From positions 1 to 10,926 of the IMG/VR virus record IMGVR_UViG_2728369607_000012: a stretch of DNA of 10,926 nucleotides; one strand, given 5' to 3'. The notes beneath the pieces were generated by a model, which was not told where the DNA came from, made no database searches, and worked only from the letters and a program-made list of their open reading frames with translations. How positions within the stretch are numbered: position 1 is the first letter of the stretch; each line of letters begins with the position of its first letter. Below are positions 1 to 10,926 of this stretch, piece after piece. Both the position numbers and the translations under genes were made by a program. The stretch comes from a virus (taxonomy: Duplodnaviria; Heunggongvirae; Uroviricota; Caudoviricetes).

Positions 1-34
1 TTTCCGGCTATCCGTTATGAAGCTGGTGGATGTT

Positions 35-85
35 CCCCGATATGGGGATCCCCATAACGGGGCTACCGGATTTTTTTCCGGTTAA
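35..85 (+). terminator. Paired CCCC-N5-GGGG hairpins followed by ACCGGA-T7-TCCGGT; possible terminator of an upstream plus-strand gene
   Basis: Imperfect 28-bp palindrome at 35-62 (ccccgatatgggga / tccccataacgggg), then accgga-ttttttt-ccggt at 65-83. Confidence 0.25.
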
Positions 86-342
86 CCTTTAATCAGGCTG
101 GTGGGTCTTACATACCCTTGATCACCGTAATGATGATCCAGATGTGCACCTTTTCCACCAATGGCGGAAAAGCTCCAACCGTAACGATGATCGCTATGGT
201 TGCCTCGATGGTCTGCGTGGTCATTATGACCATTCAGCCAGTGACCTTAATCAGAATTTTTCGCTAAAAAATGACGTTGGCCACGTCATCCGGAAAGCAC
301 AAAATCACGTCGATTTTTAATGAACGGTTAAACCGTCTTTTT

Positions 343-377
343 GTCACGGTGTGTCACTGGTTGTCACTCTCCGTCAC
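343..377. promoter_or_regulatory. Four GTCAC pentamers at exact 10-bp phasing (candidate protein-binding array)
   Basis: GTCAC at 343-347, 353-357, 363-367 and 373-377; nearby palindromes at 270-286 and 324-337. Confidence 0.35.
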
Positions 378-406
378 GATTGAGGTGGTGCTCATTCTGC
401 CCGACC

Positions 407-629
407 GCGCATTTTTGCGCTATCGGGAATATAAAACAGTTACCGCGCCGACTTCCTCAAATTGAGGTTTCCGAAAATATCAACTAGTTAACGATAAACT
501 GGCGAGTAATTAAACTACGAAAATTTCGTAGTTTGTGAATATATTCCGGCCTGCTGGTTAACAGTCCTCAGATGTGAGGGATGTAGCCAGCGCAATTTTG
601 CGTTATCGGGAATATCAAACAGTTACCGC
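407..629. repeat. Two 40-bp direct repeats (407-446 and 590-629, 37/40 identical) flanking small palindromes
   Basis: gcgcatttttgcgctatcgggaatataaaacagttaccgc versus gcgcaattttgcgttatcgggaatatcaaacagttaccgc. Between them lie hairpin-like sites CCTCA-N3-TGAGG (455-467) and CCTCA-N4-TGAGG (566-579) and a 23-bp perfect palindrome (512-534). Confidence 0.75.
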
Positions 630-674
630 CGTCAGCTACCCAGCTCAGAATTGAGCCGCCTTTTAATCAACAAG

Positions 675-965
675 TTACCGCCGTAACCGCCGTAACCGCT
701 CCGGCTTCTTCCAGTGGTACGTGATTTTCTCCTTCTCCCGATACAGTTCAACGCGGCGATTGTAGGCCAGCATTTCCAGAACGCGGATCCGTATGTCGCG
801 CATATCCGCATCATTAAGCTGGATACCATCACGGCGCATCACCTCAGCAACAACACGCGCATAATTTTCGGCTGTCACGCTGTCCGGCTGCGTGGTCTGT
901 TCGTCAGCCTGCTGGCTGATTCCAGAGACGCGGCGGATTAATCGCAGTATTTCGGCTTCTGTCAT
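675..965 (-). CDS. Hypothetical protein (96 aa) with Arg-rich C-terminus (RLRRLRR)
   Basis: ATG at 965 preceded by GAGGT with a 7-nt spacer; starts 13 nt after the TerL stop; C-terminus is encoded by three tandem 9-bp GTAACCGCC-like repeats at 674-700. No family recognised. Confidence 0.5.
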   Translation of the reverse strand: MTEAEILRLIRRVSGISQQADEQTTQPDSVTAENYARVVAEVMRRDGIQLNDADMRDIRIRVLEMLAYNRRVELYREKEKITYHWKKPERLRRLRR

Positions 966-978
966 GCTGCTGACCTCA

Positions 979-2640
979 TTACACCCCGCTAAATTCTTCC
1001 AGTTTCTGGCGGTGGCTGTCGCTTATATCAAAAGCAAAATCCTCATGCTCTGCCTGGAATGTACCAAACGCCATCAGCGCCGCTACGCTCGGGTCTATCT
1101 TGTTCGGTGATTTTTTCTTGTTCGGCTTGATATTGGCGTTCGCGTCACTCTGCATCACGACGTTACTCATCGACCAGGACAACACCGGATCGCCACGATG
1201 CACAATCACCCTGCGGTTAACAAAAACTTCGAACGATTTCGCCGCCGGACTGAATCTGAGGTAGGTTTGCGGGAACGGCTCCACCTCAAAACCAGCCCCC
1301 TGTAATTGCGTCCTGAGATGCGTGGCGTTCCACGTATCAAAGCCCACCAGCCTGATATTAAATTTCTCCGCATCCTGCATGATGTCATCTCTGATCCGGT
1401 CGTAATCAATGCAGTCACCTGGCGTTGTGCGTATCCAGCCCGCTTTAGCCCACTGGCGATAGACAGCGCGGTTTTTATTGGCGGGGTTCTGTAGCTGGAA
1501 CTCCGGCAGATAATGACGGGAAACCAGCATGATATTTTTACCGACCGGAAAGGCATAGCACACGCTGGAAATATCGCTGGTTGATGATAAGTCCAGCCCC
1601 GCGTAACACTCCTGCCCGTGTAAATCTTCCTCCGTGAACGTTCCGGCACACTCAGCCCATGCGCCGTTACCCATCCACGGGGTAGCCCCCTGGCACCAGA
1701 TATTAAATCGCTTTGTCATCATCTCCACCCATTGCGACGGAATACCCCGCGCTTTCTGGATGGTTGAGGCCAGTTTTTCACGATCCACGGAAACATCGAT
1801 GTTAGGGTTAGCCTTTATCCACATCGCCGGATCATCAACCTCGTTTTCGTCGTCCAGCTCGTAAATCAGCACAAAAATTGAATCGTTGACCTCTTCGCCG
1901 TCCAGGATCTGGCAGCAATAATCATAGTGCTGCTTACAGGCTGAAACGACGTTACTGCCCGATGTGGTAATGGCAAATAACAGCCCTTCGGGACGTGCGC
2001 CCATCCCCAGCTCAAGCGCGGAATAAACGCCGTTATCGGGGTGTAGGTGGTATTCGTCCACGATGGAAAGGCTTGGGTTTGTGCCCTCGATGGTTGCCGC
2101 TTTTGCTGCCAGCGGCTTTAACAGGCTGTTGCTTTTCGGGTGCATCACCTTGTGGGCCTGAATATTCACCCGCCTGCGTAACGGTCGGGATAAAAGGCAC
2201 ATCTGACGCGCATCATCAAAAACGATCCGCGCCTGGTCACGGCTCACCGCTGCGGTGTAAATATCCTGCTGCCCGTTCTCCATAATCAGAAACCAGTTAG
2301 CCAGAATCGCGGCGGTCGTGGATTTCGCATTTTTGCGCGGCACTTCGATAAAGGCGCTCGTGTATTTGCGCCGTCCGGTGGCCTTAACCTTAAAGCCGAG
2401 GATGCACGCAAAGGCGAACTGCTGCCACGGCTCCAGCTCAATGGATCTGCCACGCATCGGCCCTTTTACGTGCGGGCACACCCTGGAAAAGGCAATAAAC
2501 CGCTCCACAACCTCACGATCGAACGTGTAAAGGGGGCTTTCAAGGTCCGAAAAGTACCGTTTAACGGCCTGTTTCAGCCGTTTACAGGCCGGAATTTTGC
2601 CCGTTTTTACGTCTTCTGCGTACTTATTCCAGGCGGTCAA
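979..2640 (-). CDS. terL: Terminase large subunit (553 aa)
   Basis: Size, N-terminal pattern (AWNKYAEDVKTGKIPACKRLKQAVKRYFSDLE) and position directly after terS are typical of HK97/lambda-type TerL. Start codon is TTG at 2638-2640, preceded by AGAGGA with a 5-nt spacer; overlaps terS by 17 nt. Confidence 0.9.
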   Translation of the reverse strand: MTAWNKYAEDVKTGKIPACKRLKQAVKRYFSDLESPLYTFDREVVERFIAFSRVCPHVKGPMRGRSIELEPWQQFAFACILGFKVKATGRRKYTSAFIEVPRKNAKSTTAAILANWFLIMENGQQDIYTAAVSRDQARIVFDDARQMCLLSRPLRRRVNIQAHKVMHPKSNSLLKPLAAKAATIEGTNPSLSIVDEYHLHPDNGVYSALELGMGARPEGLLFAITTSGSNVVSACKQHYDYCCQILDGEEVNDSIFVLIYELDDENEVDDPAMWIKANPNIDVSVDREKLASTIQKARGIPSQWVEMMTKRFNIWCQGATPWMGNGAWAECAGTFTEEDLHGQECYAGLDLSSTSDISSVCYAFPVGKNIMLVSRHYLPEFQLQNPANKNRAVYRQWAKAGWIRTTPGDCIDYDRIRDDIMQDAEKFNIRLVGFDTWNATHLRTQLQGAGFEVEPFPQTYLRFSPAAKSFEVFVNRRVIVHRGDPVLSWSMSNVVMQSDANANIKPNKKKSPNKIDPSVAALMAFGTFQAEHEDFAFDISDSHRQKLEEFSGV

Positions 2641-2980
2641 GCTCGTCCTCTTCTTCTGTTTCCGGTGGATTTTTACGGCGGCTTATCGGGTCAAAACCGA
2701 GCAAGGAGGCCATTTTTATCATCACTCTTTCAGCGTCGGATTTTGCGCTTAATGCGGGGTTTCTGCTCTCGCCGCCCTGACTGTTAACAATGCTGAACCC
2801 GCGCGCCGCAAGGTCTGCAACGGCTTTCCGGTAAATGGAGTAGTTGACACAATACAGTTCCAGATTGCTCCAGTCGGCGGGGGTCAGGTCTCCCCGTTCC
2901 GCAAGCTGCCTAGATTTTTCCCGCCACTGCTTCACGGCGATATCATCCAGGTAGGCGGGGGCTTTCGGTGGTCTTGACAT
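2624..2980 (-). CDS. terS: Terminase small subunit, P27-like (118 aa)
   Basis: N-terminus MSRPPKAPAYLDDIAVKQWREK...LELYCVNYSIYRKA resembles P27-family small terminases; acidic C-terminus; sits immediately upstream of and overlaps terL. Confidence 0.8.
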   Translation of the reverse strand: MSRPPKAPAYLDDIAVKQWREKSRQLAERGDLTPADWSNLELYCVNYSIYRKAVADLAARGFSIVNSQGGESRNPALSAKSDAERVMIKMASLLGFDPISRRKNPPETEEEDELDRLE

Positions 2981-3269
2981 GCTTATTTTTTCGCCAGATT
3001 ATTTTTCAAAAAATTCCCGTGCATAAAAATTTGAGGAGGCGTTCGGTGCCCGGCGGGGTCGGGTTTGTCCTGAAAACGCCCCCCACCCCGTCATACAGCC
3101 TCATCAGCGATTGCGGAAACATTCCATAACCTCGCGGTCACGGTCGGTTAATCGCTTCGCTGTGATGCGTTCTGCGCGTCCTGACGCTTTATCTTTATGC
3201 CCTGTTTCCTGTGTCTTCCATGCGTCACGCTGCCTTATAAGTCCACGGATAAGGCGGTTTTGTTCCCGC
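2981..3269 (-). promoter_or_regulatory. Candidate cos / packaging-initiation region (HNH-terS intergenic spacer)
   Basis: 289-bp non-coding gap in an otherwise tightly coupled operon; GC-rich core (ggtgcccggcggggtcgggtttgtcctgaaaacgccccccaccccg, about 3038-3090) flanked by AT-rich sequence. Position between HNH and terS matches where HK97-type cos sites lie. Confidence 0.3.
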
Positions 3270-3710
3270 TCATTCATCAGCGTCATACATCCAGTTATTG
3301 CGGTTAGCGGCCCGTTCTTCCTCTTCACGAAATCCACCTGCGGCACGCTTGCTTTTTGTTGCCGGATCAAGCCATTTCGTTTTCTGGTTATGACACGCCT
3401 GGCACAATGGTTGATGGTTCCATTCGGGCCAGAAGAGAACATCATCACCGCCATTAATCGGGATAATGTGATCCACCACCACGGCGGGCGTATATATCCC
3501 CTTCTCAAGGCATCGCACGCATAACGGGTTTTTACTCAGATACATGGCGCGGTATTTGTCCCACTGTCTGGAATATCCACGCGCGCGGCGGTGTCCTCGT
3601 CTGGCATCCTCTGCACGCCATGCTGCCCGCCTGTGCTCCTCACACTTGCCGGATTTAACGCGCCTGTTACAGCCTGGTTCTGTGCATCGTCTTAATGGTT
3701 GCCACGGCAT
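3270..3710 (-). CDS. HNH endonuclease (146 aa), terminase-associated
   Basis: Cys/His zinc-finger-like N-terminus (CTEPGCNRRVKSGKCEEH) and HNH-type motif (VVDHIIPINGGDD...NHQPLCQACHNQKT); located directly upstream of terS; start overlaps connector stop (TGATG). Confidence 0.85.
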   Translation of the reverse strand: MPWQPLRRCTEPGCNRRVKSGKCEEHRRAAWRAEDARRGHRRARGYSRQWDKYRAMYLSKNPLCVRCLEKGIYTPAVVVDHIIPINGGDDVLFWPEWNHQPLCQACHNQKTKWLDPATKSKRAAGGFREEEERAANRNNWMYDADE

Positions 3711-4006
3711 CAGTACACCCCCACATCACGGTAAGCCGTCCAGAGTGCGCCAATCGTCATGGGTACGCGTGTTTTTGCGTTATCCGCGACAATCTGGCGA
3801 TTCTCATACAGGTGAGCGATAAACATCATGCAGCCAATCTTTATGGCTGGCGTGAACTCCAGCCCGTCATCAAAGCGCCTGCCTATGTGTATCTGGCACG
3901 CCTCAAGCGATGCGGCAATGTATCCGCTGATTAACTGGTCTTCCTCGTCTCCATCGATACGGCAATGGAGTTTCACTTCTTCCAGGGTGATAAGTTCTTC
4001 TGTCAT
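3710..4006 (-). CDS. Head-tail connector protein, gp6-like (98 aa)
   Basis: Size and sequence character (MTEELITLEEVKLHCRIDGDEEDQLISGYIAA...) typical of gp6-like connector proteins; ATGA start/stop overlap with the upstream gene. Confidence 0.7.
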   Translation of the reverse strand: MTEELITLEEVKLHCRIDGDEEDQLISGYIAASLEACQIHIGRRFDDGLEFTPAIKIGCMMFIAHLYENRQIVADNAKTRVPMTIGALWTAYRDVGVY

Positions 4007-4341
4007 TTTTCCGCGCCCTCACGACAAAGAATTTCAAGGCGTGTCCTGGCGACATCCGGCAACGGCTGCCCGATGATATTCAGTACACGCCCCGCCAGCG
4101 GCCCCGTACTGACCTTTATCCGGCTGGTGGCGTTGATGTCCTTCCGGTACCGTATCCAGATCCTTACGGTACCAATCGCCAGCTCTGCGCCCGATGAAAT
4201 GGCCTCCTTGCTGCTGATCATGTTCACGCTTGCCCAGAGTGTGTGACCGTCCTCCCACGTTTCGAGTATTTCGCCCGTCATGGCTCTGGTCTGTTTCAGG
4301 GTCTGAATCGTTATCCTGTCACGCAGTCGCCCTATGTTCAT
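4003..4341 (-). CDS. Head-tail adaptor / head closure protein (112 aa)
   Basis: Sequence resembles phage head-tail joining family proteins. Start chosen at ATG 4339-4341 (ATGA overlap with portal stop, GGGAGA upstream) rather than the longer form from 4383. Confidence 0.7.
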   Translation of the reverse strand: MNIGRLRDRITIQTLKQTRAMTGEILETWEDGHTLWASVNMISSKEAISSGAELAIGTVRIWIRYRKDINATSRIKVSTGPLAGRVLNIIGQPLPDVARTRLEILCREGAEK

Positions 4342-5549
4342 TCCGGTTTTTCTCCCTCGCTGATTTTTACTTCCTGTTTCCATGCCTGACTGAACTCATC
4401 ACCACCATCACGCGGTGACAGTCCTTCACGTTCGCGGGCTTCGTTCGGGCACATAACGCCGGATTTGATGCCGCACTCATAGGTGGCAAAGCGTTCGCCA
4501 GGTGTGGCCCGTAACAGGTCCGCGCTGTCAAACTCCACCTGATACCGGATACCAGGTACAGGCGAGGCCACCAGCAGGGCGTTTTTTATCTGCTGCTCAA
4601 AGTTCGCCAGCCACGGGCGCATCGTCATGGTGAGAAATGCGCGGCTTGCCTCGCTGAAATTGCTGTAGGTGCTGTTGCTGTATTCCTGCAAAAAAATCGG
4701 CGAGACGTTGAACATTCGGGCGATGTCTTCAATGGTAAAGCGACGGGAGGCCAGCCATTCAGCATCCTGATTACTCATGCCCAGCTGCTGATAGCTCATC
4801 CCCCCTTCAAGGATGGGCGTTTTTCCGGCGTTTCTGGCCCCTTTGTAGCGTTCCAGTGCGGCTAATGCCTGTTTGCCCTTCACGCCGTCCAGCCATTCGC
4901 CTGACGTGATAACCCCTGCCGCCATCATGCCATCACGCATCACGCTCGCGCCGTGGCGTTGTTGGGCCAGCCCAAGCCCCAGCGATTCGCGGCAGATGGT
5001 TACAGGTGAGCGCCCCATAAAGCCGTCATCCGTGGAGTAACGAAGGTGAAGTACTTCCCACGGTAAATAGTTGTGGGTGTTTCCGGTGTAGGCGTCAGTG
5101 ATGCAATAGCGCCAGTTGTGTTCGCCTGTCTGCTCCACGTTCACCGACTGCGGCGGGTAAGGATGTAAAGCCGCCGGAAAACCATCACGCCCCCACTGAA
5201 TAACCGCATAAGCATTACCGTTTAACAGGCAGTGGCGGATCATCATTCGCTTAAACTGGTAGGGGGTTTGCCATGCGTTCGGGCGCTCGTTGAGGATGTG
5301 ATCGACCGGATGAGAATCAAGCCACTCGCGGGCCTCCTTCCCCTTCTCATTGCGTACCAGGTACAGGTAGCATGGCATAGTAGCCACCGCCTCAGAGATG
5401 ACCGTAACGGCGTTCATGACGGCAGGCAGTGATTCCGCTGTCCCCGATGATACGTACTCACCCGCCCCCGTGTTCGATGTGCCAGCCAGCGCCATAAATT
5501 CATCAAGCGTCATGCTGCGCTGCTCTTTTTTTCTTCTGAAAGGCCACAT
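4338..5549 (-). CDS. Portal protein, HK97-type (403 aa)
   Basis: Size and sequence typical of HK97-family portal proteins; flanked by prohead protease and head-tail adaptor genes. Confidence 0.88.
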   Translation of the reverse strand: MWPFRRKKEQRSMTLDEFMALAGTSNTGAGEYVSSGTAESLPAVMNAVTVISEAVATMPCYLYLVRNEKGKEAREWLDSHPVDHILNERPNAWQTPYQFKRMMIRHCLLNGNAYAVIQWGRDGFPAALHPYPPQSVNVEQTGEHNWRYCITDAYTGNTHNYLPWEVLHLRYSTDDGFMGRSPVTICRESLGLGLAQQRHGASVMRDGMMAAGVITSGEWLDGVKGKQALAALERYKGARNAGKTPILEGGMSYQQLGMSNQDAEWLASRRFTIEDIARMFNVSPIFLQEYSNSTYSNFSEASRAFLTMTMRPWLANFEQQIKNALLVASPVPGIRYQVEFDSADLLRATPGERFATYECGIKSGVMCPNEAREREGLSPRDGGDEFSQAWKQEVKISEGEKPE

Positions 5550-5550
5550 A

Positions 5551-6123
5551 TCACACCCCCGCTAAATCCACCCACCAGCGGCGATTATCCGCACGCGGCA
5601 TTTTTTCGGGGTGCTGCTCATACAGGGAACGGCGGGCCAGCTCCACGCCGGAATCGGGGTAAGCCGGTACCGATGTAACGGTAATTTCGTACAGTTCCGC
5701 CACCAGCACGGTGCGCACGCATGGATCTGTTGTGGTATCCCATACATCCTTACGGGAGCGAAAGCCAAAGCTCATGCCGGATATATCACCACGTTTAACC
5801 AGTTCGATAACGTCGCGCCCTGTACTGGTATCCGGTGGGGTCAGTTCAAAGCGTAACCCTGTTTCATCCTCTTCCAGTTTCAGCGTGCCGGAACGGGTGC
5901 GCCCCAGTAACATACTGTGGTCATGCTCATACAGGCCGCGAACGTCATTACCCGCCGCAAGCCATTCAGTAAACGCCCCCCGCTGGAATTTTTCGTAAAA
6001 CTCACCCCATAACAGTTCTGAAAGCTTATCCCAGCGAACAACGTAGCCTGTAAGCGTGTTGCTGCCGCTGGTGGTGATTTCCGATGACCGGATTTCCATA
6101 CTCTTCATAATTTTTTCACCCAT
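5551..6123 (-). CDS. Prohead maturation protease, HK97-type (190 aa; exact start uncertain)
   Basis: Sequence typical of HK97-family prohead proteases; sits between major capsid and portal genes. Three ATGs within the first nine codons make the start ambiguous. Confidence 0.82.
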   Translation of the reverse strand: MGEKIMKSMEIRSSEITTSGSNTLTGYVVRWDKLSELLWGEFYEKFQRGAFTEWLAAGNDVRGLYEHDHSMLLGRTRSGTLKLEEDETGLRFELTPPDTSTGRDVIELVKRGDISGMSFGFRSRKDVWDTTTDPCVRTVLVAELYEITVTSVPAYPDSGVELARRSLYEQHPEKMPRADNRRWWVDLAGV

Positions 6124-6133
6124 AAAACACTAA

Positions 6134-6151
6134 AGGGGCTTTTAAGCCCCT
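6134..6151 (-). terminator. Stem-loop plus U-rich tract between capsid and protease genes (partial terminator / attenuator)
   Basis: On the minus strand: AGGGGCTT-AAAA-GCCCCT-type hairpin followed by TTAGTGTTTT immediately before the protease ATG. Confidence 0.35.
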
Positions 6152-6162
6152 TCTGTATGCTG

Positions 6163-7320
6163 TTAATCGTCGTCCTGTGGCAGTTCCAGAATCTTGATCG
6201 CGTTCGAATCCACCACGCCACCGCCTAAATATTTCTGCGTGAAAATTTTGATGAAACCCGGCTCTGTGAGGTTGTCCGGTCTGGTGCGAACACCTGTTTC
6301 GTGATCAACAATGTAGTAACCGCGTTTGAAGTCACCCAGGGCAATAACGTTATCAGGCATAAACTCCAGATATTCGACCGGAAGGCCCAGCAACGTATCA
6401 GGATCACCCGCCTGTAAACGGTCACGCCAGATGTAATCACCGTTCGCGTTCTTCACCTTCTGGAGTTTTGCCGCCGTCGTGGAGTTAACCACCCAGACCG
6501 CGTTTTTGCGGTATTTTTTACGTAATGCAAATTTCAGGTCGATCAGCGGGTCCGCAGATGTCCACGCCAGAGATTCGGAAGGTTTAATTACCTGCAACGT
6601 ACCAAAATCACGCTCTTTGTCGTTCTTCTCTGCACGGGGTACGGATAAAAAACCTTTTGCTTTTTTGTCACCGTCGCCCACAACCAGATCGCTTTCTTCG
6701 GTTTCCGTGAAGGTGTCGCCAATCTCACCCGTCAGCCATGAAAGGATGTCCACATCGGAAAAATCCACGATTTCCTGTGTGGTGCGCGGGTACGCATAGA
6801 CCGGATACAGCTTAATGCTCACCTCGTTAATCTGCGGGGTGCTGGTCTGTTCGCGTGCCTTACCCTCTTCACCGTGGTTAACGGTCGCACCGCCAGCGGA
6901 AACAAGCTGCTTAAACTCGTTGCTGCTGATTTTTTTCACGGTACAGATGCGGCGCATGGTGGACTCATCCGCCAGCATTCGCATGATTTCGGTGTTCAGT
7001 TCGGGGATAACGGTATAACCACCATCAGCGGGAACGCCTGTACTTAATGCGCGGGTTTCACCTGTCAGAATGTAGCTGCGTAGTTCTGCGGGGTCAGTGG
7101 TCTGGCTGCTTTTACCTGGCTTGCTGCGCTCTTCGTCTGCAATGGCTTCAAGGCGGGAAATGTCTTTATCGAGGGATTCAGCTTTAGCGCGTAATTCGTC
7201 AAATTTTGCGCCCTCAGCATCGTTAAGACTGCGGTTTTCTTTTTCCGCGTTCTCCAGCATGTCGCGCATCTGATTTTTAATGGCGGTTTTCTGCTGGCGT
7301 AATTCGATTATTCTCGGCAT
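6163..7320 (-). CDS. Major capsid protein, HK97-type (385 aa)
   Basis: Size typical of HK97-fold capsid proteins; N-terminal region rich in charged, coiled-coil-like sequence (delta/scaffold-like domain); followed by protease and portal genes. Confidence 0.88.
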   Translation of the reverse strand: MPRIIELRQQKTAIKNQMRDMLENAEKENRSLNDAEGAKFDELRAKAESLDKDISRLEAIADEERSKPGKSSQTTDPAELRSYILTGETRALSTGVPADGGYTVIPELNTEIMRMLADESTMRRICTVKKISSNEFKQLVSAGGATVNHGEEGKAREQTSTPQINEVSIKLYPVYAYPRTTQEIVDFSDVDILSWLTGEIGDTFTETEESDLVVGDGDKKAKGFLSVPRAEKNDKERDFGTLQVIKPSESLAWTSADPLIDLKFALRKKYRKNAVWVVNSTTAAKLQKVKNANGDYIWRDRLQAGDPDTLLGLPVEYLEFMPDNVIALGDFKRGYYIVDHETGVRTRPDNLTEPGFIKIFTQKYLGGGVVDSNAIKILELPQDDD

Positions 7321-7357
7321 AAAAAAAGTCCTGGGGTTAAGTAAGGAACTCCAGGAC
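7321..7357 (-). promoter_or_regulatory. Terminator-like hairpin plus U7 abutting the capsid start codon
   Basis: Minus strand reads GTCCTGG-AGTTCCTTACTTAACC-CCAGGAC then TTTTTTT then ATG. The only SD-like AGGA lies inside the 3' arm of the stem. Confidence 0.4.
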
Positions 7358-7410
7358 GCGGCAAAAACTCAACCGTTTTTCATAAGGGAATCAGCAATCG
7401 CACCGATCGT

Positions 7411-7458
7411 TTTCCCGCCTGGTAATGAATATTGGCGAGCACATTAACAGGCGGGAAA
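7411..7458 (-). repeat. Inverted repeat in capsid-operon leader (11-bp perfect arms, extendable to 17 bp with one mismatch)
   Basis: tttcccgcctg (7411-7421) and caggcgggaaa (7448-7458) are exact reverse complements. Confidence 0.6.
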
Positions 7459-7504
7459 GTGGCCCCAGCGTCCTGGCACCACGGGCGAGAATAATCATGA
7501 TTCA

Positions 7505-7560
7505 GTTCGGGTAAAATATGCCGATCCGCTCAGTGAACAACGTGGAACAACCACGAACAA
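7505..7560 (-). promoter_or_regulatory. Candidate promoter / activator site for the capsid operon: three helically phased TTGTTC hexamers
   Basis: On the minus strand TTGTTC recurs three times at exactly 10-bp spacing (plus-strand GAACAA at 7535-7540, 7545-7550, 7555-7560). The last copy sits 16 bp upstream of a TATTTT -10-like hexamer (plus 7513-7518). Confidence 0.3.
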
Positions 7561-7565
7561 ATAAT

Positions 7566-7601
7566 TTACAAAAAATAACAAAAAGCCGGATTGCTCCGGC
7601 T
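7566..7601 (-). terminator. Rho-independent terminator
   Basis: Minus strand: AGCCGGA-GCAA-TCCGGCT stem-loop (GNRA-type loop) followed by TTTTTGTTATTTTTT; lies downstream of the 53-aa ORF stop at 7624. Confidence 0.65.
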
Positions 7602-7623
7602 GCGTGGTGTGGTTCTGATATTC

Positions 7624-7785
7624 CTACTCTGCTAATTTGCTCAGCCCCATGTCTGCGTAAGTGCGATTTACTGCATTTCTCAGGTCTGCGTAGTTCTCCG
7701 TTGGCGGCTCCGGTGTGCCCTTGCTGCTCTGTTTTACCTGCGGGTCGTCCACCAGCCGCCCGTAAGCTGCAATTTGTGCTGTCAT
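7624..7785 (-). CDS. Small hypothetical protein (53 aa)
   Basis: ATG at 7783-7785 preceded by GAGGTGG with a 4-nt spacer; starts 9 nt after the upstream gene stop; followed by the intrinsic terminator. Below the 60-aa cutoff of the supplied ORF track; found by manual translation. Confidence 0.45.
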   Translation of the reverse strand: MTAQIAAYGRLVDDPQVKQSSKGTPEPPTENYADLRNAVNRTYADMGLSKLAE

Positions 7786-7794
7786 ATTGCCACC

Positions 7795-8100
7795 TCAGTG
7801 AAGCGATCCGGCATTGTTCTTTTTCATCTCTTCCATCATTTTTTCAGTGAGCATTACGCACTGAAACCCCATGTTTTTGATGTCTACGGGTTTCATGCCT
7901 TTGTCAGTGGATATCACAGGCAGAATATCCTGATACACATCGCGGTCAGGGTAACTAAGCACACAAAGCGCCCATGATGCCACGGGTGAGGATCCTTCGA
8001 CTGTTTCAACCCACCAGCCTGGTGTAGCTGCGCTTATTTGCAGAATCGTGATCCGTCCGTTGTGCTTGTAAAATTTTTCACCAAATTTTGGTTCGCTCAT
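7795..8100 (-). CDS. Hypothetical protein (101 aa)
   Basis: Start ATG overlaps the stop of the upstream ORF (ATGA); co-oriented in a tightly packed operon. No family recognised. Confidence 0.55.
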   Translation of the reverse strand: MSEPKFGEKFYKHNGRITILQISAATPGWWVETVEGSSPVASWALCVLSYPDRDVYQDILPVISTDKGMKPVDIKNMGFQCVMLTEKMMEEMKKNNAGSLH

Positions 8101-8348
8101 GATTCCACCTCTCCGGTTTTAACGTTGATTGTTGTTACCTGTTCCGCTTCGGCAATCTCCCGTTCTGTCAGCGTGGCAAAGTTTGCCGCCGCTGTGGTCA
8201 TGAATGCGCTTATCAGTTCGGGATGCTCCTTCGCGTATCCTTCCCCCGCGTGGCGGTCTATCGTTCTGATTGCCACCTTTAAAGCGTGCTCTGTCATGTC
8301 TAACGCTTTATATTTTGGCTGTGTTCTGTCTCTGCGTTTTTGTGTCAT
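8097..8348 (-). CDS. Hypothetical protein (83 aa from ATG 8348; start uncertain)
   Basis: The longest form (from 8396) has its N-terminus encoded by the iteron repeats, so an internal start is more plausible. ATG 8348 is abutted by GGGGAG; ATG 8297 is an alternative. Confidence 0.45.
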   Translation of the reverse strand: MTQKRRDRTQPKYKALDMTEHALKVAIRTIDRHAGEGYAKEHPELISAFMTTAAANFATLTEREIAEAEQVTTINVKTGEVES

Positions 8349-8351
8349 CTC

Positions 8352-8525
8352 CCCACCTATACCCACTTTTACTCCCCACTTTTCACAATTCCCCATTTAT
8401 CATGCTGTTTCATAAGGATTTTTTTGCTCCCCACTTTTTGGGATGTATACAGGTCAAAAAGTGGGGGATCGTGTTTAAATTTTGTTAAATTCCCCATACC
8501 CACCACTTTTGCCACCCACTTTTTA
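8352..8525. repeat. Iteron array: candidate replication origin
   Basis: CCCACTTTT-type motif in direct orientation at about 8362-8370, 8374-8383, 8429-8439, 8499-8510 and 8515-8524, and inverted at 8456-8466. The 8429-8439 and 8456-8466 copies form an 11-bp perfect inverted repeat around a 16-bp spacer containing GTATAC. An AT-rich stretch lies at 8471-8490. The array begins at the replication-protein stop codon. Confidence 0.55.
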
Positions 8526-9932
8526 CAGTGGCCCTACATCATCGCCGTCAACATAGATAACGCCGTCTTTTTCCAGCTTGCCCAGCCAGCGCCGGAAGTG
8601 CTTTATTTCGTACCCCAGTTTTTTCATGTCATCACGTAACAGCGGGATCGTGCACTTGTCGCCGTTCTGTGTGCGTGAACGGATACACCCCCATAGCGCG
8701 GTATGGTTTTCCGTCTTGTTGCCTGCCTCTTCGATGCGCTCCAGTTCAACGGGAGGGCGCGGCTTATCCACCACCACCAGCGACGTGATTAACTCCCCGT
8801 CAGCGTCGGTAAAAAGCTCCACCACCCGCAAATCATAGGCAGCCTCTTTGAGTTCCTCCGCGTCCTTCATTTTGGTGCATGAGATAACCAGCGCTTCGCT
8901 TCCTGCGTCCTCCCTGCGTATCCGGTATTCAGCATCCAGTGATGCACGAAATGCACTGGAACCGCGCGCGCCTTTCGTCTCATCCTTGCCGGAATGGTGA
9001 ACCACCAGCACCGTGGCCCCTGTGCGTCGTTTCAGTTCGTCACAACCACGGATAAACGCCCCCATATCACGGGAATCATTTTCATCATTCCCACCAAAGC
9101 AACGCGCCAGCGTATCCAGAATAATCATGCGTACAGGTTTACCCGTTTCCCGCTCCACCTGACGGGCAGCGATAACCATTTCATCAACATCAAGCGGGAC
9201 CGCCGGAAAGATGGGACGGTTTACCAGATACAGATTTTTCACCTGCTCACCGTGCACAACCTCCCAGGCTTTTACACGACGCGGAACGCCGATACCGCCT
9301 TCACCAACCACATAGAGAACAGCGCCATGCGCCACCCTGCGGCCTCCCCACTGGCGGCCCGTGGAAACGTGACACGCCCACGATCCGGCAAGGAATGATT
9401 TATAGGAACCGCTCGCCCCGTATATGCTGCAAAGCGACGATGCCGGAATAATCCCCTTTACCACGTAATCAAGCTGTGTGTCGTATCCGGTAGATCCAAC
9501 GCTCATCGGTAGCGTGGTTTTTCGCTGGGGGATTTTTTTCATGACCAGGCTTTCCCCGCGTTCCCATGCCTCCCTAAGCCGTGGAAGCTGGTCGCTCCAT
9601 TCCTCCAGCAATTCGAAATTTTCAGAAAGTAGCCGCGCCTCCTGGACTCCGGCGATCGCCAGTTTCGTGGCGATGGTTAACAGCTGCGGCTCTTCAATAT
9701 TTCCGGCGCGTATCACCGTCGCCCTGTATCGCCCATCATCAACAATCTGGAGGTTATCCAGTTCGCTTAACTGATAACGCCCCAGATAAACGGGAGGGAC
9801 TGGATCTCCTGCTTTTTTTGCCTGTGCAATGATGTAATGCTCTGCGAATGAATGAGCATCAATACCCGCAAAAATAATCGCATCGGTGTATTTATCTTTC
9901 GGTAATCGTTTTACGTTCGGTGCCAGTTTCAT
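8523..9932 (-). CDS. Replication protein with RecA/DnaB-like ATPase core (469 aa); satellite or phage replication initiator-helicase
   Basis: Walker A-like GASGSYKS, Walker B-like RMIILD, and VVHHSGKDETKGARGSSA motif typical of RepA/DnaB-like replicative ATPases; N- and C-terminal extra domains; start forms an ATGA overlap with the upstream ORF. Confidence 0.8.
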   Translation of the reverse strand: MKLAPNVKRLPKDKYTDAIIFAGIDAHSFAEHYIIAQAKKAGDPVPPVYLGRYQLSELDNLQIVDDGRYRATVIRAGNIEEPQLLTIATKLAIAGVQEARLLSENFELLEEWSDQLPRLREAWERGESLVMKKIPQRKTTLPMSVGSTGYDTQLDYVVKGIIPASSLCSIYGASGSYKSFLAGSWACHVSTGRQWGGRRVAHGAVLYVVGEGGIGVPRRVKAWEVVHGEQVKNLYLVNRPIFPAVPLDVDEMVIAARQVERETGKPVRMIILDTLARCFGGNDENDSRDMGAFIRGCDELKRRTGATVLVVHHSGKDETKGARGSSAFRASLDAEYRIRREDAGSEALVISCTKMKDAEELKEAAYDLRVVELFTDADGELITSLVVVDKPRPPVELERIEEAGNKTENHTALWGCIRSRTQNGDKCTIPLLRDDMKKLGYEIKHFRRWLGKLEKDGVIYVDGDDVGPL

Positions 9933-10228
9933 TTTTTACCCCTGAATCCGTTAATCATGGTTTTCAGCTTCTGGATGTTTGCCCGTGCCCTGGCGTTGCT
10001 GGTGGGCACGTTATGCGGCGCGGTCTGTACCAGAGAAAAATCACGCCGGAACTGATAAACAGGCATCACGCAATCATATTCGTAACCTTCACGGCGGTAA
10101 GTTACGCACCGTCCCGCCACGCCCTTAATCATTACCGTACCGCCGTACTGGTCGCGGTAAATATCACCGCGCGTAAATTTAGGGTGAGTGTTGCCACTGG
10201 CAGTTAAGCCAGAATATTTAAGTTTCAT
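9929..10228 (-). CDS. Hypothetical protein (99 aa)
   Basis: ATG at 10228 preceded by GGAGAA with an 8-nt spacer; stop overlaps the replication-protein start. No family recognised. Confidence 0.55.
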   Translation of the reverse strand: MKLKYSGLTASGNTHPKFTRGDIYRDQYGGTVMIKGVAGRCVTYRREGYEYDCVMPVYQFRRDFSLVQTAPHNVPTSNARARANIQKLKTMINGFRGKK

Positions 10229-10233
10229 TATTT

Positions 10234-10467
10234 TTATTCTCCGGTGTGGGGCGCTTTATACTGGTCGTGTAATGTCTCTATTTCCTGCAACTCATTTATT
10301 ACAGGCTCAAGAAGCGTTATTAATGCCGTGGCAATTCTTGATTTTTGTTTGTCGCGTTCATTGTCGCCAAGTGTTTCAAGCCATATGCGCAATATTTCCA
10401 TCATATTTTCACTGTGAGAAAGTGCAAGAAATACGCGATCTGTTGTTTCGTGGTAAATATCACGCAT
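10234..10467 (-). CDS. Hypothetical protein (77 aa)
   Basis: ATG at 10467 preceded by GAGGATG with a 6-nt spacer; overlaps the upstream ORF by 8 nt. Confidence 0.5.
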   Translation of the reverse strand: MRDIYHETTDRVFLALSHSENMMEILRIWLETLGDNERDKQKSRIATALITLLEPVINELQEIETLHDQYKAPHTGE

Positions 10468-10693
10468 GGCTTACATCCTCAGGAAATTTTCTTCTGTAAC
10501 GAGCCTCTGCCACATATTCCGCATAATCGGCGGCGATATTCAGTACATCAAGCCCCGTTGATTTATATTCTCTCGTGGAAAGTAAGAAAAAAGCCGCTCT
10601 AATAAGTTCTGGCATTGACGAAAGCGCATCAGCCGCATCATCAGATACGCCGGAAAATTCCTGTTTCAGGGAATTAAAACGATCATCAAGCAT
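10460..10693 (-). CDS. Hypothetical acidic protein (77 aa)
   Basis: ATG at 10693 sits 2 nt downstream of a G9 tract on the coding strand; part of the same small-gene operon. Confidence 0.45.
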   Translation of the reverse strand: MLDDRFNSLKQEFSGVSDDAADALSSMPELIRAAFFLLSTREYKSTGLDVLNIAADYAEYVAEARYRRKFPEDVSHA

Positions 10694-10926
10694 AACCCCC
10701 CCCCATTTTCACAATCAGCAATCAGGATAGCTTTGGCCTCATTCAGCGCCATATCAGCACTAAGTTGCATAACCGCCAGCGAATGAGGAACGAAAGCCCC
10801 TGCATATTCTGTTTCACTGGTGGCGTGCTTATGCGCCCTGTCAGCAATAACAGAAATATCAATAAGCGCGTGCATCAGCGTAGTGAGCGCGGCGGCTGCT
10901 GCGTCCGGTGTGGTTTTATTGTGCAT
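10666..10926 (-). CDS. Hypothetical protein (86 aa or longer; may continue beyond the window edge)
   Basis: Open frame reaches the window end, where an ATG sits at 10924-10926; the 3' end reads through the G9 tract (encodes GGG). Confidence 0.4.
   Translation of the reverse strand: MHNKTTPDAAAAALTTLMHALIDISVIADRAHKHATSETEYAGAFVPHSLAVMQLSADMALNEAKAILIADCENGGGLCLMIVLIP
10696..10704. repeat. Homopolymeric C9 (G9 on coding strand) tract
   Basis: Nine consecutive C at 10696-10704, read directly from the sequence. Confidence 0.9.

Follow-up and report, generated by a model that had tools for sequence, protein, structure and literature searches.

What is the role of the repeat-dense, non-coding DNA that follows the last gene of a phage satellite island? 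The window examined here, which is the whole analyzed stretch of 10,926 nucleotides, is an E. coli capsid-forming PICI-like satellite. All of its genes are on the minus strand, and the gene set agrees with the cf-PICI family of EcCIEDL933, for which the helpers are lambdoid/HK97-like phages. The genes that frame the locus were as follows.

8523-9932, minus strand, RepA-family helicase
6163-7320, minus strand, major capsid protein
5551-6123, minus strand, prohead protease
4338-5549, minus strand, portal
4003-4383, minus strand, head completion protein
3710-4006, minus strand, head-tail connector
3270-3710, minus strand, HNH endonuclease
2624-2980, minus strand, TerS (PF05119 Terminase_4; P27 family in the annotation of RefSeq relatives)
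979-2640, minus strand, TerL
675-965, minus strand, orf96, hypothetical protein and last gene of the island, from the ORF list

The region 234-674 lies between orf96 and the integrase-specific end of the island and forms its non-coding tail. As originally predicted, it holds no convincing gene, since no ORF in it was credible and none matched a family. It also proved to be island DNA and not host chromosome. Near-identical islands of ~15 kb adjoin thiM (L001) or phoQ (L002), with the integrase at the far end, and L001 is 99% identical to the window over positions 1-1000; reconstruction of the empty thiM site gave no clean contiguous match.

The orf96 product is 96 amino acids long in the window and usually 93 amino acids. 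It matched PHROG 1561, a family of unknown function, over its full length (E = 1.7e-55), is annotated as hypothetical in RefSeq relatives, and keeps its last-gene position across island types. An AF2 model consisted of three helices (pLDDT 71). The possibility that the orf96 product binds the neighboring repeats was rejected because it had no Pfam, NCBIfam, or PDB match and its three-helix model had no fold match. Small ORFs near 108-267 that resemble type I toxins were also rejected: the plus-strand ORF carries stop codons in some relatives, and the minus-strand ORF stays open with a C terminus that is frameshifted between variants.

Repeat content of the island tail

All of the predicted repeats were present at their expected positions to within 1 nt. 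Two 40-nt direct repeats (407-446 and 590-629), with starts 183 bp apart, were identical at 37 of 40 positions, and a perfect 23-bp palindrome with 11-nt arms was located at 512-534. Three mini-palindromes of the form CTCA-N3/4-TGAG were found: CCTCAAATTGAGG at 455-467, CCTCAGATGTGAGG at 566-579, and GCTCAGAATTGAGC at 643-656. In addition, four GTCAC pentamers start at 343, 353, 363, and 373, in exact 10-bp phase.

The repeats were compared with a chance baseline of 500 dinucleotide-preserving shuffles of 234-674. The longest repeat with at most 3 mismatches measured 40 nt, against a shuffle mean of 14.8 and a maximum of 19, and was reached in none of the 500 shuffles. The same was true of the four phased pentamer copies (shuffle maximum, 2; 0/500) and of the three CTCA-N3/4-TGAG palindromes (none in the shuffles; 0/500). 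The 11-nt palindrome arm (shuffle mean, 4.9) and the seven perfect hairpins with a 5-bp stem and a 3- to 4-nt loop (shuffle mean, 1.0) were each reached in 1 of 500 shuffles. These results support the proposal that the density of repeats reflects several probable protein-binding sites. Among the three candidates originally offered for the region, an attachment region with recombinase arm sites, an alternative packaging site, and an operator cluster, the last came nearest to the evidence described below.

The tail was also more stably folded than the shuffles, by about 4 standard deviations on both strands, as expected of DNA full of palindromes. An element acting at the RNA level, with the hairpins as REP-like stabilizers of the operon 3' untranslated region or as part of a small RNA, would be consistent with these fold z-scores near -4, with the many short stems that show compensatory changes, and with the plus-strand stem edges, at which G-T pairs outnumber A-C pairs by 12 to 6. 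However, the equal stability of the two strands points to palindromes in DNA, RNA hairpins with 4- to 5-bp stems and 3-nt loops are marginal structures, and the sequence upstream of a conserved core (448-545, described below) is not conserved among relatives. Moreover, no Rfam 15 covariance model matched either strand of window 1-3400 at E ≤ 1, and a scan for promoter-like sites found none. The best candidates found by hand, near the 23-bp palindrome, reached 8/12, and promoters around that palindrome were rejected on these grounds. An RNA-level role is therefore considered quite improbable.

Tandem units with IHF consensus boxes

The original prediction had listed the repeats separately, and three features of their arrangement had escaped it. 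Each 40-mer consists of a palindrome followed by an integration host factor (IHF) consensus box; its tail (ACAGTTACCGCC) duplicates the 3' end of orf96 together with the stop codon; and two of the three CTCA..TGAG palindromes sit in further copies of the 40-mer unit. The two 40-mers and these two palindromes thus form four tandem copies of a ~50-bp unit, all in the same orientation, within 407-677. In every copy, a 13- to 14-bp palindrome is followed by 7 to 11 nt with an A-tract and then by an IHF consensus box (WATCARNNNNTTR). The units and the neighboring palindromes were as follows.

407-446, plus strand, unit 1 (first copy of the 40-mer): palindrome GCGCA-TTTT-TGCGC (407-420), IHF-like box TATAAAACAGTTA (430-442) with one mismatch
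448-490, plus strand, unit 2: palindrome CCTCA-AAT-TGAGG (455-467), A-tract, IHF box TATCAACTAGTTA (478-490)
590-629, plus strand, unit 3 (second copy of the 40-mer): palindrome GCGCA-ATTT-TGCGT (590-602), IHF box TATCAAACAGTTA (613-625)
643-677, plus strand, unit 4: palindrome GCTCA-GAAT-TGAGC (643-656), IHF box AATCAACAAGTTA (665-677), which overlaps the orf96 stop codon
566-579, lone palindrome CCTCA-GATG-TGAGG, with the CTCA/TGAG half-sites of unit 2 and without an IHF box of its own
512-534, perfect 23-bp palindrome with core CTACGAAAATTTCGTAG, for which 0.03 matches were expected in the window

Perfect matches to WATCAANNNNTTR occurred only three times in the 10.9-kb window (478, 613, and 665), all on the plus strand, against 0.43 expected. 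The 23-bp palindrome looks like an operator.

Next, we aligned the tail with those of variant islands and surveyed 67 related loci. The architecture recurs in these loci, with one to four units directly 3' of orf96. The 62 distinct units show 18 different stems. A perfect palindrome with arms of 4 bp or more was present in 60 of them, and arms of 5 bp or more in the fixed geometry were present in 42, compared with 7% of background positions. The positions of the box that are conserved across units are those of the IHF consensus. Searches for related loci with orf96 and with the alignment of the Rha domain (see below) returned close relatives only.

The most widely conserved part of the tail was a ~95-bp core (448-545) comprising unit 2 and the 23-bp palindrome, which is conserved across island families to the same degree as the adjacent coding sequence. 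Unit 2 is the most widely conserved unit and is kept in all variant tails except that of L018; unit 1 is missing from L003, L007, and L013, and the lone palindrome at 566-579 is conserved in L003. The copy number of units ranged from 0 to 4, with none in L018, and the existence of an island without units indicates that the array is dispensable or only modulatory. The perC-type islands differ in orientation: their four to five units come after perC and point the other way relative to that neighboring gene. The replication modules that accompany the tail differ as well (RepA helicase versus TOPRIM/DUF927). Of 5426 complete E. coli genomes, 1248 matched some part of 234-674, most widely window 448-636, and 27 carried the full arrangement. 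The matches fell at a median of one place per genome, and the element was confined to satellite islands. The 23-bp palindrome was found in about 22 of the 67 related loci and is doubled in perC-type islands; it also recurs ~100 bp from the ori iterons of L017.

Comparison of the relatives indicated how the array arose. A 52-bp segment (633-682) is absent from L003 and L004, in which unit 3 directly abuts the orf96 stop codon; the segment with unit 4 is thus a local duplication. Because the last box overlaps the stop codon in the window and an earlier unit does so in the shorter relatives, the array has grown by duplication outward from the end of orf96, which accounts for both the 40-mer and its ACAGTTACCGCC tail. 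The 40-mer had been suspected of being the scar of tandem integrations at one attachment site. This suggestion was not supported: the 40-mer is an internal duplication of the unit at the orf96 end, and the complete island has just the two internal copies, with none at its opposite end.

Upstream of the units, the alignment revealed an optional cassette with the following features.

238-399, inserted cassette that varies in length between islands (~160-185 bp) and that some islands lack
343-377, plus strand, four GTCAC pentamers in 10-bp phase, inside the cassette (five in L018)
266-288, minus strand, terminator-like site for minus-strand transcripts (the island operon): stem TGACGT/ACGTCA (272-288), then T6 (271-266)
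324-342, plus strand, terminator-like site for plus-strand transcripts: ACGGT-TAA-ACCGT (324-336), then C and T5

On one side of the cassette lies a 21-bp repeat, GTGGTCATTATGACCATTCAG (217-237), and on the other a decayed copy of this repeat (384-399). In L019, it is flanked by GTGGTCATTATGACCATTCAG and GTGGTGATTATCACCATTCAG, both of which are clear copies. It is absent from L003, L007, and L013, and in L018 it abuts orf96 with no IHF units. The GTCAC array was present in 14 of the 67 loci, independently of integrase type. The plus-strand site was listed by the terminator scan; the minus-strand site (288-266) was recognized by eye and in minimum-energy folds and was unlisted by the consensus scan. 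The minus-strand hairpin probably ends the island operon. The cassette is an optional insert that carries two opposed terminator-like hairpins and a helically phased set of four GTCAC sites, which are candidate protein-binding sites. Within it, the region 248-306 gave a weak match downstream of the lysozyme gene of Stx phages (78 to 80% identity; E = 1e-4 to 5e-3), which was judged too weak for interpretation.

The clustered consensus boxes raise the possibility that IHF alone accounts for the tail. According to this explanation, the tail would be a bent, terminator-rich insulator that ends the operon and blocks transcription from the attachment-site side, with no phage protein involved. The opposed terminator-like hairpins (266-288 and 324-342), the excess of self-complementarity on both strands, and the position at the operon end, where adjoining host genes can read inward (phoQ in L002 and L003), are consistent with such a boundary element. 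However, the hairpins that adjoin the IHF boxes lack U-tracts, and the orientation of the units relative to the upstream gene is not constant. In addition, a boundary element would leave unexplained why the palindromes vary in sequence and keep their symmetry and why they match several different alleles of a phage gene, as described below. We consider this explanation somewhat unlikely.

Attachment, packaging, and origin functions

The attachment-site candidate was attractive because lambda-type attP arms, with their arm-type Int, IHF, and Xis sites, share with the tail several IHF boxes and phased 10-bp GTCAC repeats, and GTCAC is part of the lambda Int arm-site consensus. The distances and the distribution of the region contradicted it. 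In L001, the terminal direct repeat (43 bp exact; ~75 bp with mismatches) falls outside the window, 68-110 bp left of its first position. Islands of the phoQ type have a different terminal repeat, 105-125 bp to the left of window position 38. The crossover region is therefore ~420 bp or more from the GTCAC pentamers and 500-750 bp from the IHF boxes, beyond the few hundred base pairs expected of attP arms.

Co-inheritance with the integrase, also expected of attP arms, was likewise not observed. The integrases of islands at the phoQ/roxA site are 67% identical to that of L001 at thiM, yet window 38-1100 is ~99% identical between these islands, which indicates that the integrase-specific module ends at about window position 37. 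Conversely, L003 (O157:H7) shares the phoQ/roxA site with the phoQ-type islands and has an integrase of 95% identity, yet it lacks window 244-434, which contains the GTCAC array and the first copy of the 40-mer. The region is thus located at too great a distance from the crossover region, does not follow integrase type, and is in part dispensable.

A packaging site was likewise not borne out. Both lambda cosB, in which R sites accompany the IHF site I1, and HK97-type cos resemble the tail in having an IHF box amid short repeats near the terminase genes. However, the region 234-674 lies downstream of terL and not upstream of terS, and the lambda-type cosN sequence GGGCGGCGACCT was absent from the window at ≤1 mismatch. 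The sequence GCGCCGACTTCC, which weakly resembles cosN, was rejected as a lambda-like cos since it is not conserved in relatives. Two lambda-type cosN copies are present in L003, both outside the tail. The linear record of a related Klebsiella satellite, LR881103, starts 22 bp upstream of terS, and alignment places its right end at window 3066|3067, in the gap that separates the HNH endonuclease gene from terS. HK97-type phages have their cos between these same genes. Judging from the termini of this related satellite, the cos of the window is most likely near 3050-3077, between HNH and terS. Taken together, attP arm sites, an alternative cos or pac site, and an integration scar are very improbable explanations of the tail.

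A replication origin was also considered, since PICI origins and the tail are both repeat-dense, non-coding DNA. The published PICI origin consists of an AT-rich core between two sets of iterons and is placed 3' of the rep gene (PMC6092414). In the window, CCCCACTTTT iterons flank an AT-rich core at ~8340-8522, immediately beyond the 3' end of the RepA-helicase gene. This is the layout of a canonical PICI-type origin, and the origin reading of 234-674 was therefore rejected. Annotations of such islands should not assign the labels att, cos, or ori to the repeat-dense DNA that follows the last gene.

Homology to phage roi genes

The units showed nucleotide homology to a short internal segment of phage genes. 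Unit 2 (448-483) was identical at 33 of 36 positions to roi of HK620, H-19B, HK75, HK633, HK140, CUS-3, and many Stx phages, and a perC-type island shared 43 consecutive identical nucleotides with HK620 roi (43/43). Different unit types matched different roi alleles: a CCCCC-AAT-GGGGG unit matched roi of VT2-Sakai and HK629 (45/50; E = 3e-9), and a CCTGC-ATT-GCAGG unit matched roi of CP-1639 (36/41) and HK97. Weaker matches were found in other Rha-domain genes annotated as DNA-binding proteins, which adjoin cro in Stx phages. With the exception of a KilA-N-domain gene of Salmonella phage UPF_BP1, which gave one 43-nt match, the matched genes carry the Rha domain (PF09669). Within these Rha-domain genes, every match was in sense and at gene nucleotides ~120-170 (codons ~43-57).

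The phage segment contains the same module as the satellite unit. In roi of HK022, HK620, and HK97 and in rha of phi80 and P22, an 11- to 13-bp palindrome is followed by an A-tract and an IHF consensus box. The phage genes have a single copy that lies in coding sequence and is read in frame, whereas the satellites have one to four tandem copies in non-coding DNA beside unrelated genes. No Rha gene accompanies the units, and the islands encode no Roi homologue in the survey of 67 loci. Three of the window palindromes have 4-nt spacers, compared with 3-nt spacers in the phage operators.

We compared twelve Rha-family alleles at the DNA level. The amino acids encoded at this spot differ among them (LPQIEV, NPPMVV, LPALQV, LPPMGI, SAPMAN, FPQTVEI, and others), yet a palindrome persists in most of the alleles (arms up to 11 bp), and 8 of the 12 have a perfect IHF box at gene nucleotides 153-154. 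Differing amino acids together with a kept palindrome and IHF box point to a constraint at the DNA level within the coding sequence. The box also encodes a conserved I-N-x-L-G, so that part of its conservation in the phage genes is at the protein level. Recognition helix and palindrome correspond among the alleles, which could reflect no more than linkage inside a single mosaic block.

Clerget & Boccard 1996 reportedly found that Roi binds a site in its own gene beside an IHF site and that IHF stabilizes this binding. A passage of PMC4936722 that cites Henthorn & Friedman 1995 describes Rha-family genes as IHF regulated and their products as blocking phage growth in IHF-deficient hosts. On the basis of these reports, and because the copies in the tail resemble the palindrome and IHF module in helper roi and rha genes, docking or decoy sites are favored over attachment, packaging, or replication sites. 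The best-supported reading, to which we assign a probability of about 0.4, is that the units in 234-674 are Roi/Rha-operator-like sites with IHF boxes that would form a docking or decoy platform for regulators of the helper. Under this reading, bending of the DNA by host IHF at each box would be accompanied by binding of dimeric Rha/Roi-type helper proteins to the adjoining palindromes. The HK620-type Roi class would recognize the three CTCA..TGAG palindromes, and the tail would serve as a decoy or as a sensor or docking platform. The anatomy, homology, and distribution of the array and the exclusion of att, cos, and ori come from the observations themselves, whereas binding of IHF, binding of Roi, and any consequence for the helper are predicted. 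Several points count against this reading: the lack of units in L018 and their variable copy number, the 4-nt spacers, the reversed orientation in perC-type islands, the protein-level share in the conservation of the phage IHF box, the possible linkage of recognition helix and palindrome, and the ability of template-switch correction to keep palindromes perfect.

Two other explanations of the phage homology were rejected. A roi pseudogene remnant does not fit, since the homology spans only ~50 nt and the flanks show no similarity in any frame. An antisense RNA against roi mRNA does not fit either, since the orientation of the units relative to island transcription is not constant.

A further explanation is that the tail is non-functional recombination debris, in which patches of roi were exchanged with helpers and duplicated by unequal crossing-over, and the palindromes were kept perfect by template-switch (quasi-palindrome) correction, a process that can do so without selection. 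The extreme mosaicism of the tail, with indel ends that coincide with repeated motifs, would be expected of debris, as would the copy number of 0 to 4 and the complete absence of units from L018. However, the same ~50-nt piece of roi was found each time, repeatedly and from several alleles, with no neighboring roi sequence. Furthermore, conservation of the core at 448-545 across island families equals that of the coding sequence beside it, and within the units it is the IHF-consensus positions that are conserved. Debris is thus considered unlikely.

The operator-like reading can be extended to the satellite arrays in general. They may be diversifying decoy or sensor operators, in which the units mimic the autoregulatory operator and IHF site of different Rha/Roi alleles and would titrate or detect the regulators of the infecting helper. 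This extension is considered unlikely; if true, it would be a DNA-level counterpart of protein-based helper sensing, with the palindrome specificities as the record of an arms race.

We also compared the array with RIP/BIME-1 elements of E. coli, in which REP palindromes flank an IHF site. These elements lie at intergenic operon ends and vary in copy number, as does the array. The palindromes of the array are much shorter (5-bp arms), and the array is confined to satellite islands, at a median of one place per genome; no REP-like sequence was seen in the region on reading by eye. Searches of the accessible literature with the motifs and with PICI plus IHF found no description of the array element. 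IHF boxes, operators, and terminators are known kinds of elements; tandem homologues of helper roi sites at the end of a satellite appear to be new. The sensing of and interference with helper phages by Gram-negative PICIs are only partly understood, and the function of phage Rha/Roi and its link to IHF have remained obscure from the 1980s and 1990s onward. A satellite element that is conserved and made up of copies of the Roi/IHF site of several roi alleles offers a cheap and directly testable experimental handle on both questions. A further palindrome was observed outside the tail, at 151-171, and matched the corresponding spot of the Ant gene of SSU5.

Palindromes and IHF boxes inside and outside Rha-family genes

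In the Rha-family genes of lambdoid phages, a palindrome at codons ~43 to 50 was kept despite differing encoded amino acids. The genes compared were L162 (the Stx1_14744 DNA-binding protein gene, palindrome region at nt ~125 to 150), L016, L073, L074, L076, L077, and L158. The palindromes were perfect over up to 25 bp, and a perfect IHF box usually came after them, at gene nt 153 to 154. On this comparison, dual coding of the palindrome and its IHF box appears to be general in the family.

One further palindrome was located outside the repeat-dense tail:

151-171: palindrome TTTTCCACCAATGGCGGAAAA

In the Ant gene of Salmonella phage SSU5, itself a Rha-family gene, the corresponding codons hold a palindrome that agrees with it at 20 of 21 positions, and therefore units resembling the roi site reach into window positions 38 to 243. 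In the perC-type island of ABU 83972 (L017), a further occurrence of palindrome CTACGAAATTTTCGTAG was observed at ~267 to 283, ~100 bp downstream of ori-like iterons consisting of GGTTCAGTTGG repeats; thus, the module is present in more than one intergenic context.

Sequences in and beside the tail

675-706: 9-bp tandem duplication GTAACCGCC, 3' end of orf96
108-233, minus strand: small hydrophobic ORF
187-267, plus strand: small hydrophobic ORF

Because of the tandem duplication, the orf96 product has 96 amino acids (ending in RLRRLRR) versus the usual 93. The minus-strand ORF (MVIMTTQTIEAT…) was open in all variants, with two C termini that are frameshifted, and the plus-strand ORF contained stop codons in some relatives; neither ORF gave a family match. 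In addition, positions 248 to 306, including the hairpin TGACGTTGGCCA…, showed weak similarity (78 to 80% over 59 nt, E values of 1e-4 to 5e-3) to Stx and Shigella phages, in which the matching segment sits just 3' of the lysozyme gene R.

Candidate origin, integrase sites, and cos region

8340-8522: AT-rich core with iterons similar to CCCCACTTTT on each side, immediately beyond the 3' end of the RepA-family helicase gene
Terminal direct repeats: 13891-13965 and 28851-28925 in L001 (near-identical island at thiM), ~13875-13895 in L002 (island at phoQ), and ~1939-1959 in L021

From its layout, the first region is probably a PICI-type replication origin. The terminal repeats of the islands hold tandem 11- to 12-bp motifs (AACTGACCACACA twice and AACTACACC twice), then GAACAA-rich repeats, and these elements may be integrase-binding sites. 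Reconstruction of the empty thiM site was attempted and gave no clean result.

The cos region probably lies at ~3040 to 3077, with the HNH gene and its small ORF on one side and terS on the other. LR881103, a linear record of a related Klebsiella satellite, aligned at its right end to 3066|3067, which adjoins the G+C-rich stretch AAACCCGACCCCGCCGGGC (minus strand). Separately, the capsid, decoration, and TerS module of L003, the O157:H7 island at phoQ, was lambda-like, and two perfect lambda cosN sequences lay in opposite orientation on either side of its terS:

L003 9522-9533, plus strand: perfect lambda cosN
L003 10389-10400, minus strand: perfect lambda cosN

Follow-up and report, generated by a model that had tools for sequence, protein, structure and literature searches.

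The window analysed here, a stretch of 10,926 nucleotides of DNA, is almost certainly about 70% of a capsid-forming phage-inducible chromosomal island (PICI; cf-PICI when capsid-forming) of the EcCIEDL933 lineage, with a full element of about 15 kb. In experiments the prototype of this group, EcCIEDL933 from E. coli O157:H7 EDL933, produced small capsids of its own and depended on a helper for tails alone (Alqurainy et al., 10.1101/2022.09.08.507074; He et al., 10.1101/2025.02.11.637232). The original prediction, a capsid-forming satellite, is supported by packaging proteins that are 98-100% identical to those of EcCIEDL933. Gene content and order, the near-identity to the prototype and the absence of tail and lysis genes, both in the window and in the flanks of complete relatives, were observed directly. 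Compared with the prototype the element is a mosaic: the packaging module is the same, the replication module is different and the accessory genes ssb and perC are deleted.

The element belongs to a known type that has already been described; the call was correct and is no new discovery. The cf-PICIs were described in 2022-2023, and the SatelliteFinder catalogue comprises 969 elements, with about 13% of Enterobacteriaceae genomes. As a discovery the element carries little weight, given that cf-PICIs are known, the prototype capsid is solved and the packaging module is shared almost residue for residue. The practical value lies in annotating such loci correctly; they are regularly taken for incomplete prophages and have even been deposited as phages.

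Gene content and the packaging module

Pfam and PHROG searches place every gene on the minus strand, in the order small ORFs, DUF4222, RepA-type helicase, iteron cluster, small ORFs, major capsid protein, prohead protease, portal, head closure, gp6-like adaptor, HNH, 60-aa gene, TerS, TerL and 96-aa ORF. The features of the window are as follows.

1-674, no strand: non-coding distal island arm from the last ORF to the att end, with repeats; no gene is annotated here in the islands of 2014C-3307, S19-141 and MFDS1006657
675-965, minus: conserved 96-aa ORF directly after terL (phrog_1561, E=1.7e-55)
979-2640, minus: TerL, terminase large subunit with ATPase and nuclease (PF03354 and PF20441, phrog_9; 98.2% identical to EcCIEDL933 TerL)
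2624-2980, minus: TerS, terminase small subunit, P27/Terminase_4 family (PF05119, E=1.3e-23; phrog_83; 99.2% identical to EcCIEDL933)
2981-3103, minus: intergenic region upstream of terS, in which we infer a candidate cos site
3104-3286, minus: 60-aa protein, homologue of EcCIEDL933 gene 1792 (phrog_3173; 60/60 identical to the EDL933 copy)
3270-3710, minus: HNH endonuclease, terminase packaging cofactor (PF01844; phrog_144, E=8e-45; 99.3% identical to EcCIEDL933)
3710-4006, minus: gp6-like head-tail adaptor, Ad1 (PF05135 Phage_connect_1, phrog_40; 98/98 identical to EcCIEDL933)
4003-4341/4383, minus: head closure/head completion protein Hc1, the "connector" (PF05521 Phage_HCP, phrog_25; 112/112 identical to EcCIEDL933)
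4338-5549, minus: portal protein (PF04860, E=1.8e-89; 99.3% identical to EcCIEDL933)
5551-6123, minus: prohead serine protease, S78, HK97 family (PF04586, E=4e-48; 98.4% identical to EcCIEDL933)
6163-7320, minus: HK97-fold major capsid protein with N-terminal delta/scaffold domain (PF05065; 382/385 identical to PDB 9GYI)
7321-7623, minus: leader/regulatory region of the packaging operon (terminator scan, RNA fold)
7624-7785, minus: in-frame ssb'-'perC fusion remnant of 53 aa, the trace of a deletion that removed about 500 bp
7795-8100, minus: small conserved ORF, 101 aa (phrog_27268 / phrog_1231 for the pair with the next ORF)
8097-8348, minus: small conserved ORF, 83 aa, second of this pair
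8361-8523, no strand: candidate replication origin with six CCCCACTTTT iterons, five direct and one inverted, directly 3' of the helicase gene
8523-9932, minus: RepA-type (AAA_25) replicative helicase/initiator, 469 aa (PF13481, E=2e-43; phrog_2850 over its full length, E=6e-224)
9929-10228, minus: DUF4222 protein, translationally coupled to the helicase gene (PF13973, E=2e-23)
10234-10926, minus: three small early-operon ORFs of 77, 77 and 86 aa (phrog_2196, phrog_2512/24341, phrog_5146)

The set foreseen for building and filling a capsid (the major capsid, a protease, a portal, an adaptor and a connector, plus HNH, TerS and TerL) was borne out by Pfam and PHROG, and the 60-aa gene is a ninth packaging-module gene additional to that list. 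All eight cf-PICI-defining genes and the gene-1792 homologue are present, intact and in canonical order, in agreement with the published definition (10.1101/2025.02.11.637232, methods; PMC10085698). Transfer is severely affected in a gene 1792 mutant (10.1101/2022.09.08.507074), and PDB 9GYI, the closely matching capsid entry, is the cryo-EM structure of the EcCIEDL933 T=4 capsid. All ORFs in the window are intact, and the packaging and replication genes are 98-100% conserved. Searches of the whole window on either strand gave no ORF match to tail, baseplate, holin or endolysin families (Pfam and PHROG), which agrees with the predicted lack of tail and lysis genes; no tRNA and no Rfam family was found in the window.

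The early modules of the RepA/DUF4222/alpA type are common to classical E. coli PICIs, and the capsid protein matches the RcGTA capsid (E=9e-47), which might point to a classical (non-capsid-forming) PICI or to a gene transfer agent. However, portal, adaptor, connector and terL are "forbidden" in the SatelliteFinder PICI model and are all present here, and gene transfer agents carry tail genes but no replication or integration modules of their own, the reverse of this element. Both assignments are refuted by gene content, and the probability left to them is negligible.

The region after terL was expected to consist of non-coding repeats. This holds for about 670 bp, but the conserved 96-aa ORF comes first. 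It is 93/93 identical to WP_000133415 of 2014C-3307 and 93.5% identical to the EcCIEDL933 homologue, has no Pfam or PADLOC match, and either ends the packaging operon or is an accessory gene. Repeats in the non-coding arm comprise a 40-nt direct repeat (407-446 and 590-629, 93%) and, at 341-377, four copies of GTCAC in 10-bp phase; several short palindromes are present as well.

In HNH-dependent cos phages the cos site lies upstream of terS. The corresponding intergenic region of the window holds a G-rich block, GGGGTGGGGGGCGTTTTCAGGAC (minus strand, about 3093-3067), followed by a C-rich partial complement. LR881103.1, the linear record of a packaged element that resembles cf-PICIs, has its end precisely at the homologous block. 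By analogy, an island-specific cos is probably located just upstream of terS.

Replication module, operon leader and the ssb-perC scar

The element has its own replication module, consisting of the RepA/AAA_25 helicase and the adjoining iteron cluster, and this fits the prediction of a replication protein with a putative origin. Homologues of the helicase are annotated as "helicase RepA family protein" in 2014C-3307 and S19-141. Counted with at most one mismatch, CCCCACTTTT occurs seven times in the whole window against 0.85 expected, and none of 200 shuffles reached seven copies. The origin in PICIs and SaPIs is located 3' of rep, and the position of the CCCCACTTTT cluster therefore suggests origin function.

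The DUF4222 gene has the same position in 2014C-3307, S19-141, MFDS1006657 and EcCIEDL933. The 101-aa and 83-aa ORFs are 98-100% identical to those of 2014C-3307 and the three early ORFs 66-96%, the window ending at the start codon of the last one; none of the five has a Pfam or PADLOC match. The suggestion that small ORFs are helper-interference genes is unsupported, in view of the missing PADLOC matches and of the report that EcCIEDL933 does not block its helper. The mosaic replication module illustrates the exchange of early-region modules between PICIs and cf-PICIs, which has already been reported.

Upstream of the capsid gene, the terminator scan of the leader found a terminator-like hairpin (7601-7584), a long hairpin (7458-7411) and a third (7357-7328) followed by U7 and abutting the capsid ATG. 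The leader RNA folds with -52.8 kcal/mol (z=-3.4), and no sigma-70 consensus was found on the minus strand within 7321-7623. The leader is nearly invariant among the E. coli relatives and therefore gives no covariation evidence. It is conceivable, though we consider it rather unlikely, that the element represents a distinct mosaic sub-lineage which combines the EcCIEDL933 packaging module with a RepA-type helicase replicon and its own CCCCACTTTT iterons, has lost ssb and perC, and has a packaging operon gated by the leader, where the terminator-like hairpin and U7 abutting the capsid start codon would bury the ribosome-binding site. Such gating would imply control by antitermination or by unmasking of the ribosome-binding site, through AlpA or a helper factor, a control not described for cf-PICIs in the literature cited here.

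The fusion remnant next to the leader corresponds to SSB residues 1-25 and PerC residues 54-82 of 2014C-3307 (tblastn), with a PerC Pfam match on residues 21-49 of the remnant and a 9-bp overlap (7711-7719) at the alignment break. The deletion might in principle lower fitness. The scar, the position of the int/alpA end outside the window and the absence of the exact window arrangement, in one piece, from 5,426 complete E. coli genomes could together indicate a non-autonomous copy, decayed or immobile through the ssb-perC deletion or through lesions at the int/alpA end. However, the same scar is found in islands that are otherwise complete, one in S. flexneri and one in E. coli MFDS1006657, the latter with int, alpA and att repeats, and it is therefore tolerated and inherited. 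The ssb and perC region has also been described as variable and accessory (PMC11773190), and the packaging and replication genes are all intact. A decayed copy is thus improbable, and a cf-PICI of the EcCIEDL933 lineage is preferred.

For such an island the steps from induction and excision to capsid assembly, packaging and tail docking can be proposed by analogy with EcCIEDL933. A helper phage would activate alpA, and the island would excise and replicate from the iteron origin by means of the RepA-type helicase. The nine-gene packaging operon would supply the island's own portal and a T=4 HK97-fold capsid matured by the protease, into which TerS, TerL and HNH of the island would cut and package island DNA at the proposed cos. 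The adaptor and head closure proteins would then dock helper siphovirus tails; donors of HK106 type are predicted because both proteins are 100% identical to those of EcCIEDL933.

Relatives and chromosomal sites

Of 5,426 complete E. coli genomes, 82 carry at least 80% of the window; the islands concerned are nearly identical and measure about 15 kb. Among the matches listed (15 E. coli genomes), identity to the whole window is 96.6-98.4%, with 93-100% of its length aligned. The sole match in genome contigs, from S. flexneri, is a different mosaic. Only 4 of 50,697 phage records share DNA with the window, with a maximum coverage of at most 18%.

A cf-PICI is expected to span about 10-18 kb between att direct repeats, with an integrase or other recombinase and a regulator of AlpA type at its proximal end. 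Four complete islands were inspected: those of 2014C-3307, S19-141 and MFDS1006657 and EcCIEDL933 itself. They are bounded by direct repeats of 21-43 bp, 15.0-15.3 kb apart, and occupy three chromosomal sites (tqsA, thiM/rcnR and phoQ/roxA). At the terL end, a small ORF, non-coding DNA of about 0.7-0.8 kb and the att repeat are all that precedes the core genes tqsA/ydgV, thiM or phoQ in the four islands; at the other end a tyrosine integrase and Phage_AlpA, both confirmed by Pfam, are followed by the core genes tqsA/pntB, rcnR or roxA. The integrase and att repeats expected on extension of the sequence are thus found in these near-identical islands, where alpA starts about 1.0-1.9 kb and int about 2.1-2.5 kb past the right end of the window. 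The 10.9 kb seen here begins about 70-110 bp inside the att end on the terL side and stops about 1-2 kb before alpA and 2-2.5 kb before int; int, alpA and both att repeats lie outside, and the first two are missing because the window stops short of them. Position 1 of the window aligns to position 12001 of the S19-141 sequence, 68 bp inside the 43-bp att repeat of that island (11891-11933), and position 38 onward also aligns to 2014C-3307. Judging from these alignments, an att direct repeat is situated just outside the terL-side end.

The individual proteins come from ordinary phage families, and capsid and portal have distant HK97-family and gene transfer agent relatives in PDB (HK97-family portals in the case of the portal), as would also be the case for a defective prophage reduced to an HK97-like head and packaging remnant by deletion of tail and lysis genes. 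Against such a remnant, one compact layout of 15 kb is seen again at three att sites, each time between clean direct repeats and with an integrase and alpA of its own, 82 genomes carry at least 80% of the window, with high identity in those listed, all ORFs are intact, and almost no DNA is common to the phage records. The order from rep and capsid to terS-terL in last place matches cf-PICIs and differs from HK97-like phages, and the EcCIEDL933 prototype is experimentally mobile. Contiguous tail, baseplate or lysis genes, the finding that was to speak for a conventional prophage, were absent from the window, and no tail or lysis genes were found in the flanks of the four complete relatives at the three sites. 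A conventional HK97-like prophage does not fit, and a remnant of one is effectively refuted and very improbable; the cf-PICI assignment stands.

Comparison with known systems

Positions 686-7602 of the window are 97.5% identical in DNA to EcCIEDL933, and the nine packaging proteins have the same order, with adaptor, head closure protein and gene-1792 homologue 100% identical. Both elements have a DUF4222 gene upstream of the replication gene and a small ORF after terL, and no tail or lysis genes. In contrast, the replication protein of EcCIEDL933 is a 710-aa DUF927 protein and that of the window a 469-aa RepA/AAA_25 helicase, similar only in the N-terminal part of about 120 aa (helicase residues 1-121, 46%). 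The early small ORFs also differ, ssb and perC are reduced to the 53-aa scar in the window, and a segment of about 330 bp before the capsid leader is missing from it. The distal att arm of the window is of the thiM/rcnR-site type, whereas that of EcCIEDL933 is of the phoQ/roxA type.

The cf-PICIs of 2014C-3307 (NZ_CP027368.1, tqsA site) and S19-141 (NZ_CP075640.1, thiM/rcnR site) are 97.8-98.4% identical to the window over 100% of its length and share its RepA helicase (99.6% aa), DUF4222 and iteron region; the S19-141 island also shares its first 37 bases, which are part of the att arm. However, ssb and perC are undamaged in both, giving about 500 bp that the window lacks, and the right-hand 3.2 kb or so of the window is only about 96% identical to them, with one early ORF at only 66%.

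Classical E. coli PICIs such as EcCICFT073 and EcCIED1a resemble the element in the int-alpA-rep early region, the AlpA-dependent induction logic, shared att sites and PerC-like accessory genes, but they lack capsid, portal, connectors and TerL and redirect helper capsids and terminase (Rpp). The HK97-like cos phages HK97 and HK106 have the same HK97-fold capsid, S78 protease, portal, gp6-like adaptor, head closure protein and HNH, TerS and TerL, although the identity of cf-PICI proteins to phages is reported to be low. Unlike these phages, the element is without tail, lysis, immunity and full replication genes, its module order is reversed with terS-terL last, and its capsid is T=4 where that of the phages is T=7.

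Gene content of the window

All credible genes of the window are located on the minus strand. The map below is based on Pfam and PHROG searches and on tblastn against annotated relatives. The packaging genes are given with their identity to EcCIEDL933, the prototype capsid-forming phage-inducible chromosomal island (cf-PICI), a satellite that makes its own small capsid and borrows helper-phage tails.

Features of the window, read 5' to 3' on the minus strand (identity to EcCIEDL933 in brackets)
10926-10234, minus: three small ORFs, function unknown
10228-9929, minus: DUF4222 protein
9932-8523, minus: RepA-type AAA_25 helicase
8361-8523: cluster of six CCCCACTTTT iterons
8348-7795, minus: two small ORFs
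7785-7624, minus: 53-aa ssb'-'perC fusion remnant
7623-7321, minus: structured non-coding leader
7320-6163, minus: HK97-type major capsid protein (99.2%)
6123-5551, minus: S78 prohead protease (98.4%)
5549-4338, minus: portal (99.3%)
4341-4003, minus: head closure protein (100%)
4006-3710, minus: gp6-like adaptor (100%)
3710-3270, minus: HNH endonuclease (99.3%)
3286-3104, minus: 60-aa protein, gene-1792 homologue (100%)
2980-2624, minus: TerS (99.2%)
2640-979, minus: TerL (98.2%)
965-675, minus: 96-aa ORF
674-1: non-coding DNA with repeats

The map (Pfam, PHROG, tblastn) bears out the original prediction of capsid, packaging and replication genes without tail or lysis genes, and neither Pfam nor PHROG gave any match in the window to tail, baseplate, holin or endolysin families. 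All packaging genes named in that prediction are present, but a ninth small gene had been overlooked. The region after terL, described as non-coding repeats, starts with a conserved ORF and only then continues as non-coding repeats without tail genes. Lysogeny and control genes are indeed missing from the window, but this is due to where it was cut. The window contains no tRNA gene (ARAGORN) and no Rfam family at the gathering threshold, and a sequence search of the PDB rendered no solved relative of the helicase.

The 96-aa ORF ends in RLRRLRR and is three residues longer than WP_000133415; the extra residues (675-699, minus strand) correspond to a 9-bp tandem repeat, ACCGCCGTA, in 2.6 copies. 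The non-coding distal arm displays four GTCAC motifs in 10-bp phase (341-377) and a 40-nt direct repeat (407-446 and 590-629) with copies that are 93% identical and 183 bp apart. Repeat-mediated gain or loss is suggested because the island of E. coli MFDS1006657 carries only one copy. It may be asked whether the GTCAC motifs and the 40-nt repeat are candidate recombinase or Xis/AlpA arm sites.

Relatives and chromosomal context

Among the genomes listed, E. coli chromosomes cover 93-100% of the window with 96.6-98.4% identity. At least 80% of the window is present in 82 of 5,426 complete E. coli genomes and some part of it in 1,704, while none of them matches it in a single piece. Among 50,697 phage records, only 4 have any DNA in common with the window, each covering at most 18% of it. 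An exact 151-nt junction pattern was matched solely by Shigella flexneri SFBU1023 (genome_contigs). This island is a different mosaic, approximately 98% identical but with another replication gene and an extra insert of ~330 bp, to which the pattern was blind since it began within a 23-bp repeat.

Complete islands related to the window
2014C-3307 (L001): tqsA, split by the island; direct repeat 23 bp; spacing 15.3 kb
S19-141 (L002): thiM/rcnR intergenic; direct repeat 43 bp; spacing 15.0 kb
MFDS1006657 (L003): phoQ/roxA intergenic; direct repeat 21 bp
EDL933 (L007): phoQ/roxA intergenic; direct repeat 21 bp; spacing 15.2 kb

On the terL side, all four islands have a small ORF followed by ~0.7-0.8 kb of non-coding DNA and then core genes. 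On the far side, also in four of four, small genes including Icd-like ones precede a Phage_AlpA regulator and a tyrosine integrase, both recognised by Pfam, and core genes resume beyond them. No tail or lysis genes were found in or beside these islands, the result on which the original prediction had staked its cf-PICI reading, and the integrase, att repeats and lack of tail genes expected in the flanks all appear as foreseen in these complete relatives. The window has the content by which cf-PICIs are recognised (10.1101/2025.02.11.637232; PMC10085698): modules for packaging and for replication, with tail and lysis genes lacking. The corresponding size, integrase and AlpA are found in the complete relatives; the window itself ends before them. 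On gene content and context, the head region of a defective or conventional prophage is rejected as a reading, and so are a gene transfer agent and a PICI of the classical type.

Positions 1-37 match the S19-141-type arm only, from 68 bp inside the att repeat of that island, and the left end of the window is therefore just inside the distal end of the island. Judged from the complete relatives, the right end is ~1-2 kb short of alpA. The int, alpA and att of the window's own copy are assumed to be intact.

Candidate replication, packaging and control sites

The CCCCACTTTT iteron occurs seven times in the window against 0.85 expected, a number reached in none of 200 shuffles, and the cluster (8361-8523) is immediately 3' to the helicase gene. 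An origin 3' of the replication gene is the usual layout in PICIs and SaPIs. The iteron cluster is thus a candidate origin of replication.

The cos site is probably located in the spacer upstream of terS (2981-3103), with a predicted position of ~3040-3095. LR881103.1 ("Escherichia phage vB_KppS-Ant", 16.5 kb, positions 1-16548, an induced prophage) was deposited as a phage, and its genes and their order (int, regulator, primase, capsid and so on to HNH, terS and terL) are those of a cf-PICI. The end of this linear record coincides exactly with a G-rich block, conserved in the window at ~3093-3067, and the ends of the record suggest the position of cos. The 765-aa "tail length tape measure protein" annotated after its terL lacks support from Pfam and PADLOC and probably represents an unknown accessory gene.

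The early operon ends with a terminator-like hairpin, AGCCGGAGCAATCCGGCT followed by a T-run (7601-7584, minus strand). A 23-bp sequence at 7580-7602 borders the ~330-bp insertion in MFDS1006657, SFBU1023 and EcCIEDL933. This insertion includes a hypothetical gene of 74 aa as well as a "trigger factor" annotation that is spurious. The leader has a strong predicted fold at 7321-7470 (minus strand, z=-3.4), including a hairpin with 17-bp arms (7458-7411, minus strand). The last hairpin (7357-7328, minus strand) holds the ribosome-binding site AGGA within its 3' arm and is followed by U7 directly against the capsid ATG, and this part of the leader may act as an attenuator or mask the ribosome-binding site. 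No sigma-70 consensus was found on the minus strand of the leader, which fits the hypothesis that expression of the packaging operon depends on an activator or antiterminator. Covariation in the leader hairpins is evidence neither way, and control by the leader is put forward as a hypothesis, because the E. coli copies hardly vary and the diverged Klebsiella-type element is unalignable.

The E. coli islands and the far more diverged vB_KppS-Ant share an unchanged 18-nt block, TTTTTGTAAATTATTTGT (~7543-7560, minus strand), in otherwise unalignable surroundings; this block may serve the packaging operon as a promoter or regulator site. Between the capsid and protease genes there is a strong terminator-like hairpin of nine pairs (GAAGGGGCTT/AAGCCCCTT; 6132-6153, minus strand), possibly an attenuator setting the capsid:protease ratio.

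Comparison with EcCIEDL933 and other cf-PICIs

EcCIEDL933 was found in the EDL933 chromosome with 97.5% DNA identity to 686-7602 of the window. The capsid protein is identical in 382 of 385 residues to PDB 9GYI, the entry under which the cryo-EM model of the EcCIEDL933 capsid is deposited. The substitutions, at residues 82, 117 and 155, are not among the published essential residues (D257, K290, D295, E319, R345 and loop 227-248; 10.1101/2025.02.11.637232).

Outside the packaging module the comparison is mosaic: the early small ORFs differ and the DUF4222 protein is 78% identical. EcCIEDL933 has a 710-aa DUF927 replication protein (8039-10171 of L007), whereas the window has a 469-aa RepA/AAA_25 helicase that resembles it only in the first ~120 residues (46%). 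Replication modules are swapped among near-identical islands, with DUF927 in EDL933, the RepA helicase in the window, 2014C-3307 and S19-141, and a "DNA primase family protein" in MFDS1006657. All of them keep the DUF4222 gene upstream.

The 53-aa remnant (7624-7785, minus strand) joins ssb codons 1-25 in frame to the last 29 perC codons. Compared with 2014C-3307, S19-141 and EcCIEDL933 it is the scar of a deletion of ~500 bp and shows an overlap of 9 bp (7711-7719). The deletion is unlikely to be disabling because otherwise complete islands, in E. coli MFDS1006657 and S. flexneri SFBU1023, carry the identical scar.

EcCIEDL933 is induced through alpA by the helper phages HK106 and HK446 and forms island-encoded T=4 capsids, 47.5 nm in diameter, with the HK97 fold and proteolytic maturation. 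Every gene of its packaging module is needed for island transfer and none for phage transfer; the helper contributes tail genes only, and the adaptor and connector decide which tails are usable (10.1101/2022.09.08.507074; 10.1101/2025.02.11.637232). Given the near-identity, the island of the window would follow the same cycle, with the helper-dependent behaviour of a cf-PICI. HK106-type phages are predicted to be its tail donors because its adaptor and head closure protein are identical to those of EcCIEDL933.

The proposal that the small ORFs interfere with the helper is unsupported. PADLOC rendered no defence-system matches for any accessory ORF or the helicase, Pfam gave no informative matches, recognising only the PerC fragment among the small ORFs, and the prototype EcCIEDL933 is reported not to lower helper reproduction (PMC10085698).

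The recognition of a cf-PICI from raw sequence was accurate, and the finding itself is ordinary. The element is of an already known kind because cf-PICIs are an established family with 969 catalogued elements (PMC10085698) and its functional core is common to the prototype.

Follow-up and report, generated by a model that had tools for sequence, protein, structure and literature searches.

Packaging genes and their genomic setting

The window, by which we mean the whole 10,926-nucleotide stretch of viral DNA analysed here (positions 1 to 10,926 of IMG/VR record IMGVR_UViG_2728369607_000012), has all of its long open reading frames on the minus strand. In order of transcription the Pfam assignments are an AAA_25/RepA-type helicase, major capsid protein, prohead protease, portal, head-closure protein and head-tail connector, followed by an HNH endonuclease, a P27-family small terminase and a large terminase. 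The genes at and around the junction between HNH and terS are as follows.

3270–3710, minus strand: HNH endonuclease, the accessory nuclease of the terminase, 146 aa (Pfam PF01844, E 1.8e-8; phrog_144, E 8e-45)
3104–3286, minus strand: small conserved gene, 60 aa (PGAP WP_000174068.1; phrog_3173)
2624–2980, minus strand: terS, small terminase of the P27 family, 118 aa (Pfam PF05119, Terminase_4, E 1.3e-23)
979–2640, minus strand: terL, large terminase, 553 aa (Pfam TerL_ATPase and TerL_nuclease)

The HNH and terS genes are separated by 289 bp, as the original prediction stated, but this interval is not non-coding throughout. A 60-aa gene opens with an ATG at 3286, overlaps the end of HNH by 17 nt and takes up 166 bp of the 289; since this reading frame ends at 3104, the real intergenic gap is 123 bp (2981–3103). 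PGAP annotates the product in both FORC_041 and EDL933, and the protein matches PHROG family phrog_3173 from end to end (E 7.5e-37). A reading frame with the C-terminal signature ERDRExxECFRNR was recovered from 18 of the 31 loci sampled (a single genome per species), and over its last 20 codons the identities at codon positions 1, 2 and 3 are 0.73, 0.77 and 0.50, a coding pattern; the gene is absent from the Xenorhabdus, Aeromonas and Pasteurella versions and some others. We note that its 17-nt overlap with HNH resembles the other junctions of the operon, which overlap by 1–17 nt or nearly abut in both the ORF list and the PGAP coordinates, as first described.

The three terminase-related proteins have recognizable relatives among phages with proven cos sites. 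In BLASTP comparisons HNH is 39% identical to HK97 gp74 and 37% identical to the SfV HNH protein (E 2e-19 and 6e-17), TerL is 30% identical to SfV TerL (E 4e-81) and 27% to HK97 gp2 (E 9e-46), and TerS is 36% identical to SfV TerS (E 5e-21). The kin of TerS are the small terminases of SfV, SfI, SfII, SfIV and ST64B, and it has no detectable sequence similarity to HK97 gp1.

The full gene set of the element is int...RepA-capsid-protease-portal-head closure-connector-HNH-small ORF-terS-terL. The FORC_041 copy, as annotated by PGAP, is ~15 kb long and lies between phoQ and roxA, with a tyrosine integrase adjoining roxA and without tail or lysis genes. Of 5426 complete E. coli genomes, 533 carry the region around the HNH–terS gap, as this island or close relatives, and in all of them it is chromosomal. 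EcCIEDL933, the prototype of the capsid-forming PICIs (cf-PICIs), occupies the same chromosomal site in EDL933; its packaging module is 97.5% identical to that of the window over 6.76 kb, and identity is 100% between the end of HNH and the terS ATG (gap and small gene together). A further record labelled with host EDL933, OR845787, was rejected as EDL933 sequence, having proved otherwise. By its gene architecture (PGAP map and Pfam) and its kinship to the characterised EcCIEDL933, the window is a cf-PICI of the EcCIEDL933 type.

Because the packaging modules are near-identical and the HNH–terS stretch is fully so, the published genetics of EcCIEDL933 apply to the window. Transfer of EcCIEDL933 is abolished by mutation of each packaging-module gene, including hnh, terS and terL, with the exception of hypothetical gene 1792, mutation of which severely reduces transfer, and the helper terminase does not replace the island's own (bioRxiv 10.1101/2022.09.08.507074). 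The 60-aa gene may be this gene 1792. The packaged DNA of a Klebsiella cf-PICI, KpCIDSM30104, is reported to have cohesive ends (bioRxiv 10.1101/2025.02.11.637232).

Layout and conservation of the intergenic gap

The 123-bp gap is divided into a GC-rich part on the HNH side (3036–3103, GC 0.68) and an AT-rich part on the terS side (2981–3035, GC 0.29). The GC-rich core and the AT-rich flank next to terS are therefore much as originally described, but the second flank is the small gene, with an average GC content of 0.53. Within the gap we distinguish the following segments; the identities are pairwise values across 31 loci.

2981–3103, minus strand: true intergenic gap and probable cos region, 123 bp, the remainder after the small ORF
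3065–3089, minus strand: Block A, GGGGTGGGGG-GCG-TTTTCAGGACAA (G-block identity 0.93, TTTTCAGGACAA 0.72)
3050–3064, minus strand: variable spacer of conserved length, 15 nt (identity 0.44, the neutral level, with almost no indels)
3036–3045, minus strand: predicted 10-nt cohesive end (cosN), sense 5'-CGAACGCCTC-3', plus strand GAGGCGTTCG (identity 0.81)
2999–3035, minus strand: Block B, CTCAAATTTTTATGCACGGGAATTTTTTGAAAAATAA, on the side thought to be packaged first (identity 0.77–0.91)

Along the sense strand the order is thus the G-block GGGGTGGGGG, the fixed-length variable spacer, the GC-rich 10-mer, and then CTCAAATTTTT...ATTTTTTGAAAAATAA, and the sequence across the predicted cut reads GGGGTGGGGGGCGTTTTCAGGACAAACCCGACCCCGCCGGGCAC[CGAACGCCTC]CTCAAATTTTTATGCACGGGAATTTTTTGAAAAATAA. 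Each of the conserved motifs occurs once in the window, against about 0.00–0.01 occurrences expected by chance.

Relatives were gathered by TerS protein similarity alone, one genome per species, to avoid circularity, and the 200 nt upstream of terS were aligned for 31 loci from about 25 genera (Enterobacterales and Aeromonas). Beyond the values listed above, three variable bases follow the G-block, the GCAC that precedes the 10-mer has an identity of 0.84, and on the terS side CTCAAATTTTT has 0.91, AYGCACGGxx 0.77, the A/T tract ATTTTTTTGAAAATAA 0.84 and the Shine-Dalgarno region 0.49. The reference values for terS itself are 0.83, 0.86 and 0.52 at codon positions 1, 2 and 3, and the best non-coding blocks (0.81–0.93) are conserved as strongly as the first two codon positions and far above the third. 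A spacing of 54 nt between the start of the G-block and the first base beyond the 10-mer holds for 24 of the 31 loci (range 52–55). The blocks persist where the small ORF is missing, as in Xenorhabdus, Aeromonas and some others, and a Pasteurella cf-PICI keeps the layout too. The 10-mer of the window, CGAACGCCTC, differs at three of ten positions from the commonest sampled variants, CGCCCGCCCC and CACCCGCCCC. The conserved blocks, their spacing and the rarity of the motifs together indicate that the gap holds a cis-acting element under strong purifying selection.

Such conservation might in principle come from expression control, if the gap were only a regulatory spacer with an internal promoter, a terminator or terS–terL translation signals. 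In its favour, the sequence immediately before terS is AT-rich, most relatives have a Shine-Dalgarno-like GGAA, and expression signals can be conserved. Nonetheless, the scan gave no sense-strand sigma-70-like promoter and no intrinsic terminator, the sole promoter-like match being antisense; there is no Rfam match, the gap folds no better than shuffled sequences (z -0.97) and has no conserved hairpin; and the Shine-Dalgarno region, closest to the start codon, shows some of the lowest conservation in the gap. A purely regulatory gap, which would also leave unexplained the homology to mapped cos sites and the contig ends described below, is in our judgement unlikely, and the A/T-rich block could have a regulatory function alongside its part in a cos site.

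Comparison with mapped cos sites and physical DNA ends

In phages of the SfV/SfI group, cos lies between HNH and terS. When virion DNA of SfI was sequenced by run-off, a 10-nt gap, 5'-TGCCCGCCCC-3', appeared relative to the prophage (PMC3636060); as this is a gap and not an overlap, we infer 3' overhangs. The SfI record ends ...GGGGAGGGGCGGGTCAAATCTCTGTGACCTGACGTCTTCCGGAC[TGCCCGCCCC] and starts GTCGTTTTTTTATACCCGCGAAAAATGAAATTTAACC...ATG(terS), and the ST64B junction reads ...GGAC[TGCCCGCCCC]CTCGAATTTTTATACCCGCG. The ST64B junction and the window gap align locally with a score of 40, which none of 5000 dinucleotide shuffles reaches (z 8.1); the score of SfV against the window is reached by 2 of 2000 shuffles, that of ST64B against a Klebsiella cf-PICI by 1 of 5000 and that of ST64B against the Pasteurella element by 5 of 5000. 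In this alignment window positions 3045–3036 stand opposite the SfI cohesive end TGCCCGCCCC, and in SfI and the window alike the G-block has its first G 44 nt before the start of the 10-mer. The gap is homologous at the DNA level to an experimentally mapped cos, the cohesive-end 10-mer included. Block A has the counterparts GGGGAGGGGCGGGTCAAATC in SfI and ST64B and GGGCAGGGGGGGGGATCAAATC in HK97, and Block B has CTCGAATTTTTATACCCGCGAAAAATGAAATTTAA at the same place in ST64B. Visual inspection of CTCAAATTTTTA suggests an IHF-like core (TCAANNNNTTR), which is not conserved in SfI or ST64B and was set aside.

The cos sites of SfI, SfV, SfII, SfIV and ST64B resemble the window in context and in layout: they lie between HNH and terS, in genomes with a P27-type TerS, TerL and HNH, and they consist of a G-rich block, about 44 nt, a GC-rich 10-nt end and a T/A-tract block ~50–60 nt before the terS ATG. 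The TerS, TerL and HNH proteins are homologous, at 30–37% identity. There are four differences, namely that the window 10-mer is CGAACGCCTC and not TGCCCGCCCC, that the island has the 60-aa gene between HNH and cos, that its TerS has 118 aa where that of the phages has 164 aa, and that the island is a tail-less satellite and not a phage.

HK97 offers a more distant comparison. Its cos has a 10-nt 3' overhang and a TerS site at +15 to +29, CTAACCCGATTTTTT (PMC11331095), and its layout is a G-run, about 46 nt, the GC-rich end CGCCGCCAAA, and then ...ACGC...CCCGATTTTTTT. The gene context (HNH ... cos ... terS), the upstream G-run, the GC-rich end and a G/C triplet with a T-tract at about +15 to +29 are all shared with the window, and cleavage of HK97 cos is stimulated by the gp74 HNH protein. 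At +15 to +29 the window has CACGGGAATTTTTTG (3021–3007) and SfI has CCCGCGAAAAATGAA. The predicted nick in the window is 55 nt before the terS ATG, the corresponding distances in HK97 and SfI being 49 and 50 nt. Pairwise DNA alignment of HK97 with the window is no better than with shuffled sequences, whereas that of HK97 with ST64B is significant (44 of 5000 shuffles); because the direct alignment is not significant and the link runs via ST64B, we treat HK97 as an analogue in layout and not as a demonstrated DNA homologue. The protein relationships are likewise divided, with 39% identity for HNH and 27% for TerL but a TerS not detectably related in sequence. HK97 is also kin of the helper phages HK106 and HK446, whose terminase does not package the island.

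The comparisons can be extended with some public records that have physical ends at or near the predicted site. The metagenomic cf-PICI IMGVR_UViG_3300022664_000095 (15,518 bp), a relative with about 82% TerS/TerL identity, has terS and terL first and the capsid, protease, portal, head closure, connector, HNH and small ORF at its far end. The contig opens with CTCAAATTTTTACGCACGG (match at 1–40), its start falling at CTCAAATTTTT, and closes with ...GGGGTGGGGGAGGTTTTCAGGACAAAACCCAAGCCGCAAGGCAC, ending GGCAC. Integrated relatives read ...AAGGCAC-CACCCGCCCC-CTCAAATTTTT, with exactly 10 nt between the two end points of the contig, and because they hold CACCCGCCCC there, what the contig is missing is exactly the predicted 10-mer. 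This is the outcome expected if end repair had removed 3' overhangs. It is the sole exact-end contig found. The isolate-genome contig L062 (12,178 bp), in which the gap matches the window as far as it is present, ends at the equivalent of 3045, 1 nt off the predicted nick.

Two records derive from Klebsiella virion or lysate DNA. The DNA of vB_KppS-Ant (LR881103, 16,548 bp) came from a phage preparation on K. pneumoniae DSM 30104 and was sequenced with Nextera XT (PMC8006926). Its gene content is that of a cf-PICI, and because it is >99% identical to part of the DSM 30104 genome it is evidently KpCIDSM30104, the island of He et al. As a linear record it opens 22 nt ahead of terS and closes 37 nt beyond the small ORF. 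Its two 60-nt flanks are 100% identical to the integrated copy in K. pneumoniae ATCC 13883 (= DSM 30104), which has between them a further 69 bp, centred on the site, that are missing from the record: 31 nt towards HNH, with the predicted 10-mer among them, and 38 nt towards terS. Losses of some tens of bases from either end of the molecule are expected when a tagmentation library is made on linear DNA. In the Klebsiella phage record PQ569648, the cf-PICI part extends from the terS ATG to the final codons of the small ORF; the two assemblies bracket the predicted site. A megablast of the region against phage records returned only weak HNH matches, through which vB_KppS-Ant was found.

Further contigs bounded by such ends were not found in a TerS-seeded scan of IMG/VR, which returned almost only integrated copies, or in a metagenome scan, and a search of IMG/VR with an E. 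coli-type left-end pattern gave no contig with its start there; the exact-end evidence therefore consists of one contig and three supporting cases. Apparent ends within the gap at L021, L048, L095, L107 and L120 are storage-chunk boundaries according to the contig ranges and were left out.

These ends also bear on whether the cut in a cos site here might lie some nucleotides away from 3045–3036, for example in the variable spacer, with nicks shifted relative to SfI. The GenBank record of SfV is opened at a point 17 nt upstream of the SfI end, and L062 ends at the equivalent of 3045 and not 3046; however, the SfI-equivalent 10-mer has its boundaries exactly at the two ends of the 15.5-kb contig, and the 44 nt from G-block to 10-mer are the same in SfI and the window, which makes a shifted cut very unlikely. 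We keep 3045–3036 as the predicted cohesive end.

The notion that packaging starts elsewhere, as at the 40-nt direct repeats (407–446 and 590–629) that are really present downstream of the last gene, within the 234–674 region named as an alternative in the original prediction, or proceeds by headful (pac) without fixed ends, is very unlikely, since the repeat region is mostly unalignable to EcCIEDL933 (only 38–235 at 83% and 430–528 at 92%) despite the 97.5% identical modules, vB_KppS-Ant and the 15.5-kb contig run unbroken through the region after terL and end at the HNH–terS gap, the genome-length contig has defined ends at the site, cohesive ends are reported for cf-PICI DNA, and TerL, TerS and HNH are homologous to proteins of cos phages.

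The predicted cos site and its implications

We consider it highly probable that the window is a cf-PICI of the EcCIEDL933 type and that the gap at 2981–3103 is its cos, homologous to those of SfV, SfI and ST64B and built like that of HK97. The original placement of a cos site between HNH and terS is supported, with the site now confined to the 123-bp gap, by four independent lines, namely the conservation, the homology to mapped cos sites, the contig ends and the two virion assemblies. From the sequence comparisons we predict a cohesive end at 3045–3036, minus strand 5'-CGAACGCCTC-3', with a putative minus-strand nick at 3036|3035 and a plus-strand one at 3045|3046; the missing 10-mer and the HK97 precedent suggest 3' overhangs.

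Packaging could then proceed as follows, with HK97 as the precedent for the TerS side and for the TerL/HNH cut (PMC11331095, PMC9410871). Upon helper-induced replication, the P27-type TerS of the island would bind the A/T-tract block upstream of terS (about 3035–2999), and TerL, with help from HNH, would make two nicks 10 nt apart around 3045–3036, leaving 10-nt 3' cohesive ends with the sense strand 5'-CGAACGCCTC-3'. The terS side would enter the island-encoded small capsid first, and packaging would end at the next cos, with the G-block (3089–3065) as the last conserved element in. The gene identities, the block conservation, the homology to a mapped cos and the coinciding ends are observations; the assignment of proteins to blocks, the overhang polarity and the direction of packaging are drawn by analogy. 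Block B is a candidate TerS binding region (cosB-like), with 3007–3021 at the position of the HK97 TerS site, and Block A, at the HNH-side end that would be packaged last, may have a role like that of lambda cosQ or be a recognition site for TerL/HNH.

This arrangement is reminiscent of the cosQ-cosN-cosB order of lambda, which has the same tripartite logic of a termination-side element, a site for nicking and, beside the terminase genes, the side bound by the small terminase. The likeness is by analogy only: lambda differs in having 12-nt 5' overhangs and IHF and R sites, and it does not need HNH. P4, the cos-SaPIs and the Rpp-type E. coli PICIs are also satellites packaged through a cos site that they carry, but they copy a helper-type cos or redirect recognition to it and use the helper TerL, whereas the island in the window encodes its own TerS, TerL and HNH and would have a cos of its own.

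A G-rich block ~45–55 nt from the nick on the side that would be packaged last is common to the window (GGGGTGGGGG), SfI and ST64B (GGGGAGGGGCGGG) and HK97 (GGGCAGGGGGGGGG). Because these systems have unrelated TerS proteins (HK97 gp1 and P27) but related TerL and HNH proteins, the G-block is a candidate signal for the TerL/HNH side. More speculatively, it is possible, though we hold it rather doubtful, that the HNH/TerL half uses the G-block as its DNA element for recognition or termination, that the position of the cut is measured from the flanks, and that differences in the 10-mer and flanks separate satellite from helper packaging. If this were true, the spacer of fixed length but free sequence would mean that the cut is measured from flanking sites and not read at the nick, and the 10-mer and flank differences would keep satellite and helper packaging mutually exclusive.

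In the literature searched we found no paper mapping a cf-PICI cos site. The site described here is what would be expected for a known system, of the ordinary SfV/HK97 type, and is useful to the cf-PICI field but not surprising. The conserved small gene in the HNH–terS "gap" may be a ninth packaging gene, and its recognition corrects annotation habits for this interval. The cf-PICIs are widespread satellites that form their own capsids and fill them with their own DNA alone, with tails borrowed from phages, and a prediction at the nucleotide level gives them a defined cis element of about 90 bp; its possible uses include the design of cos-plasmids for packaging in cf-PICI capsids, the study of how satellite and helper terminases avoid each other, and the question of what the HNH partner recognises.

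The probable cos region and its flanking genes

The island carries a small conserved gene between HNH and the cos region:

3104-3286, minus strand: gene for a conserved protein of 60 aa (WP_000174068.1, phrog_3173)

This gene is missing in the Xenorhabdus, Aeromonas and Pasteurella versions of the island. By the count of He et al. the cf-PICI packaging module comprises nine genes, only eight of which have named functions, and the 60-aa gene may therefore be 'hypothetical gene 1792' of EcCIEDL933, mutation of which severely reduces transfer of that island (bioRxiv 10.1101/2022.09.08.507074).

On the other side of the cos region, the second codon of terS (2978-2980) is the sole difference between the window and EcCIEDL933 in the 340 nt compared; the gene opens with ATG TCA (Met-Ser) in the window, as against ATG GCA (Met-Ala) in EcCIEDL933 and almost all relatives. 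The copy in Shigella flexneri SFBU1023 (L127, CP182556.1) has a deletion of ~100 bp, equivalent to ~2952-3052 of the window and bounded by two CCCCGCC repeats. The deletion joins the variable spacer of the cos region to terS codon 8, such that the predicted nick site, the conserved block B beside it and the terS start are all gone; this island has evidently lost its packaging ability.

Klebsiella records containing cf-PICIs

Two GenBank entries presented as Klebsiella phages contain islands of this type. vB_KppS-Ant (L002, LR881103.1), described in its own paper as a filamentous ssDNA prophage, is instead, as judged from its gene content and its identity to the DSM 30104 genome, the cf-PICI KpCIDSM30104; its ORF at 2036-4333 carries a tape-measure protein annotation. 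Phage P12620-1 (PQ569648.1, L125/L126) is a 106.5 kb 'complete genome' of which the final ~15.9 kb is a cf-PICI, with an abrupt junction with unrelated sequence at the terS ATG, and the record looks like two molecules of one lysate that were concatenated.

The two ends of the window

The non-coding DNA that separates phoQ from the last gene of the island contains three repeat copies, and a palindrome lies directly past the phoQ end:

35-62, plus strand: 15-nt palindrome, CCCCGATATGGGGAT / ATCCCCATAACGGGG
407-446 and 590-629, plus strand: two 40-nt direct repeats, 93% identical and 183 nt apart
666-684, plus strand: third, partial repeat copy of 19 nt

Most of the repeat-bearing region does not align with EcCIEDL933. 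The repeats could be integrase arm-type sites or the remnant of an accessory region, and the palindrome probably either is the terminator of phoQ or belongs to the attachment region.

Alignment with EcCIEDL933 (L247/L248) stops upstream of the capsid gene, at 7443-10926, where the window includes:

8523-9932: RepA-type helicase gene

EcCIEDL933 differs in having a DUF927 primase-like gene at this position, and thus the two islands share one type of packaging module and cos but pair it with different replication modules.

Follow-up and report, generated by a model that had tools for sequence, protein, structure and literature searches.

The closest described system to the locus studied here is EcCIEDL933, the prototype capsid-forming phage-inducible chromosomal island (cf-PICI), from E. 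coli O157:H7 EDL933 (Alqurainy et al., bioRxiv 10.1101/2022.09.08.507074; He et al., bioRxiv 10.1101/2025.02.11.637232). Previous work demonstrated that this island is functional, that its transfer depends on helper tails, and that all tested genes of its module are required by the island for transfer and dispensable for the helper phage. Its capsid, for which PDB 9GYI is the published model, has T=4 symmetry with 240 copies of the capsid protein per icosahedral shell, and the same literature describes a capsid motif and cleavage at residue 93. The cf-PICI papers also report that the adaptor and connector proteins determine tail specificity; there, "head-tail adaptor" is the protein that we call Hc1 and "head-tail connector" is our Ad1. 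Because cf-PICIs carry DNA between bacterial species, using their own heads and tails borrowed from unrelated phages, recognizing them matters for tracking gene flow.

We analyzed a 10,926-nt stretch of viral DNA (IMG/VR record IMGVR_UViG_2728369607_000012, positions 1 to 10,926), referred to below as the window. We are highly confident that the window represents the inner part of an EcCIEDL933-type cf-PICI, a phage satellite of ∼15 kb integrated in an E. coli or Shigella chromosome, and that positions 979 to 7320 form a single head-and-packaging operon. The direct sequence comparison with the prototype was that of the capsid, which is identical to PDB 9GYI at 382 of 385 residues (99.2%) and differs by S82N, A117T, and A156T. 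Gene content and order, capsid-protease-portal-adaptor-connector-HNH-small ORF-terS-terL, are the same in EcCIEDL933. The window matched E. coli chromosomes at up to 98.4% identity, and 82 genomes covered at least 80% of it. The E. coli relative L001 (97.8% identical) carries the element between thiM and rcnR, with 71-nt direct repeats (att) 14,960 bp apart at its ends; the element encodes a tyrosine integrase, AlpA (PF05930, 2e-16), and RepA. The window ends before it reaches the integrase gene, alpA, and att, which were therefore observed in near-identical relatives only; in the window itself, the PICI backbone is represented by RepA and iterons. We found no tail or lysis gene, including holin and endolysin genes, among the 27 annotated genes of the L001 element, and Pfam and PHROG searches found none among the window ORFs. 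The window differs from L001 at positions 7603 to 7710, where 108 nt stand in place of a 623-nt perC/ssb segment, and relatives vary in the accessory region that separates repA from the capsid gene.

All genes of the window are on the minus strand, and the head and packaging block reads from 7320 down to 979. The minus-strand ORFs and their Pfam and PHROG matches gave the transcription order major capsid, prohead protease, portal, Hc1, gp6-like Ad1, HNH, 60-aa ORF, cos-like site, terS, terL. An earlier note on this DNA had read capsid, protease, portal, adaptor, connector, HNH, terS, and terL on one strand, exactly the order that we found; it did not mention the conserved 60-aa ORF and the cos-like site between HNH and terS. 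It had placed the set at 3710 to 7320, a span that is right for the five morphogenesis genes, whereas HNH, terS, and terL lie at 979 to 3710.

The head set begins with the 385-aa HK97-fold major capsid protein (6163 to 7320; PF05065, 1.6e-61; PDB 9GYI), whose sequence includes a delta (scaffolding) domain at the N terminus as well as the mature N-terminus motif S93-x-G-x-x-A-D. It is followed by the HK97-family prohead serine protease (S78; 5551 to 6123; PF04586, 4e-48; phrog_80, 3.7e-67), the portal protein (4338 to 5549; PF04860, 1.8e-89; phrog_12, 2.3e-114), the head closure or head completion protein Hc1 (Phage_HCP; 4003 to 4383; PF05521, 1.1e-22; phrog_25, 8e-34), and the gp6-like head-tail adaptor Ad1 (3710 to 4006; PF05135, 8.4e-12; phrog_40, 7.9e-36). 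Judging from the RefSeq call in L001, Hc1 likely starts at 4341, with a 4-nt overlap with the portal stop. The packaging set consists of an HNH endonuclease, a packaging accessory of HNH-cos phages (3270 to 3710; PF01844, 1.8e-8; phrog_144, 8.1e-45), a 60-aa basic ORF (3104 to 3286; phrog_3173, 7.5e-37), a P27-family small terminase (2624 to 2980; PF05119, 1.3e-23; phrog_83, 3e-39), and a large terminase with ATPase and nuclease domains (979 to 2640; PF03354, 1.3e-25; PF20441, 1.6e-50; phrog_9, 2.7e-178). Together these sets have the cf-PICI order capsid-protease-portal-connectors-hnh-terS-terL, and their ORFs are intact and tightly coupled. A 96-aa accessory ORF after terL (675 to 965; phrog_1561, unknown function, 1.7e-55) belongs to a variable region outside the conserved module and was present in only 12 of 89 capsid-first loci.

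Upstream of the head operon sits repA (8523 to 9932, minus strand; Pfam AAA_25, 2e-43; phrog_2850, 5.9e-224), which encodes the RepA-family replicative helicase of the PICI replication module; RefSeq labels its L001 homologue "helicase RepA family protein." Just 3′ of repA, a repeat search found an iteron cluster (8367 to 8523) with three direct copies of TTTTNCNCCCCACTTTT plus inverted copies, whose position and repeat structure make it a probable replication origin. Repeat and terminator searches also marked out a leader of the operon (7321 to 7601, minus strand), with a terminator-like hairpin at 7601 to 7584, a 17-nt inverted repeat at 7458 to 7411, and a hairpin at 7357 to 7328 that is followed by seven T residues directly before the capsid ATG. 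This arrangement suggests that the leader may have a regulatory role. We detected no promoter upstream of the capsid gene and no sigma-70-like promoter on the minus strand.

The canonical phage order, given in the earlier note as terS, terL, portal, protease, capsid, and connectors with HNH at the far end, was verified in HK97 (terS, terL, portal, protease, MCP, Ad1, Hc1; HNH at the right end) and is also that of phiP27, VW-6S, YeP1, BiPBO1, AS1, and PARCL1pr. We found (HNH-cos)-terS-terL-portal-protease-capsid-Ad1-Hc1-tail in 7/7 annotated phages and in 80/80 IMG/VR loci around VW-6S-like capsids. The window does not have this late-operon order, and the tail genes that follow it in phages are absent from both the window and L001. 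By computation, the window order is indeed no circular permutation of the phage order and is separated from it by a minimum of three block transpositions. The only adjacencies kept are HNH>terS>terL; we infer that the need for cos to lie between HNH and terS has kept this block colinear with that of phages. The internal reversal of portal, protease, and capsid is real, although as first described it was incomplete, for the adaptor pair is reversed too (Hc1-Ad1 versus Ad1-Hc1 in HK97). The odd head-gene order is thus genuine and is the published hallmark of cf-PICIs; as an observation, it is already known and adds nothing to the published description.

Wherever the contig was long enough, we found the window order again at all loci whose capsid identity to the window was 64% or higher (80 IMG/VR loci plus 5 genomes). 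Fifty of the 80 IMG/VR capsid-first loci had the full order and 16 lacked Hc1; the rest lacked other detected genes, were cut by contig ends, or were composite, and in none of the 80 did a matching capsid lie in canonical order. The order was kept, with intact ORFs, across Escherichia, Shigella, Citrobacter, Erwinia, Gilliamella, Rosenbergiella, and Pasteurella. Among records named as phages, a capsid identity of 58% or more, or a TerL identity of 68% or more, was reached only by small ones (3.8 to 16.5 kb) or by the end of one 106-kb record; all four whose gene order we examined were capsid first. The next true phages had at most 40% (capsid) and 36% (TerL) identity. Neighbor-joining trees separated capsid-first from canonical loci in a clean bipartition (capsid, 91/100 bootstraps; portal, 96/100; TerL, 100/100), and capsid and TerL clustered apart from phages in this limited phage sample. 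The phages compared are the nearest relatives obtainable, a subset of HK97-like phages, and the trees cover that sample; within it, no ordinary tailed HK97-like phage had the window order (0/80 VW-6S-like IMG/VR loci and 0/7 annotated phages). The identity gap, the trees, the conservation, and the lack of a tailed-phage counterexample all support the earlier proposal of a distinct head-module lineage rather than a recently decayed prophage. We conclude that the order is a fixed trait of the proteobacterial cf-PICI lineage and that prophage rearrangement or decay does not account for it. Alqurainy et al. (bioRxiv 10.1101/2022.09.08.507074) give exactly this order as the conserved organization of proteobacterial cf-PICIs and reach the same phylogenetic conclusion, which is therefore already published.

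Beyond these loci, an environmental sister clade with 40% capsid identity is likewise capsid first. It is without adaptor genes, and terL and HNH were not detected in at least one integrated element of ∼11 kb from this clade, L192. Separately, one related satellite was found to sit inside a prophage terL gene.

The 60-aa ORF, which RefSeq annotates in L001, was found by tblastn in 61 of 89 capsid-first loci and, among canonical loci, solely where a satellite is inserted. If the capsid gene is taken as gene 1786 of EcCIEDL933, this ORF would be the positional counterpart of hypothetical gene 1792, a mutant of which is severely impaired in transfer. Next to it, at 3000 to 3100 on the minus strand, alignment with phiP27 and Pmp8 revealed a cos-like region (...CCGAACGCCTCCTCAAATTTTTA...), in which positions 3036 to 3045 align with the annotated 10-nt cos of phiP27. 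The motif CAAATTTT occurred in the HNH-terS spacer of 63 of 78 capsid-first loci, compared with a background frequency of 0.037 per kb. The alignment and the motif together point to a putative cos site between HNH and terS.

The top-ranked terminator-like site of the window is an intrinsic-terminator-like hairpin (6153 to 6132, minus strand) within the 39-nt capsid-protease gap, with a 9-bp stem, 5 G-C pairs, and a T-rich tail. A comparable hairpin was present in 82 of 88 related capsid-first loci (69 with a T-tail), compared with a mean of 17 of 88 (4.4 with a T-tail) for random 60-nt windows. These post-capsid hairpins have at least four different stem sequences, and RNAalifold found no compensatory pairs on what was a poor alignment. 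A hairpin also follows the capsid gene in 78 of 82 canonical phage loci, and in HK97 a putative terminator is annotated behind the MCP gene; the feature is thus not specific to the capsid-first order. We propose that the hairpin acts as an attenuator or mRNA stabilizer.

Since the window is nearly identical to the prototype, where the cited papers establish the steps, a similar life cycle would apply here. The 99.2% capsid identity suggests that this island, too, would be induced by a helper, form small T=4 capsids, package itself exclusively, and use helper tails. A helper HNH-cos lambdoid phage would set off AlpA-dependent induction, and excision would be followed by island replication by RepA and the iterons. 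The operon would supply its own HK97-fold capsid protein, which would assemble on the island portal into small T=4 heads and be trimmed by the S78 protease at residue 93. TerS, TerL, and HNH, aided by the 60-aa protein, would cut the island's own cos between HNH and terS, with packaging limited to the 15-kb island. Hc1 and Ad1 would then close the portal and dock tails taken from the helper or other phages.

We weighed this assignment against other origins of the module. All eight proteins come from ordinary HK97-type phage families, RefSeq gives the module phage-protein labels, and one source names a homologous Xenorhabdus capsid as that of "prophage CP-933C," all of which would fit an HK97-like prophage that had lost its tail, lysis, and lysogeny genes and been scrambled by rearrangements. 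However, such decay would need at least three block transpositions without any strand flip. No ORF is disrupted and all are tightly coupled, order and content recur in at least seven genera with capsid identity down to 58 to 64%, att repeats, int, alpA, and repA are present in complete elements, whose size is a constant ∼15 kb, identity to the nearest true phages is no higher than 40% (capsid) and 36% (TerL), and the prototype is experimentally functional. We therefore regard a decayed prophage as highly improbable. A GTA-like domesticated module that packages random DNA, or an autonomous mini-phage, is just as remote. In its favor, the next solved structure by sequence after 9GYI is the Rhodobacter RcGTA capsid (E = 9e-47), and some relatives have additional neck or tail-like genes: a gpU-like tail terminator gene and a gp10-like gene in Pmp8 and a 765-aa tape-measure-like ORF in vB_KppS-Ant. 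In contrast, the island is equipped with an integrase, att sites, a replication module, and a cos-like site of its own, which argues for a mobile element that packages itself and not random host DNA. Tail tube, tape measure, baseplate, and lysis genes are absent from the window and L001, and prototype transfer requires helper tails.

Why a self-packaging satellite keeps this order is a separate question. HK97-type heads need far fewer copies of the portal, neck, and terminase proteins than of the capsid protein. One reading, which we hold tentatively, is that the capsid-first order and the conserved post-capsid hairpin set expression stoichiometry from one promoter. The rank of the hairpin among terminator-like sites of the window, its frequency in related loci, and its varied stems speak for this reading; its frequency in canonical phages, the lack of compensatory pairs, and the absence of a detected promoter upstream of the capsid gene speak against it. 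We think it rather unlikely that a broader version holds, in which capsid-first is a derived trait common to a lineage of HK97-type head modules that is confined to satellites, reaches much deeper than the enterobacterial cf-PICIs known to date, and includes the sister clade, selection keeps the order, and a promoter-proximal capsid with an attenuator hairpin sets stoichiometry without phage-style late antitermination. Alternatively, the order may be a neutral frozen accident, built stepwise or from two captured blocks (morphogenesis; HNH-cos-terS-terL), with no functional meaning; to this we give nearly even chances. Consistently with this, ancient capture of phage modules has been proposed for cf-PICIs, and the three independent cf-PICI groups differ in order, so function tolerates several orders. 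Furthermore, HNH-terS-terL is the sole block still colinear with phages, the capsid-nearest and TerL-nearest phages are different sets, and canonical phages have the post-capsid hairpin too. On the other side, the order is strictly conserved over deep divergence, the sister clade at 40% capsid identity has the same capsid-first order, and in capsid-first loci the hairpin directly follows the operon's opening gene, a position at which termination would raise the share of capsid mRNA. These points fall short of proving selection.

For annotation, the cf-PICI assignment has a practical side. RefSeq gives cf-PICI proteins plain phage protein names, and a curated phage collection includes five or more records that hold a satellite capsid or TerL under a phage name. 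Capsid-first order combined with the absence of tail genes cleanly separates satellites from prophage remnants.

The protein families of all eight genes are shared with HNH-cos tailed phages (HK97, phiP27, the helper HK106, VW-6S, and YeP1), as are the colinear HNH-cos-terS-terL block, with a phiP27 cos region that resembles that of the window, and the hairpin after the capsid gene. These phages differ in their terS-terL-portal-protease-capsid-Ad1-Hc1-tail order, in having tail, lysis, and lysogeny modules (37 to 47 kb in annotated examples), and in protein identity to the window (at most 40% for capsid and 36% for TerL). HK97 capsids are T=7, whereas the cf-PICI capsid is T=4. HK97-like temperate phages have genomes of roughly 35 to 60 kb, whereas the complete relative of the window measures 14.96 kb and lacks a lysis cassette, with neither a holin nor an endolysin gene. 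RcGTA (PDB 6TB9 and 6TSU) also has a small HK97-fold head, and its capsid is the second-best solved-structure match. Unlike the island, it follows the canonical gene order, makes its own tail, is not known to carry an integrase or a replication module, and fills its particles with random host DNA. [quoted passage not shown] Firmicutes cf-PICIs (Bacillus/Clostridium/Staphylococcus; Lactococcus/Enterococcus) share the concept and the minimal set of capsid, protease, portal, connectors, HNH, terS, and terL. In contrast to the window, they place portal-protease-capsid or HNH-terS-terL first, and they form separate capsid and TerL clades that are thought to have independent origins.

We found that the head and packaging genes of the window all lie on the minus strand, as do all of its sizeable ORFs of interest, and that their assignments by Pfam and PHROG are unambiguous. 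In the coding direction they read major capsid (6163-7320), S78 prohead protease (5551-6123), portal (4338-5549), Phage_HCP or head closure protein Hc1 (4003-4383), gp6-like connector Ad1 (3710-4006), HNH (3270-3710), P27-type terS (2624-2980), and terL (979-2640). This bears out the order given in the earlier note (capsid, protease, portal, adaptor, connector, HNH, terS, terL). The span proposed there, 3710-7320, holds for the five morphogenesis genes but not for HNH, terS, and terL, which lie outside it at 979-3710. Two further features escaped the earlier note: between HNH and terS there are a conserved 60-amino-acid (aa) ORF (3104-3286) and a cos-like site, and the adaptor pair is in reverse order too, with Hc1 before Ad1. 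On the plus strand, from left to right, the window has the appearance of "terL ... portal, protease, capsid," but this is the reverse of the coding direction and therefore is not the phage order.

In HK97, the order is terS, terL, portal, protease, MCP, Ad1, Hc1, gp10, tail terminator, and tail genes, with the HNH gene at the right genome end. We found the same order in the phages nearest by capsid (VW-6S, YeP1, and phiP27) and nearest by TerL (BiPBO1, AS1, and PARCL1pr). We compared the two orders of the eight genes as circular permutations on one strand and found that, as the earlier note held, the window order cannot be obtained by rotating the canonical one. Of the adjacencies, only HNH>terS>terL are kept, and the HNH-cos-terS-terL block is colinear with phages. 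Capsid and protease, protease and portal, and Hc1 and Ad1 are still neighbors but in reverse order, with no strand flip. Because an inversion flips the strand, no single inversion can yield this order, and the computed minimum is three block transpositions.

The whole window matched Escherichia coli chromosomes at up to 98.4% identity, with coverage of 80% or more in 82 of 5,426 complete genomes. In strain S19-141 (97.8% identical), a complete element sits between thiM and rcnR, bounded by 71-nucleotide (nt) direct repeats 14,960 bp apart. It encodes a tyrosine integrase, AlpA, an Icd-like protein, DUF4222, RepA helicase, the head/packaging operon, and one small ORF, and has no tail or lysis gene. 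In the window, iterons lie directly 3' of repA. The window capsid is identical at 382 of 385 positions to PDB 9GYI, the EcCIEDL933 capsid model, and carries the mature N-terminus motif S93-x-G-x-x-A-D described in the same work (He et al., bioRxiv 10.1101/2025.02.11.637232). We therefore concluded that the window is an EcCIEDL933-type capsid-forming PICI (cf-PICI). We also noted that a 108-nt segment of the window (7603-7710) corresponds to 623 nt in the S19-141 locus (15597-16219), which there encode PerC and most of an SSB. A 53-aa ORF (window 7624-7785) starts in the stretch homologous to that ssb start and has a weakly PerC-like C terminus. Most close relatives of the window carry the longer perC/ssb version.

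We scored gene order by running HMMs of the eight families on all ORFs of fetched loci. In a phage database, 408 records matched the capsid, but only 4 did so at 58% identity or more: vB_KppS-Ant (16.5 kb), the end of the 106-kb record P12620-1, a Salmonella fragment of 3.8 kb, and Pasteurella Pmp8 (15.3 kb). The three that we looked at, all but the Salmonella fragment, are capsid-first. The next capsid matches are true phages at 40% identity or less, and TerL shows a similar gap, from 68 to 82% down to at most 36% (3,208 records). In IMG/VR, we examined 80 loci whose capsid shares at least 64% identity with the window's; all were consistent with the capsid-first order wherever the contig permits, and none had the matching capsid in canonical order. 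Fifty had the full order and 16 lacked Hc1; the remaining loci had other genes undetected, were cut by contig ends, or were composite. In contrast, all 80 loci around VW-6S-like capsids were canonical. Thus, among these 80 loci and the seven annotated phages examined, we found no ordinary HK97-like tailed phage with the window's order. A capsid scan of bacterial genome contigs gave 12 loci, which we used for genus breadth, keeping IMG/VR for statistics; the capsid-first order also occurred in five bacterial genomes (Shigella, Rosenbergiella, Citrobacter, Erwinia, and Gilliamella).

Neighbor-joining trees of dereplicated sequences, in which the phage sample comprised the nearest relatives fetched and related loci are non-independent, separated capsid-first from canonical proteins in one clean bipartition for all three markers that the earlier note had proposed to check, with bootstrap values of 91/100 for capsid, 96/100 for portal, and 100/100 for TerL. 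Between the two groups, identity reached at most 0.40, 0.36, and 0.36, respectively. Together, the identity gaps, the order survey, and the trees support a distinct lineage of head modules rather than a decayed prophage. Both this interpretation and the observation behind it are correct and already published, and there is nothing new in the gene order: the window is a near-identical copy of a published, experimentally characterized element whose gene order was explicitly described. Previous work reported that proteobacterial cf-PICIs share exactly this gene order, that the packaging modules of phages and PICIs differ in genetic organization, that long branches separate cf-PICIs from phages in capsid and TerL trees, and that each EcCIEDL933 module gene tested is required for transfer of the island but not of the phage, with helper tails needed (Alqurainy et al., bioRxiv 10.1101/2022.09.08.507074). 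The EcCIEDL933 capsid is T=4 and 47.5 nm across, with 240 capsid copies per icosahedral shell (He et al., bioRxiv 10.1101/2025.02.11.637232). For this prototype, the adaptor and connector proteins have been shown to determine the usable tails.

Five records deposited as phages carry the satellite capsid or TerL at satellite-level identity (LR881103.1, OR544139.1, OR544138.1, OR850982.1, and PQ569648.1). vB_KppS-Ant and Pmp8 are confirmed as capsid-first and satellite-sized, while Pmp7 (10.7 kb) has a TerL match only. In the record of Klebsiella phage P12620-1, the satellite module occupies the very end, suggesting that this record is an assembly chimera. In some relatives, neck- or tail-like genes occur in the variable regions on either side of the operon. 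In vB_KppS-Ant, a 765-aa ORF after terL (2036-4333 of the fetched locus) matches tape-measure PHROGs (phrog_2854, 2e-176) and has no Pfam match. In Pmp8, a gpU-type tail terminator immediately precedes the capsid gene, and an HK97-gp10-like gene follows terL (1-408 and 6620-7078).

In the 39-nt gap after the capsid gene lies the top-ranked terminator-like site of the window (6153-6132, minus strand), a G+C-rich hairpin of 9 bp with a T-rich tail. We gauged its conservation by counting its occurrence in related loci and in random windows: 82 of 88 related capsid-first loci have a comparable hairpin after the capsid stop (69 with a T-tail), compared to a mean of 17 hairpins (4.4 with a T-tail) in random 60-nt windows from the same loci. 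The stems comprise several unrelated sequences, and RNAalifold returned five pairs with no compensatory changes from an alignment in which the 3' arm was misplaced by MAFFT, as the loops differ in length. In HK97-type heads, the portal, neck, and terminase proteins are present in far fewer copies than the capsid protein. With the capsid gene first in the operon, partial termination at the hairpin would enrich capsid mRNA over the downstream genes, which would fit 240 capsid copies against so few of the others. We therefore considered that order and hairpin may together set expression stoichiometry and so explain the capsid-first order. However, canonical phages have a hairpin after the capsid gene in 78 of 82 loci, and the HK97 annotation places a putative terminator at the corresponding position after the MCP gene, so the hairpin is not specific to the capsid-first order. 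The alternative is that the order is a neutral "frozen accident." We hold the stoichiometry explanation only tentatively and think it somewhat more likely to be wrong than right.

The leader before the capsid gene (7321-7601, minus strand) contains three hairpins: one with a T-tail after the upstream ORF (7601-7584), a 17-nt inverted repeat (7458-7411), and one followed by T7 directly before the capsid ATG (7357-7328), whose 3' arm includes the only AGGA sequence. We found no sigma-70-like promoter on the minus strand. These features hint that the operon is controlled by read-through or antitermination.

The spacer between HNH and terS can be aligned with the cos annotated in phiP27, and the spacer motif CAAATTTT is present in 63 of 78 capsid-first loci. 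The linear ends of vB_KppS-Ant leave the cos cut ambiguous, with about 70 nt of the window absent around the junction, so the predicted cos position rests on homology to phiP27. The basic 60-aa ORF in this region (3104-3286, minus strand; phrog_3173) occurs in 61 of 89 capsid-first loci; among canonical loci, it is confined to those with an inserted satellite. Its position corresponds to that of EcCIEDL933 gene 1792, whose mutant is severely impaired in transfer (Alqurainy et al., bioRxiv 10.1101/2022.09.08.507074). We rejected a 96-aa ORF after terL as a ninth module gene, as it is present in only 12 of 89 related loci. The satellite subfamily with no Hc1 gene (16 of the 80 IMG/VR loci, e.g., L032-L039, L049, L050, L054, and L062; also fetched loci L011 and L180) has Ad1 and HNH directly after portal, with no space for another gene.

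A related cf-PICI lies inside terL of a lambdoid HNH-cos prophage in E. coli ETEC4085 (NZ_CP122634.1; locus L180, 3522-19900), and we saw the same arrangement in loci L035, L158, L172, and L178. In all, at least 10 complete E. coli genomes have it. The capsid of these satellites is about 75% identical to the window's, and they have no Hc1 gene. In ETEC4085, the 14,607-bp insert comes after codon 342, with a 14-bp core on each side, AATTTTTTTACCAA / AATATTCTTACCAA. In loci L164, L171, L146, L167, and L152, the same prophage terL is present without interruption, at 98 to 99% identity. When the insert is excised in silico, the rejoined gene encodes a TerL of 585 aa with 584 of 585 positions identical to the L164 protein. 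RefSeq lists both halves of the interrupted gene as pseudogenes. Such an insertion would make prophage packaging depend on satellite excision. A literature search found no paper on satellites integrated in terL, and the text of He et al. does not mention terL.

A capsid search of 1.84 billion cluster representatives matched 836 of them with E<1e-30. The full-length matches were cf-PICI representatives at 60 to 63% identity, the intermediate capsids P0126 (40%, 296 bits) and P0128 (40%, 238 bits), and a continuum at 42% or less. We found P0126-like capsids in 13 IMG/VR loci (L183-L195), mostly from environmental samples, and no P0128-encoding locus in viral or metagenome contigs. These loci form a sister clade, with capsids only 40% identical to the window's. 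Twelve of the 13 read capsid-protease-portal-(HNH)-terS with no detectable adaptors, and the other (L186) has an Ad1-like ORF between capsid and protease. One of the twelve, L192 (6974-17689), is integrated and about 11 kb long. It encodes a P4-type integrase, a primase-polymerase/helicase, and a non-specific nuclease, and we detected no terL, HNH, or adaptor gene in it; it may represent a "partly capsid-forming" type of satellite that is as yet undescribed. The 13 loci are suggestive of a capsid-first arrangement that reaches beyond the clade described so far. We rejected their assignment to marine VEIMEs, which are reported to be without major capsid genes. A different layout occurs in two Bartonella MAG loci (L016, 7693-15298, and L018), whose capsid is about 30% identical to the window's. 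On one strand, they read portal-(gap)-capsid-HNH-...-Ad1-...-terS-terL, which resembles the published "portal-protease-capsid first" cf-PICI layout of some Firmicutes.

Follow-up and report, generated by a model that had tools for sequence, protein, structure and literature searches.

The excisionase TorI of KplE1/CPS-53, a small RDF of the winged-helix type, also regulates transcription (PMC2951348). Its sites I3–I5 in the KplE1 attL read caGTTCGtcatgGTTCGcttcaGATCG, recur with a period of 10 and abut a −35 box (PMC2951348); through this array, TorI represses intS. In the Gram-negative PICIs EcCICFT073 and EcCIEDL933, AlpA is the master activator, which is needed for induction and activates its own promoter, and overexpression of AlpA alone starts the PICI cycle (PMC6092414; 10.1101/2022.09.08.507074). 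AlpA of EcCICFT073 activates the alpA promoter region, and the activity of the int promoter is unchanged by it (PMC6092414). Tail-less capsids of capsid-forming PICIs (cf-PICIs) are made in strains without a helper phage. Such capsids were purified from an alpA-overexpressing strain, and packaged capsids arise without a helper after alpA overexpression or spontaneous induction (10.1101/2025.02.11.637232).

In lambda (PR′-QBE-tR′) and in Pseudomonas (PalpB-tB), a promoter-proximal site, a leader and a terminator-like hairpin precede the lysis or structural genes. The late promoters of P2 and P4 are weak sigma-70 promoters with the small activator Ogr/Delta bound upstream, centred near −55; we know of no structured leader at these promoters. 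In the fold-back RNAs of the T4 e gene (lysozyme) and the IS10 transposase gene, the start codon and an SD-like sequence are paired and strands upstream of the promoter are complementary to the start region. The literature searched on cf-PICIs, PICIs and TorI contained neither an AlpA binding site nor the control region of a cf-PICI packaging operon. The control region described here is, in part, a new variation on known elements.

The element and its packaging operon

The window, that is, the whole stretch of 10,926 nucleotides that was analysed, is an Escherichia coli cf-PICI, a phage satellite. Its gene layout agrees with that of the published EcCIEDL933-type cf-PICI, and islands 98% identical to the window, which carry int and alpA, are present in E. 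coli genomes. The major capsid gene of the HK97 fold is located at 6163–7320 on the minus strand (PF05065, E 1.6e-61; RefSeq annotation of related islands); the coordinates given below for the control region refer to this strand as well. It is followed by genes for a protease, the portal, head closure, a connector, an HNH protein, TerS and TerL (Pfam; RefSeq relatives). A RepA helicase and a PerC-like ORF are also encoded in the window (Pfam). The AlpA of the island is an Xis/TorI-like winged-helix protein of 74 amino acids, which belongs to the same family (PF05930) as the AlpA proteins of EcCICFT073 and EcCIEDL933, and the integrase has the arm-binding domain PF13356. Positions 7321–7623 (minus strand) are the control region of the capsid-to-terminase (packaging) operon.

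Upstream terminator and promoter

The replication and accessory genes end at an intrinsic terminator directly after the stop codon of the PerC-like ORF. The stem-loop (7584–7601; stem AGCCGGAGCAATCCGGCT, seven pairs, five of them GC, loop of 4) is followed by the T-rich tail TTTTGTTATT (7583–7574); a terminator scan identified this element, in line with the terminator described in an earlier reading made from the sequence only. The block conserved in 360 E. coli genomes begins at this stem-loop, and EcCICFT073 carries the same terminator 3′ of PerC. Some cf-PICI families have an insulating terminator just after the boxes (see below) instead of upstream of them. As a first layer of control, the terminator would shield the packaging operon from transcription entering from upstream. 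Just before the boxes lies the invariant 16-mer TTTGTAAATTATTTGT (7557–7572), which is kept at at least 80% of the 101 unique cf-PICI capsid promoters, also where the boxes differ. Matches of the 16-mer to IHF or CRP sites were considered from the sequence and dropped, because the motifs are not conserved.

The operon is preceded by a conserved predicted promoter of the sigma-70 type, TTTACC-16-TATTCT (7515–7488). The −35-like hexamer (TTTACC, 7510–7515) follows the pattern TTT(A/T)C(n) at a fixed spacing of 16 nt in 70 unique variants. The −10-like hexamer (TATTCT, 7488–7493) has the form TAnnnT, with A2 and T6, in all 70 and is always found 5 nt before the first G of the hairpin P1. With 8/12 matches, the promoter is weak, and it was not flagged in a consensus promoter scan of the window; the homologous site of another variant (L083, TTTACA-16-TATGTT, 9/12) was flagged. 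Transcription is predicted to start near 7481, at the foot of P1. The sequence-only reading had also placed a promoter beside the repeats, with the third TTGTTC hexamer as the −35 box and TATTTT (7518–7513) as a possible −10 box. A weak promoter is indeed predicted next to the array, but this −10 box reaches only 7/12 and is confined to the E. coli lineage, whereas the promoter conserved across cf-PICI families lies approximately 25 nt farther downstream. The structured leader of that reading is present too; since its start is predicted from the conserved promoter, its length is approximately 160 nt rather than approximately 185 nt. Attenuation by a leader peptide starting at the ATG at 7498 was rejected: the codon is GTG in the variants L059 and L071 and absent in L005 and those of the L054 type, and no SD sequence precedes the ATG.

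Phased GTTC boxes as a candidate AlpA operator

Upstream of the promoter, three boxes (ttGTTCG, ttGTTCC and ttGTTCA; 7534–7560) are arranged in 10-bp phase. Their TTGTTC hexamers (7560–7555, 7550–7545 and 7540–7535), which the sequence-only reading had located correctly, recur with a period of exactly 10 and are the only ones in the window with exact TTGTTC-N4-TTGTTC matches. The boxes are located at least 19 nt upstream of the conserved −35 box, and the array is fixed in its position beside the conserved promoter in 101 variants.

One complete island, L001, has three copies of the array, all on one strand: in the capsid leader, approximately 78 nt upstream of int and in the attR arm. Nine box matches were counted in this island compared to 2.7 expected, a number that 0/100 shuffles reached. 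Two of its arrays (5936–5961 and 20896–20921 of the island) are located within 71-nt repeats that also hold two copies of TGTGTGGTCAGT. Each att arm carries such a 10-bp-phased GTTC array, close to the arm sites of the integrase. The tandem repeats adjoining the att-arm boxes vary with the integrase type (TGTGTGGTCAGT, GGTGTAGTTAAT or GGTATCCTATA), whereas the GTTC boxes are constant. Islands with another alpA allele carry an array of five to six boxes between int and alpA, and one int–alpA array copy differs from the capsid block in 2 of 27 bases. EcCICFT073 has six boxes in the int–alpA intergenic region; its own packaging genes are not preceded by a box array. The arrays of the relatives comprise three to six boxes each, and the TTGTTC boxes are retained in L072, an E. 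coli cf-PICI whose capsid and leader are of another type. Islands of the Erwinia type have GTAC/TTAC boxes at the capsid gene, together with repeats of the TAC type upstream of int and AAGTACTT repeats ahead of the regulator gene. Under a strict criterion, no copy of the three-box capsid array was found elsewhere in non-E. coli islands, only relatives with two boxes, looser matches or a 20-bp period.

We read the TTGTTC boxes as a candidate operator of the island's AlpA, because box arrays are common to the capsid gene, the att arms and, in related islands, the region upstream of alpA and because they match the mapped TorI sites in core and spacing. Like the capsid array, the TorI array consists of three GTTCG-type cores in direct repeat and 10-bp phase beside a promoter, and the recombination arms hold further TorI sites close to those of the integrase. 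Two properties of an excisionase operator are found for the boxes, namely a series of at least three direct repeats spaced by about one helical turn and copies in the att arms by integrase arm-type sites. The function of TorI, an RDF and transcription regulator in one, is of the same kind as that proposed for AlpA. The two proteins share 31% identity (E 6e-4); TorI falls below the Pfam AlpA model PF05930 and is a distant relative only. TorI acts as a repressor next to a −35 box, whereas AlpA is proposed here to activate a structural operon at a distance, and the capsid array is located kilobases from att, unlike the TorI sites of attL. We infer the binding of AlpA from the architecture and distribution of the sites, in analogy to the TorI cores GTTCG/GATCG. 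An operator that also occurs at the att sites explains the boxes better than a role as alternative −35 hexamers does. They do not always mean activation, since the int promoter of EcCICFT073 is unaffected by AlpA despite the boxes upstream of int. In the packaging operon, AlpA would bind the three boxes cooperatively, the same arrays being used in the att arms and near alpA (second layer). Bound at about −57, −67 and −77, it would activate the weak sigma-70 promoter with its start near 7481 (third layer).

A conserved structured leader

The leader of approximately 160 nt forms a genuine RNA structure that is conserved and shows strong covariation. More than 100 sequence variants of it were found across the Enterobacterales, and its covariation score of 0.742 was reached neither by slid controls (≤0.18) nor by any of 500 shuffles. 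Folded as a whole (184 nt), the leader has a free energy of −68.1 kcal/mol (z −4.7), and 0/200 shuffles were as good. A search of the window and one group-2 leader with the covariance models of Rfam 15 gave only chance-level matches, and the leader was absent from the 50,697 phage records searched.

The predicted 5′-terminal hairpin P1 (7459–7482, −17.0 kcal/mol, z −3.6) carries an invariant GACG loop (7472–7469). Its inner stem, CCAG/CUGG, is replaced by CUCA/UGAG in other families; three pairs are changed on both sides in 24/101 sequences and are 100% paired. The long variable hairpin P2 (7411–7458), identified by folding and covariation, corresponds to the near-perfect 17-bp inverted repeat pointed out in the sequence-only reading. 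Its 17-nt arms (7411–7427 and 7442–7458) are 94% complementary, and the RNA folds with −23.5 kcal/mol (z −5.8). Eight of the nine tested pairs in P2 are changed on both sides, with 95% of the cells paired compared to 33%–46% with slid partners. Because G–U pairs occur only in the capsid-sense strand, a role of the inverted repeat as a cos or pac site was dropped and an RNA favoured. The small hairpin P2b (7389–7408), present in the MFE and centroid structures, is restricted to the E. coli-type leader and absent in the alignment of the other families. GGA motifs of the CsrA type were considered from the sequence and dropped because they are not conserved.

The last hairpin, P3 (7328–7357, −14.1 kcal/mol, z −4.2), is built of a GC-rich stem of 7 bp, an internal loop, three more pairs and a loop of 8 nt. 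Its 5′ arm holds an invariant CGUC (7358–7355 region), and its 3′ arm holds AGGA (7332–7329), the only SD-like sequence near the capsid start. P3 is followed by a U7 tract (7321–7327; U7–U8 in relatives) and immediately afterward by the capsid ATG (7320), so that the hairpin abutting the start codon and burying the SD-like sequence, as the sequence-only reading had it, is found at 7357–7321. A GC-rich hairpin directly before a U-run has the form of an intrinsic terminator; a simple terminator scan missed P3 because of the internal loop. The L071 leader, which is 75% identical, retains P3 with a stem of 9 bp and another loop, and two natural E. coli variants (L018 and L032) have disrupted P3 stems. 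The U-run is present in all E. coli-type leaders including L059 and L071, whereas the other families read GAAACCACUCC-AUG. Since it is absent in most other cf-PICI lineages with the same leader architecture, the role for which the leader is conserved cannot be termination, and a terminator role of P3 and U7 is uncertain. A single consensus last hairpin for all families was rejected, because the E. coli-type P3 uses alignment columns different from those of the others; the last hairpins are thus analogous rather than homologous pairs.

The GACG loop of P1 and the CGUC of P3 are invariant across 101 leaders, and their complementarity is extended in three leader types. Forcing P1 and P3 to pair costs +6.6 to +10.1 kcal/mol, so the leader is not bistable without help and a spontaneous two-state RNA switch was rejected. 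In the ground state of the whole-leader fold, the start codon and the SD-like AGGA are paired. As a fourth layer, the transcript would begin with P1 and carry the folded leader composed of P1, P2, P2b and P3, a structure shown by covariation, with a putative function in control. In its ground state, the leader would mask AGGA and the start codon, and in the E. coli lineage, the hairpin and U7 are expected to cause termination or attenuation of a fraction of the transcripts.

Two strands farther upstream, UCGGCAUA (7524–7517) and GAUUAUUCUCG (7496–7486), can pair with the capsid start region 7321–7306 without a mismatch (8/8 and 11/11), and both lie upstream of the predicted start at 7481. The energies of this fold-back duplex were compared with those of shuffles for 96 leader variants. 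The duplex stood out in the E. coli type only (z approximately −3.4, p ≤ 0.005); for the other cf-PICI families, the median z was −0.65 and 17% of the leaders reached p ≤ 0.05, which is not significant. Fold-back inhibition was therefore rejected as a family-wide feature.

Discussion

The best explanation for the control region, which on balance we consider probable, is an insulated operon whose weak promoter is activated by AlpA on the GTTC boxes and whose folded leader serves as a second brake. A regulated late region had already been suspected in the sequence-only reading, and the terminator, the repeat array by a weak promoter and the structured leader support a late region that is insulated and apparently regulated. 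The capsid operon is most likely controlled by AlpA, the regulator of the satellite itself, and not by a helper phage. The proposed arrangement resembles that of P2 and P4, in which the late structural operon of a satellite or helper is also transcribed from a weak sigma-70 promoter with a small activator bound upstream. However, Ogr and Delta are zinc-finger proteins that act on TGT-N12-ACA dyads, whereas direct repeats and a candidate activator of the winged-helix excisionase type are found here.

The sequence-only reading had compared the region with the lambda late promoter and had linked capsid expression to a late regulator of the helper or to small ORFs of the island. In such a gate, the promoter would be constitutive and the terminator read through only with a Q-like antiterminator, from the helper or a small island ORF, that loads onto the polymerase at the promoter. 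The order of promoter, structured leader and hairpin with U7 before the structural genes is as this requires, helper lambdoid phages encode Q (e.g., quuD in a CFT073 prophage), and antiterminators at high levels can act on heterologous terminators (PMC7969949). Nevertheless, we regard such a gate as highly improbable. Neither a Q-family protein nor another antiterminator was found among the island ORFs (Pfam, PHROGs), most cf-PICI lineages with the same leader lack the U-run, and the repeats are located upstream of the conserved −35 box, not between −35 and −10 as are the Q and AlpA elements of lambda and Pseudomonas. Capsids with packaged DNA form without a helper and after alpA overexpression, which speaks against the helper part of the proposal; its other part, a factor encoded on the island, is likely. 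The analogy to a Q-type helper factor arises partly from the fact that two unrelated proteins are both named AlpA. Pseudomonas AlpA needs an N-terminal ring, has DNA-contact residues up to position 142 and recognizes the six-base element GGGACG (PMC9371919). It was rejected as an antitermination model, being a different, much larger 21Q-like protein of about 150 amino acids with a C-terminal HTH: the island AlpA with its 74 amino acids is devoid of the 21Q-like ring, and no GGGACG element is present here. In a PDB search (E up to 1), the island AlpA matched only 8c3t and, by chance, one other entry, and a literature search on 8c3t, the closest solved AlpA, yielded no relevant paper. The boxes might also be arm-type sites of the integrase or purely architectural recombination sites, the capsid copy having no role in transcription. 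Their presence in both att arms inside the 71-nt repeat, the arm-binding domain of the integrase and the AlpA-independent int promoter of EcCICFT073 are compatible with this explanation. It is disfavoured, and in our view distinctly unlikely, because the repeats adjoining the boxes, not the boxes themselves, follow the integrase type. Moreover, the capsid and int–alpA arrays are 1.3–7 kb from the crossover site and are not accompanied by the att-arm tandem repeats, the core of the boxes corresponds to mapped sites of the excisionase TorI, and in 101 variants the position of the array relative to a conserved promoter is fixed.

For the leader, a passive role would be an alternative: a 5′ UTR with a stabilizing 5′ hairpin and spacer hairpins behind a weak, essentially unregulated promoter, in which the hairpin with U7 is a leaky or non-functional terminator and no switching occurs. 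5′-terminal hairpins are a known device for mRNA stabilization, capsids arise spontaneously without a helper, the U-run is lineage-specific, natural variants with a broken P3 exist, and the alternative P1:P3 pairing costs 6.6–10 kcal/mol. The invariance of the GACG loop and CGUC over 101 leaders, with a complementarity extended in three types, speaks against a passive leader; so does the pairing of both the start codon and the SD-like sequence in the ground state, and the insulating terminator and the box array beside the promoter argue for tight control. We therefore consider it unlikely. Tentatively, the leader may instead be a previously undescribed, satellite-specific cis-regulatory RNA, a possibility to which we give limited credence. 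GACG and CGUC would engage in, or compete for, long-range pairing, which would flip the leader between a closed and an open state, set by an island, host or helper factor, and would license capsid synthesis after AlpA has fired the promoter; in the closed state, the terminator would be formed and the SD sequence and AUG masked. A possible lead to a factor that binds the leader is a ProQ/FinO gene adjacent to it in a sister island. Fold-back protection, known from T4 e and IS10, would act differently, in that transcripts reading in from upstream carry 7524–7517 and 7496–7486, pair with the start region and stay untranslated, whereas transcripts from the capsid promoter are translatable. The perfect complementarity, the position of both strands upstream of the predicted start and the duplex energy in the E. 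coli lineage (z −3.4) fit such a protection. Unlike in T4 e and IS10, however, only the E. coli lineage has this complementarity and the start is a predicted one, on which the whole explanation depends; substitutions within this lineage are uncompensated, the duplex is not significant in the other cf-PICI families, and the upstream terminator already limits read-through. Fold-back protection is thus very unlikely.

Taken together, the four proposed layers, with the AlpA-activated promoter as the preferred reading and the leader as second brake, would tie capsid synthesis to the satellite's own master activator. The candidate operator, the predicted promoter and start and the conserved structured leader are directly testable. 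Through the candidate AlpA operator, capsid expression would belong to the same regulon as autoregulation and, by way of the att arms, excision. Since cf-PICIs spread between species by combining their own DNA-filled capsids with borrowed phage tails, the timing and the amount of capsid made set their spread.

Gene content of the island

The packaging gene set of the window lies on the minus strand. According to Pfam assignment, it comprises the large terminase (979–2640), the P27-type small terminase (2624–2980), the portal (4338–5549), the S78 prohead protease (5551–6123), and the HK97-fold major capsid protein (6163–7320); genes for an HNH endonuclease, a head–tail connector, and a head completion protein are located between the small terminase and portal genes. 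The region upstream of the capsid operon contains a RepA-type helicase gene and small ORFs without known function. Near-identical islands are present in 82 E. coli genomes, each covering at least 80% of the window. In L001, a complete sister copy, this gene set is bordered by a gene of the AlpA family and one for a tyrosine integrase (int). Gene set and order are those of published capsid-forming PICIs (cf-PICIs) such as EcCIEDL933.

The gene upstream of the control region is a PerC-family remnant (7624–7785, minus strand, 53 amino acids), which matches profile positions 50–77 of 90. At the homologous place, related islands harbor a full-length PerC of 82–90 amino acids (L001 13601–13873; EcCICFT073). 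The surroundings of this gene, upstream of the capsid promoter, form a recombination hot spot. The HNH and small-terminase genes are separated by about 290 nt (2980–3270, minus strand) with only a small ORF; by analogy to HK97, this gap is the likely site of the island's own cos. Directly downstream of the RepA helicase gene of L001 (14872–15071), three to four copies of the iteron-like repeat CCACTTTTnCnCCCCACTTTT are spaced about 84 bp apart, which is probably the island replication origin.

Predicted promoter region of the capsid operon

The alignment of 101 unique promoter regions, out of 142 unique leaders, revealed a conserved column order: the invariant 16-mer TTTGTAAATTATTTGT, three phased boxes, TTT(A/T)C, 16 nt, TA(n)3T, 5 nt, and the first G of the leader hairpin. 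A2 and T6 of the TAnnnT hexamer were conserved in 70 out of 70 unique variants, and the homologous TTTACA-16-TATGTT of the related locus L083 was the only promoter flagged there. For the window, the alignment predicts TTTACC as −35 box (7515–7510, minus strand) and TATTCT as −10 box (7493–7488, minus strand), which would place the transcription start near 7481. In the alternative taken from the sequence-only reading, the third TTGTTC would serve as −35 box and TATTTT (7518–7513) as −10 box; this combination scored 7/12 and is restricted to the E. coli lineage. The three TTGTTC hexamers themselves were recovered at 7560, 7550, and 7540, and the window has no other exact matches to the phased pair. 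Relative to the predicted start, the boxes would be centered near −57, −67, and −77, a range from which upstream activators work.

The 16-mer (7557–7572, minus strand) precedes the boxes in nearly all 101 variants, even where the boxes differ, and showed no obvious IHF, CRP, or sigma-70 match. The terminator hairpin proposed upstream of the boxes was detected by a terminator scan at 7601–7584, including a T-run. In E. coli, this insulating terminator is located upstream of the 16-mer. Several non-E. coli cf-PICIs instead have a GC-rich hairpin with a T-run (CCCCTGTCTCTGACGGGGGTTTTCTTT) that follows the boxes and precedes the −10-like hexamer (L003 2820–2850; homologous place in L004, L005, and L053).

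Relation of the boxes to recombination sites and proposed role of AlpA

L001 has two further copies of the phased array, one about 78 nt upstream of int and one at the other end of the island; nine matches were counted compared to 2.7 expected, a number reached by no shuffle. Both end copies are part of a 71-nt direct repeat, which also carries two tandem TGTGTGGTCAGT units. The island interrupts the thiM leader (5812–5830 and 21010–21030) with the 13-bp core GAAATACCCGTAT; the array copies at the island ends therefore correspond to the two att arms. We take this leader to be a TPP riboswitch, in which case the insertion parts the 5′ half with the promoter from the 3′ half and thiMD.

Across about 50 related loci of a viral-contig collection, the array was found in four locations, namely upstream of int, in the far end, in the capsid leader and, in some islands, between int and alpA. 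The int-alpA arrays are inverted, comprise up to five to six boxes, and belong to islands with a 59–69% identical alpA allele. The int-alpA copy of L022 differs from the capsid block at 2 of 27 positions, spacers counted. Depending on which integrase type is present, the tandem units adjoining the arrays are TGTGTGGTCAGT, GGTGTAGTTAAT, or, in an Erwinia island, GGTATCCTATA, while the GTTC boxes are constant, which argues for integrase arm-type sites in the former and sites of another protein in the latter. Judged by this distribution, the TTGTTC repeats would represent an operator that is also present at the recombination sites.

The best candidate for binding the boxes is the island AlpA (74 amino acids, PF05930, PHROG "excisionase and transcriptional regulator"). 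EcCICFT073 contains six boxes in the int-alpA intergenic region, and its alpA promoter region is activated by AlpA (PMC6092414). The winged-helix excisionase TorI is related to the island AlpA (31% identity, E 6e-4); since it did not reach a match to the Pfam AlpA model, it is considered a relative, not a family member. The mapped TorI site cores are GTTCG, GATCG, and GTCCG, and one block contains three sites with 2-nt separation adjoining the −35 box of PintS (PMC2951348). In the K-12 sequence, this block reads caGTTCGtcatgGTTCGcttcaGATCGttgaca and is identical to the window boxes ttGTTCGtggttGTTCCacgttGTTCA in core and 10-bp phase.

The TTGTTC boxes are kept in L072, an E. coli cf-PICI whose capsid and leader are of a different type, and the box sequences differ in islands of other genera with this leader type. 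It thus appears that the boxes go with the island background of E. coli and not with the capsid module. An Erwinia island has GTAC/TTAC-type capsid boxes, int preceded by TAC-type repeats, and four AAGTACTT repeats upstream of the gene for an HTH_17 excisionase-like regulator (L060 4685–4757; (A/T)AAGTACTTA(A/G)C with a 20-bp period). The correspondence between its boxes and these repeats is suggestive, not strict, since a three-box search in non-E. coli islands gave no further copies of the capsid array.

Structured leader RNA and predicted masking of the capsid start

The whole leader folds with −68.1 kcal/mol (z −4.7). P1, the first hairpin from the predicted start (7482–7459, minus strand, −17 kcal/mol), has an invariant GACG loop and an inner stem of CCAG/CUGG in the window versus CUCA/UGAG elsewhere. 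P2 (7458–7411, minus strand) is the 17-nt inverted repeat already noticed in the sequence-only reading (arms 7411–7427 and 7442–7458 in the repeat list); its sequence and loop length are wholly different between families, but pairing is retained. Among the 101 sequences, 96.7% of the cells were paired compared to 33–46% with slid partners, and 11 of 13 pairs had changes on both sides. The covariation score of 0.742 (≤0.18 for slid controls) was reached by no shuffle. The leader is a conserved RNA; with G-U pairs in the capsid-sense strand, an RNA structure is favored over a palindrome in the DNA. The leader matches no Rfam family and was found in none of the phage records. In L072, a ProQ/FinO-family RNA-binding protein, a possible partner of a structured leader, is encoded two genes upstream of the capsid leader (3209–3739).

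The last hairpin, P3 (arms 7328–7338 and 7347–7357 in the repeat list; −14.1 kcal/mol as RNA, z −4.2), is terminator-like as described before, with U7 and the capsid ATG directly 3′, and its 3′ arm indeed buries AGGA (7332–7329), the sole SD-like sequence near the start. It is retained with U7–U8 in the E. coli lineage, including the 75% identical L071 leader, in which the loop differs and the stem has 9 bp. In other families, a different hairpin (UGGUUUC...GAAACCA), whose pairs are not column-homologous to those of the E. coli lineage, also adjoins the start and is followed by CUCC-AUG without a U-run. The terminator form is accordingly an addition restricted to the E. coli lineage; the trait shared with the other families is, according to the predicted folds, that the sequence ahead of the start is masked. 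The ground-state prediction has UAUGAAAAA (7384–7376) paired with the U-run and AUG, and AGGA lies within P3.

The P1 loop is complementary to an invariant CGUC in the 5′ half of the last hairpin, and the match extends to 9 bp in the window (7476–7468 with 7359–7351), to 8 bp in the other main family, and to 7 bp in leaders of the L072 type. Covariation cannot prove this pairing, as neither partner varies. When forced, the pairing frees AGGA, the U-run, and AUG at a cost of 6.6–10.1 kcal/mol, so that a factor would be needed if the leader is a switch.

Control of the capsid operon

The elements observed initially were confirmed, and their interpretation in the sequence-only reading is partly supported. 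Control by Q-type antitermination or a helper late regulator is not supported. The Pseudomonas "AlpA" is a processive antiterminator with a 21Q-like fold and DNA-contact residues up to position 142 (PMC7969949, PMC9371919), unlike the island AlpA with its 74 amino acids. Besides 8c3t, the closest solved AlpA, the sole match of the latter in a PDB search (E up to 1) was due to chance, and no antiterminator families were found among the island ORFs. Tail-less cf-PICI capsids are reported to form in strains that lack a helper phage, and EcCIEDL933 capsids have been purified from an alpA-overexpressing strain (10.1101/2025.02.11.637232), so a helper late regulator is not required. Control of the operon by an island factor, also part of the proposal, is likely.

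Ahead of the predicted transcription start, two strands (7524–7517 and 7496–7486) are perfectly complementary to the capsid start (7321–7314 and 7316–7306) and could silence read-through transcripts by pairing with it, similar to the T4 e gene or IS10. Compared to shuffled controls, this complementarity reaches significance within the E. coli lineage (z about −3.4) and not outside it (median z −0.65); we rank this explanation low. Most likely, the capsid operon would be driven by an insulated weak promoter operated by AlpA, with a conserved structured leader that would mask the capsid start and, in the E. coli lineage, may carry an attenuator-like terminator.

Follow-up and report, generated by a model that had tools for sequence, protein, structure and literature searches.

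The three small ORFs that lie between the replication origin and the capsid operon in the 10,926-nucleotide stretch of virus DNA analysed here (the window) very probably represent the 3' end of the early operon of a capsid-forming PICI (cf-PICI), ORF1 and ORF2 being real genes and ORF3 the product of a 508-bp deletion. The element itself is a cf-PICI of the EcCIEDL933 type from E. coli, i.e. of a type already known, and all three ORFs are already in RefSeq. EcCIEDL933, which is O-island 51 / CP-933C of E. coli O157:H7, is the prototype of these islands. The early operon would comprise regulation and replication genes, and in this island family the canonical post-origin module reads ORF1, an optional ORF2, ssb, perC and a terminator, followed by a leader and the HK97-like capsid and packaging operon. 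The order ORF1-ssb-perC is found in the CFT073 and O157 islands, and ORF1-ORF2-ssb-perC in the related islands L001 and L016. The features of the window to which we refer are, in the order of transcription on the minus strand:

8523..9932, minus strand, replication protein, RepA-type AAA_25 helicase of 469 aa, the upstream neighbour of the three-ORF unit
8349..8524, no strand assigned, replication origin, iteron array (AAAAGTGGGG on the minus strand), from a repeat search (families D1-D4 direct, I1-I5 inverted)
8097..8348, minus strand, ORF1, conserved PICI-specific small protein of 83 aa (phrog_1231, 6.9e-53, profile positions 1-83)
7795..8100, minus strand, ORF2, optional beta-rich (SH3-like) protein of 101 aa with a C-terminal helix, its start overlapping the ORF1 stop
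7711..7785, minus strand, 5' part of ORF3, RBS-proximal start of ssb with codons 1-25, of the OB fold just the first beta-strand
7711..7715, no strand assigned, deletion junction, 5-bp microhomology CGGTG (plus) / CACCG (minus), by exact string match
7624..7710, minus strand, 3' part of ORF3, perC codons 55-82 with the stop codon, last third of the PerC domain
7568..7601, minus strand, predicted intrinsic terminator ending the early/replication operon, AGCCGGA-GCAA-TCCGGCT and a T-rich tail, from a terminator scan
7321..7567, minus strand, capsid-operon leader, strongly structured (fold z-score -5.36)
6163..7320, minus strand, gene of the major capsid protein, which opens the HK97-like packaging operon and is the downstream neighbour of the unit, from the ORF list

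Identity of the island

The window is 100% identical to an island in a public E. coli assembly, L008, and the two blocks that flank the deletion are 99.6% and 95.8% identical to L001. L008 contains int, alpA, the AAA_25 rep gene and the genes for capsid, protease, portal, connector, HNH, TerS and TerL; its 406-aa integrase and Phage_AlpA lie outside the window, beside rcnR. Inside the window the replication protein (Pfam AAA_25, 2e-43; phrog_2850, 5.9e-224; 'helicase RepA family protein' in the 95.8%-identical part of L001) is followed by an iteron-type origin, and packaging genes are found as ORFs of 385, 190, 403, 126 (112), 98, 146, 118 and 553 aa, whose functions are annotated in the 99.6%-identical part of L001 and which have matching Pfam families in L008. 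The capsid gene in particular is annotated as 'phage major capsid protein' in L001 and matches Pfam Phage_capsid in L008. From int to the adjoining host genes, neither the annotation of L001 and L008 nor the Pfam matches give any tail or lysis gene. EcCIEDL933 is induced by a helper phage through AlpA and is transferred in small capsids carrying helper tails (bioRxiv 10.1101/2022.09.08.507074). A scan of the whole window against Rfam at gathering thresholds returned no RNA family, and a DNA search of the three-ORF region against phage records gave no match; part of this region is matched in about 1,578 of 5,426 genomes.

Layout of the three-ORF unit

All three ORFs picked out in the sequence-only reading are present on the minus strand, namely ORF1 of 83 aa (8097-8348), ORF2 of 101 aa (7795-8100) and ORF3 of 53 aa (7624-7785), and the unit is indeed bounded, as was claimed there, by the origin iterons on one side and an intrinsic terminator (7584-7601) on the other. 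The AAAAGTGGGG iterons occur in at least six copies and in both orientations, the last copies abutting the ORF1 start, and the origin sits between rep and the first post-origin gene. A gap between rep and the first gene is likewise found 5' of an ORF2-like gene in the islands L005, where iterons are visible, and L018, where only the gap is seen. The geometry also fits the notion of a discrete coupled unit: ORF1 and ORF2 overlap in the ATGA at 8097-8100, ORF2 and ORF3 are spaced by 9 nt, and direct reading finds a GAGGTG-like Shine-Dalgarno sequence 4-5 nt upstream of all three starts, that of ORF3 spanning the ORF2 stop. Going by geometry only, the unit would be translationally coupled and co-transcribed, and this transcript would probably include rep and start from an AlpA-dependent promoter.

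The hairpin at the far end of the unit (7601-7584, minus strand) consists of a 7-bp stem with five G-C pairs and a GCAA loop, is followed by TTTTTGTTATTTTTT and starts 22 nt past the ORF3 stop, with a folding energy of -12.6 kcal/mol. It is a G+C-rich hairpin with a U tract located 3' of a stop codon, as in an intrinsic terminator, and in related islands the stretch 7580-7602 occurs twice, on either side of a 354-nt insertion.

ORF1 and ORF2

The mechanical frame of ORF1 reaches 8396 and gives 99 aa, while the 83-aa form starts at the ATG at 8348. We rejected the longer form, the extra 16 residues of which are translated iterons; its exact sequence is absent from a collection of 15 billion proteins, the PHROG profile begins at residue 17, and PGAP annotates the 83-aa form. 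Homologues of ORF1 fall into 169 clusters from E. coli, Shigella and Citrobacter, their alignment contains 26 invariant columns, and pN/pS against relatives is 0.12-0.26, by which measure the gene is under purifying selection. A tblastn search of 50,697 phage records yielded no homologue. In all E. coli islands examined the genes past the origin begin with ORF1, which is coupled to ssb in the islands that lack ORF2. It is a real, conserved and satellite-specific gene, which may serve as a reasonable marker and is a core component, as yet uncharacterised, of E. coli PICIs. The AlphaFold model (pLDDT 68) contains helices at residues 11-34 and 43-74, and the predicted fold is a two-helix hairpin with a basic, variable N-terminal tail; a role in replication, as an origin accessory or as a small adaptor, may be suggested with low confidence.

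ORF2, the structure model of which has a pLDDT of 73, shares about 30-38% identity with its relatives, with 17 invariant positions and the motif GWW...SP.A.WA.C...LP...GM.P. Two other enterobacterial satellites, one of them a Morganella cf-PICI-like element, have remote relatives of ORF2 in the corresponding slot after the origin. ORF2 is a real but optional accessory gene, and both ORF1 and ORF2 are, judging by these data, more than chance ORFs. Two further hits were discarded: a protein of 1399 aa (P0188) came up falsely in the exhaustive search through its PAWWKQG repeats, and one of 152 aa (P0187) is a frame-fused ORF1-ORF2 gene call on a partial contig and no genuine fusion. Neither ORF shows a DNA-binding or regulator signature in Pfam, NCBIfam or the structure models; the Pfam matches were dismissed as sub-threshold noise (TruB_C_2, 0.042; RhoGEF67_u1, 0.14), an NCBIfam scan of all three ORFs returned nothing, and fold searches with the two moderate-confidence models gave no informative match.

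Composition and origin of ORF3

ORF3 consists of SSB residues 1-25 joined in frame to PerC residues 55-82. Its N-terminus differs from the 136-aa SSB of L001 in one residue (Q16 versus L16), and its C-terminal part is identical to the PerC C-terminus of both L001 and L016. Breakpoints were set by exact string matching: on each side of the junction there is an exact 120-nt match to the intact L016 allele, in which CACCG occurs in two copies 508 bp apart, whereas the window has one copy, and the BLAST blocks against L001 overlap at window positions 7711-7719. In near-identical islands both genes are intact and encode proteins of 136 aa (SSB) and 82 aa (PerC). A 508-bp deletion between the CACCG repeats removed ssb codons 26-136, a 10-nt spacer and perC codons 1-54, and left a chimera that keeps the RBS of ssb and the stop and terminator of perC but is devoid of the OB fold and of the first two-thirds of the PerC domain. 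It is very unlikely that the intact alleles arose by insertion and are not the ancestral state, because both ssb and perC of these alleles encode full-length Pfam domains.

Against Pfam PerC (PF06069) ORF3 aligns at positions 50-77 of 90 only and scores 22.9 bits at a cut-off of 22.6, whereas intact PerC scores 122.3 bits over positions 1-77 and another intact relative 110.8 bits over positions 1-89, so that ORF3 does not contain a full PerC domain. Nor does it contain a complete OB-fold SSB, there being a weak match to the SSB family phrog_44 over residues 1-25 and none to Pfam SSB (PF00436), which the intact SSB matches at 6.6e-16 over positions 4-101. The 53-aa ORF had been put forward as having a good RBS, and the open frame and the RBS are certainly there, but the RBS is that of ssb and the ORF is a deletion chimera; most likely, to go by its composition, it is a non-functional remnant. 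PGAP treats the same DNA inconsistently: one genome has two partial pseudogenes here, another a 53-aa CDS of the PerC family. The entry WP_000126701.1, a 53-aa "PerC family transcriptional regulator", is this ssb'-'perC deletion chimera and the regulator label is unwarranted. The value of the observation lies more in annotation hygiene, with little for discovery.

Spread of the deletion allele

The exact 53-aa sequence is found on 493 contigs (735 index blocks). The allele occurs at three sites, pntB, roxA-phoQ and rcnR-thiM, on islands with three integrase types that are 66-90% identical to each other and with replication proteins of 469, 465 and 584 aa. Among nine sampled deletion-bearing loci that extend through TerL, the capsid operon is complete in seven. 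As a separate observation, the packaging operon may be decaying in two sampled carriers, L007 having no TerS call and L010 a split HNH gene. In complete genomes there are 3 deletion alleles versus 24 closely related intact alleles, and 13 copies of ORF3 comprise two DNA variants that differ by 2 non-synonymous and 0 synonymous changes, these being the only 2 differences. Through this allele, otherwise intact islands at three different attachment sites are natural double knock-outs of ssb and perC, which offers a ready test of whether either gene is needed in the cf-PICI life cycle. SSB and PerC may be dispensable for island propagation; the spread over attachment sites could however reflect recombination between co-resident islands instead of continued mobility.

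Possible functions of the unit

The 53-aa peptide may conceivably have kept some function or gained a new one, since the fusion preserves the reading frame together with the RBS, start, stop and terminator, and the allele is common. In its strongest form this notion makes the chimera a selected neo-functional micro-protein, e.g. a dominant-negative partner of PerC/Pch, of ANR-type regulators or of SSB-interacting proteins, selection on which would then explain why the allele is common, and it may draw further on the spread of the exact sequence over three backbone types and on the conserved PerC C-terminal segment, which still reaches the Pfam gathering score. However, about 1 in 3 deletions would be expected a priori to be in frame, both domains are gutted, purifying selection is not apparent from the two differences between the variants, the allele is in the minority in complete genomes, and hitch-hiking on mobile, recombining islands accounts for its spread, all of which makes the notion highly improbable. 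Very doubtful as well is the earlier suggestion that the unit encodes a regulator of the capsid-operon leader, in the sense that the packaging operon is activated or antiterminated by a product of the unit or, in intact islands, by PerC. In its favour, the slot ancestrally holds a PerC-family regulator, which is the last early gene directly 5' of the morphogenesis genes in all intact relatives examined (L001, L016, CFT073, O157 and L005). Furthermore, a promoter scan of the leader found 0 sigma-70-like sites, the leader is structured, and a second, terminator-like hairpin with U7 lies directly before the capsid ATG (-14.1 kcal/mol), and some positive regulator is therefore plausible. Yet in the window 54 of the 82 PerC residues are lost while the capsid operon and its leader are intact, and the leader shows no obvious compensating change, being 98.4-100% identical across islands with intact or deleted perC and differing over 303 nt by 2 and 4 substitutions from the perC-intact L001 and L016, respectively. 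The deletion allele is moreover widespread on different island backbones, alpA overexpression is the published driver of EcCIEDL933 reproduction and capsid production, and PerC homologues, which are described as regulators of host virulence loci that activate or repress LEE, are also present in PICIs without capsid genes such as EcCIMP1 (PMC11773190, PMC6092414). As for ORF1 and ORF2, nothing ties either of them to the leader, and the lack of any DNA-binding or regulator signature in both is a further argument against such a function. A wider proposal, that PerC-family proteins are native late-operon activators whose action on LEE is cross-talk, and that ORF2, which with its relatives directly follows the origin in satellites of E. 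coli, of Morganella and in a third one from enterobacteria, is a new satellite-specific factor that could act on the helper phage or the capsid operon, is quite unlikely; if true, the deletion allele would mark a lineage of cf-PICIs that has come to depend on read-through or on PerC provided in trans from other islands or prophages.

The other suggestion of the sequence-only reading, accessory cargo, is best put as ORF1 and/or ORF2 being phage-interference or anti-phage defence genes in a variable pre-packaging slot. This holds insofar as the literature treats the space between origin and packaging operon as variable and accessory, the region before the packaging operon being a variable cf-PICI region 'expected to encode immune systems' (bioRxiv 10.1101/2025.02.11.637232), and it agrees with ORF2 being optional among closely related islands and with its relatives recurring in the same slot of the Morganella element and the other satellite. 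Interference genes are likewise located in the post-ori region of Gram-positive PICIs. A search of PADLOC-DB at E <= 1 however gave no match for ORF1, ORF2, ORF3, intact PerC or intact SSB. ORF1 is furthermore conserved and not variable, as seen from its homologous clusters and from the share of genomes that match part of the region, and ORF1 and ORF2 are single small proteins without enzymatic domains. In addition, when EcCICFT073 post-ori genes were singly expressed, lambda plaquing was reduced by c1503 (rppA) only (PMC6739421); the ORF1 homologue was presumably among the genes of that set, as were ssb and perC. A cargo function is hence unlikely, and we prefer to regard the unit as the 3' end of the cf-PICI early operon.

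Comparison with known systems

ORF3 resembles SSB (PF00436) in using the ssb RBS, start codon and first 25 codons, but only the first beta-strand is left and neither the OB fold nor the C-terminal acidic tip is present, and binding of ssDNA would therefore not be expected. With the PerC/Pch family (EPEC PerC, EHEC PchA-E) it shares the 28 C-terminal PerC residues, corresponding to PF06069 positions 50-77. Intact PerC relatives score 110-122 bits and have a weak ANR match over residues 7-52, whereas ORF3 lacks PerC residues 1-54, i.e. the whole ANR-like region, and has an N-terminus derived from SSB. The PerC homologues carried by PICIs reportedly have, unlike EPEC PerC, no effect on LEE1 or repress it (PMC11773190).

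EcCICFT073, a classical PICI that does not form capsids, is similar in having an ORF1 homologue (85 aa, about 71% identity) followed by ssb and perC and then by morphogenesis and redirection genes. It differs in that it has no ORF2, that its ssb and perC are intact, and that its downstream genes are another, capsid-like/decoration set and rppA in place of a full HK97-type packaging operon.

The overall layout is the same as in EcCIEDL933, although the two islands differ in several respects. The replication protein is of the DUF927 type in EcCIEDL933 and an AAA_25 helicase in the island of the window; EcCIEDL933 has no ORF2, and its ssb and perC genes are intact (136 aa and 90 aa, respectively), whereas the window has ORF2 and the ssb-perC deletion; EcCIEDL933 carries an extra 74-aa ORF and a second copy of the terminator before the leader, an insertion that the window lacks; and the island of the window resides at another attachment site with an integrase that is 66% identical. 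Shared by both are int, alpA, the small early genes, DUF4222, rep, the iteron origin, ORF1 (the EcCIEDL933 homologue likewise being of 83 aa and in the same position), the ssb/perC slot, the terminator and the leader, and further downstream the HK97-like capsid, protease, portal, connectors, HNH, TerS and TerL.

Organization of the post-origin region

The three ORFs of 83, 101 and 53 aa (ORF1, ORF2 and ORF3) found between the iteron origin and the capsid-operon leader are located exactly where the sequence-only reading had placed them, as seen from both the ORF list and the sequence itself, and they are indeed closely packed, with ORF1 and ORF2 overlapping in ATGA and a gap of 9 nt separating ORF2 from ORF3. 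A GAGGTG-like Shine-Dalgarno sequence is present 4-5 nt 5' of all three starts, in agreement with the good RBS ascribed to the 53-aa ORF, and this RBS is that of ssb. According to the ORF list every gene of the window is carried by the minus strand.

Features of the window
9929-10926 (within), minus: three small early ORFs of 77, 77 and 86 aa (phrog_2196, phrog_2512/24341)
9929-10228, minus: DUF4222 protein, 99 aa (PF13973, 2.1e-23)
8523-9932, minus: AAA_25/RepA-type helicase, 469 aa (Pfam, 2e-43)
8349-8524, intergenic: iteron stretch with copies of AAAAGTGGGG in both orientations (repeat search)
from ATG at 8348, minus: ORF1, 83 aa; mechanical ORF to 8396 (99 aa)
7795-8100, minus: ORF2, 101 aa
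7624-7785, minus: ORF3, 53 aa
7601-7584, minus: terminator-like hairpin and T tract (terminator scan, folding)
7321-7623, minus: ORF-free leader, 303 nt between the ORF3 stop and the capsid start
6163 down to 979, minus: HK97-type operon (capsid, protease, portal, head-closure, connector, HNH, TerS, TerL)
675-965, minus: 96-aa ORF directly after the large terminase gene

The DUF4222 gene and the three small ORFs 5' of rep are conserved in the CFT073 and O157 islands and belong with rep to the same early operon. At the other end, the 96-aa ORF corresponds to a hypothetical gene of 93-96 aa that all related islands have conserved at their distal end; its counterpart in one of these, L003, is the last island gene before flanking host DNA, and elsewhere it is the last called ORF of >56 aa.

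ORF3 is the product of a deletion between ssb and perC

Residues 21-49 of ORF3 match the last third of the PerC domain in Pfam (22.9 bits against a cut-off of 22.6), and residues 1-25 give a weak SSB match in PHROGs. The nearest relative in a complete genome, the NZ_CP027368.1 island, is collinear with the window (99.6% identity on one side, 95.8% on the other) and carries in place of ORF3 two genes, one for a single-stranded DNA-binding protein (SSB) of 136 aa and one for a PerC-family regulator of 82 aa; the ORF3 translation consists of residues 1-25 of the former followed by residues 55-82 of the latter. The intact allele of the E. coli strain 10 island (L016) matches the window exactly over 120 nt either side of the junction, and relative to it 508 bp are missing, comprising ssb codons 26-136, the 10-nt spacer and perC codons 1-54. 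The boundaries of the deletion are formed by a 5-bp direct repeat with the coding-strand sequence CACCG (window 7711-7715). Since ssb and perC lie in different frames, it is by accident that the fusion is in frame (prior chance, about one in three). Pfam recognizes both intact proteins, SSB with 58.7 bits (PF00436, positions 4-101) and PerC with 122.3 bits (PF06069, positions 1-77); the chimera has no OB fold and is furthermore devoid of the N-terminal two-thirds of PerC, including a part with weak resemblance to ANR regulators. RefSeq annotates this same DNA inconsistently between genomes, as two partial pseudogenes in NZ_CP073589.1 ("PerC family... missing N-terminus" and "single-stranded DNA-binding protein... 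missing C-terminus") and as a 53-aa CDS for a PerC family transcriptional regulator in NZ_CP129259.1 (WP_000126701.1).

In many related islands (L003 at 8627-9003, L004, L007, L010, L011, L013 and L017) the interval from perC to the leader contains a 354-nt insertion, at a point corresponding to window 7580-7602. Within it lie the gene of a hypothetical protein of 74 aa (WP_001132078.1) and an ORF of 37 aa, for which the PGAP label 'trigger factor' is almost certainly a mis-annotation. The 23-nt direct repeat on either side of the insertion includes the terminator hairpin, and insertion-bearing islands therefore have two terminator copies.

Distribution of the deletion allele

The exact 53-aa sequence was found in 493 contigs of a large protein collection and in 735 blocks of a position index. 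Of the complete genomes whose module is closely similar, 3 have the deletion and 24 the intact ssb-perC pair. Ten deletion loci were sampled. They are found at three places on the chromosome (pntB/mdtJI, roxA/phoQ and rcnR/thiM), their integrases share 66-90% identity among themselves, and they encode three replication proteins, namely AAA_25 helicases of 469 and 465 aa (81-83% identical) and a D5_N primase of 584 aa; the 354-nt insertion with its 74-aa ORF is present in some of these loci and absent in others. The chimera itself occurs in only two DNA variants among 13 copies, with two non-synonymous differences between them. Of the 9 sampled loci that reach through TerL, 7 have a complete capsid and packaging operon; of the other two, L007 has no TerS call (14028-14510) and L010 a split HNH gene (13440-13880), and decay of the packaging operon is possible in both. 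The 303-nt leader of the window differs from the leaders of the perC-intact islands L001 (NZ_CP027368.1) and L016 by only 2 and 4 substitutions. Our reading is that a single deletion event took place and that its product was later shuffled among recombining, probably still mobile islands. It would follow, although this is no proof, that island propagation can do without SSB and without PerC.

ORF1 and ORF2

ORF1 matches phrog_1231 end to end (6.9e-53), with profile positions 1-83 aligned to residues 17-99 of the 99-aa form. This longer form was rejected: its extension is translated iterons, the collection does not contain this exact sequence, and the PGAP call is for 83 aa. The iterons extend right up to the start codon of the 83-aa form, and public gene calls vary (83, 89, 92, 99, 104, 127 and 142 aa) because in-frame ATG and GTG codons occur inside the origin iterons (window 8349-8396). 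The 169 homologous clusters are nearly all from E. coli or Shigella, with one from Citrobacter, and no homologue was found in deposited phage genomes. The N-terminal tail is basic and variable and the core strongly conserved, with 26 invariant positions; pN/pS is 0.12 and 0.26 against two diverged copies, which marks ORF1 as a real gene. The AlphaFold model, of moderate confidence (pLDDT 68), has two long helices, 11-34 and 43-74, and a Foldseek search with it against the PDB found nothing. In both the O157 (EcCIEDL933-type) and CFT073 islands the ORF1 homologue comes first after the origin and overlaps the ssb start, and the canonical post-origin module is therefore ORF1-ssb-perC. Synteny, as the sole basis, tentatively suggests a role for ORF1 tied to replication or the origin.

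ORF2 matches phrog_27268 (1.3e-68) and belongs to a very narrow family of 8 clusters at 90% identity; it is optional, since neither the O157 nor the CFT073 island has it. When 1.84 billion representatives were searched exhaustively with HMMER, three genuine remote relatives of 107-119 aa emerged, which share with ORF2 the invariant residues S23, A25, G28, W29, W30, S38, P39 and A41, and furthermore W43, A44, C46, L60, P61, G68, M69 and P71. One relative (P0189) is found in a different satellite, L005, where DUF4222 is followed, at 4596-6158, by a DUF927 rep, an origin whose GTTGTCTCA iterons surround an AT-rich core, the ORF2-like gene, a member of the ProQ/FinO family in the position of SSB, and a PerC of 95 aa. 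An arrangement of small ORF, nucleic-acid-binding protein and PerC thus recurs after the origin with non-homologous middle genes. Another is found in a 24.7-kb circular Morganella morganii record, where a toprim primase is followed by a gap, the ORF2-like gene, a 65-aa ORF and an HK97-type capsid operon. This record (p46903_1, NZ_CP070523.1) is listed as a non-mobilizable 'plasmid', and besides an antirepressor and an Icd-like protein it encodes capsid, protease, portal, HNH and terminase as a full set of the HK97 type. Rather than a plasmid, it looks to be a satellite of the capsid-forming PICI (cf-PICI) type assembled as a circle. Given these two positions, the ORF2 family recurs in the post-origin slot of enterobacterial satellites.

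Regulator or cargo

The notion that this slot holds a regulator or cargo stands in part. Since a PerC-family regulator is the final gene before the terminator and the morphogenesis genes in every intact relative, the guess of a regulator was not unreasonable, and features of the capsid-operon leader are in keeping with it. A promoter scan found no sigma-70-like promoter in the leader, which folds unusually well (z = -5.4) and ends in a hairpin, GUCCUGGAGUU...AACCCCAGGAC (-14.1 kcal/mol; 7321-7365, minus strand), followed by U7 directly at the capsid ATG. This hairpin holds the only AGGA able to act as capsid Shine-Dalgarno and looks like a terminator or a translational-control element. However, the PerC regulator of the window is gutted and yet everything downstream is intact, PICIs without capsid genes also bear PerC homologues, alpA overexpression is the means used for driving reproduction and capsid production of EcCIEDL933 (bioRxiv 10.1101/2025.02.11.637232), and nothing ties ORF1 or ORF2 to transcription. 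In published work, moreover, PICI-borne PerC homologues figure as regulators of virulence loci of the host: LEE is activated by some, the EcCIEDL933 and EcCICFT073 homologues are reported to leave LEE1 unaffected, and the EcCIMP1 protein represses LEE1 (PMC6092414, PMC11773190); pchE acts on curli and flagella (PMC6265319, PMC7369912).

That the three ORFs are accessory cargo fits the published view, in which the regions on either side of the packaging module vary and would be expected to carry immune systems (bioRxiv 10.1101/2025.02.11.637232), but a PADLOC search gave no match, and of the post-origin genes of EcCICFT073 only rppA is reported to have interfered with lambda (PMC6739421). A combined scenario, with PerC as the native late activator of satellites, this lineage using PerC supplied in trans, and ORF2 as a new satellite-specific factor, seems to us quite improbable.

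Relation to known islands

An island in a public E. coli assembly (L008, GCA_001466815.1) matches the window with 100% identity along its entire 10,926 bases; this island additionally has a tyrosine integrase and an AlpA-family gene adjoining rcnR and ends before thiM. Its architecture, in which int, alpA, rep and an iteron origin are combined with a complete set of HK97-like head and packaging genes but none for tails or lysis, is of the capsid-forming PICI type with EcCIEDL933 as prototype (bioRxiv 10.1101/2022.09.08.507074; 10.1101/2025.02.11.637232). Parts of the 1-kb three-ORF region are matched in 1,578 of 5,426 complete E. coli genomes, and none of 50,697 phage records matches it. That E. 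coli PICIs contain perC and ssb is already known from databases and papers, as are the element type and the sequences of the three proteins, and the three-ORF unit represents the ordinary biology of a mosaic mobile element; what is added to this is only the explicit demonstration that a deletion gave rise to the 53-aa "PerC family" entry (ssb'-'perC), and the wide spread of this allele across island backbones.

Follow-up and report, generated by a model that had tools for sequence, protein, structure and literature searches.

The origins of SaPIs and PICIs lie immediately 3' of rep and consist of short iterons on either side of an A+T-rich region, and the Rep proteins that act on them are self-loading helicases whose C-terminal winged helix recognises the origin (PMC9371898; PMC6092414). 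For SaPIs, the rule is that at least two iterons stand on each side of the A+T region and that the two sets run in opposite directions (PMC9371898). Among the E. coli PICI origins that we compared, an experimental test exists only for EcCICFT073, whose Rep belongs to the primase family. Specifically, a rep-ori fragment of this island maintained a temperature-sensitive plasmid, deletion of rep or ori impaired maintenance, and loss of ori caused a strong drop in rep-dependent plasmid maintenance (PMC6092414). Autonomous replication driven by a rep-ori segment has otherwise been shown for SaPIs (PMC6092414). In the same work, Fillol-Salom et al. (2018) counted the RepA-family Rep of a second island, EcCI042, among four 'Pri-Rep' alleles (PMC6092414). 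More recently described are the cf-PICIs, satellites that build their own capsids and borrow only the tails of helper phages (bioRxiv 10.1101/2022.09.08.507074; 10.1101/2025.02.11.637232), and that package their own DNA with TerS, TerL and HNH (bioRxiv 10.1101/2022.09.08.507074). The cf-PICI papers do not mention an ori or iterons.

Our analysis concerns a stretch of 10,926 nucleotides (positions 1 to 10,926 of IMG/VR record IMGVR_UViG_2728369607_000012), hereafter the window. Its long reading frames all lie on the minus strand and include genes for TerL, TerS, HNH, head-tail connectors, a portal, a prohead protease, an HK97 capsid, a Rep protein, and a DUF4222 protein; no tail or lysis genes were found in the window. 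A cf-PICI is defined as an island of 10-18 kb that carries an integrase, a replication module, and its own capsid, protease, portal, connector, HNH, TerS, and TerL, without genes for tails or lysis. Every gene on this list other than the integrase is present in the window, and both an integrase and an attachment site (tqsA) were seen in the closest island, L001, which is roughly 15 kb in length, is inserted in tqsA, and has an identity to the window given as 97%, or as 97-99%. On its gene content, the element is best classified as a PICI-type satellite of the capsid-forming kind from E. coli. A contig in assembly GCA_001466815.1 (L171) is identical to the window (100% over 3.6 kb), and DNA matching the rep-origin segment was found in about 1600 of 5426 complete E. 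coli genomes. When window positions 7603-7785 are compared with L001 11378-12075, about 620 bp have been replaced by about 108 bp, and as a result ssb is reduced to a 53-aa open reading frame (7624-7785) and perC is absent. The same truncated ssb and missing perC are seen in GCA_001466815.1.

Between the stop codon of the 469-aa rep gene and the start of the neighbouring minus-strand gene there is a noncoding gap of 174 bp (8349-8522). The features of this gap and of its flanks are as follows, in order of window position.

8097..8348, minus strand: gene for an 83-aa hypothetical protein, with the start given by homologue annotations; it marks where the rep-ori cassette ends distally.
8352-8360: degenerate iteron copy, overlapping the ribosome-binding region of the neighbouring gene 8097..8348.
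8362..8370, minus strand: iteron 6, distal pair, 13 bp from iteron 5.
8375..8383, minus strand: iteron 5, distal pair.
8395..8396, no strand: junction of a 28-bp deletion, relative to relatives.
8406..8425, no strand: conserved non-iteron block TGTTTCATAAGGATTTTTTT, including a T7 tract at 8419-8425 (A7 in rep sense); compared over 35 distinct alleles.
8429..8466, no strand: central palindrome with 12-bp arms and spacer GGATGTATACAGGT; GTATAC at 8445-8450.
8430..8438, minus strand: iteron 4, the rep-distal palindrome arm; offset +85.
8457..8465, plus strand: iteron 3, the sole inverted copy and rep-proximal palindrome arm; offset +57, inverted, in relatives.
8472..8491, no strand: spacer TGTTTAAATTTTGTTAAATT, rich in A+T (about 80-85%), which separates the palindrome from the proximal iterons.
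8502..8510, minus strand: iteron 2, AAAAGTGGT, 8/9 bases, 13 bp from iteron 1; offset +13 in relatives.
8515..8523, minus strand: iteron 1, AAAAGTGGG in rep sense, overlapping the TAA stop at 8523-8525; offset 0 in all relatives.
8523..9932, minus strand: rep, 469 aa; N-terminal domain, predicted RecA-fold SF4-type helicase core, and predicted C-terminal winged helix.
8598..8600, minus strand: codon CAC for His445, which directly precedes the predicted recognition helix 446-455; motif K-H-F-R-R-W-L.

Read in the sense of rep, the gap holds six copies of AAAAGTGGG, five of them exact and one with a single mismatch. On the plus strand, CCCACTTTT occurs exactly at 8362, 8375, 8430, and 8515, an inverted exact copy occupies 8457-8465, and the scan for CCCACTTTT returned the one-mismatch copy at 8502, which reads ACCACTTTT. 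The five direct copies and one inverted copy noted in a preliminary description of this DNA are thereby borne out, as is its placement of the array directly after the stop codon of the replication gene, a minus-strand TAA that the first repeat overlaps. Two weaker copies (7/9 bases) lie at 8352 and 8392. Across the 10.9-kb window, exact copies are confined to 8362-8523, this gap is the only place where any 9-mer reaches at least three copies per 177 bp, and no second iteron cluster was found elsewhere. Furthermore, the array is not random: five non-overlapping copies of one 9-mer were never obtained (0/5000) when non-overlapping 9-mers were counted in 5000 dinucleotide-preserving shuffles of the region, and the shuffle maximum was 3, reached in 8 shuffles. 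The iterons are 9-10 bp long with a tandem spacing of 13 bp; the proximal and distal pairs are co-oriented, and the central pair is the only inverted one.

The central pair forms a perfect palindrome with arms CCCCACTTTTTG (8429-8440) and CAAAAAGTGGGG (8455-8466) around the 14-nt spacer GGATGTATACAGGT, and the cores of the two arms are iteron copies 8430 and 8457. As first described, the inverted repeat was an 11-bp perfect one around a GTATAC-containing spacer; it is perfect, and its arms measure 12 bp. An A+T-rich stretch had also been noted. The gap has a G+C content of 41% vs 52% for the whole window, and two segments, 8395-8427 (65-75% A+T) and 8472-8491 (about 80-85% A+T), sit between the iteron groups, where the PICI origin definition places them. 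The A+T-rich stretch is thus present, yet it is modest, with the two segments ranking merely 6th to 8th least stable across the window. These two points, the 12-bp arms and the modest A+T richness, are small corrections, and the original observation stands. In the origin region there is no conserved DnaA box or IHF site; a single match to the DnaA box at 8 of 9 positions is not conserved. A single GATC (Dam site) adjoins the palindrome at 8467-8470 and is likewise not conserved, being GATT in L001.

The layout of the array is shared widely. In 84 E. coli and IMG/VR loci, the copies stand at offsets of about 0, +13, +57 (inverted), +85, +168, and +181 from the rep stop, and a similar layout occurs in about 70 loci from other Enterobacterales genera, among them Xenorhabdus, Serratia, Pectobacterium, Morganella, Photorhabdus, Kosakonia, Pantoea, and Yersinia. 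In total, about 155 related loci in the Enterobacterales have this arrangement 3' of rep. Within an allele, all copies shift in concert: they read CCCAC in the window and CTCAC in O157:H7, EcCI042, and other alleles. Apart from the iterons, two stretches do not vary among 35 distinct close alleles: GTATAC in the middle of the palindrome and the block TGTTTCATAAG-N-TTTTTTT. Distant genera, whose iterons differ, keep TGTATAC, TATATAC, or GTATATATAC in the middle of the palindrome. Two loci, L070 and L073, have 5 or 6 tandem proximal iterons instead of 2 in the first 70 nt past the rep stop, with a strict 13-bp period, and iteron copy number therefore varies by unit expansion.

The protein encoded upstream of the array matches Pfam AAA_25 (E 2e-43), and its AlphaFold2 model (mean pLDDT 89.9) has three parts. 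Its family comprises roughly 20,000 members at E up to 1e-10. The predicted helicase core, at about residues 150-390, carries the Walker A motif GASGSYKS. Its best structural matches in Foldseek were the RSF1010 RepA hexameric helicase, T7 gp4, and Twinkle; against RSF1010 RepA (1g8y), the core gave a phmmer E of 0.007 and a Foldseek TM of 0.73, normalised to target. The C-terminal residues 396-469, encoded by 8526-8747, are predicted to form a winged helix composed of a three-helix bundle (408-422, 429-438, 446-455) and a beta-hairpin wing (459-468). At the other end of the protein, an alpha/beta domain of about residues 1-125 (window 9558-9932) comes in two strongly diverged versions in Reps that otherwise resemble one another. 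Searches of Pfam and NCBIfam with the N-terminal and C-terminal domains gave no match even at E up to 10, and neither a primase domain nor a Rep_3 domain was found in Rep. In some relatives, the N-terminal domain is replaced by a zinc-ribbon/Toprim primase (P0119). The idea that the N-terminal domain of the window Rep is a degenerate Toprim was unsupported, as its BLASTP match to the primase-fused P0119 was non-significant (E 0.34).

How, then, does the locus compare with the described systems? The closest is EcCI042, which has a RepA-family Rep, the same six-site layout, and a palindrome around GTATAC. Its slot is that of the window (DUF4222 gene, rep, gap, small gene, ssb, perC), and it resides in tqsA, the attachment site used by the window's closest relative. 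The two differ in that EcCI042 has Asn445 and AAAAGTGAG iterons, whereas the window has His445, AAAAGTGGG, and the 28-bp deletion; furthermore, the window element carries a full capsid and terminase module, whereas EcCI042 has no annotated terminase genes. EcCICFT073 (L167) has the same slot order of DUF4222, rep, gap, small gene, ssb, and perC, but its initiator, a 584-aa protein of the primase family, is unrelated to the window Rep, and its iteron-filled gap of 288 bp holds TCTACC/GGTAGA in two opposed sets, where the sets of the window are co-directional. The SaPI rule of opposed iterons is accordingly followed by EcCICFT073 and not by the window. As in other PICI origins, the array directly follows rep (its first iteron overlaps the stop codon), the iteron count (six plus two degenerate copies) falls within the range of 6-12, and Rep ends in a winged helix with predicted specific recognition of the iterons, that is, a cognate Rep-ori pair.

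SaPI origins resemble that of the window in lying 3' of rep and in combining short iterons with A+T-rich DNA (Ubeda et al.; Qiao et al. 2022, PMC9371898), and SaPI Reps are likewise hexameric helicase initiators with a C-terminal winged helix and cognate Rep-ori pairs, as predicted for the window Rep (PMC9371898). However, SaPI Reps are AAA+ (SF3/MCM-like) 3'-5' helicases, whereas the predicted core of the window Rep is not AAA+ and has the RecA fold of the AAA_25 / RepA type, related to RSF1010 RepA and T7 gp4, so it falls outside the SaPI Rep family. In addition, SaPI iterons are 5-6 bp long in two opposed sets, while those of the window are 9-10 bp long, in co-directional flanking sets with one central inverted pair. 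The alpha protein of P4 is also a satellite initiator-helicase whose C-terminal domain reads short repeats (general knowledge; PMC6092414 discussion). It differs in joining a primase to an SF3 helicase and in its dependence on crr as a further cis site. The window lacks another iteron cluster, its Rep has no primase domain, and the P4 type I iteron TGTTCACC, allowing up to one mismatch, was not found in the scanned origin region 8341-8530.

Among plasmids, RSF1010 (IncQ) supplies in its RepA (1g8y) the closest solved fold for the helicase core of the window Rep. The 20-bp iterons of RSF1010 are recognised by another protein, RepC, and its RepA lacks a winged helix for DNA binding. The window Rep is thus predicted to fuse helicase and DNA-binding functions that RSF1010 splits between RepA and RepC. 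Iteron plasmids such as pPS10, RK2, R6K, F, and P1 share with the window the placement of repeated initiator sites beside an A+T-rich region. Yet their origins have 17-22-bp iterons at a spacing of about 22 bp, Rep_3 initiators that are not helicases, DnaA boxes, and loading of host DnaB (PMC4980987; general knowledge), and none of these Rep_3-type features was found in the window. The architecture had at first been called classic for satellite and plasmid origins. The satellite half of that statement holds in its PICI-type form, and the likeness to plasmids is loose, given 9-10 bp repeats, a helicase initiator, and the lack of a DnaA box. The window origin has most of the defining features of a PICI origin and is neither of the Rep_3 iteron-plasmid type nor of the P4 ori/crr type.

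Rep and the array are further tied together by covariation. When residue 445 of Rep was compared with base 7 of the repeat, the N in its core GTG[N]G, His went with G in 52/52 loci, Asn with A in 59/59, Ser with C in 7/7, and Lys with G in 36/38, the two exceptions being loci without a clear array. The association persists after redundancy is removed: among distinct whole proteins, there were 36 cases of His with G and 22 of Asn with A, and among distinct C-terminal domains, 20 of His with G, 27 of Asn with A, 7 of Ser with C, and 30 of Lys with G. Column 445 is the sole column with zero conditional entropy, both in 58 distinct full-length proteins (runner-up 0.55 bits) and in 84 distinct C-terminal domains (runner-up 0.30 bits). 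A neighbour-joining tree built from the gap and the C-terminal coding region calls for at least three independent switches between His and Asn, and near-identical C-terminal backgrounds were found in both states. Two Reps that are 98% identical overall to that of the window (L008 and L009) have an Asn-type C-terminus together with A-type iterons; therefore, the DNA-binding tail and the origin recombine together.

In the predicted structure, residue 445 would sit directly before the third (recognition) helix. A position just ahead of the recognition helix is a usual site of base contacts, and the pairing of Asn with adenine and of His or Lys with guanine is common where proteins touch DNA. Based on these patterns in the aligned loci, His445 is a candidate for the residue that sets specificity at base 7 of the iteron. 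No such rule of one residue and one base was found in the literature searched, and literature searches with iteron strings (AAAGTGGGG, CCTCACTTT, and others) returned primer noise and nothing relevant. Three Asn445 loci (L062, L076, and L081) contain five A-type iterons and one distal G-type copy at offset +181, and these arrays may be intermediates of a specificity switch or recombinants. Several Xenorhabdus genomes contain two to three elements each (within L087-L166, for example L091/L095, L096/L103/L160, and L100/L101) that agree both in their Asn-type Rep tail and in their GTGAGGAA iterons; elements resident in one genome are therefore not always different in iteron specificity.

Rep and its array also behave as a cassette. 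Similarity to islands with shared downstream genes is interrupted where the gap ends distally: megablast matches H28-H45 break at about 8341-8358. Flanked by the genes for DUF4222 and the 83-aa protein, the slot accommodates at least three unrelated initiators (RepA/AAA_25, DUF927, and a primase family), each with its own array. With a DUF927-type initiator, the gap holds a TGCGGGTTA array of 11 copies; with a primase-type initiator, it holds a GGTAGAYAG/TCTACC array, with GGTAGAYAG in about 9 copies. The slot gaps of other initiators lie at 3253-3622 in L005, 3280-3566 in L006, and 6997-7284 in L167.

Taken together, our results suggest, with a probability of roughly 85%, that 8349-8522 is the replication origin of a capsid-forming PICI and that the protein encoded by 8523-9932 is both its initiator and its helicase. 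This reading is well supported because of the layout, the covariation, the occurrence of different initiators with their own repeats, and the experimental demonstration of an origin in this slot for EcCICFT073. All of the comparative evidence gathered agrees with it, and thus favours the original proposal that iterons and an A+T element form an origin recognised by Rep. For this allele, we infer both binding and initiation.

A separate matter is whether the copy in the window still works. Its gap of 174 bp is short: nearly all other RepA-type loci measured have 199-203 bp, and a few alleles with additional iterons exceed that. The difference stems from a loss of 28 bp at 8395/8396, a point with the T-tract block on one side and the distal iterons on the other. 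The deletion, which also occurs in the independent assembly L171 (GCA_001466815.1), shortens the spacing from the palindrome to the distal iterons by 2.7 helical turns. In addition, 9/10 genomes with an identical Rep keep the long form of the gap along with intact ssb and perC. Combined with the loss of most of ssb and all of perC, the deletion may mark a decaying, poorly replicating copy. An argument can therefore be made that the locus is an origin by descent that is now nonfunctional, or less efficient, in the window copy. We consider this unlikely, although it deserves real weight. The window copy retains the full set of six iterons along with an undamaged palindrome and T tract, its rep has an intact reading frame that is 100% identical to copies that have the long gap, and the 28 bp that were lost belong to the least conserved portion of the gap.

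An improbable alternative to the origin reading is that the repeats are Rep-binding operators whose main role is transcriptional control, or a roadblock, of the 83-aa gene, ssb, perC, and the capsid operon. The distal repeats abut and overlap the ribosome-binding region and start of the 83-aa gene, and inverted repeats in iteron plasmids often serve as operators. Moreover, the covariation shows only that Rep recognises the repeats: it proves co-inheritance under selection and does not tell initiation from regulation. Nevertheless, purely regulatory sites would not readily account for three unrelated initiator families, each with its own array at the same position, or for the requirement of the equivalent EcCICFT073 region in rep-dependent plasmid maintenance (PMC6092414). 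A scan of the gap identified no sigma-70-like promoter, and the first repeat sits on the rep stop codon, distant from any start site. A regulatory side-role of the repeats alongside the origin role is possible.

It is highly improbable that the palindrome at 8429-8466 is an intrinsic terminator or attenuator of the rep transcript with the remaining repeats being incidental. With a 12-bp perfect stem and a 14-nt loop, the palindrome is the sole stable hairpin of the region upon single-strand folding. Yet the loop is long, the stem in rep sense is followed by AGCAAAAAAA rather than a U tract, and the terminator scan of the gap was negative, including at the palindrome itself. The fold of the whole region is no better than that of shuffles (z -0.72), no Rfam family was found (the single match, at E 0.44, is a chance one), and the arms are iteron copies that covary with Rep. 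A packaging role, in which the small terminase of the island would recognise the repeats as its cos or pac site, has next to no probability. Terminase sites are often rich in repeats, and cf-PICIs package their own DNA with TerS/TerL/HNH (bioRxiv 10.1101/2022.09.08.507074), but the repeats covary with Rep, the same ori type is found in EcCI042, where no terminase genes are annotated, and the rep-ori block recombines independently of the packaging module.

If the gap is the origin, replication could proceed along the following lines, in which we infer Rep binding, the melting site, self-loading, and the source of primase. After induction by a helper phage and excision, the winged helices of Rep would bind the six 9-bp AAAAGTGGG iterons: two in tandem 13 bp apart by the stop codon, an inverted pair at the TGTATAC centre, and two in tandem before the neighbouring gene. 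At the start of the recognition helix, His445 would read base 7 of each iteron. Rep would then assemble as a ring or rings at the palindrome, and the DNA would melt at the TA-rich centre and the flanking A+T tracts. By analogy with the origins of other initiator-helicases, the TA-rich centre of the palindrome and the adjacent A tract are the most likely place of first melting, and we propose the palindrome as the helicase-loading centre as well. The Rep helicase would load itself on the single-stranded DNA and recruit host primase and polymerase, and the resulting concatemers would be cut and packaged by the island's own terminase.

A more specific reading, which we advance tentatively and hold to be somewhat short of an even chance, is that RepA-type PICI origins represent a distinct origin design. 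Such a design would fuse an SF4-type helicase to an Orc/Cdc6-like winged helix and would use six sites, a number matching a hexamer, in two co-directional pairs around an inverted pair. It would further include a conserved TGTATAC melting centre, and its replicon specificity would follow from a code of one residue and one base, with His or Lys specifying G, Asn specifying A, and Ser specifying C at GTG[N]G.

For the class as a whole, locating the origin in this cf-PICI allele brings no novelty: PICI origins had been described before, and the RepA-type replicon was listed among E. coli PICI alleles in 2018 (PMC6092414). Our comparison does show that Rep's DNA-binding tail travels with the origin in recombination, and it points to the conserved TA-rich palindrome centre as a likely melting site. 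PICIs and cf-PICIs are very common in E. coli; these elements mobilise virulence and defence genes, and their replication after helper-phage induction hinges on the rep-ori pair. In this context, the relationship between residue and base, which extends across about 155 loci and includes several independent switches, may be useful as a testable specificity rule for cognate Rep-ori pairs. If the code is causal, single substitutions would suffice to create orthogonal satellite replicons, which would explain how rep-ori cassettes diversify and would offer a simple handle for engineering compatible replicons.
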